The notes under the pieces are model-generated. The model saw nothing but the letters and a program-made list of their open reading frames with translations. It made no database searches and was not told the origin of the DNA. A stretch of 22,757 bases of DNA, filler included. It is 4 parts of 4 records of this genome, joined end to end, with 100 filler letters (N's around TTAATTAATTAA, not from the genome) between each part and the next. Parts side by side here need not be neighbours in the genome. Positions count along the whole stretch, not along the records: positions 1 to 5,123 come from SRR31156797_261949; 3 more parts are not named here. One strand, written 5' to 3'. This document shows, in pieces, positions 1 through 22,757 of this stretch. Position numbers and translations under genes: made by a program. Numbering within the stretch: position 1 is the stretch's first letter; the number at the start of each line of letters is the position of its first letter.

Positions 1-1396
1 CCGCATCTACGGTGCATATGCCGAGTGCTTCCAAGGAGGTGTACTTGTCAGCGTCAATTTCGGACAGACGCTTCGCAACAGCTGGCATGGAGGAAGCTTC
101 GGTGGCGCCTTCAGCAATCAGGATTCGTCGAGCGAGGAGGCCTTCGCAAAAGCGCGTTCGAAATTCTTGCCGGTAGCGCTTTGGCTTCACGCTTTCTGGC
201 AACTCAATCTTGGCGCGAGATAGCACCCCTTCATTATCTCGGCTGATTACGATCGTTTGGTCTAGTTCAAACTCCTCCAGCACATACGGAGAATGTGACG
301 TAAAGATCGTCTGGGACGATAGATTTCGAACTTCGTGAACGATTCGCTTTTGGGCGTATGGGGGAATTGCCGTTTCTGGTTCCTCCATCGCAAAAATGAC
401 ATTCTGTTTGTCTTGGGCGATCTGAGACAGCATCGCTAAGACAAGCATATTGATAGTACCCGTTCCTTGCCGGTAGAACGGCGCAGCATGCGTACCGTCA
501 CCTGTCGCAATGAATGCGGTAATAACTTTGCGGAGGTGTTCTCTCGTAAGGTTCGAGACGCGAAGGTGCGGTTCTACGCCCCATTCTTTCGGCACATATT
601 TTTTTAGCGAAGCATTGATGCTCTCCAGTACGCCAACGATGCCGAGGTCGGGGTCACTTGCCACAGTGAAGTCTGATAGACTGCTCAATGTCTTTTCCCA
701 CATCTGTGGCCGCAAGTCCTTCAGCCGCAAAATGATGTCCAGCAGACTGCCTCGTTCCAAACTGAGTGCGCGTGATCCCGTTCGGAGAGAGCGCAAATAT
801 AGGAAGCCGCATTTTTGTTTGTCTGTTCGACGGAACCGAACAGGGGTTTCGCCTTCTATCAGGCTTCGCGTGAAGTATGAATTCCCTTCGAAGTCGTCGT
901 CTTCTGGGACATATCGGCCAACAAAAGTTACGCGCAGGGCGGATACGATATTGTCTTTGTCAACGCCGGTGGGGTTCGGGCTCTCGTAGAGCTTTTCCTT
1001 ATTTGTATCCCACCATTCGACATCGTTACCAAAGCGAGCACGTTGCTCATCGGAAAGTCCGGTTATCAAGACCTCAATTTTAATTTCCGGAGCGAATGCA
1101 GCGTTTTCGTCTTCTTTGTCGGAGTCTGCGACAGCGTCCTCCTGCTCAACTGACGAACTATTGTCTTCCGTAGTTGGCTGCGTTAATGGGGCAACGTAAT
1201 TGCCTCGGAAGAAATCATGCTCGTCAATTGGGGCCGCACGATTGAGCCGATCAGGGCCCAAAGCCAGATCTATCGCTTCAAGGATAGTTGTCTTGCCTGT
1301 GTTGTTGTCGCCGATTAGTACTGCATGATTTGGCAACAAGAAAGTTGCCGAACTGATACCGCGGAAATTTTGTATATCGAGCTTGCTAATTCGCAA
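1..1396 (-). CDS. OLD-family ATP-dependent endonuclease (ABC-type ATPase + TOPRIM), 3'-truncated by the window edge
   Basis: Absent from the ORF track; translated by hand. TTG start at 1396 after a GGAGG RBS. N-terminus MRISKLDIQNFRGI, Walker A LIGDNNTGKTT, signature-like FYRQGTG, Walker B IFAMEEPE, H-loop TSHSPY, TOPRIM motif RRILIAEGATE. The translated N- and C-terminal parts share one frame that runs off position 1. Confidence 0.92.
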   Translation of the reverse strand, partial: MRISKLDIQNFRGISSATFLLPNHAVLIGDNNTGKTTILEAIDLALGPDRLNRAAPIDEHDFFRGNYVAPLTQPTTEDNSSSVEQEDAVADSDKEDENAAFAPEIKIEVLITGLSDEQRARFGNDVEWWDTNKEKLYESPNPTGVDKDNIVSALRVTFVGRYVPEDDDFEGNSYFTRSLIEGETPVRFRRTDKQKCGFLYLRSLRTGSRALSLERGSLLDIILRLKDLRPQMWEKTLSSLSDFTVASDPDLGIVGVLESINASLKKYVPKEWGVEPHLRVSNLTREHLRKVITAFIATGDGTHAAPFYRQGTGTINMLVLAMLSQIAQDKQNVIFAMEEPETAIPPYAQKRIVHEVRNLSSQTIFTSHSPYVLEEFELDQTIVISRDNEGVLSRAKIELPESVKPKRYRQEFRTRFCEGLLARRILIAEGATEASSMPAVAKRLSEIDADKYTSLEALGICTVDA

Positions 1397-1512
1397 CAGA
1401 AGCCTCCCCCGAAATTACAAGTTTGTCATGCCCACTATCAGCCGCTCAAGCTCTCGGTGTGGTTGAAATAGAATACCTTAGAAATTCATAACGCGCGAGT
1501 AGTGGTGGAAGC

Positions 1513-1773
1513 CTATTTATCCATAGTGGTTTCGGTAGTGCAAAGGACTCGACCTGTACGCATTTTGCCGAATTTGTAGCGTTTCCCTAATTGCCGCCGC
1601 CCTTCTAGCCAAGCTTCGATTTCAACCGCTTTCCAGTATTTTCGGCTATTAACCCTCACCGGCTTGGGAAAACCAAGGGCATCATCCTTTTCCCATCGCC
1701 AGATGGTCATAGCCGAAACATTGCCGACTATGGCGCGAAGGCGGGCTGTTGTGATGTAGATGCTATTGTCCAT
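1513..1773 (-). CDS. AlpA-family helix-turn-helix protein (excisionase / recombination directionality factor-like)
   Basis: MDNSIYITTARLRAIVGNVSAMTIWRWEKDDALGFPKPVRVNSRKYWKAVEIEAWL matches the AlpA pattern (S..TIWRW...FPKP...W...EIEAWL). Start placed at Met44 of the 129-aa ORF. The longer start at 1902, overlapping the upstream stop as ATGA, cannot be excluded. Confidence 0.82.
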   Translation of the reverse strand: MDNSIYITTARLRAIVGNVSAMTIWRWEKDDALGFPKPVRVNSRKYWKAVEIEAWLEGRRQLGKRYKFGKMRTGRVLCTTETTMDK

Positions 1774-1793
1774 GGCAACACCGATCTGATGTC

Positions 1794-1832
1794 TGGCAAT
1801 TGCTTGATCATTGCCATCAGTCAAATTTTGAC
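1794..1832. promoter_or_regulatory. Two adjacent inverted repeats, candidate operator or protein-binding sites
   Basis: TGGCAAT-N9-ATTGCCA (1794-1816) and GTCAAA-T-TTTGAC (1820-1832), immediately upstream of the AlpA-like start. Confidence 0.35.
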
Positions 1833-1898
1833 AGTCGAAGAACGCAGCTCTCCTCATCTTGGTTTGGAAACTTCTCTCTCGATGCCTCGCTGCTCTAA

Positions 1899-2258
1899 TC
1901 ATTCATCAAAGTAGTAGGTCGTTTCCTTGCTCAGCTTGTCGCCAATGAGCAGCCTTCCGAGAGGCGGAACAGTTGGGTGGATGTTTTTGAGGTCTGTTCT
2001 TACAGTGATTTTTCCTTTTCCGTCCCTCATTGCGTCCCGCAAAAACGACTCTGAAACGCTGTTGTCGATAAGGCTGTCTGCTTCTTCCTTTTCCTGCTTT
2101 TTCGCAGCAGGATAGCCGCCAGCGAATCCCGCAGTAGCAACAACGATACCGGCTACAGGACCAAACACGGCACCCATAATGAAGCCAAAAGTGACGCTCG
2201 CGACGACGACTTCAGTCGTCCTGCTGGAGGTAACTTTGTGCTTTACTCTGACTCTCAT
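1899..2258 (-). CDS. Hypothetical protein with a glycine-rich hydrophobic (glycine-zipper-like) membrane segment
   Basis: Segment VVVASVTFGFIMGAVFGPVAGIVVATAGFAGG followed by a charged soluble tail. ATGA overlap with the upstream stop at 2255-2258 and a GAGGA RBS. Confidence 0.7.
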   Translation of the reverse strand: MRVRVKHKVTSSRTTEVVVASVTFGFIMGAVFGPVAGIVVATAGFAGGYPAAKKQEKEEADSLIDNSVSESFLRDAMRDGKGKITVRTDLKNIHPTVPPLGRLLIGDKLSKETTYYFDE

Positions 2259-2689
2259 TTTCCAGGTCCTCTGAGATAATAGTTGCGACGTTCACGAGAT
2301 CGCTGAACTTCAACGGTTATCGTGCAGGATTTTCCAAAGAGGCCGGATAACTTCGCCTTGGCGCGGCACTTCATGTAGCTCGGCATAGGATCATCGTGAT
2401 ACATGGCCAGCGTCTGGGACATCGCGTCACTGGTGCTTGAAATCAGAAACATGGTCTCAAGTGTATCCAGCCTCATCCTCTCGATGGACAAAAGGGTGCG
2501 TGCTTTGGTTTCGGCGATGTTCTCCTGCATACGCGCGAAACGGTGAAAGGCCTCAGATTGGGTTTTGGCAACTTCTATGTCGTTCTGACTTGCCCCATAA
2601 ATGGGGAAGTTAAAAATCGGTAGTTTTGACAGACTTTCGCCAGTCTCGAAGATTCCTGAATTCTGAGAGAGCACGGGCAGTTTGCTCAT
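2255..2689 (-). CDS. Hypothetical protein, 144 aa, with a helical or coiled-coil-like middle
   Basis: ATG at 2689 follows a GGAGGT RBS and lies 1 nt after the upstream stop (2691-2693). Its stop overlaps the next start. No recognisable family. Confidence 0.7.
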   Translation of the reverse strand: MSKLPVLSQNSGIFETGESLSKLPIFNFPIYGASQNDIEVAKTQSEAFHRFARMQENIAETKARTLLSIERMRLDTLETMFLISSTSDAMSQTLAMYHDDPMPSYMKCRAKAKLSGLFGKSCTITVEVQRSRERRNYYLRGPGK

Positions 2690-2690
2690 A

Positions 2691-3131
2691 TCAACCTCCA
2701 TCCAACGCTAAGCTGAATTTCTTTTTGTTTTCCGTTTCGACATTCGACGCGGAAAACAATTCAGAAAATTCCTTAAGTCGTTGCAATGCTTGCGGTAATG
2801 ACAGAACGAATAACTCGCGCGTATTTGATGTGAGCGAAAATCGTGTAAGGGCGCGTTGGACTGATTGAGCTACATTCGGGGTCGGAACCAGAAGCCAAAG
2901 GTCAGATGCATCCAACGCAGAGGCCTTAACCAAATCATTCGCAACCCGTCTTGGCGTTAATTCGGCCTCGACCAAAACCAAACGCGAGTGATCCCGTATA
3001 ACCAAGTCCCCGAATAGAACGCGCTCGCCGAAGACAATTGGCACCTCGCAATCGACGTGGAATCCAAGCTGCGAAGCCTTGTGCGCTATCGGCTCGAGCA
3101 AAACGCGGTTATGGAGATATCCGCCTCTCAC
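2691..3131 (-). CDS. PD-(D/E)xK-superfamily nuclease-like protein
   Basis: GTG start overlapping the ATPase stop (GTGA) with a strong GGAGGT RBS. Motifs H7, E29, G-D42-LVI and E55-A-E57-L, then a hydrophobic strand LWLLVP. This is a restriction-endonuclease-like acidic triad of the D..ExE type. Confidence 0.68.
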   Translation of the reverse strand: MRGGYLHNRVLLEPIAHKASQLGFHVDCEVPIVFGERVLFGDLVIRDHSRLVLVEAELTPRRVANDLVKASALDASDLWLLVPTPNVAQSVQRALTRFSLTSNTRELFVLSLPQALQRLKEFSELFSASNVETENKKKFSLALDGG

Positions 3132-4804
3132 TTCGCCACCTCCACCGTGATGTTTCGCATTGCCTGCAATGCTGGCTCGAGGGGCTCAAGAACCACTGCT
3201 GCTCTTCCTCTCAAACCCGTGCTGACTCTGTGCTCGCGAAGATATCCAAGTTCGACCAGGTAACGTCTTATCCGGAGCGCACGCTTGGAGCTCGTGCGGG
3301 CGAGTTTCGGCAGTTCGCTTGAGGGTTTACCGGGATGTTCGACGACTGCACGGATATACCGAAGCTCTACCTCTGATAATTCACCGTTGCTTTCTTTCTC
3401 TGCCGATGCAGAGGGTGGGCGTCCGTTTTTCGATGTTGCTCTATCCCAATCGGTAAGCTCGTCGACCCGTTGCGTGGGCAACGTGATGAGATCGCTTTGC
3501 TCCGCATCGTCAAGCGCATCAACACGCGGAGGGCTATTCAATCGCACATGAGGGATCTCTAGGACGAATGGGCGTCGCCAATCGCCTTCGCCAACTTGGC
3601 CTACGAACAATCCTGGCCGCAGGTTGATGTTCAACCAGTTTCGCTGCTCCCGCGTCAGCCCCATGGAAGCCGCAATCCTGTCATAGTCGGAAGCGCTCCC
3701 ACAGCGCCCAATGAACTTGTTCGCGGTGTTGCTGAACACGGCACTGTCCACGTCAGCCGATTGGACCGAAAGGTCAAGCCCAACGCCGGTGCCTCGAACA
3801 AGGCCTATGAGATTGGCTATCCCTTTGGATTGGTTGGTTGCCGACACCAATCGTGCGGCTTCGTCGCAGCAGATCCAGAGATCCATTTTCGGATTGGAAA
3901 CTCCACCGGCCACACGGGAGGCGAATTCCGAAAGAGTTAGGCTGTTCAGAATGAGGTTCTTGTCGGTTTCAGATATGCCACCGAGTTCGAAGACGATATG
4001 GCGTTTGGCTAAGTCGCTGGTCTTCCATCCCACACAGTAACGTAGCGCATCGCCGATGGACATAAGGACCGGATCGAGCGAGTCCACAGCAGCCTGCTTA
4101 GCTTGCGGATTTGCGTTCGGATCTCTCGCAATTGTCTCCCGAAGATCAAACAGCGTCGGATAGTGTTCCGCGCCATCAAGGACACCGAATTGCTGATACA
4201 TTTGCAGAACGGTCAGGTGTAGCAACTTCGTGGCGCGTGACGGCAACTGAAGCGTTTGAACGAGAATATCCGCGATGCGCGATGCCCATTCGCGTGGAGA
4301 AACACGATCTTGGCATTGCAGGGGATTGAAACGGATTTCTCTGGCGCGCACGACCGAAAAATTGACGCCAAGTTGCGCGAGATGAGGTTTCAAGGCTCCG
4401 AATTCCCGTTTTTCGAAATCCCAGGCCCAAAGCCCTTTTACGCCGCTGGCAACCTGAAGGATCAGGAATTTTGATCTGGTCGTCTTACCTGATCCCGATC
4501 CGCCAATCGTTAGTGAGTGGCCGTTGAGATATCTCATCGGTAAACGGATCGGATTCTCGTGCCGATCGGTTCCCAAAGAGAAGTCTCCTTCTCTTAACTT
4601 CGGAAGCTCAAAAGGTCCGGCAAAAGCCCGTGCGATCTTGTGCTTTCTGACGGGCTGCTGGATCAGGCTCGAAACCAAATCGTCGACAACGCCGCATCTC
4701 ATCAGCCGTGAGACAGTGCGGCCGACATCATTGTCCAGAAGACGATGCTCTTGCGCATAAATCAGATCCTGAACCAGCTTTGGAACGGTGTTGTCGGTAG
4801 TCAT
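3128..4804 (-). CDS. HerA/FtsK/VirB4-VirD4-superfamily P-loop ATPase with C-terminal winged helix-turn-helix
   Basis: Walker A TIGGSGSGKTT, WAWDFEKREF, Walker B WICCDEAA, arginine-finger/sensor region VRGTGVGLDLSVQS, NTANKFIGR. C-terminal MarR-like wHTH: LSEVELRYIRAVVEHPGKPSSELPKLARTSSKRALRIRRYLVELGYLRE. No transmembrane anchor seen. Confidence 0.85.
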   Translation of the reverse strand: MTTDNTVPKLVQDLIYAQEHRLLDNDVGRTVSRLMRCGVVDDLVSSLIQQPVRKHKIARAFAGPFELPKLREGDFSLGTDRHENPIRLPMRYLNGHSLTIGGSGSGKTTRSKFLILQVASGVKGLWAWDFEKREFGALKPHLAQLGVNFSVVRAREIRFNPLQCQDRVSPREWASRIADILVQTLQLPSRATKLLHLTVLQMYQQFGVLDGAEHYPTLFDLRETIARDPNANPQAKQAAVDSLDPVLMSIGDALRYCVGWKTSDLAKRHIVFELGGISETDKNLILNSLTLSEFASRVAGGVSNPKMDLWICCDEAARLVSATNQSKGIANLIGLVRGTGVGLDLSVQSADVDSAVFSNTANKFIGRCGSASDYDRIAASMGLTREQRNWLNINLRPGLFVGQVGEGDWRRPFVLEIPHVRLNSPPRVDALDDAEQSDLITLPTQRVDELTDWDRATSKNGRPPSASAEKESNGELSEVELRYIRAVVEHPGKPSSELPKLARTSSKRALRIRRYLVELGYLREHRVSTGLRGRAAVVLEPLEPALQAMRNITVEVAK

Positions 4805-4825
4805 CGTTATGATCCCAACTGACTT

Positions 4826-5123
4826 TCATCGAAGCAGGAAGCGTTTGACCGAGCTGAAGAGCATTCGTTTTCTCTCGACCTTGAAACAAGGCCTGCAAAG
4901 TCGAAGCTCGATACCATTGTCAAAAACGATAAAACCGGAGTGACCCTGACAAATCGGTTTTCCGCAACGGCAATGACTAAAGCACGAGGCACATGTCAAA
5001 CCGCTGGTGCCGGACAGCATGCAGTCAACGCAATAACCTCCCGGGGCGTTGCCTATGCAACCGCAATCGTAGGCGATTTGTCTCTCCACACGGCAAGTGT
5101 TGAGCTGGCCAGTGGGCGATAGG
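4826..5123 (-). CDS. Cys-rich multi-zinc-finger protein, probably 5'-truncated by the gap
   Basis: 11 Cys in 87 aa arranged CxC, CxxC, CxxC, CxC, CxxH, CxxC. The frame stays open upstream of the GTG at 5089 to the contig end (LSPTGQLNTCRVERQ). Confidence 0.72.
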
Positions 5124-5223
5124 NNNNNNNNNNNNNNNNNNNNNNNNNNNNNNNNNNNNNNNNNNNNTTAATTAATTAANNNNNNNNNNNNNNNNNNNNN
5201 NNNNNNNNNNNNNNNNNNNNNNN
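5124..5223. other. Artificial contig spacer (N-run with six-frame stop linker)
   Basis: 100 nt of N with TTAATTAATTAA at 5168-5179; identical layout at the other two gaps. Confidence 0.98.
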
Positions 5224-6399
5224 CAGACGGAGTTCATAGATGGCATTCGTGTCACGCGCGTATGGACGTACATTGCCGCCAACCGGGGCAAGCGCAGAAG
5301 ATCGTTGAACTACTTGTCCTTTCTCGTCAGCGCGACCCTAGCGGGCCTCTTCGTCAAGCGACCAGATGTTCTGATTGCCACCAGTCCGCAGTTCTTCTGC
5401 GGATGGGCGGGAGTCTTCCTCAGCAAGCTGCGCAGACTTCCCTTTGTGCTGGAGATACGCGATATCTGGCCGGCCGCCATTGTGGCGGTGGGCGCCATGA
5501 AAGAGGGGCTTCTGCTTAGATGTATGCATTATGCCGAGCGGAAGATGTACGGTTCTGCCGATCATATCGTCACGGTGGGGGATGGCTACAAGAACGAACT
5601 GCTGGATCGGTTGGTGCCTGAGGAAAAGATATCCGTTGTCATGAATGGCGTCGACCGGGAGATTTTCAGGCCTGATACTCCTGCCGATGGTCTCAGAGAG
5701 AGATTGGGCATCAACGGTGAATTCGTGTGCAGCTATATCGGCACAGTCGGCATGGCGTCCGGCTTGGCAGTGGTCTTGCGGGCCGGCAAGCTGTTGCAGG
5801 AGGAGGGCCGCGACGACATCCGTTTTCTGATTGTCGGCGACGGTGCCATTCGGTCCGAGTTGGAGACTGAGGCACGCCGCATGGGTCTAAGGAATGTGCT
5901 CTTTGCCGGCCAGCAACGCAAGGGCCAGATCCCGAGGTATCTGGCGATGACGGATGCCTGCCTGGTGCATTTGAGAAACAGCGACCTCTTTCGGTCTGTC
6001 ATGCCTTCAAAGATCTTTGAGGCCGCAGGCATGGCCAAGCCCGTGATCATTGGAGTTCGTGGTTTTGCCGAGCGCTTCGTTCTCGATGCGAATGCTGGCG
6101 TGGCGATCGAGCCGGAGAACGAGCGGGAGCTTGTCGAGGCCGTTTTGGACTTGGCGGATCATCCCGAGTGCGGCCCGCTCTACGGGGATGCTGGCTACCG
6201 TCATGTAACGGCAAACTACACTCGTGACAAGCTGGCCGAAGATTATCTTGCCGTTGTTAGCGATGTTGTCGTGGGTCTGCCCAAGGACCGCATCCCTCAG
6301 GACGTGTCCTACAGGTCCCGTCCAAAGGCTCCGAATGTTCTCGATATCGGTGCCAAACGACGAGAGGATTGCCCCCAGCAGACAGCGCAGGTGGATTGA
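5224..6399 (+). CDS. Glycosyltransferase family 4 (WbuB-like), 5'-truncated
   Basis: Frame open from the contig start (QTEFIDGIRVTRVWTYIAAN...RSLNYLSF). Motifs PDVLIATSPQFF, FVLEIRDIWP, YIGTVG and PSKIFEAAGMAKPVI. Confidence 0.92.
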   Translation, partial: QTEFIDGIRVTRVWTYIAANRGKRRRSLNYLSFLVSATLAGLFVKRPDVLIATSPQFFCGWAGVFLSKLRRLPFVLEIRDIWPAAIVAVGAMKEGLLLRCMHYAERKMYGSADHIVTVGDGYKNELLDRLVPEEKISVVMNGVDREIFRPDTPADGLRERLGINGEFVCSYIGTVGMASGLAVVLRAGKLLQEEGRDDIRFLIVGDGAIRSELETEARRMGLRNVLFAGQQRKGQIPRYLAMTDACLVHLRNSDLFRSVMPSKIFEAAGMAKPVIIGVRGFAERFVLDANAGVAIEPENERELVEAVLDLADHPECGPLYGDAGYRHVTANYTRDKLAEDYLAVVSDVVVGLPKDRIPQDVSYRSRPKAPNVLDIGAKRREDCPQQTAQVD

Positions 6400-6423
6400 T
6401 GGTTCATGGGCGTCCTTTCCGCC

Positions 6424-6465
6424 AATCCCCAATCCCTAATCGCTAAAGGCTAAATGCTAACCGCT
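6424..6465 (+). repeat. Degenerate heptamer tandem array (6 units)
   Basis: AATCCCC AATCCCT AATCGCT AAAGGCT AAATGCT AACCGCT. Confidence 0.8.
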
Positions 6466-6491
6466 GGCGTCGTCGGCCCGGGCCGGGTACA

Positions 6492-6941
6492 ATGCCCCGC
6501 ATGACGGACGCAACGCGACAACGCAGCAGGGCCATGGACCGGCTCTGGACGATTTTCGAGCCGTGGCGGCTGGTGGTGGCGCTGGCGGGGACGCTGGCGG
6601 TGCTGCTGCTGACGCACATTCCCCAGGACATGATGCCGGTGCAGTTGCACGGCAGACTGATCGACAAGGCCGAGCATGCGGTGGCCTACGGGACGATTAC
6701 GTTTCTGTTCCTGCTGGCGTTTCGTAAGCCGCCGGGCGTTAAGGCCATGTTCATCCTGCTATTGGCGGGGGCGGCGGTGGGGGCGTTCGACGAACTGACG
6801 CAGCCCTACGTCAATCGGACCGCCAGTACGCTCGATTTCGCGGCCGATTGTTTCGGGATCGCCGTGGTGTGCGTGCTCTATCTGGCGTTGCGGCGGTGCC
6901 GCCGGGAGCGGCTTCGTCGCTCAGCGGGGAGCTTCGCTTAG
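6492..6941 (+). CDS. VanZ-like family membrane protein
   Basis: DKAEHAVAYG and GAFDELTQPYVNRTASTLDFAAD match the VanZ pattern (DK..H...Y; DE..Q....R..S..D..AD); about four hydrophobic helices. Start uncertain (6492, 6501 or 6534). Confidence 0.88.
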   Translation: MPRMTDATRQRSRAMDRLWTIFEPWRLVVALAGTLAVLLLTHIPQDMMPVQLHGRLIDKAEHAVAYGTITFLFLLAFRKPPGVKAMFILLLAGAAVGAFDELTQPYVNRTASTLDFAADCFGIAVVCVLYLALRRCRRERLRRSAGSFA

Positions 6942-7011
6942 GTCTTGGTTTTTAGTGCTTCGTGTTTAGTTTGCGCAACTCAAAACTCAAAATTTAGAAC
7001 GTAGAACCGTA
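6938..7011. repeat. Opposed degenerate heptamer arrays
   Basis: T-rich units TTAGGTC TTGGTTT TTAGTGC TTCGTGT TTAGTTT (6938-6972), then GCGC, then A-rich units AACTCAA AACTCAA AATTTAG AACGTAG AACCGTA (6977-7011). Confidence 0.7.
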
Positions 7012-7122
7012 ACGTTTGGTTCCAAGTGCTTGCCACTCCGCCGTCCGCAATACTCAATACCAACTACGAACCACCCAATACCCATTCATCCCCAAGAAAC
7101 AGCCAGCGGCCGGTCGCCCATG

Positions 7123-7157
7123 GCTAACTGCTAACAGCTAAGAGCCAACCGCTGAAC
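7123..7157 (+). repeat. Degenerate heptamer tandem array (5 units)
   Basis: GCTAACT GCTAACA GCTAAGA GCCAACC GCTGAAC. Confidence 0.7.
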
Positions 7158-7164
7158 AATAGCC

Positions 7165-7250
7165 GGCCTCGCCAGGCGAATCGGTTGTTCTCGCGAAGTT
7201 CCACCGTTTTTTGCCTCATCCCCGACGAGACCGGCCTGGGAGGGCCGAAC
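7165..7250 (+). ncRNA. Candidate structured cis-regulatory RNA
   Basis: Non-coding segment with a CGGT...ACCG stem enclosing TGTTCTCGCGAAGTTCC, followed by CCCGACGAGACCGGCCTGGGAGGGCCGAAC, which resembles a degenerate hammerhead core. Family unverified. Confidence 0.35.
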
Positions 7251-7265
7251 TTCGGCCCTCCTTTT
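7239..7265 (+). terminator. Intrinsic terminator-like hairpin
   Basis: Perfect inverted repeat GGAGGGCCGAA-C-TTCGGCCCTCC (7239-7261) followed by TTTT. Confidence 0.6.
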
Positions 7266-7501
7266 CCCTATTTCGGCCATTTCTGGGTTTAGCCCTACTT
7301 TTTGATACGATTGTCCCTCCTCTCGGGTTCGGCCTGGTGGGCTCCGGCCGAGCGGCCGGTCCTTCTCTGCCGCTTCCACCCTCCGCCTTGGTCCCCCGCA
7401 TTCTGCCCCAGGCACATCGTAACTGTTGTCTTGTGCGGTAGTTGTGTCGTCACTGGCCCGCCTGGCCCCCTCCGGTCCGCATTCGCTCCTCACGGAAACC
7501 G

Positions 7502-7529
7502 TTGACACCAGCGGTCTGACCTCTAAGGT
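7502..7529 (+). promoter_or_regulatory. Sigma70-type promoter for the msrC-hydrolase genes
   Basis: TTGACA (7502-7507), 16-nt spacer, TAAGGT (7524-7529), 60 nt upstream of the ATG at 7589. Confidence 0.55.
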
Positions 7530-7588
7530 AGCAGGGACAAGAGATCGACGCCGACCCTTGCCGTATCCGGGACCGGAGCTTCTTGCCG

Positions 7589-8062
7589 ATGGGTGACAGA
7601 GACAAGCAGGCATCGTACGATAGGGTGCTCCCTCATATCCGGGCACTGATCGCGGACGAGACGGATGCGATCGCCGTGATGGCGACGGTGGTCTGCGAAT
7701 TGTACCACAACTTCGAGACGTTCGATTGGACGGGATTCTATCGGGTGGTCGCGCCGGGGTTGCTGAAGGTCGGGCCGTATCAGGGTGGGCATGGCTGCTT
7801 GCAGATTCCCTTTGGTCGGGGCGTTTGCGGGGCGGCCGCCCGGCGGCGCCGGACGCTGGTGGTGGACGATGTGCGGGAGTTTGCGGGCCATATCGCCTGC
7901 TCGGCCACGACGCGGGCGGAGATTGTGGTCCCGGTACTCGATGCGGCGGGGGAACTGATCGCCGTGCTCGACGTCGACTCGAACCAGGTCGATGCGTTCG
8001 ATGCCATCGATCGCGTCAACCTGGAGGCGGTTTGTGAAATGGTGGGCAAAGCAGCGTCATAA
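7589..8062 (+). CDS. msrC: GAF-domain free methionine-(R)-sulfoxide reductase (fRMsr)
   Basis: WTGFY, VGPYQGGHGCLQIPFGRGVCG, GHIACSATTRAEIVVP and VLDVDS are characteristic fRMsr/YebR motifs, with the Cys residues retained. ATG at 7589 follows GGAG. Confidence 0.85.
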   Translation: MGDRDKQASYDRVLPHIRALIADETDAIAVMATVVCELYHNFETFDWTGFYRVVAPGLLKVGPYQGGHGCLQIPFGRGVCGAAARRRRTLVVDDVREFAGHIACSATTRAEIVVPVLDAAGELIAVLDVDSNQVDAFDAIDRVNLEAVCEMVGKAAS

Positions 8063-8078
8063 TTTTGGAGACTTAACG

Positions 8079-9080
8079 ATGAGAAGATCGATGTTTCTGG
8101 CCGGATGCGTTGTCTTGATGTCGGTGACGCTGGCCTGCGGACAATCCCAGCCGTGGCTGGGCGTGCACGTGCTGATGGCCGGCAGCGACAAGACGACGCA
8201 ACTGACCGACGTGGTGGACGAGCTGGCGGGCGTCGGTATCAACACGATCGTCGCCGAGATCAACTACGGGTACGAATACCAATCGCATCCGGAGTTGCGG
8301 ACGGGCAATGCCAGCAGTGCCGCGCAGATTAAGAAGCTGGTGGCCGCCTGCCGCCAGCACCACGTCCGACTGATCCCGCAGTTTCAATGCCTGGGCCATC
8401 AGTCCTGGAGCAAGCACACCTATCCGCTGCTGATCAAGTATCCGCAGTTCGACGAGACGCCGGGGAAGTTCCCCGAGAACAAGGACATCTACTGCCGCAG
8501 TTGGTGCCCGCTGCATCCGGAGGTCAACCCGATCATCTTTGAACTGATGGACGAGCTGATCGCGGTCTTCGGGGCCGATGCGTTTCATGTGGGGATGGAC
8601 GAAGTGTTTCTGATCGGTGATGACGACTGTCCGCGCTGCCAGGGCAAGGACAAGGCGGAGCTGTTCGCCAAGGCGGTCAACGATTACCATCAGCACTTAG
8701 TCGGCAAGCACCAGCTGGAGATGCTGATCTGGGGCGACCGGTTGATCGATGCGAACGAGATCAAATATGGTACGTGGGAGGCCAGTGCGAACGATACGGC
8801 CGGCGCGGCCGATCTGATCTCAAAGGACATCATCATCTGCGACTGGCACTACGAGCCGCGGGAGGCGTACGAATCGGTGCCGATGTTTCTGGAGAAGGGC
8901 TTTCGGGTCTGGCCCGCCAGTTGGCGCAAGCCCGACGCGGCGCAGGCGCTGGTGGACTACTCCCGCACGCTGGACCATCCCAGGATGCTGGGCCATCTCA
9001 ATACGGTATGGGGGGCCGCGCCGATGAAGGACCTGGCGAGTTTCGAGCCCCTGCTTTACTCGGTACGCACCTTCCGCTAG
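8079..9080 (+). CDS. Secreted glycoside hydrolase family 20-like (hexosaminidase-type TIM barrel)
   Basis: ATG at 8079 after a GGAG RBS; signal peptide MRRSMFLAGCVVLMSVTLA; IPQFQCLGH, catalytic FHVGMDE, IWGD and CDWHY. Confidence 0.82.
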   Translation: MRRSMFLAGCVVLMSVTLACGQSQPWLGVHVLMAGSDKTTQLTDVVDELAGVGINTIVAEINYGYEYQSHPELRTGNASSAAQIKKLVAACRQHHVRLIPQFQCLGHQSWSKHTYPLLIKYPQFDETPGKFPENKDIYCRSWCPLHPEVNPIIFELMDELIAVFGADAFHVGMDEVFLIGDDDCPRCQGKDKAELFAKAVNDYHQHLVGKHQLEMLIWGDRLIDANEIKYGTWEASANDTAGAADLISKDIIICDWHYEPREAYESVPMFLEKGFRVWPASWRKPDAAQALVDYSRTLDHPRMLGHLNTVWGAAPMKDLASFEPLLYSVRTFR

Positions 9081-9109
9081 GCTATGGGCGGAAAATGGAG
9101 GATCAGTTC

Positions 9110-10765
9110 ATGACCGACAAACTCAATCGCCGTGACTTTCTCGAAACCGCCGGAATTGGCGCCGCGACACTGGCTCTGCCTTCCGGTGTCCTGTCTTTGG
9201 CTCAGGCGGCTACCCAGGGAGCGACCGCGAAACTTCCCGCCGAATGGCTCGACCCGCCGCGGGAGTTCTCCCAGGCGCCGTTTTGGTTCTGGAACGACGA
9301 GCTCTCGCAAGAAGAACTGGCGCGACAGATGGATGACTTCCAGGCGCACGGCGTGCACGCCTTCGTGATCCATCCGCGCGCCGGACTGCCCAGGAGTATC
9401 CCTTGGCTGGGTGAGCGGATGATCGATTTCATGCGCTTCACCATCGAGCAGGCCGCGAAACGCGATATGTGGGTCATCCTCTACGACGAGGGCATGTACC
9501 CGAGCGGATCGTCCAGCGGTCAGGTGGTGGCGGAGAATCCCGCCTATCGCACGCGCGGCTTGGTGTGCGTCGATCTGGATGAGGCCAAGCCCGATACGGA
9601 CGTGCAGGGCGTGCGGATCGGCAGCGACGGCGAACCGGAGCTGGCGGCGGGCCAGACGCTGGTGGCGATCGCCAAGCGTAAGCAGAACGGCCATCGCATT
9701 GCGGTGATCGATCGGGCCGCGCGCGAGGGCCGCTCCTATATTCGCGGTCTGCACTTCGTCGACGACGATCCGCCCCGGCGGGCCAATCGTCGGGAGGTGG
9801 GAGAGAACCATCCACCCGGCGGCGACATTCTGAACCCTGACGCGACCGCCTGCTTCATTCGTCTGGTCTATCAGAAATATTACGACGAGTTCGGCGACCA
9901 TTTCGGTAAGACGGTCAAGGCGATCTTCACGGACGAACCTTCGCTATTGGCCAAGGGGGCCGAACGGGGCATGGTTCCGGGCACGACCGGAATCCTCGAA
10001 CACGTCAGTGCTATCCTCGGCTACGATTTCACCGAGCATTTGCCCGCCCTGTGGTACAAGGACGAGCCCGACGCTGAGCGGCTGCGCCGCGATTACAACC
10101 GGGCCTTGCAGGCGCGACTGGAGCAGACGTTCTACCGTCCGATCTCGCAGTGGTGTAGTGCCCACGGCGTCGCCCTGACCGGCCATCCGATGGGCCCGGA
10201 CGATATCGGGCACTTGCGTCACTTCCACATGCCCGGTCAGGACATCGTCTGGCGCTACATCGAGCCAGGCAAGGCGAGCGCCCTCGAAGGCGAGCAGTCC
10301 ACCCAGGGCAAGTGTGCCTCGTCGGCGATGATCCATCTGCAGCGCCGGCGCAACCTCAACGAATACTGCGGTGCTTACGGCCACAACTTCACGTTCGAGG
10401 AGATGCAGTGGCTGGCGCACTGGCTGCTGGTTCGTGGCTGCAATCTGCTCTCGCCCCACGCGTTCTACTATTCAATCCGCGGCCCGCGCGTCGATGAAAG
10501 GCCGCCGGACGTCGGGCCCAACAACACGTGGTGGCCACAGTTCAAGCCGTTTGCCCAGGCGACGTCCCGCTTGTGCTGGCTCAATACCGACAGCACGCAC
10601 GTCTGCGGCCTGGCCATTCTGGGCCGCAACGACTATCAGCCCTGGCGGCCGGCGAAGGGGTGCTTCCAGCATCAGCGCGATTTCAATTACCTCGAAGCGC
10701 GCCACTTGTGGGAGGACGCCCGGGTCGATGCCGAGGGAATTCATCTAGCCGGCATGCATTACCGG
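9110..10765 (+). CDS. Tat-exported glycoside hydrolase, GH106 (alpha-L-rhamnosidase)-like, 3'-truncated
   Basis: ATG at 9110 after GGAGG; Tat motif NRRDFL; PFWFWND, IHPRAGL, LYDEGMYPSG, IFTDEP, LTGH and HAFYYS. Runs into the gap. Confidence 0.75.
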
Positions 10766-10865
10766 NNNNNNNNNNNNNNNNNNNNNNNNNNNNNNNNNNN
10801 NNNNNNNNNTTAATTAATTAANNNNNNNNNNNNNNNNNNNNNNNNNNNNNNNNNNNNNNNNNNNN
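10766..10865. other. Artificial contig spacer
   Basis: 100 nt of N with TTAATTAATTAA at 10810-10821. Confidence 0.98.
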
Positions 10866-10942
10866 GCCAGCACAAGTGTCGCAACGCCAAGCAACAAGAG
10901 AAGTTTCATCAAGTTTTCGCTGGTTATGTCGGCGTCAATCAT
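10866..10942 (-). CDS. 5' fragment of an exported or membrane protein, truncated by the gap
   Basis: ATG at 10942 after GGAAGG; MIDADITSENLMKLLLLLGVATLVLA, open to the contig end; starts about 40 nt downstream of the lipoprotein stop. Confidence 0.45.
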
Positions 10943-10983
10943 ACCGCACGCCTTCCATGGTCCGTCGAGTCGGCGCGCGAGGA

Positions 10984-11769
10984 CTACTTTCCGTAGGTCT
11001 CAACAATGCTCGGCCACTGGCGCTCGAAGGCCCGCACGAATTGCTCGAAGGCCTGCCGCTCGGTTGTCAGCCGTAAGCGGTCGCAGGCGTTCTTACTGGA
11101 GATGGCCGAGGTGGTTGCCCCTTCACGAACCGTTTCTTCAACAGTTCCGTAGATATAGCCGCTGCGCGTATCCACCAGCAAGGCCGAAACCGTCGTGATC
11201 ACGCGGACGTCGATGGTCGGGCCAAACCCAAGTGAGACCACACTCAACGGTGTGGATTTGTCCGTGTTGAGAAACGTCGTATCAACCGTGTAGATCAGGA
11301 CCATGTCCGCCTGCAATCGCGCCGCCGCCTGCCGCAGGTCCTTGTCGGACTGGAACGAACTCGGCAGGAGCAGTTGGCTCAGTGGCGCGATGGCCGCAAG
11401 GGACGGAAGTTTCCCGAGCCGTTCGAAATCCTCCTCCTTCTCAATGTCGCGGACGGTCACAACACTGTAGTTGCCTCCACCGACGCCTTCGGCCGTCATG
11501 GATTTGTAGCCCGGCTCCTGAATCCGCACGACAACAAGGTGTGCCGGGAATTCCGCGGTGGGTTTGCGACGCACGATCTCGATATCGCTGCCGTCGTCGC
11601 GCTGCGCCTCCGCCTGAGCCCCCGGCGTGGGCGTCCCGGGGCTCCGTTCGGCCACCGCCTCAAAATTTGCCCCGCGACCCGGAACGGTGTAGCTACCGCA
11701 TCCACATACGCTGAACCCAACCAGCACCAGGCAGAAACTCACAATCACTCTGGCATTACCCTGCAACAT
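10984..11769 (-). CDS. Putative lipoprotein of unknown function
   Basis: Signal peptide with lipobox-like V-C-G-C24. The alpha/beta domain has LRQAAARLQADMVLIY and SALLVDTRSGYIY, reminiscent of the CsgG/TolB-N-like fold (inference). Confidence 0.75.
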   Translation of the reverse strand: MLQGNARVIVSFCLVLVGFSVCGCGSYTVPGRGANFEAVAERSPGTPTPGAQAEAQRDDGSDIEIVRRKPTAEFPAHLVVVRIQEPGYKSMTAEGVGGGNYSVVTVRDIEKEEDFERLGKLPSLAAIAPLSQLLLPSSFQSDKDLRQAAARLQADMVLIYTVDTTFLNTDKSTPLSVVSLGFGPTIDVRVITTVSALLVDTRSGYIYGTVEETVREGATTSAISSKNACDRLRLTTERQAFEQFVRAFERQWPSIVETYGK

Positions 11770-11877
11770 AGCGACAACTCCTTAGCCTCAACAACTCATT
11801 GACTCTTATTCCTCTCTGCGAAACCGCACGTGTGCTCCCCCGTCTCGCGTAGGGACGCCTCCGTAGCCAGCGCGATA

Positions 11878-12696
11878 TCATCGCAGAACCTGTCCCGGAT
11901 CAGAACGCCTAAGAGATTCCTTCCTGCTGCGCCACGCGAAGACGTGACGCAGGAGGACGACAAGGGCGACCAGCCAAATTCCCGTGATGCCCCAGAGGAC
12001 GGCCAGGAACGGGGTCGGTGCCAGGCGCTCGACCGCCTTGAGGACGAGTCCGCCCACGACGACGTAGGCGTTGCCCCAGGCCCCGGCACGGAAGAAGGCC
12101 ACCGGTGCCTCCGGATTGCCGATGAACGGGCGCAGTACCCAGCCCATCTGGATGCCTACAAAGGCGTAGAGGACGAACCATCCCCACAGCAGGTGCCGAT
12201 GCCTGGGCTCGCGCTGGATCAGCGGGCGATAGTAGCGCCGCACCACGATCTGGGCGGCCCCGCTGGCGACACCGAACATAACCATATTGAACAGAATGAT
12301 CAGGTCATAGTCGGCACACGAGACGTACCAGAACGCTGTGATGGGCGCCAGGGCGGCCAGCACCACGGTGACGCAGGACTGGGTGGCGATCAGGGCGCGC
12401 AAGACCTGGCCGAAATCATCGCGCAGTCCGGCAATCGTGTTCATGACGAAGAAGCTGGGCAGACACAGCGCGAACGTCGCCAGCAGCAGCAGAGGAACCT
12501 TCACGCCGGAGTAGAGTAGCTGGTGAAATCGCCCGGGCTGCAAACCACTGAAGCTTCCCATGACGGCACCGTAGAACAGGCCGCAACTGACCAAAAAAAC
12601 CAGCAGCCAGCGCAGACGCCCGAGCAGAGGCGCATCGATGGCGAAGATGCCCTTACCACGAAGAAAATCGTCAGTCGCCTGGAAGAACGCGTGCAT
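11878..12696 (-). CDS. Multi-pass membrane protein (Yip1-like topology), paralogue of 12696-13487
   Basis: Five to six hydrophobic helices; motifs FYGAVMG, SGVKVPLL and VGIQMGWVLRPFIG. TGATG overlap with the upstream gene. Confidence 0.85.
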   Translation of the reverse strand: MHAFFQATDDFLRGKGIFAIDAPLLGRLRWLLVFLVSCGLFYGAVMGSFSGLQPGRFHQLLYSGVKVPLLLLATFALCLPSFFVMNTIAGLRDDFGQVLRALIATQSCVTVVLAALAPITAFWYVSCADYDLIILFNMVMFGVASGAAQIVVRRYYRPLIQREPRHRHLLWGWFVLYAFVGIQMGWVLRPFIGNPEAPVAFFRAGAWGNAYVVVGGLVLKAVERLAPTPFLAVLWGITGIWLVALVVLLRHVFAWRSRKESLRRSDPGQVLR

Positions 12697-13487
12697 CAGA
12701 CACCGAACAAGTCGCCGATCGTGCGGAAGATGTCCACGAAGATATTTGCCTCACGGACCCGGAACCATTGGAATGGGATATCCGGGGCCCCGATGAATGG
12801 ACGCAGAACCCAGCCCATCTGAGCGCCCACCAGCCCATAGATGACCAGCCAGATCCGAAACGTCGTGCGGGCCATGTCCCCTTGCGACGGTCGCGGCATC
12901 GGCTTGGGCGCGGCCTTCGAATCCGAACTGTCACCGGCCTGATCGTTCGTGACTGGTTTCGCTTCCGCCACGACGGGCGGCGCCTGGGCTGCATCGAGCT
13001 TGGCCAGCATGGTGAGCAGAACTTTCAGACCGATGGCCCCTGAGACGGCGAAGAAGAAAAAATTCAGCAGCTTCATGAACGGATAGCTGGACGTGCTGAG
13101 CGTGAAGAATCCGGTAATCGGTCCGAGCGAGGCCAGCACGGCCAGATTGGCGGCGATCGGCGCCAGGATCAGCCGCAGCGTGTCCTTCGGGCTCAGACGA
13201 ACACCCATCAGCGCGCTGAAGACGTACAGCGACGGGAACGTGATGATCAGCGTCAGGATAAACAGCAGTGGCACCTTGACCGCCGACGCGAACATCTGGG
13301 CATAACACGGCGGCGTCCGCGTCAACACCGCGTAGAGCCCCATGAACAGACCATAGATGACCCCAAGCAAAATGGACACGCCCACCAGGGGCTTGATGTG
13401 GATGTGGGCCGTGCCGCCCGCCAGCAGCTCCGTATCCCCCTTATGCCCGCGCAGAACCTCGTCGAGTTCCTTGAACCACTGAGTCAT
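12696..13487 (-). CDS. Multi-pass membrane protein (Yip1-like topology), paralogue of 11878-12696
   Basis: Motifs IYGLFMG, SAVKVPLL and VGAQMGWVLRPFIG; Pro/Ala/Asp-rich loop before the last helix; GGGAGAG RBS. Confidence 0.85.
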   Translation of the reverse strand: MTQWFKELDEVLRGHKGDTELLAGGTAHIHIKPLVGVSILLGVIYGLFMGLYAVLTRTPPCYAQMFASAVKVPLLFILTLIITFPSLYVFSALMGVRLSPKDTLRLILAPIAANLAVLASLGPITGFFTLSTSSYPFMKLLNFFFFAVSGAIGLKVLLTMLAKLDAAQAPPVVAEAKPVTNDQAGDSSDSKAAPKPMPRPSQGDMARTTFRIWLVIYGLVGAQMGWVLRPFIGAPDIPFQWFRVREANIFVDIFRTIGDLFGV

Positions 13488-13674
13488 CGCTGCTCTCCCC
13501 TTCCCTTACAGCCCGATTCCCGTTGTCCGCAATGCTCGCCGTGGCAAGCCGGGGTCTCCCCCGTCACACTGCTTTCCACTATAGGACATTTATGGCCCGC
13601 GGGTCACGGGAATTCAAGGGAAAACTCCCCTCGTGACCTCCCGACGCGACCGGGACTCCGCAGGGACACGGTGA

Positions 13675-13947
13675 CTAGAACAGGGCTTCTTCCTCGGAAT
13701 CGGTGTCCCCATCCACCGGGTCGGGTTCGTCCCGATCGACCTTGGAGATCTTTTCGATGCGCTGCTCCGCCTCGTGCAAAATACCCCGGCAGCGCTGGAT
13801 CAGCGCCATGCCCTGCTCATATTGTTCGAGGCTGTCCTGGAGCGGGATTTCGCCCTGCTCGATCTGCTCGACAATCTCTTTGAGGCGCTTGATCGAATCT
13901 TCGAAATTCAGCTTGTTGACATCGCTTTTCGTCTTCTTTTCAGCCAT
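13675..13947 (-). CDS. xseB: Exodeoxyribonuclease VII small subunit
   Basis: LNFEDSIKRLKEIVEQIEQGEIPLQDSLEQYEQGMALIQRCRGILHEAEQRIE; directly downstream of xseA. Start placed at MAEKK (13947). Confidence 0.96.
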   Translation of the reverse strand: MAEKKTKSDVNKLNFEDSIKRLKEIVEQIEQGEIPLQDSLEQYEQGMALIQRCRGILHEAEQRIEKISKVDRDEPDPVDGDTDSEEEALF

Positions 13948-13966
13948 AGCATCAAATCCTTGTAGA

Positions 13967-13993
13967 ATAGGCCCCATAGGTCCTGTAGGACCT
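13967..13993 (+). repeat. 9-bp degenerate tandem repeat (3 units) between xseA and xseB
   Basis: ATAGGCCCC ATAGGTCCT GTAGGACCT. Confidence 0.7.
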
Positions 13994-15431
13994 ATTCCGA
14001 ACGCTTGCGGCGTCCGGACTTGCCCGTGACTTCGCTTTCGATCGTCGTCTCGTGGGCCAATTCCGTCACCATACGATCGCCCACCTGAATATCATCCGCG
14101 GTCCGCACGACGCGTCCGGTCTGTTTGTTCATGGTGATACTGTAACCCCGCTTCAGCACCGATTTCGGGTCCAGCCCGGCCAGATGGCCCTCCTGCCCCG
14201 CCAGTTGCATGCGCTTGCCGTTCATCACCGTCGCGAAGGCGGCGCGGCAACGGGTATTCAGTTGGTCCACCCGCGCGCTTGCGCGGTCGACGCGTCGCTG
14301 CAAGGCGGCGCTACTGCGGCTCTGCAATTCGCCCAGCGTCACGGCCCATCGGCCCAGCAAGCGGTGCGGCTCGATCTTGACCACCTGCTCGTAGAGCCCT
14401 TGAAGGTCCGTCCATCCCTCGGCCAACTGAGCTCGAACGGCCTCGGCCAAATCGCTCGTCAGCTCGTCCACATGCTGTTCCCGGTTGCGAATCGGCAACA
14501 GCGGATTCCGAAAGACCGAGCTGGCCAGCACCGTCTGCAAATGCTGGGCACTCAAGTCGAGACACGACTTCGCCTGGCCGGCCAGACGCCGCTCCTGATG
14601 GGCCAGATCGGCCAGCACATCGCGCATATCGGGCACGGCCACCACCCCCGCCTTCGTCGGCGTCGACGCGCGGGCATCGGCCACAAAATCCGCCACCGTG
14701 GTATCCACCTCGTGACCAACGGCGCTGATGATCGGAATCTTCGACGCGAACATCGCCCGGGCCAGCACCTCCTCGTTGAAGGCCCAGAGGTCCTCCAGCG
14801 AACCGCCCCCGCGACCAACGATCAACAGGTCTAGTTTGAGCCGTTTGTTGCGTCGGTTGAGGTCGCCAATCGCGGCGGCAATCTGCGCGGCCGCCCCTTC
14901 GCCCTGCACCGAGACCGGATATAAATACAGCCTGGTGCAAGGCCAGCGCTGGTGGACGCTGTCGGCAATGTCGTGCACGGCCGCGCCGGATTCGCTGGTC
15001 AGGATGCCGATCCGCTCGGGAAACGCCGGGATGGGCTGCTTGTGCTGCTCTTCGAACAGGCCTTCGGCACGCAGTTTCTTGACCATTTGTTCGTAGGCCA
15101 ACTGCAACGCGCCGACGCCGGCAGGCTGCATCGCCTCGACCACGAAGCTATACCGACCCTGTGGCACGTAGACATTGACGTATCCCGTCGCCAACACGGC
15201 CAGACCGTTCTCGGCCCGGAAGCGCAGCTTCGCGGCCTTGGGTTTCCACATCGCACACGGGAGAACCGACCCTTCATCCTTCAGCGAGAAGTAGCAGTGC
15301 CCGCTATGGTGTTGCTTCCAGCCGGTGATCTCGCCCTGGACTGCGAGCCGGCCCGGCAGGCTCGTCTCCAGCACCTCTTTGACCAGCGAATTGACCTCAC
15401 TGACGGTATAGGTCGTCGTCTTTGTCTGCAT
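13992..15431 (-). CDS. xseA: Exodeoxyribonuclease VII large subunit
   Basis: ATG at 15431 after GGAGGA; YTVSEVN, GEI..W..H.SGHCYFSLKD, IVGRGGGSLEDLWAFNEE, ISAVGHEVD, ADARASTPT and PKSVLKRGYS. Confidence 0.97.
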   Translation of the reverse strand: MQTKTTTYTVSEVNSLVKEVLETSLPGRLAVQGEITGWKQHHSGHCYFSLKDEGSVLPCAMWKPKAAKLRFRAENGLAVLATGYVNVYVPQGRYSFVVEAMQPAGVGALQLAYEQMVKKLRAEGLFEEQHKQPIPAFPERIGILTSESGAAVHDIADSVHQRWPCTRLYLYPVSVQGEGAAAQIAAAIGDLNRRNKRLKLDLLIVGRGGGSLEDLWAFNEEVLARAMFASKIPIISAVGHEVDTTVADFVADARASTPTKAGVVAVPDMRDVLADLAHQERRLAGQAKSCLDLSAQHLQTVLASSVFRNPLLPIRNREQHVDELTSDLAEAVRAQLAEGWTDLQGLYEQVVKIEPHRLLGRWAVTLGELQSRSSAALQRRVDRASARVDQLNTRCRAAFATVMNGKRMQLAGQEGHLAGLDPKSVLKRGYSITMNKQTGRVVRTADDIQVGDRMVTELAHETTIESEVTGKSGRRKRSE

Positions 15432-15453
15432 CCGTCCTCCTTGACACGTGTCG

Positions 15454-16229
15454 CTATTTGACCAGCACGACCCAGTACCCCTTCGAAGGGCATTCCAGAG
15501 ACACAGTGCCATCCATCTGCGGTGATTTCACTTCCACCCATTGGGATTTCATGATATCCAGCCACTGGGTCGTCACCGGCTCGTCGATCGGATTGATATT
15601 CAGGGTGACGCTACCGCCTTTGGGGAAGTACACGGCATATTCGGTCCCGGGGTTGGCCAGGCAATAGGCCTCGTTCTCCTCGCGCCCCGCCAGCAGATCG
15701 TTGTGGGGCTCACACGCAAACACGTGCATCTTGTCCAGCAGCATGCGCATGCTCTTGATGTTGGCCTGGGCATTGGCGCCCAGTCCTTGTCCGGAGTCGG
15801 GCCGGTGGAAGCGGGCGGCCGCGAGGCCACCCATGATATTGCGCCAGAACCGTTCCATGCCGTCGCGGTCGTTCCCAAAACGACCCGTATCGGCCCCATA
15901 GATCTTCACGCAGTTCAAGGGCCGACGTTTATCCGCGATGCGCCGGCGCTGCTTCTGGGCATTGTCCCAGTGGGCCTGTCGCTTCTGATGGTTGTTCTGC
16001 GAGATGTCCACGAACGAGTAGATCTCGGGATGGTCGAACGTCGCGTTGTGCTGATCGCTGGCCAGGTCCCAATCATCCCACATTTCGGTCGTGTGGACCA
16101 TCACACCGGCCGCTCTGGCCTTGGCGCCAATGAACTTGGACCAGTACCAGCCCCACTCGGGCGTCACCGACGTCTCGTTGTCCATGCAGTAGAGGACGTT
16201 CCCATGCGGCAGCGAGATGGAAAGCAGCT
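15454..16229 (-). CDS. C-terminal part of a DUF4038/glycoside-hydrolase-like protein with a putative collagen-binding-like beta domain, 5'-truncated
   Basis: Frame open to the contig end (LLSISLPHGNVLYCMDNETS, containing a clan-A-like NE motif); C-terminal AYCLANPGTEYAVYFPKGGSVTLN...QWLD. Confidence 0.65.
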
Positions 16230-16329
16230 NNNNNNNNNNNNNNNNNNNNNNNNNNNNNNNNNNNNNNNNNNNNTTAATTAATTAANNNNNNNNNNNNNNN
16301 NNNNNNNNNNNNNNNNNNNNNNNNNNNNN
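16230..16329. other. Artificial contig spacer
   Basis: 100 nt of N with TTAATTAATTAA at 16274-16285. Confidence 0.98.
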
Positions 16330-16344
16330 AGGAGGTCCGAAACC

Positions 16345-17226
16345 ATGGATCAGCTTGAGACGTTGGAGTCTCAGAGCATCTTCATCCTGCGCGAAGCCTA
16401 TCGCAGCTTCAAGAACCTGGTCATGCTCTGGTCGATCGGCAAAGACAGCACGGTATTGCTCTGGCTGGCGCGCAAGGCCTTCTTCGGCCACGCGCCCATT
16501 CCGCTGATGCACATCGACACGTCGTACAAGATCCCGGAGATGATCGAGTACCGCGACCGCTTCGCCCGCGAGTGGAAGCTGAACCTCATCGTCGGCCAGA
16601 ACGTTGAGGCACTGAAGGCCAAGCAAACCTTCCCCGACGGCAACGCCACGCGGCTCCAGTGTTGCGGCCGGCTCAAGAGCGAAGCACTCAAGCATACCCT
16701 CAGCGGCGAATGGCCTCGCCGGGTGCTGAACCATGAAACGGGCGAGTACGATATCGTGGAAGGCGGCGAGCCGTTCACCGGGGTCATTGTCGGCGCGCGG
16801 GCCGACGAGGAAGGCAGCCGCAGCAAGGAGCGCTACTTCTCGCCCCGCGACCAGCACAGCGAATGGGACGTGGGCGAGCAGCCGCCGGAACTGTGGAACC
16901 AGTTCAAAACCGATTTTGCCCCCGGCACACACGTGCGCATTCATCCGCTGCTGGACTGGACGGAACTGAACATCTGGGAATATATCGAGCGCGAGAACAT
17001 TCCGATCATCGGCCTGTACTTCGATCGAGGCGAAGGCAAGCGCTATCGCTCGCTCGGGTGCCACCCTTGTACCTTCCCAGTGGATTCCACGGCCAAGAAC
17101 GTCAGCGAAATTGTCGCGGAACTGCGCAGCGGCAAGTTCTCCAATATTGCCGAACGCTCCGGCCGGGCCCAGGACAAGGAAGACTTCAGCGGCCTGGAAA
17201 CGCTGCGCCGGGACGGCTACATGTAG
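16345..17226 (+). CDS. cysD: Sulfate adenylyltransferase subunit 2
   Basis: [23 protein letters not shown]-loop [61 protein letters not shown] and C-terminal GYM. Confidence 0.97.
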
Positions 17227-17278
17227 ACCAGGAAGTTACGCCGCAGAGAACCTGCCGGCAAGAAGAGGGTATCGCTTC

Positions 17279-19075
17279 ATGAACACGTCAGCCAGAGAGC
17301 AGATGAATATCGTCGTCATCGGTCACGTCGACCATGGCAAGAGCACCGTCATCGGTCGACTGATGGCCGATACCCATTCGCTTCCCGAAGGGAAACTCGA
17401 GCAGGTCAAGGCCCGCTGTGCCAGCGACGCCCGGCCCTTCGAATACGCCTTCCTGCTCGACGCCCTCAAAGCCGAGCAGGCCCAGGGTATCACCATCGAT
17501 TCGGCCCGCTGCTTCTTCCGCTCGGCCAAGCGCGAGTACATCATCATCGACGCGCCGGGCCACATCGAATTTCTGCGCAACATGATCTCCGGCGCCGCCC
17601 GCGCCGAGGCGGCCCTGCTGATCATCGACGCTAAGGAAGGGGTCCAGGAGAACTCCCGCCGGCACGGCTATCTGCTCAGCATGTTGGGGATCAGGCAGGT
17701 CGCCGTCTGCATCAACAAAATGGACCTGGCCGACTACGCCCAGGCCAAGTTCGAGGCCATCCGCGACGAATACCGCGCGTTCCTCCAGCAGATCGGCGTC
17801 GAGGCGCTGGACTTCATCCCCTTGAGCGCCCGCGAAGGTGACAACATCGTCGCCAACTCCGATAGAATGCCCTGGTACACCGGTCCAACCACCCTCGATA
17901 TCGTCGACAGCTTCGTCAAGGAGCAGGACACCATCGCCAAGCCGTTCCGCTTCCCCGTCCAGGACATCTACAAGTTCACCGCCTCGGGCGACGACCGCCG
18001 CATCCTGGCCGGCCGTGTCGAAACGGGCAGCATCCAGGTGGGCGACGAGGTGGTCTTTCTCCCGTCGGAAAAACGTTCGAAGATCGCGACCGTCGAAGGC
18101 TTCAACCTGCCCACCCAGAGCCAGGCCCACGCCGGCCAATCCACGGGTTTTACGCTCACCGAACAGGTCTACGTCGACCCGGGCGAACTGATGTGCAAGG
18201 CGGACGAAAGAGGAGCCCAAACCGGCTCGCATCTCGCCGTGAATATCTTCTGGATGAACCGCCAGCCCATGATCCGCAACAAGAAGTACAAGATCAAACT
18301 GGCCGGCGCCCGCATGCCCGTTTGGCTGCGCGAGGTGGTCACCGTACTGGACGCTTCCGAGCTGACCACCGATTCGAATCGCCAGCAGGTCGAGCGGCAC
18401 GACGTGGCCGAGTGCGTCCTGGAGACGCTCAAGCCGATCGCGTTTGATCTCTCCACCGAGATCGCGCAGACGGGCCGCTTCGTGATCATCGACAATTATG
18501 AGATTGCCGGTGGTGGCGTCGTGCTCAAGGCCGTTGAGAGCGCCACGAACCGCATCACCGAGCGCGTCCAGCAGCGTGAGCGGCAGTGGCAGCGCAGCAC
18601 CATCACGCCGTCGGTTCGGTCGACGCGCTACAATCAGCGTTCCACGCTGGTGCTGATCTGCGGCCCGGCCCATACGGGCAAGGAACAGCTCGCCAAGGCC
18701 CTGGAGGAGGATCTTTTCCAGGACGGCCGTTACGTCTACTACCTGGGCCTGTCCAACAGCTCGCTCAGTATGGATGTCACCGAGAGCGGGCAGCGCGACG
18801 AGTATATCCGCCGGCTGGGCGAGGTCTCGCACCTCTTCACCGACGCCGGCCTGATCCTGATCGCCACCATCAGCGACCTCGACGATTACGAACTCGAGAC
18901 GATCAACACGCTCAACCAGCCCAGCGACTTCCGCATCATCAACGTCGGTCCGAACCGCTTCAGTCGCACCAAAGTCGATCTGCAAATCGACACCGTCACC
19001 GACCCCGCCGCCGCCGTCCAACAAATCAAGCAGCTCCTGACCACACAACGCTACCTCATAGAATACTATCTGTAG
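17279..19075 (+). CDS. cysN: Sulfate adenylyltransferase GTPase subunit with a fused degenerate APS-kinase-like domain (CysN/CysNC)
   Basis: G1 [19 protein letters not shown]3 DAPGH, G4 NKMD, SAREGDN, FRFPVQD and TGRFVIID. C-terminal CysC-like domain. Located directly after cysD. Confidence 0.93.
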
Positions 19076-19112
19076 CGCAGGCGCGCATCTTCCACCAAGA
19101 GGGTCGCCCCCT

Positions 19113-20393
19113 TCAGTTCTTGGCGAGATCGAGGAAAACGATGTGCGAGGGATTGCCGACGGGTGTGTAATGGCCGGTGAAGGCCAGGCCGCCCGTTTTG
19201 CGGTCCACGCGGAAAACGGCAAGGTTGTCGGCCCGCTGATTGCAGGCGTAGAGGAACCGGCCGGTAGGGTCGAAATTGAAGCTGCGCGGATAGTTCCCGC
19301 GCGTCCATTCGGCCCCGATGTAGGTCAGGGCACCGGTGTCGCCGACGGAAAAGATCCCGATGCTGTCGTGCAGACGGTTGCCCGCATAGAGGAACCGGCC
19401 ATCGGCAGAAACCAGGATCTCCGAGCAAAAATTGCTGCCCGCAAACCCGGGCGGCAGAGTCGAGATAGTTTGCCGCGCGGCCAGCCGCCCCTTCGAGACA
19501 TCGTAGTCAAACAGAACGACGGTCGAGCCTTCCTCCTGAATGGAATAGAACCAGCGCCCGTTCGGGTGGAAACAAAAATGCCTCGGCCCGTCTCCCGGCG
19601 GCAGAGAAACCGCAGCCGGATCGTTCGCCGTGAGCACGCCCTGCCGCTCATCGAACTTCCAGATGAAAATCCGATCCAGGCCCAAGTCGACATGCAAAAC
19701 GAAGCGCCCCGAGGGATCGGCGCCGATCTGGTGCGCATGCGTTCGGTCGTGTCCGCTGAAGGCAAAGGTTCCCGGCGGCGCGTTCGTGGCCTTCGTCGGC
19801 CCCAGCGTTCCGGCATCCACTTTGATATCCGTAGCGATACCGAGACCGCCGTCGGGCCGAATCGGCAGCACCGCCACGGAGCCGCCAAAGTAATTGGCCA
19901 CCAGCAGGAACTTCCCCGAAGGATGCGCGCTCACGTAGGTGGGCCCGGCCCCGCCGCTGCGCACGGTGTTGAGCAGTTTCAACTGCCCGTCGGCGCGGCT
20001 GATGGCGAAGGCGCTGACCGTGCCTTCGTTGCCTTCGCCGACCCGGTCCGTCTCGTTCGCCGAATACAGACGGGTCCCGGCGGCATTCAGCGCCAGACAA
20101 CTCGGGCTCGTCCCCAGCTCATAGACGCCGCACGGCGTCAGGGCGCCGCTGGTGCGATCCACCGTGAACAGGTGAATGCCACGTCCATTTCCGGGAGGCA
20201 AATCCACCTGAGTCGCCGGCATGTCACGCAGCGGCGAACTGAACGTCCCCACATAAGCCATCAGCGGCCCCTTGGCTTCGGCCGCTTGCGCCGTAGGCAG
20301 CCCCACCAGCAGCATGAGTGTCCAGGACAAACAGCGCGCAGCGTGCCGGCGCACTGACTGATAGCCTGACACAAATCGACATTCTGATTGCAT
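19113..20393 (-). CDS. Exported lactonase-family beta-propeller (6-phosphogluconolactonase-like)
   Basis: ATG at 20393 after GGGGGGA; signal peptide ending AQA; AYVGTF, SPSCLA, LLVANYFGGSV, HAHQ, DLGLD, GDGPRH, GRFLYAGNRLHDSI and YPRSFN. Confidence 0.9.
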   Translation of the reverse strand: MQSECRFVSGYQSVRRHAARCLSWTLMLLVGLPTAQAAEAKGPLMAYVGTFSSPLRDMPATQVDLPPGNGRGIHLFTVDRTSGALTPCGVYELGTSPSCLALNAAGTRLYSANETDRVGEGNEGTVSAFAISRADGQLKLLNTVRSGGAGPTYVSAHPSGKFLLVANYFGGSVAVLPIRPDGGLGIATDIKVDAGTLGPTKATNAPPGTFAFSGHDRTHAHQIGADPSGRFVLHVDLGLDRIFIWKFDERQGVLTANDPAAVSLPPGDGPRHFCFHPNGRWFYSIQEEGSTVVLFDYDVSKGRLAARQTISTLPPGFAGSNFCSEILVSADGRFLYAGNRLHDSIGIFSVGDTGALTYIGAEWTRGNYPRSFNFDPTGRFLYACNQRADNLAVFRVDRKTGGLAFTGHYTPVGNPSHIVFLDLAKN

Positions 20394-20410
20394 AGCCTGA
20401 TCCCCCCGCG

Positions 20411-22243
20411 CTACATGATCTTCTCGACGATCACTTCCTGCCCGTCGACGAAGCGAGCCGTGGCGGCACTGTCGGGGCCGATCAGGAGCGTGTCGCTTTC
20501 CGCCGGAGCCACGGGGCCGGCCTTGACGTGGACCGAGCGCAGCCCGCCGTACCACCAGCGGATGTGGCTGGCGTAGAGCAAGTCGCCGGGCTCGGCCGCC
20601 ATCGTGTCCAACGACGATTGGGACAGGACGACCGTCTCCGTGCCGGCCAGAGTCTCGTCGAGCCTGGCCATGACCCGCACCTTCTTACCCGGCTTGCGAT
20701 TGGGCTCGCCTCCCTTGAACTGCCGCATCGCGTCGGTCTGCGTCCCGGCCACGAGTCCCTTCAACTCCGACTCGGGCTTCGGTCGGCTGATCCATGTCAC
20801 CGAGACACCCAACCCGCCGGCGACCAGCAGGCCAAAGAGGGCCCGCATGAACTTGTAGCTGTCGGGCCCCATGCCGAAGTCCAGGGGCCCCACCAGCGCA
20901 TCGGGCCAGACGAACGACAAGGCGATCAGGACCGCTCCACCGACGATGGTGACAAAGGCCGCCGTCGGCGTATAACGTTTCCACGTGATGCCCAGGAGGA
21001 TCGCGGTCAAGACCGGTGGTGTCACGGCCGCTGTGAACATGCTGTGCGCTCCGTAGATGGTATCCTTCATGAACACCGGAACCAACGCCAGCCCCGCCCC
21101 GGCCGCGACGAGGCTCGTGACACGCGCGACCCAGAGATAGTGTTTGTCATCAGCGTCCCGTTTGACGTACGGCCGCCAGATATCGTTGACGAAGATCGCG
21201 CTGACGGCATTGACCAGCGAATCGGCGGTGCTCATCAGCGCTGCCGTCAGGGCCGCCAGGACGAATCCGAAGATCCCCGGGGCACAGAGGAAATGAGCGG
21301 CGTCGATGAACGACGTCCCCGGCTCGGTGGTCAGTTCGCCGTTGTTGACCAGGGCCTTGGCGATCCACCCGCCGCAGCTCGTAGCGATCGCCGCCAGCGG
21401 GCCCAGGATGAGAATCCAGCAGACCACCATGCGGCGGGAGTCCTTGACGCTCTTGAGCGAGAGGAACCGCATGATGAACCCCTGGTGCATCAGCATCAGC
21501 GCACCGGTATTGGCCAGCCCGTCCTGAACGTAGATGCCGATGAAGCTGAACTTGGGCGGCGCGTTGAAATCGGAGAAGGCGTACTTGTGCGATTGGGGCA
21601 GCAGGGCCCAGAAGTCGCCGAAGCCGCCGAAATGATAGATCGCCCCGGCGAACAGACCCAGCCCGGCCACGAGCAGGATCATCCCCTGGGCCAGATCGGT
21701 CATAATCACCGCCGTCTGTCCACCGATATAGACATACGCCGCGACCGCCACGGCCGTGATCGCCGCCCCGGTCATGATCTCCCAGCCCAGCAGACCCTGC
21801 AGCGTCTTGCCCAGCGTGATCAGGTTAATGCCGATGTAACCGACGATGTAGAACAGGATGATCACCGTGGCCGCGACGCGCGTCTTCTTATCGAAGCGGG
21901 CCTCCAGATACTCCGGCACCGACTGGATCTTCTTGTAGTAGATGATCGGAATCCAGACCAGCACGAGGATGGGCATCCAGAACCAGTCGTTCAGATACGA
22001 CTGTGTGCTGGAGATACCGTAGCGGAATCCGGCGGCGCTGTACTTGATGAAGCTGTAGCTGCCGACCACTGTCGCGACACAGGAGAAGGCGATCAGCCAC
22101 CACGAGAAGCGCTGCCCGCCGAAGAAGAAGTCCTTGGTCGTGGACGTATAGCGGCCGAAGTACAGGCCGAACCCCAGCACCGCAATGAAGTAGCCGATCA
22201 TCACGGCGTAGTCGATGTTCTCCCCGATGGCTTGAGCGATCAT
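20411..22243 (-). CDS. Sodium:solute symporter (SSS) family transporter with a C-terminal soluble extension
   Basis: DFFFGGQRFSWWLIAFS, SVPEYLEARF, YVYIGGQTAVIMTDLAQ and LAALTAALMSTADS..NAVSAIFVNDIW; roughly 13-14 hydrophobic helices. Confidence 0.95.
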   Translation of the reverse strand: MIAQAIGENIDYAVMIGYFIAVLGFGLYFGRYTSTTKDFFFGGQRFSWWLIAFSCVATVVGSYSFIKYSAAGFRYGISSTQSYLNDWFWMPILVLVWIPIIYYKKIQSVPEYLEARFDKKTRVAATVIILFYIVGYIGINLITLGKTLQGLLGWEIMTGAAITAVAVAAYVYIGGQTAVIMTDLAQGMILLVAGLGLFAGAIYHFGGFGDFWALLPQSHKYAFSDFNAPPKFSFIGIYVQDGLANTGALMLMHQGFIMRFLSLKSVKDSRRMVVCWILILGPLAAIATSCGGWIAKALVNNGELTTEPGTSFIDAAHFLCAPGIFGFVLAALTAALMSTADSLVNAVSAIFVNDIWRPYVKRDADDKHYLWVARVTSLVAAGAGLALVPVFMKDTIYGAHSMFTAAVTPPVLTAILLGITWKRYTPTAAFVTIVGGAVLIALSFVWPDALVGPLDFGMGPDSYKFMRALFGLLVAGGLGVSVTWISRPKPESELKGLVAGTQTDAMRQFKGGEPNRKPGKKVRVMARLDETLAGTETVVLSQSSLDTMAAEPGDLLYASHIRWWYGGLRSVHVKAGPVAPAESDTLLIGPDSAATARFVDGQEVIVEKIM

Positions 22244-22464
22244 AGGCCGCCCTCACTTGCCCAGTTCGGGGCCAGGAAGGTGAACACGCACATCACGGCC
22301 AGCATGAACAGGTAGCCGGCGATCAGGATCGCCAGCAGGCGCCGGTCCTCGGAGACTTTCATGTCGAGGTACTTGCCGCGCAGCCCGCACCAGATCCCCA
22401 CGAGGCACAACACCGCCCCGACCCCGAACTCACACACGATAGGCCATACCCGCAGCATGTTCAT
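22240..22464 (-). CDS. Small two-helix membrane protein, probable SSS accessory subunit
   Basis: Two hydrophobic segments, GGAG RBS, ATGA overlap with the symporter start. Small two-TM genes commonly precede SSS genes. Confidence 0.75.
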   Translation of the reverse strand: MNMLRVWPIVCEFGVGAVLCLVGIWCGLRGKYLDMKVSEDRRLLAILIAGYLFMLAVMCVFTFLAPNWASEGGL

Positions 22465-22678
22465 CCGCTCACATCTCCTAACGAGGGACAGTCCCTATCC
22501 AGGCCACACGTTCCAGCCGTTGTTCGTCCGCCACAACGCAGTCGTCACACCCACCTGCCGCCGCCATCCTACCCGTCACCAAACGAAAACACAAGCCCCC
22601 CATCGCCCCGGCGTGCCTGTGCAGATTCTCGGGCAGCAGAATCTTCCTTTGCGGGCGTCTTTCGCACGCCGCTCCCGT

Positions 22679-22750
22679 TGTCATTCCCGCGCCGGCGGGA
22701 ATCCAGACTACTTCGATACAGACTGGACCCCTGCCTGCGCAGGGGTGACA
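22679..22750. repeat. Paired palindromic REP-like element
   Basis: TGTCATTCCCGC-GCCG-GCGGGAATCCAG (22679-22706) and an inverted partner CTGGACCCCTGC-CTGC-GCAGGGGTGACA (22723-22750). Each forms an 8-bp hairpin, and the termini TGTCA/TGACA are complementary. Confidence 0.8.
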
Positions 22751-22757
22751 GAGTCGG

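Follow-up and report, generated by a model that had tools for sequence, protein, structure and literature searches.

A candidate zinc-finger, ATPase and nuclease cassette associated with compact integrative elements of diderm bacteria

The best explanation for six co-oriented genes is that they represent one variant of a cassette residing on a compact, site-specific integrative element. Judged by sequence comparison, this cassette, which encodes a zinc-finger protein (ZnF), a P-loop ATPase, a nuclease and small membrane proteins, appears to be both undescribed and widely conserved. As for its role, we tentatively favor an ATPase-nuclease machine directed against phages or plasmids.

Six genes on a truncated contig

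The window, by which we mean the whole 22,757-nucleotide stretch of DNA that was analysed, is made of four contigs, each separated from the next by a TTAATTAATTAA linker flanked by N runs. The locus is on contig 1 (1-5123), both ends of which are truncated. Its ORFs confirm the six genes of an earlier sequence-only reading, all on the minus strand and co-oriented within 1513-5123; they are real, and are listed here with their neighbor and the basis of each call.

4826..5123, minus strand: ZnF, Cys-rich zinc-finger protein (ORF 5089-4826, 87 aa with a GTG start at 5089)
3128..4804, minus strand: P-loop ATPase of the FtsK/HerA/VirB4 superfamily, 558 aa (ORF, motifs, AF2, Foldseek)
2691..3131, minus strand: nuclease of PD-(D/E)xK (restriction-endonuclease) fold, 146 aa (invariant residues, AF2, Foldseek)
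2255..2689, minus strand: OrfA, 144 aa, without a recognisable domain (ORF)
1899..2258, minus strand: OrfTM, 119 aa, one hydrophobic segment and a soluble tail (sequence, hydropathy)
1513..1902, minus strand: AlpA-like helix-turn-helix protein, 129-aa ORF (Pfam and PHROG matches)
2..1396, minus strand: gajA, Gabija OLD-family ATPase-TOPRIM nuclease, 3'-cut by the contig end (PADLOC, Pfam)

The ATPase and nuclease genes overlap in a GTGA at 3131-3128, the nuclease stop (2693-2691) is separated by the single base 2690 from the OrfA ATG at 2689, and OrfA and OrfTM meet in an ATGA at 2258-2255, all as first read; a further ATGA (1902-1899) joins OrfTM to the AlpA-like gene. The ribosome-binding motifs reported earlier hold for the nuclease and OrfA, whose starts are preceded by GGAGG-type motifs, and do not hold elsewhere, where such motifs are weak or absent. 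In a weak consensus scan, the minus strand of 1513-5123 contained no terminator-like or promoter-like sites, and the sole minus-strand promoter-like site lay at 825-796, within gajA. The GC content is, as claimed, lower than that of the other contigs (0.516 versus 0.611, 0.612 and 0.626).

The next co-oriented gene after the AlpA-like gene is gajA, which was absent from the earlier list. GajA matches PADLOC PDLC00086 (E 3.4e-218; residues 1-465 align with profile positions 1-437 of 600) and, in Pfam, AAA_15, AAA_21 and the start of an OLD-like TOPRIM. Gabija is a separate, known system and gajA a neighbor outside the cassette; in 29 related loci Gabija does not lie beside the cassette, save for weak OLD-like matches at L034 and L078.

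The ZnF gene is perhaps 5'-cut, since its frame is open up to the contig end; its HMM match spans 4829-5122, and its relatives measure 132-143 aa versus 87 aa here. Ten cysteines (C9, C11, C20, C23, C33, C36, C40, C42, C65 and C68) are invariant in six homologues, in keeping with the zinc finger first proposed. The six OrfA homologues (41-50% identity) are confined to the close clade of the window. OrfA homologue P0135, ATPase P0009 and nuclease P0122 each lie on a 28,077-bp contig, and OrfA homologue P0136 and nuclease P0125 each on a 3,022-bp contig. OrfA has no look-alike in Atlas, and comparison with GrpE gave no link. OrfTM carries a hydropathy segment at residues 14-32 and, within the hydrophobic segment, a glycine zipper, GxxxGxxxGxxxG, at residues 25-37; it could not be aligned with the 2-TM family of the relatives and yielded only a sub-threshold Gly-zipper_Omp/MccV lead (0.76). 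The AlpA assignment stands in part: the protein matches DNA-binding/excisionase families in PHROGs (phrog_4745, E 5.4e-7; phrog_66, excisionase/regulator, E 1.2e-5), and its score against Pfam Phage_AlpA, 19.3 bits (E 0.001), falls under the curated cut-off of 21. Because the 129-aa ORF has its helix-turn-helix domain at residues 62-106, translation likely begins at the internal ATG (1773) and yields 86 aa. Where this gene stands, the relatives have an HTH_17 excisionase-like gene, to whose products its own shows no significant direct similarity. In the wider family, OrfTM and AlpA have counterparts by position and no detectable homologues.

The ATPase, the nuclease and their nearest known systems

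The AF2 model of the ATPase (pLDDT 86.7) comprises an N-terminal helical part, a core and a C-terminal winged-helix domain (~478-558) of topology H-H-H-strand-strand. The residues of Walker A (G104-T108) and Walker B (D314-E315) are invariant across 37 sequences, and the family numbers 283 clusters at E<=1e-30. The top Foldseek match is the C-terminal motor domain of DndH (7es4, E 1.5e-12, TM 0.75 on target), VirB4 structures take ranks 2-6 (7e-12), and HerA (9e-11), TrwB (1.4e-8), Sir2-HerA, DUF4297-HerA and TdpAB are also among the fold neighbors. Within the FtsK/HerA/VirB4 superfamily, the modelled ATPase is therefore predicted to lie nearest the DndH C-domain and VirB4, and the HerA/VirD4-type ATPase with winged helix proposed from the letters alone fits this fold. 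Weak NCBIfam matches to VirB4, TraD and CedD (1.3e-4 to 2e-3) lie far under the curated cut-offs (20 bits versus 590; 18 versus 366), no Pfam family is matched over its cut-off, and the Pfam coupling-protein families are unmatched too.

The PD-(D/E)xK assignment of the nuclease likewise agrees with its AF2 model (pLDDT 83.6, order alpha-beta-beta-beta-alpha-beta) and with Foldseek, whose top matches are all PD-(D/E)xK domains (E 3.5e-4 and weaker); H7, D42, E55, E57 and K69 are invariant in 18 sequences. The overlap of its start with the ATPase stop predicts translational coupling. The two proteins are fused in relative L014, and among 266 family proteins nine are fusions at E<=1e-3, five of them at E<=1e-6.

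The earlier view that no named system fits the gene set was upheld, with only sub-threshold superfamily matches in Pfam, NCBIfam, PADLOC and PHROGs. The ATPase, nuclease, OrfA and OrfTM are unclaimed by models of these collections, and nothing in PADLOC matched the nuclease, OrfA, OrfTM or ZnF. HerA-nuclease complexes (HerA-NurA in repair; Sir2-HerA, DUF4297-HerA and TdpAB in defence) share the core fold of the ATPase (Foldseek 9e-11 to 3.7e-8) and, as here, have the effector nuclease gene adjoining the ATPase gene, sometimes fused to it. However, the 146-aa PD-(D/E)xK nuclease is not NurA, Sir2 or DUF4297, and the cassette differs by its winged helix, ZnF, membrane proteins, vWA module and recombinase linkage; the PADLOC HerA model reaches E 0.01 on the window ATPase, and only one of 37 family members matches Pfam DUF87 (E<=0.01).

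In PADLOC the ATPase matches mad8 best, with E 2.4e-6 for the window protein and 6.2e-12 and 3.8e-12 for those of relatives L013 and L014. In the accessible parts of the sources, the methylation-associated defence system (MADS) has a MAD7-MAD8 module whose ATPase is MAD8 (PMC13662399), and this ATPase-nuclease module adjoins a Ser/Thr kinase (PMC13662399; bioRxiv 10.1101/2023.03.30.534895). The kinase of some relatives matches mad6 (3.3e-39), as any kinase may. The cassette contains neither a methyltransferase nor a match to MAD2-5 or MAD7, and its nuclease matches no mad model; with mad8 scores of 25-44 bits, it is therefore a distant relative and not a member. The PADLOC DndH models are weakly matched (E 0.0026), but DndH is ~1,700 aa long and acts with DndF, DndG and a phosphorothioation system, all absent here. 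VirB4 and VirD4/TrwB share the mobile-element setting, and in the archaeal Ced DNA-import system small membrane proteins sit beside the ATPase, as in the cassette; unlike these, the ATPase here has no N-terminal membrane domain, and neither relaxase nor T4SS genes accompany it.

TerY-P triads and vWA "ternary" conflict systems have reportedly been treated by Anantharaman (2012), Kaur (2020) and Bell (2024). Directly after the cassette, some relatives carry vWA, PP2C and Ser/Thr kinase genes, sometimes accompanied by FHA and zinc ribbon, and others vWA, Hsp70 and GrpE; the window variant carries none of these modules. In the accessible part of PMC11090510, TerY-P triads are restriction-system accessories and stand-alone defence, such vWA modules are tied to DNA-processing ATPase/nuclease sets, and extended operons with FtsK/HerA-VirB4-like ATPases, restriction-endonuclease-like proteins and glycine-zipper proteins are noted; that part does not mention the ZnF-ATPase-nuclease-2TM core or its recombinase. 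Anantharaman (2012) may hold a partial earlier account of the cassette.

A conserved cassette in a discrete unit

In 29 related loci from 27 diderm genomes (LpxC present in 5 of 5 host genomes tested), the gene order is ZnF, ATPase, nuclease, 2-TM protein, vWA module, HTH_17 and recombinase. At 26 of the 29, a ZnF gene immediately precedes that of the ATPase, the other three having no upstream DNA, and the nuclease is found in 27, so that the conserved neighborhood proposed as a check does exist. Small membrane proteins recur as well (TM2 in 24/29 loci; L2 in 18/26 by tblastn). What is conserved is the cassette, not the six genes of the window as such. The module after the 2-TM gene is GrpE-Hsp70-vWA or PP2C-kinase-vWA: 15 loci have Hsp70/GrpE, with or without vWA, and eight have TerY-P-like vWA/PP2C/kinase sets, with one more partial set. 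The vWA proteins matched no PADLOC model. An HTH_17 gene stands just ahead of the integrase in 10 loci, and in the window OrfA, the glycine-zipper protein and AlpA occupy the equivalent places.

A recombinase is present in 18 of the 21 loci with enough downstream DNA (15 tyrosine, 3 serine), two more having a weak match or a fragment, and a tRNA gene adjoins it in 11 loci. Of the signs of integration suggested from the sequence, integrase and tRNA were thus found in relatives, and a search for att direct repeats detected none. Cassette order and orientation are unchanged even where the recombinase family differs. In related bacteria the compact unit measures 8 kb with the integrase at its end, and DNA homology between genomes spans only the ZnF start to the integrase end (for example, L079 5611-13426 with L080 3193-11010). 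Genome G950 holds three copies of 84-85% DNA identity with a sharp identity boundary ~560 bp upstream of ZnF. Because these copies and the cross-genome homology point to a discrete unit, the "minimal integrative element" part of the earlier proposal is well supported at the sequence level; its choice between element core and defence module leaves either job standing.

Some copies of the unit are decayed, by stops in the ATPase (G865, G899, G980), an IS21 cut (G285) or truncation (G558). Integrase and ATPase trees are loosely coupled, the integrases of L029 and L034 being 53% identical and their ATPases 32%. Neither 50,697 phage records nor IMG/VR yielded a match to the cassette, and 72,556 plasmids gave only two weak archaeal ones, a further difference from VirB4, VirD4/TrwB and Ced.

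Possible roles of the cassette

Tentatively, and at somewhat less than even likelihood, we read the cassette as an anti-phage or anti-plasmid ATPase-nuclease machine that is the payload of an integrative element. Overlapping genes, fusions and invariant Walker and nuclease residues argue for such a machine. Defence is suggested by fold neighbors that include defence ATPase-nuclease complexes, by mad8 as best PADLOC match, by partners of conflict-system type in relatives (TerY-P-like, Hsp70/GrpE), by a gene set that is not phage or plasmid in the collections searched, and by defence-type genes in the flanks, given as raw occurrences: Gabija (the window), nSTAND/NACHT (L011, L032, L035), TIR (L013, L015), AAA_15, OLD-like (L034), PIN (L029) and Fic (L015). 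Against it, no defence model matches at family level, the mad8, DndH and HerA matches being superfamily-level. The tie to a recombinase, the fixed order and the exact homology ends look like a mobile element's own machinery, unlike usual cargo, and L2 and TM2 flanking a VirB4/TrwB-like ATPase would fit a membrane DNA pump.

These last points lead to a reading that we consider rather unlikely, in which the cassette is the DNA-processing and transfer machinery of an integrative element that is minimal and mobilisable, or even self-transmissible. The ATPase would act as a coupling protein or as a DNA pump of VirB4/Ced type, anchored to the membrane through the small TM proteins, the nuclease would nick or cut the excised circle (MOB_C relaxases are likewise restriction-endonuclease-fold enzymes that nick or cut), ZnF and winged helix would choose the site, and the vWA/Hsp70 or kinase module would time the process. 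The sharply bounded unit contains nothing else able to move DNA, it is linked to recombinases and tRNA genes, its ATPase resembles conjugation-type pumps, its membrane proteins are conserved, and its decayed copies are what a selfish element predicts. However, relaxase, T4SS, Rep and primase families were not detected, nor was a coupling-protein Pfam match or an att direct repeat, and the two trees are only loosely coupled. The hosts are diderm, and we know of no four-to-six-gene system that exports DNA from diderm cells. Mobilisation modules are usually common on plasmids, where the cassette is all but missing. The accessible literature places vWA/Hsp70 and TerY-P-like modules in conflict systems, not in transfer modules.

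It seems quite improbable that the cassette instead maintains the excised element through replication, partition, or stabilisation by addiction or exclusion, with the ATPase loaded at an origin via its winged helix and Hsp70/GrpE remodelling the complex, as DnaK/GrpE remodel lambda and P1 replication proteins. The operon does run straight into xis-like and int genes, an order like that of the rep-xis-int operons of some integrative elements, and in 15 loci the unit has its own dedicated Hsp70 and GrpE paralogues. Yet this module is swapped for a kinase/phosphatase set in 8-9 loci and for OrfA/OrfTM in the window, initiator, primase and partition families were not found, and the membrane proteins are left unexplained. 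FtsK/HerA-type ATPases are, to our knowledge, double-strand translocases and not replicative helicases.

If the cassette is a defence machine, a hexamer-type ATPase ring would bind and translocate DNA, the nuclease would dock on it and cut the translocated DNA, and the membrane proteins would tether the complex or act as executors. The vWA/Hsp70 or kinase/phosphatase module could set the threshold of activation, a role that in the window may fall to OrfA and the glycine-zipper protein. Such an immunity payload would pay for the upkeep of the element and, in the window, would adjoin a second defence system, Gabija.

Layout of the cassette and its proteins

Contig 1 (1-5123), incomplete at either end, is the sole contig of the window to carry the cassette; the joins at 5124-5223, 10766-10865 and 16230-16329 each consist of 44 N, TTAATTAATTAA and another 44 N. 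The six genes of the cassette and the truncated Gabija gene that follows them are all on the minus strand.

Genes of contig 1, in order of transcription
5089-4826, minus strand: Cys-rich zinc-finger (ZnF) protein, frame open to the contig end
4804-3128, minus strand: ATPase, 558 aa
3131-2691, minus strand: predicted PD-(D/E)xK-fold protein, 146 aa
2689-2255, minus strand: OrfA
2258-1899, minus strand: OrfTM
1902-1513, minus strand: AlpA-like ORF
1396-2, minus strand: Gabija gajA (PADLOC GajA, E 3.4e-218), with AAA_15 and the start of an OLD-like TOPRIM, cut by the contig end

The tight junctions described in the sequence-only reading were recovered exactly: a GTGA overlap at 3131-3128, a stop ending at 2691 that a single base parts from the ATG at 2689, and an ATGA overlap at 2258-2255. 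A further ATGA joins OrfTM to the AlpA-like gene at 1902-1899. The lower GC of this DNA was likewise borne out (0.516 in contig 1 versus 0.611-0.626 in the other three contigs). On the minus strand of the six-gene block a consensus scan detected neither terminator nor promoter, which argues weakly for a single transcription unit. The gajA gene, beyond the range of the earlier description, is co-oriented and separated from the AlpA-like gene by 116 nt; contig 1 ends within it, ahead of any position for gajB. Gabija may lie as cargo between the xis-like gene and int, or may just adjoin the element.

None of the six proteins passes a curated cut-off in Pfam, NCBIfam, PADLOC or PHROGs. The ATPase scores 14.2 bits on FtsK_SpoIIIE (PF01580; gathering cut-off 24 bits), and its other sub-threshold superfamily matches are to mad8 (E 2.4e-6), DndH, HerA, VirB4, TraD and CedD. 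At E<=0.01, FtsK_SpoIIIE is matched by 8 of 37 family members (best 22.9 bits, at the related locus L011) and DUF87, the HerA central domain (PF01935; cut-off 23.2 bits), by one of the 37, with no printed score reaching the cut-off for either. An alignment of the window ATPase with 36 homologues, taken from 120 listed and chosen for spread and long contigs, strictly conserves G104, G106, K107, T108 and D314 and nearly always keeps E315. The AlphaFold (AF2) model of the protein (pLDDT 86.7) returned 158 PDB matches at E<=0.001 in Foldseek, led by DndH-C, VirB4, HerA and TrwB (DndH C-domain E 1.5e-12, VirB4 7e-12, HerA 9e-11) and including Sir2-HerA, DUF4297-HerA and TdpAB. The predicted fold, a RecA-like P-loop core with Walker A and B motifs, places the ATPase in the FtsK/HerA/VirB4 superfamily. 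Residues 478-558 are modelled as a winged helix (helix-helix-helix-strand-strand), for which sequence comparison gave a MarR chain (E 0.19) as the sole echo. On reading the sequence, we saw no strongly hydrophobic N-terminal stretch in the ATPase. A complex prediction of ATPase with nuclease, run without alignments, scored 0.00 and was returned as no answer, which speaks neither for nor against such a complex.

The AF2 model of the 146-aa protein (pLDDT 83.6) has the order alpha-beta-beta-beta-alpha-beta (DSSP H3-21, E25-34, E37-46, E51-56, H60-72, E77-81), and its top Foldseek matches, weak in score (E 3.5e-4 to 1e-2, TM 0.4-0.5), are all PD-(D/E)xK proteins: the R2 endonuclease domain (R2 RLE), AF1548, Bax1, Can2, NucS and restriction enzymes. 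This modelled core places the protein in the PD-(D/E)xK superfamily. All of 18 sequences keep H7, D42, E55, E57 and K69; D42 falls on strand 2 and E55-x-E57 on strand 3, with E57 filling the canonical lysine position and K69 in the next helix. From these invariant residues and their placement, nuclease catalysis is predicted to be likely, plausibly through a relocated-lysine variant of the PD-(D/E)xK triad. ATPase and nuclease form a single polypeptide at L014; among 266 family proteins, the fusion is seen in 9 at E<=1e-3, and 5 of these still pass at E<=1e-6.

Ten cysteines of the ZnF protein are invariant in six homologues. OrfTM has a single hydrophobic segment with a GxxxGxxxGxxxG run, and neither it nor OrfA has an Atlas look-alike at or above 0.9. 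OrfA has no detectable relative of known function; kinship to GrpE was considered and rejected (hhalign against GrpE-like proteins, probability 0.1). The window's close clade, 65-67% identical, retains OrfA (6 homologues), and two of these homologues are on contigs equal in size to those with the ATPase and nuclease homologues; from equal contig sizes alone we infer co-location in this clade. Among the relatives, our own HMMs (14 loci) and BLAST (the other loci searched) gave no match to OrfA, OrfTM or AlpA. The AlpA-like ORF reaches 19.3 bits on Phage_AlpA (PF05930), under the 21-bit cut-off, and matches PHROG DNA-binding and excisionase families at E 5.4e-7 and 1.2e-5. Its domain lies at residues 62-106, so the true start is probably the ATG at 1773. 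The gene occupies the position held in relatives by HTH_17 (PF12728 clan) genes, to the products of which it shows no significant similarity.

Hosts and neighbourhoods of the ATPase family

A word-index search in which 8,000 candidates were scored gave 245 ATPase homologues at E<=0.001, none with a Pfam domain or a name beyond "hypothetical protein". In a profile search of 1.84 billion representatives, clusters defined at 50% identity numbered 283 at E<=1e-30, 1,606 at 1e-10 and 4,324 at 0.001. There was no match in 50,697 phage records or IMG/VR, and 72,556 plasmids yielded two weak archaeal matches alone (31% identity over 32% of the query). The genome contig search gave one locus (L001) and the metagenome search one weak locus. 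Within the lineage of L001, carriers of the ATPase made up 7 of 401 genomes sampled from the phylum, 12 of 401 from the class and 20 of 279 from the order of the carrier genome G713, 31 carrier genomes in total over the three samples. LpxC was above cut-off in all five carriers tested (G001, G285, G530, G713 and G753), and each of the five also has DUF1559-type proteins, which in four carriers pass the family cut-off. These markers identify the hosts as diderms. DUF1559 points to the Planctomycetota/Verrucomicrobiota group. On the same two markers we rejected an actinomycetal origin of the relatives, the label "Actinomycetes bacterium" on L001 being probably a mislabel, and since the hosts are diderm the analogy to actinomycete TraB/AICE elements was dropped.

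Of the 31 carrier genomes, 27 supplied the 29 loci examined here, by Pfam on 220 neighbouring proteins, by BLAST, and by HMMs of our own run on six-frame translations. Loci whose contigs are no longer than about 3 kb (L008, L056, L061, L066 and L067/L071) were excluded, and G154, G782, G789 and G894 contribute no locus to this set. The conserved gene order on which the sequence-only reading had made its proposal depend was found around the ATPase: ZnF is directly upstream in 26 of 29 loci, the upstream DNA being missing or IS-cut in the other 3, and the nuclease is directly downstream or fused in 27 of 29, the two loci in which it was not found being L087 and L036, the latter with a truncated ATPase. 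Next comes TM2 (70-90 aa, two TM segments, starting M-(R/K)-(I/V)-(K/R)-W) in 24 of 29 loci; it was not found in L031, L036, L086 and L087, and L075 ends too early. In 18 of 26 loci tblastn places L2, a hydrophobic 59-aa ORF, immediately ahead of ZnF, a position that in the window falls past the end of contig 1.

Beyond TM2, the next module takes one of two forms. GrpE-like and Hsp70-like genes, usually with a vWA gene, follow in 15 loci (L014 is without the GrpE-like gene, and in L031 the set is upstream of the ATPase), and in 8 loci, and partially in one more, the place is taken by a TerY-P-like set in which PP2C and vWA accompany a Ser/Thr kinase, at times with FHA. An HTH_17 gene stands next, before the recombinase, in 10 loci. 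The window variant shares ZnF, ATPase (30-58% identity) and nuclease (32-40% by BLAST) with this family, OrfA and the glycine-zipper OrfTM occupying the place of TM2 and the vWA module, and the AlpA-like gene that of HTH_17.

Other genes were noted around the units. Genes adjoining the units are, in raw count, often of defence type, with TIR-pentapeptide, TIR, NACHT, nSTAND3 and OLD-like AAA_15 domains at L013:1179-2171, L015:973-2433, L035:261-3971, L011:4773-7184 and L034:105-2045. In three genomes a second, larger DUF87/HerA-type ATPase of 632-763 aa lies some 5-10 kb from the cassette, at L016:17567-19531, L030:100-2391 and L032:18012-19910 (mad8 E 7.5e-15; HerA and DndH models about 1e-10) and is possibly part of another HerA-based system; the L030 copy adjoins a long protein with an M48-peptidase match, and a similar protein is present in L033. 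Sigma-70/ECF genes are found on the upstream (ZnF) side at L029:12982-13584, L014:12607-13203 and L031:9775-10323, on the strand opposite to the cassette in L029 and L014.

A discrete unit ending in a recombinase

Among the 21 loci whose downstream DNA is long enough, 15 encode a tyrosine integrase (10 by Pfam, 5 by our own HMM at E 1e-111 or better) and 3 a large serine recombinase; the remaining three have a serine-recombinase fragment, a weak tyrosine recombinase match (E 0.0013) and, in L032, no recombinase. A tRNA gene lies beside the recombinase in 11 loci (Glu, Asp, Met twice, Pro four times, Val, Arg and Thr), and none was found in 10 of the loci scanned. The nearby integrase and tRNA that were to be looked for are thus present in relatives (recombinase in 18 of 21 loci), and a recombinase at one end, as in integrative elements, is a feature of the family; contig 1 itself ends before any recombinase.

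The second such feature is a discrete unit present in several copies and contexts, as seen in the copies of genome G950 and in the limits of homology between genomes. G950 has three copies at 84-85% DNA identity, which runs on as far as the contigs reach; their left boundary is sharp, about 45 nt ahead of L1 and roughly 560 bp upstream of ZnF, and the unit opens with L1 (95 aa) and L2 (59 aa), at L076:5594-5878 and 5893-6069 and also in L077 and L078. Between genomes, nucleotide similarity of 65-71% sets in at the ZnF start, or no more than about 240 bp from it, and goes as far as the integrase stop, as in L079 5611-13426 versus L080 3193-11010, the flanks of which are unrelated. Similarity bounded in this way sets the unit at about 7.8-8.3 kb, in the order (L1)-L2-ZnF-ATPase-nuclease-TM2-three-gene module-HTH-recombinase.

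The att repeats that an integrative element might be expected to show did not appear in the relatives. BLAST of the tRNA with 60 nt on either side against 40 kb, repeat finding and exact-word scans of at least 11 nt revealed no direct repeat of at least 11 nt linking the tRNA/integrase side to the far side, which speaks against a cleanly delimited island or else reflects short att cores. An empty-site comparison with relatives of G753 met genomes about 70% identical and not syntenic. In G753, the 3' half of tRNA-Pro recurs as a 46-nt copy on contig C6 (L048:3293-3344) and has the looks of an att remnant, the tRNA-Pro itself abutting the integrase on contig C72. On the predicted island side of this copy the genes (racemase, gluconolactonase) are housekeeping-like, and for that reason it was not counted as att. 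Decayed copies of the unit are found as well: stop codons interrupt the ATPase gene in G865, G899 and G980, G558 has a truncation, and in G285 the ATPase is cut by IS21-type IstA/IstB, a DDE transposase and a reverse transcriptase fragment (L012:11187-16326). Integrase and ATPase identities correlate with a Spearman rho of 0.35, which, as the pairs are not independent, we read as loose coupling and no more.

Known systems and possible functions

The claim that the gene set matches no named system stands: no description of the cassette was found in the domain libraries or in the portions of the literature searched, where a partial earlier mention is possible. TerY-P-linked DNA-processing sets were reportedly treated by Anantharaman in 2012, and FtsK-HerA families by Iyer in 2004. 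Compared with the Sir2-HerA, DUF4297-HerA and other HerA systems of PADLOC, the window ATPase reaches just E 0.01 on the HerA model PDLC01055, and the other five proteins show no Sir2 or DUF4297 match; four of them have no PADLOC match at all, and the AlpA-like ORF has weak mad1 and PDC-M06B matches alone. Against coupling proteins and VirB4, the ATPase scores 18.4 versus 366 bits on SXT_TraD and 19.9 versus 590 bits on VirB4_plasma (NCBIfam). The window's matches to MADS are weak (mad8 E 2.4e-6, mad1 E 0.0064), and PADLOC gave no mad6 or mad7 match there, so that the trio MAD6, MAD7 and MAD8, mandatory in the published MADS model (bioRxiv 10.1101/2023.03.30.534895), is absent. Judged by these scores, the cassette is neither MADS nor a PADLOC HerA system, and its ATPase neither a VirD4/TraD/TrwB coupling protein nor VirB4. 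We describe the cassette as an FtsK/HerA-superfamily ATPase and a nuclease on a mobile element.

Any function must accommodate a coupled and sometimes fused ATPase and nuclease, a DNA-binding tail, a ZnF partner, membrane partners and packaging with a recombinase. A role in defence or conflict is tentatively placed first. It is favoured by the structural neighbours, which include several defence ATPase-nuclease complexes; by the nearest defence model, MAD8, which belongs to the MAD7-MAD8 ATPase-nuclease module of MADS (PMC13662399; bioRxiv 10.1101/2023.03.30.534895); by the vWA/PP2C/kinase and vWA/Hsp70 modules, which two papers place in conflict systems and among restriction accessories (PMC7159879, PMC11090510); and by flanks with Gabija, STAND/NACHT, TIR, OLD-like, PIN and Fic genes. 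The cassette could instead be the element's own machinery for DNA transfer or processing. In favour of this, and against defence, the unit carries nothing but cassette and recombinase, the cassette stays in place even when a serine recombinase replaces the tyrosine one, and the VirB4/TrwB-like ATPase has a small membrane protein on either side. We regard this as less likely than defence, since relaxase, T4SS and Rep families were not found (the 220 neighbouring proteins scanned have no relaxase or T4SS family), the hosts are diderm, plasmids are without the cassette beyond the two archaeal ATPase matches, and the regulators are of conflict-system type. Replication or maintenance of the element seems improbable.

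A more specific picture can be drawn, doubtful as it is. In diderms, the unit of about 8 kb would act as a minimal mobile element that needs no helper, and all its genes other than the recombinase would serve a HerA/VirB4-like DNA pump, anchored in the membrane, equipped with a PD-(D/E)xK nuclease and gated by a dedicated Hsp70/GrpE/vWA or kinase/phosphatase/vWA switch. It would be a new, very small apparatus for DNA transfer with no relation to relaxase/T4SS conjugation; the window variant would use OrfA and the glycine-zipper protein instead, with Gabija as cargo.

The ATPase family is sizeable and without a name, a Pfam domain, or a defence or conjugation model. If defence, the reading placed first, is correct, the cassette would represent a new HerA-type ATPase-nuclease architecture with membrane partners, control by chaperones or phosphorylation, and a vehicle of its own. 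If it is the engine of that vehicle, it would be an unusually small machine for DNA transfer or maintenance. Under either reading, the unit is short enough to be cloned and tested whole.
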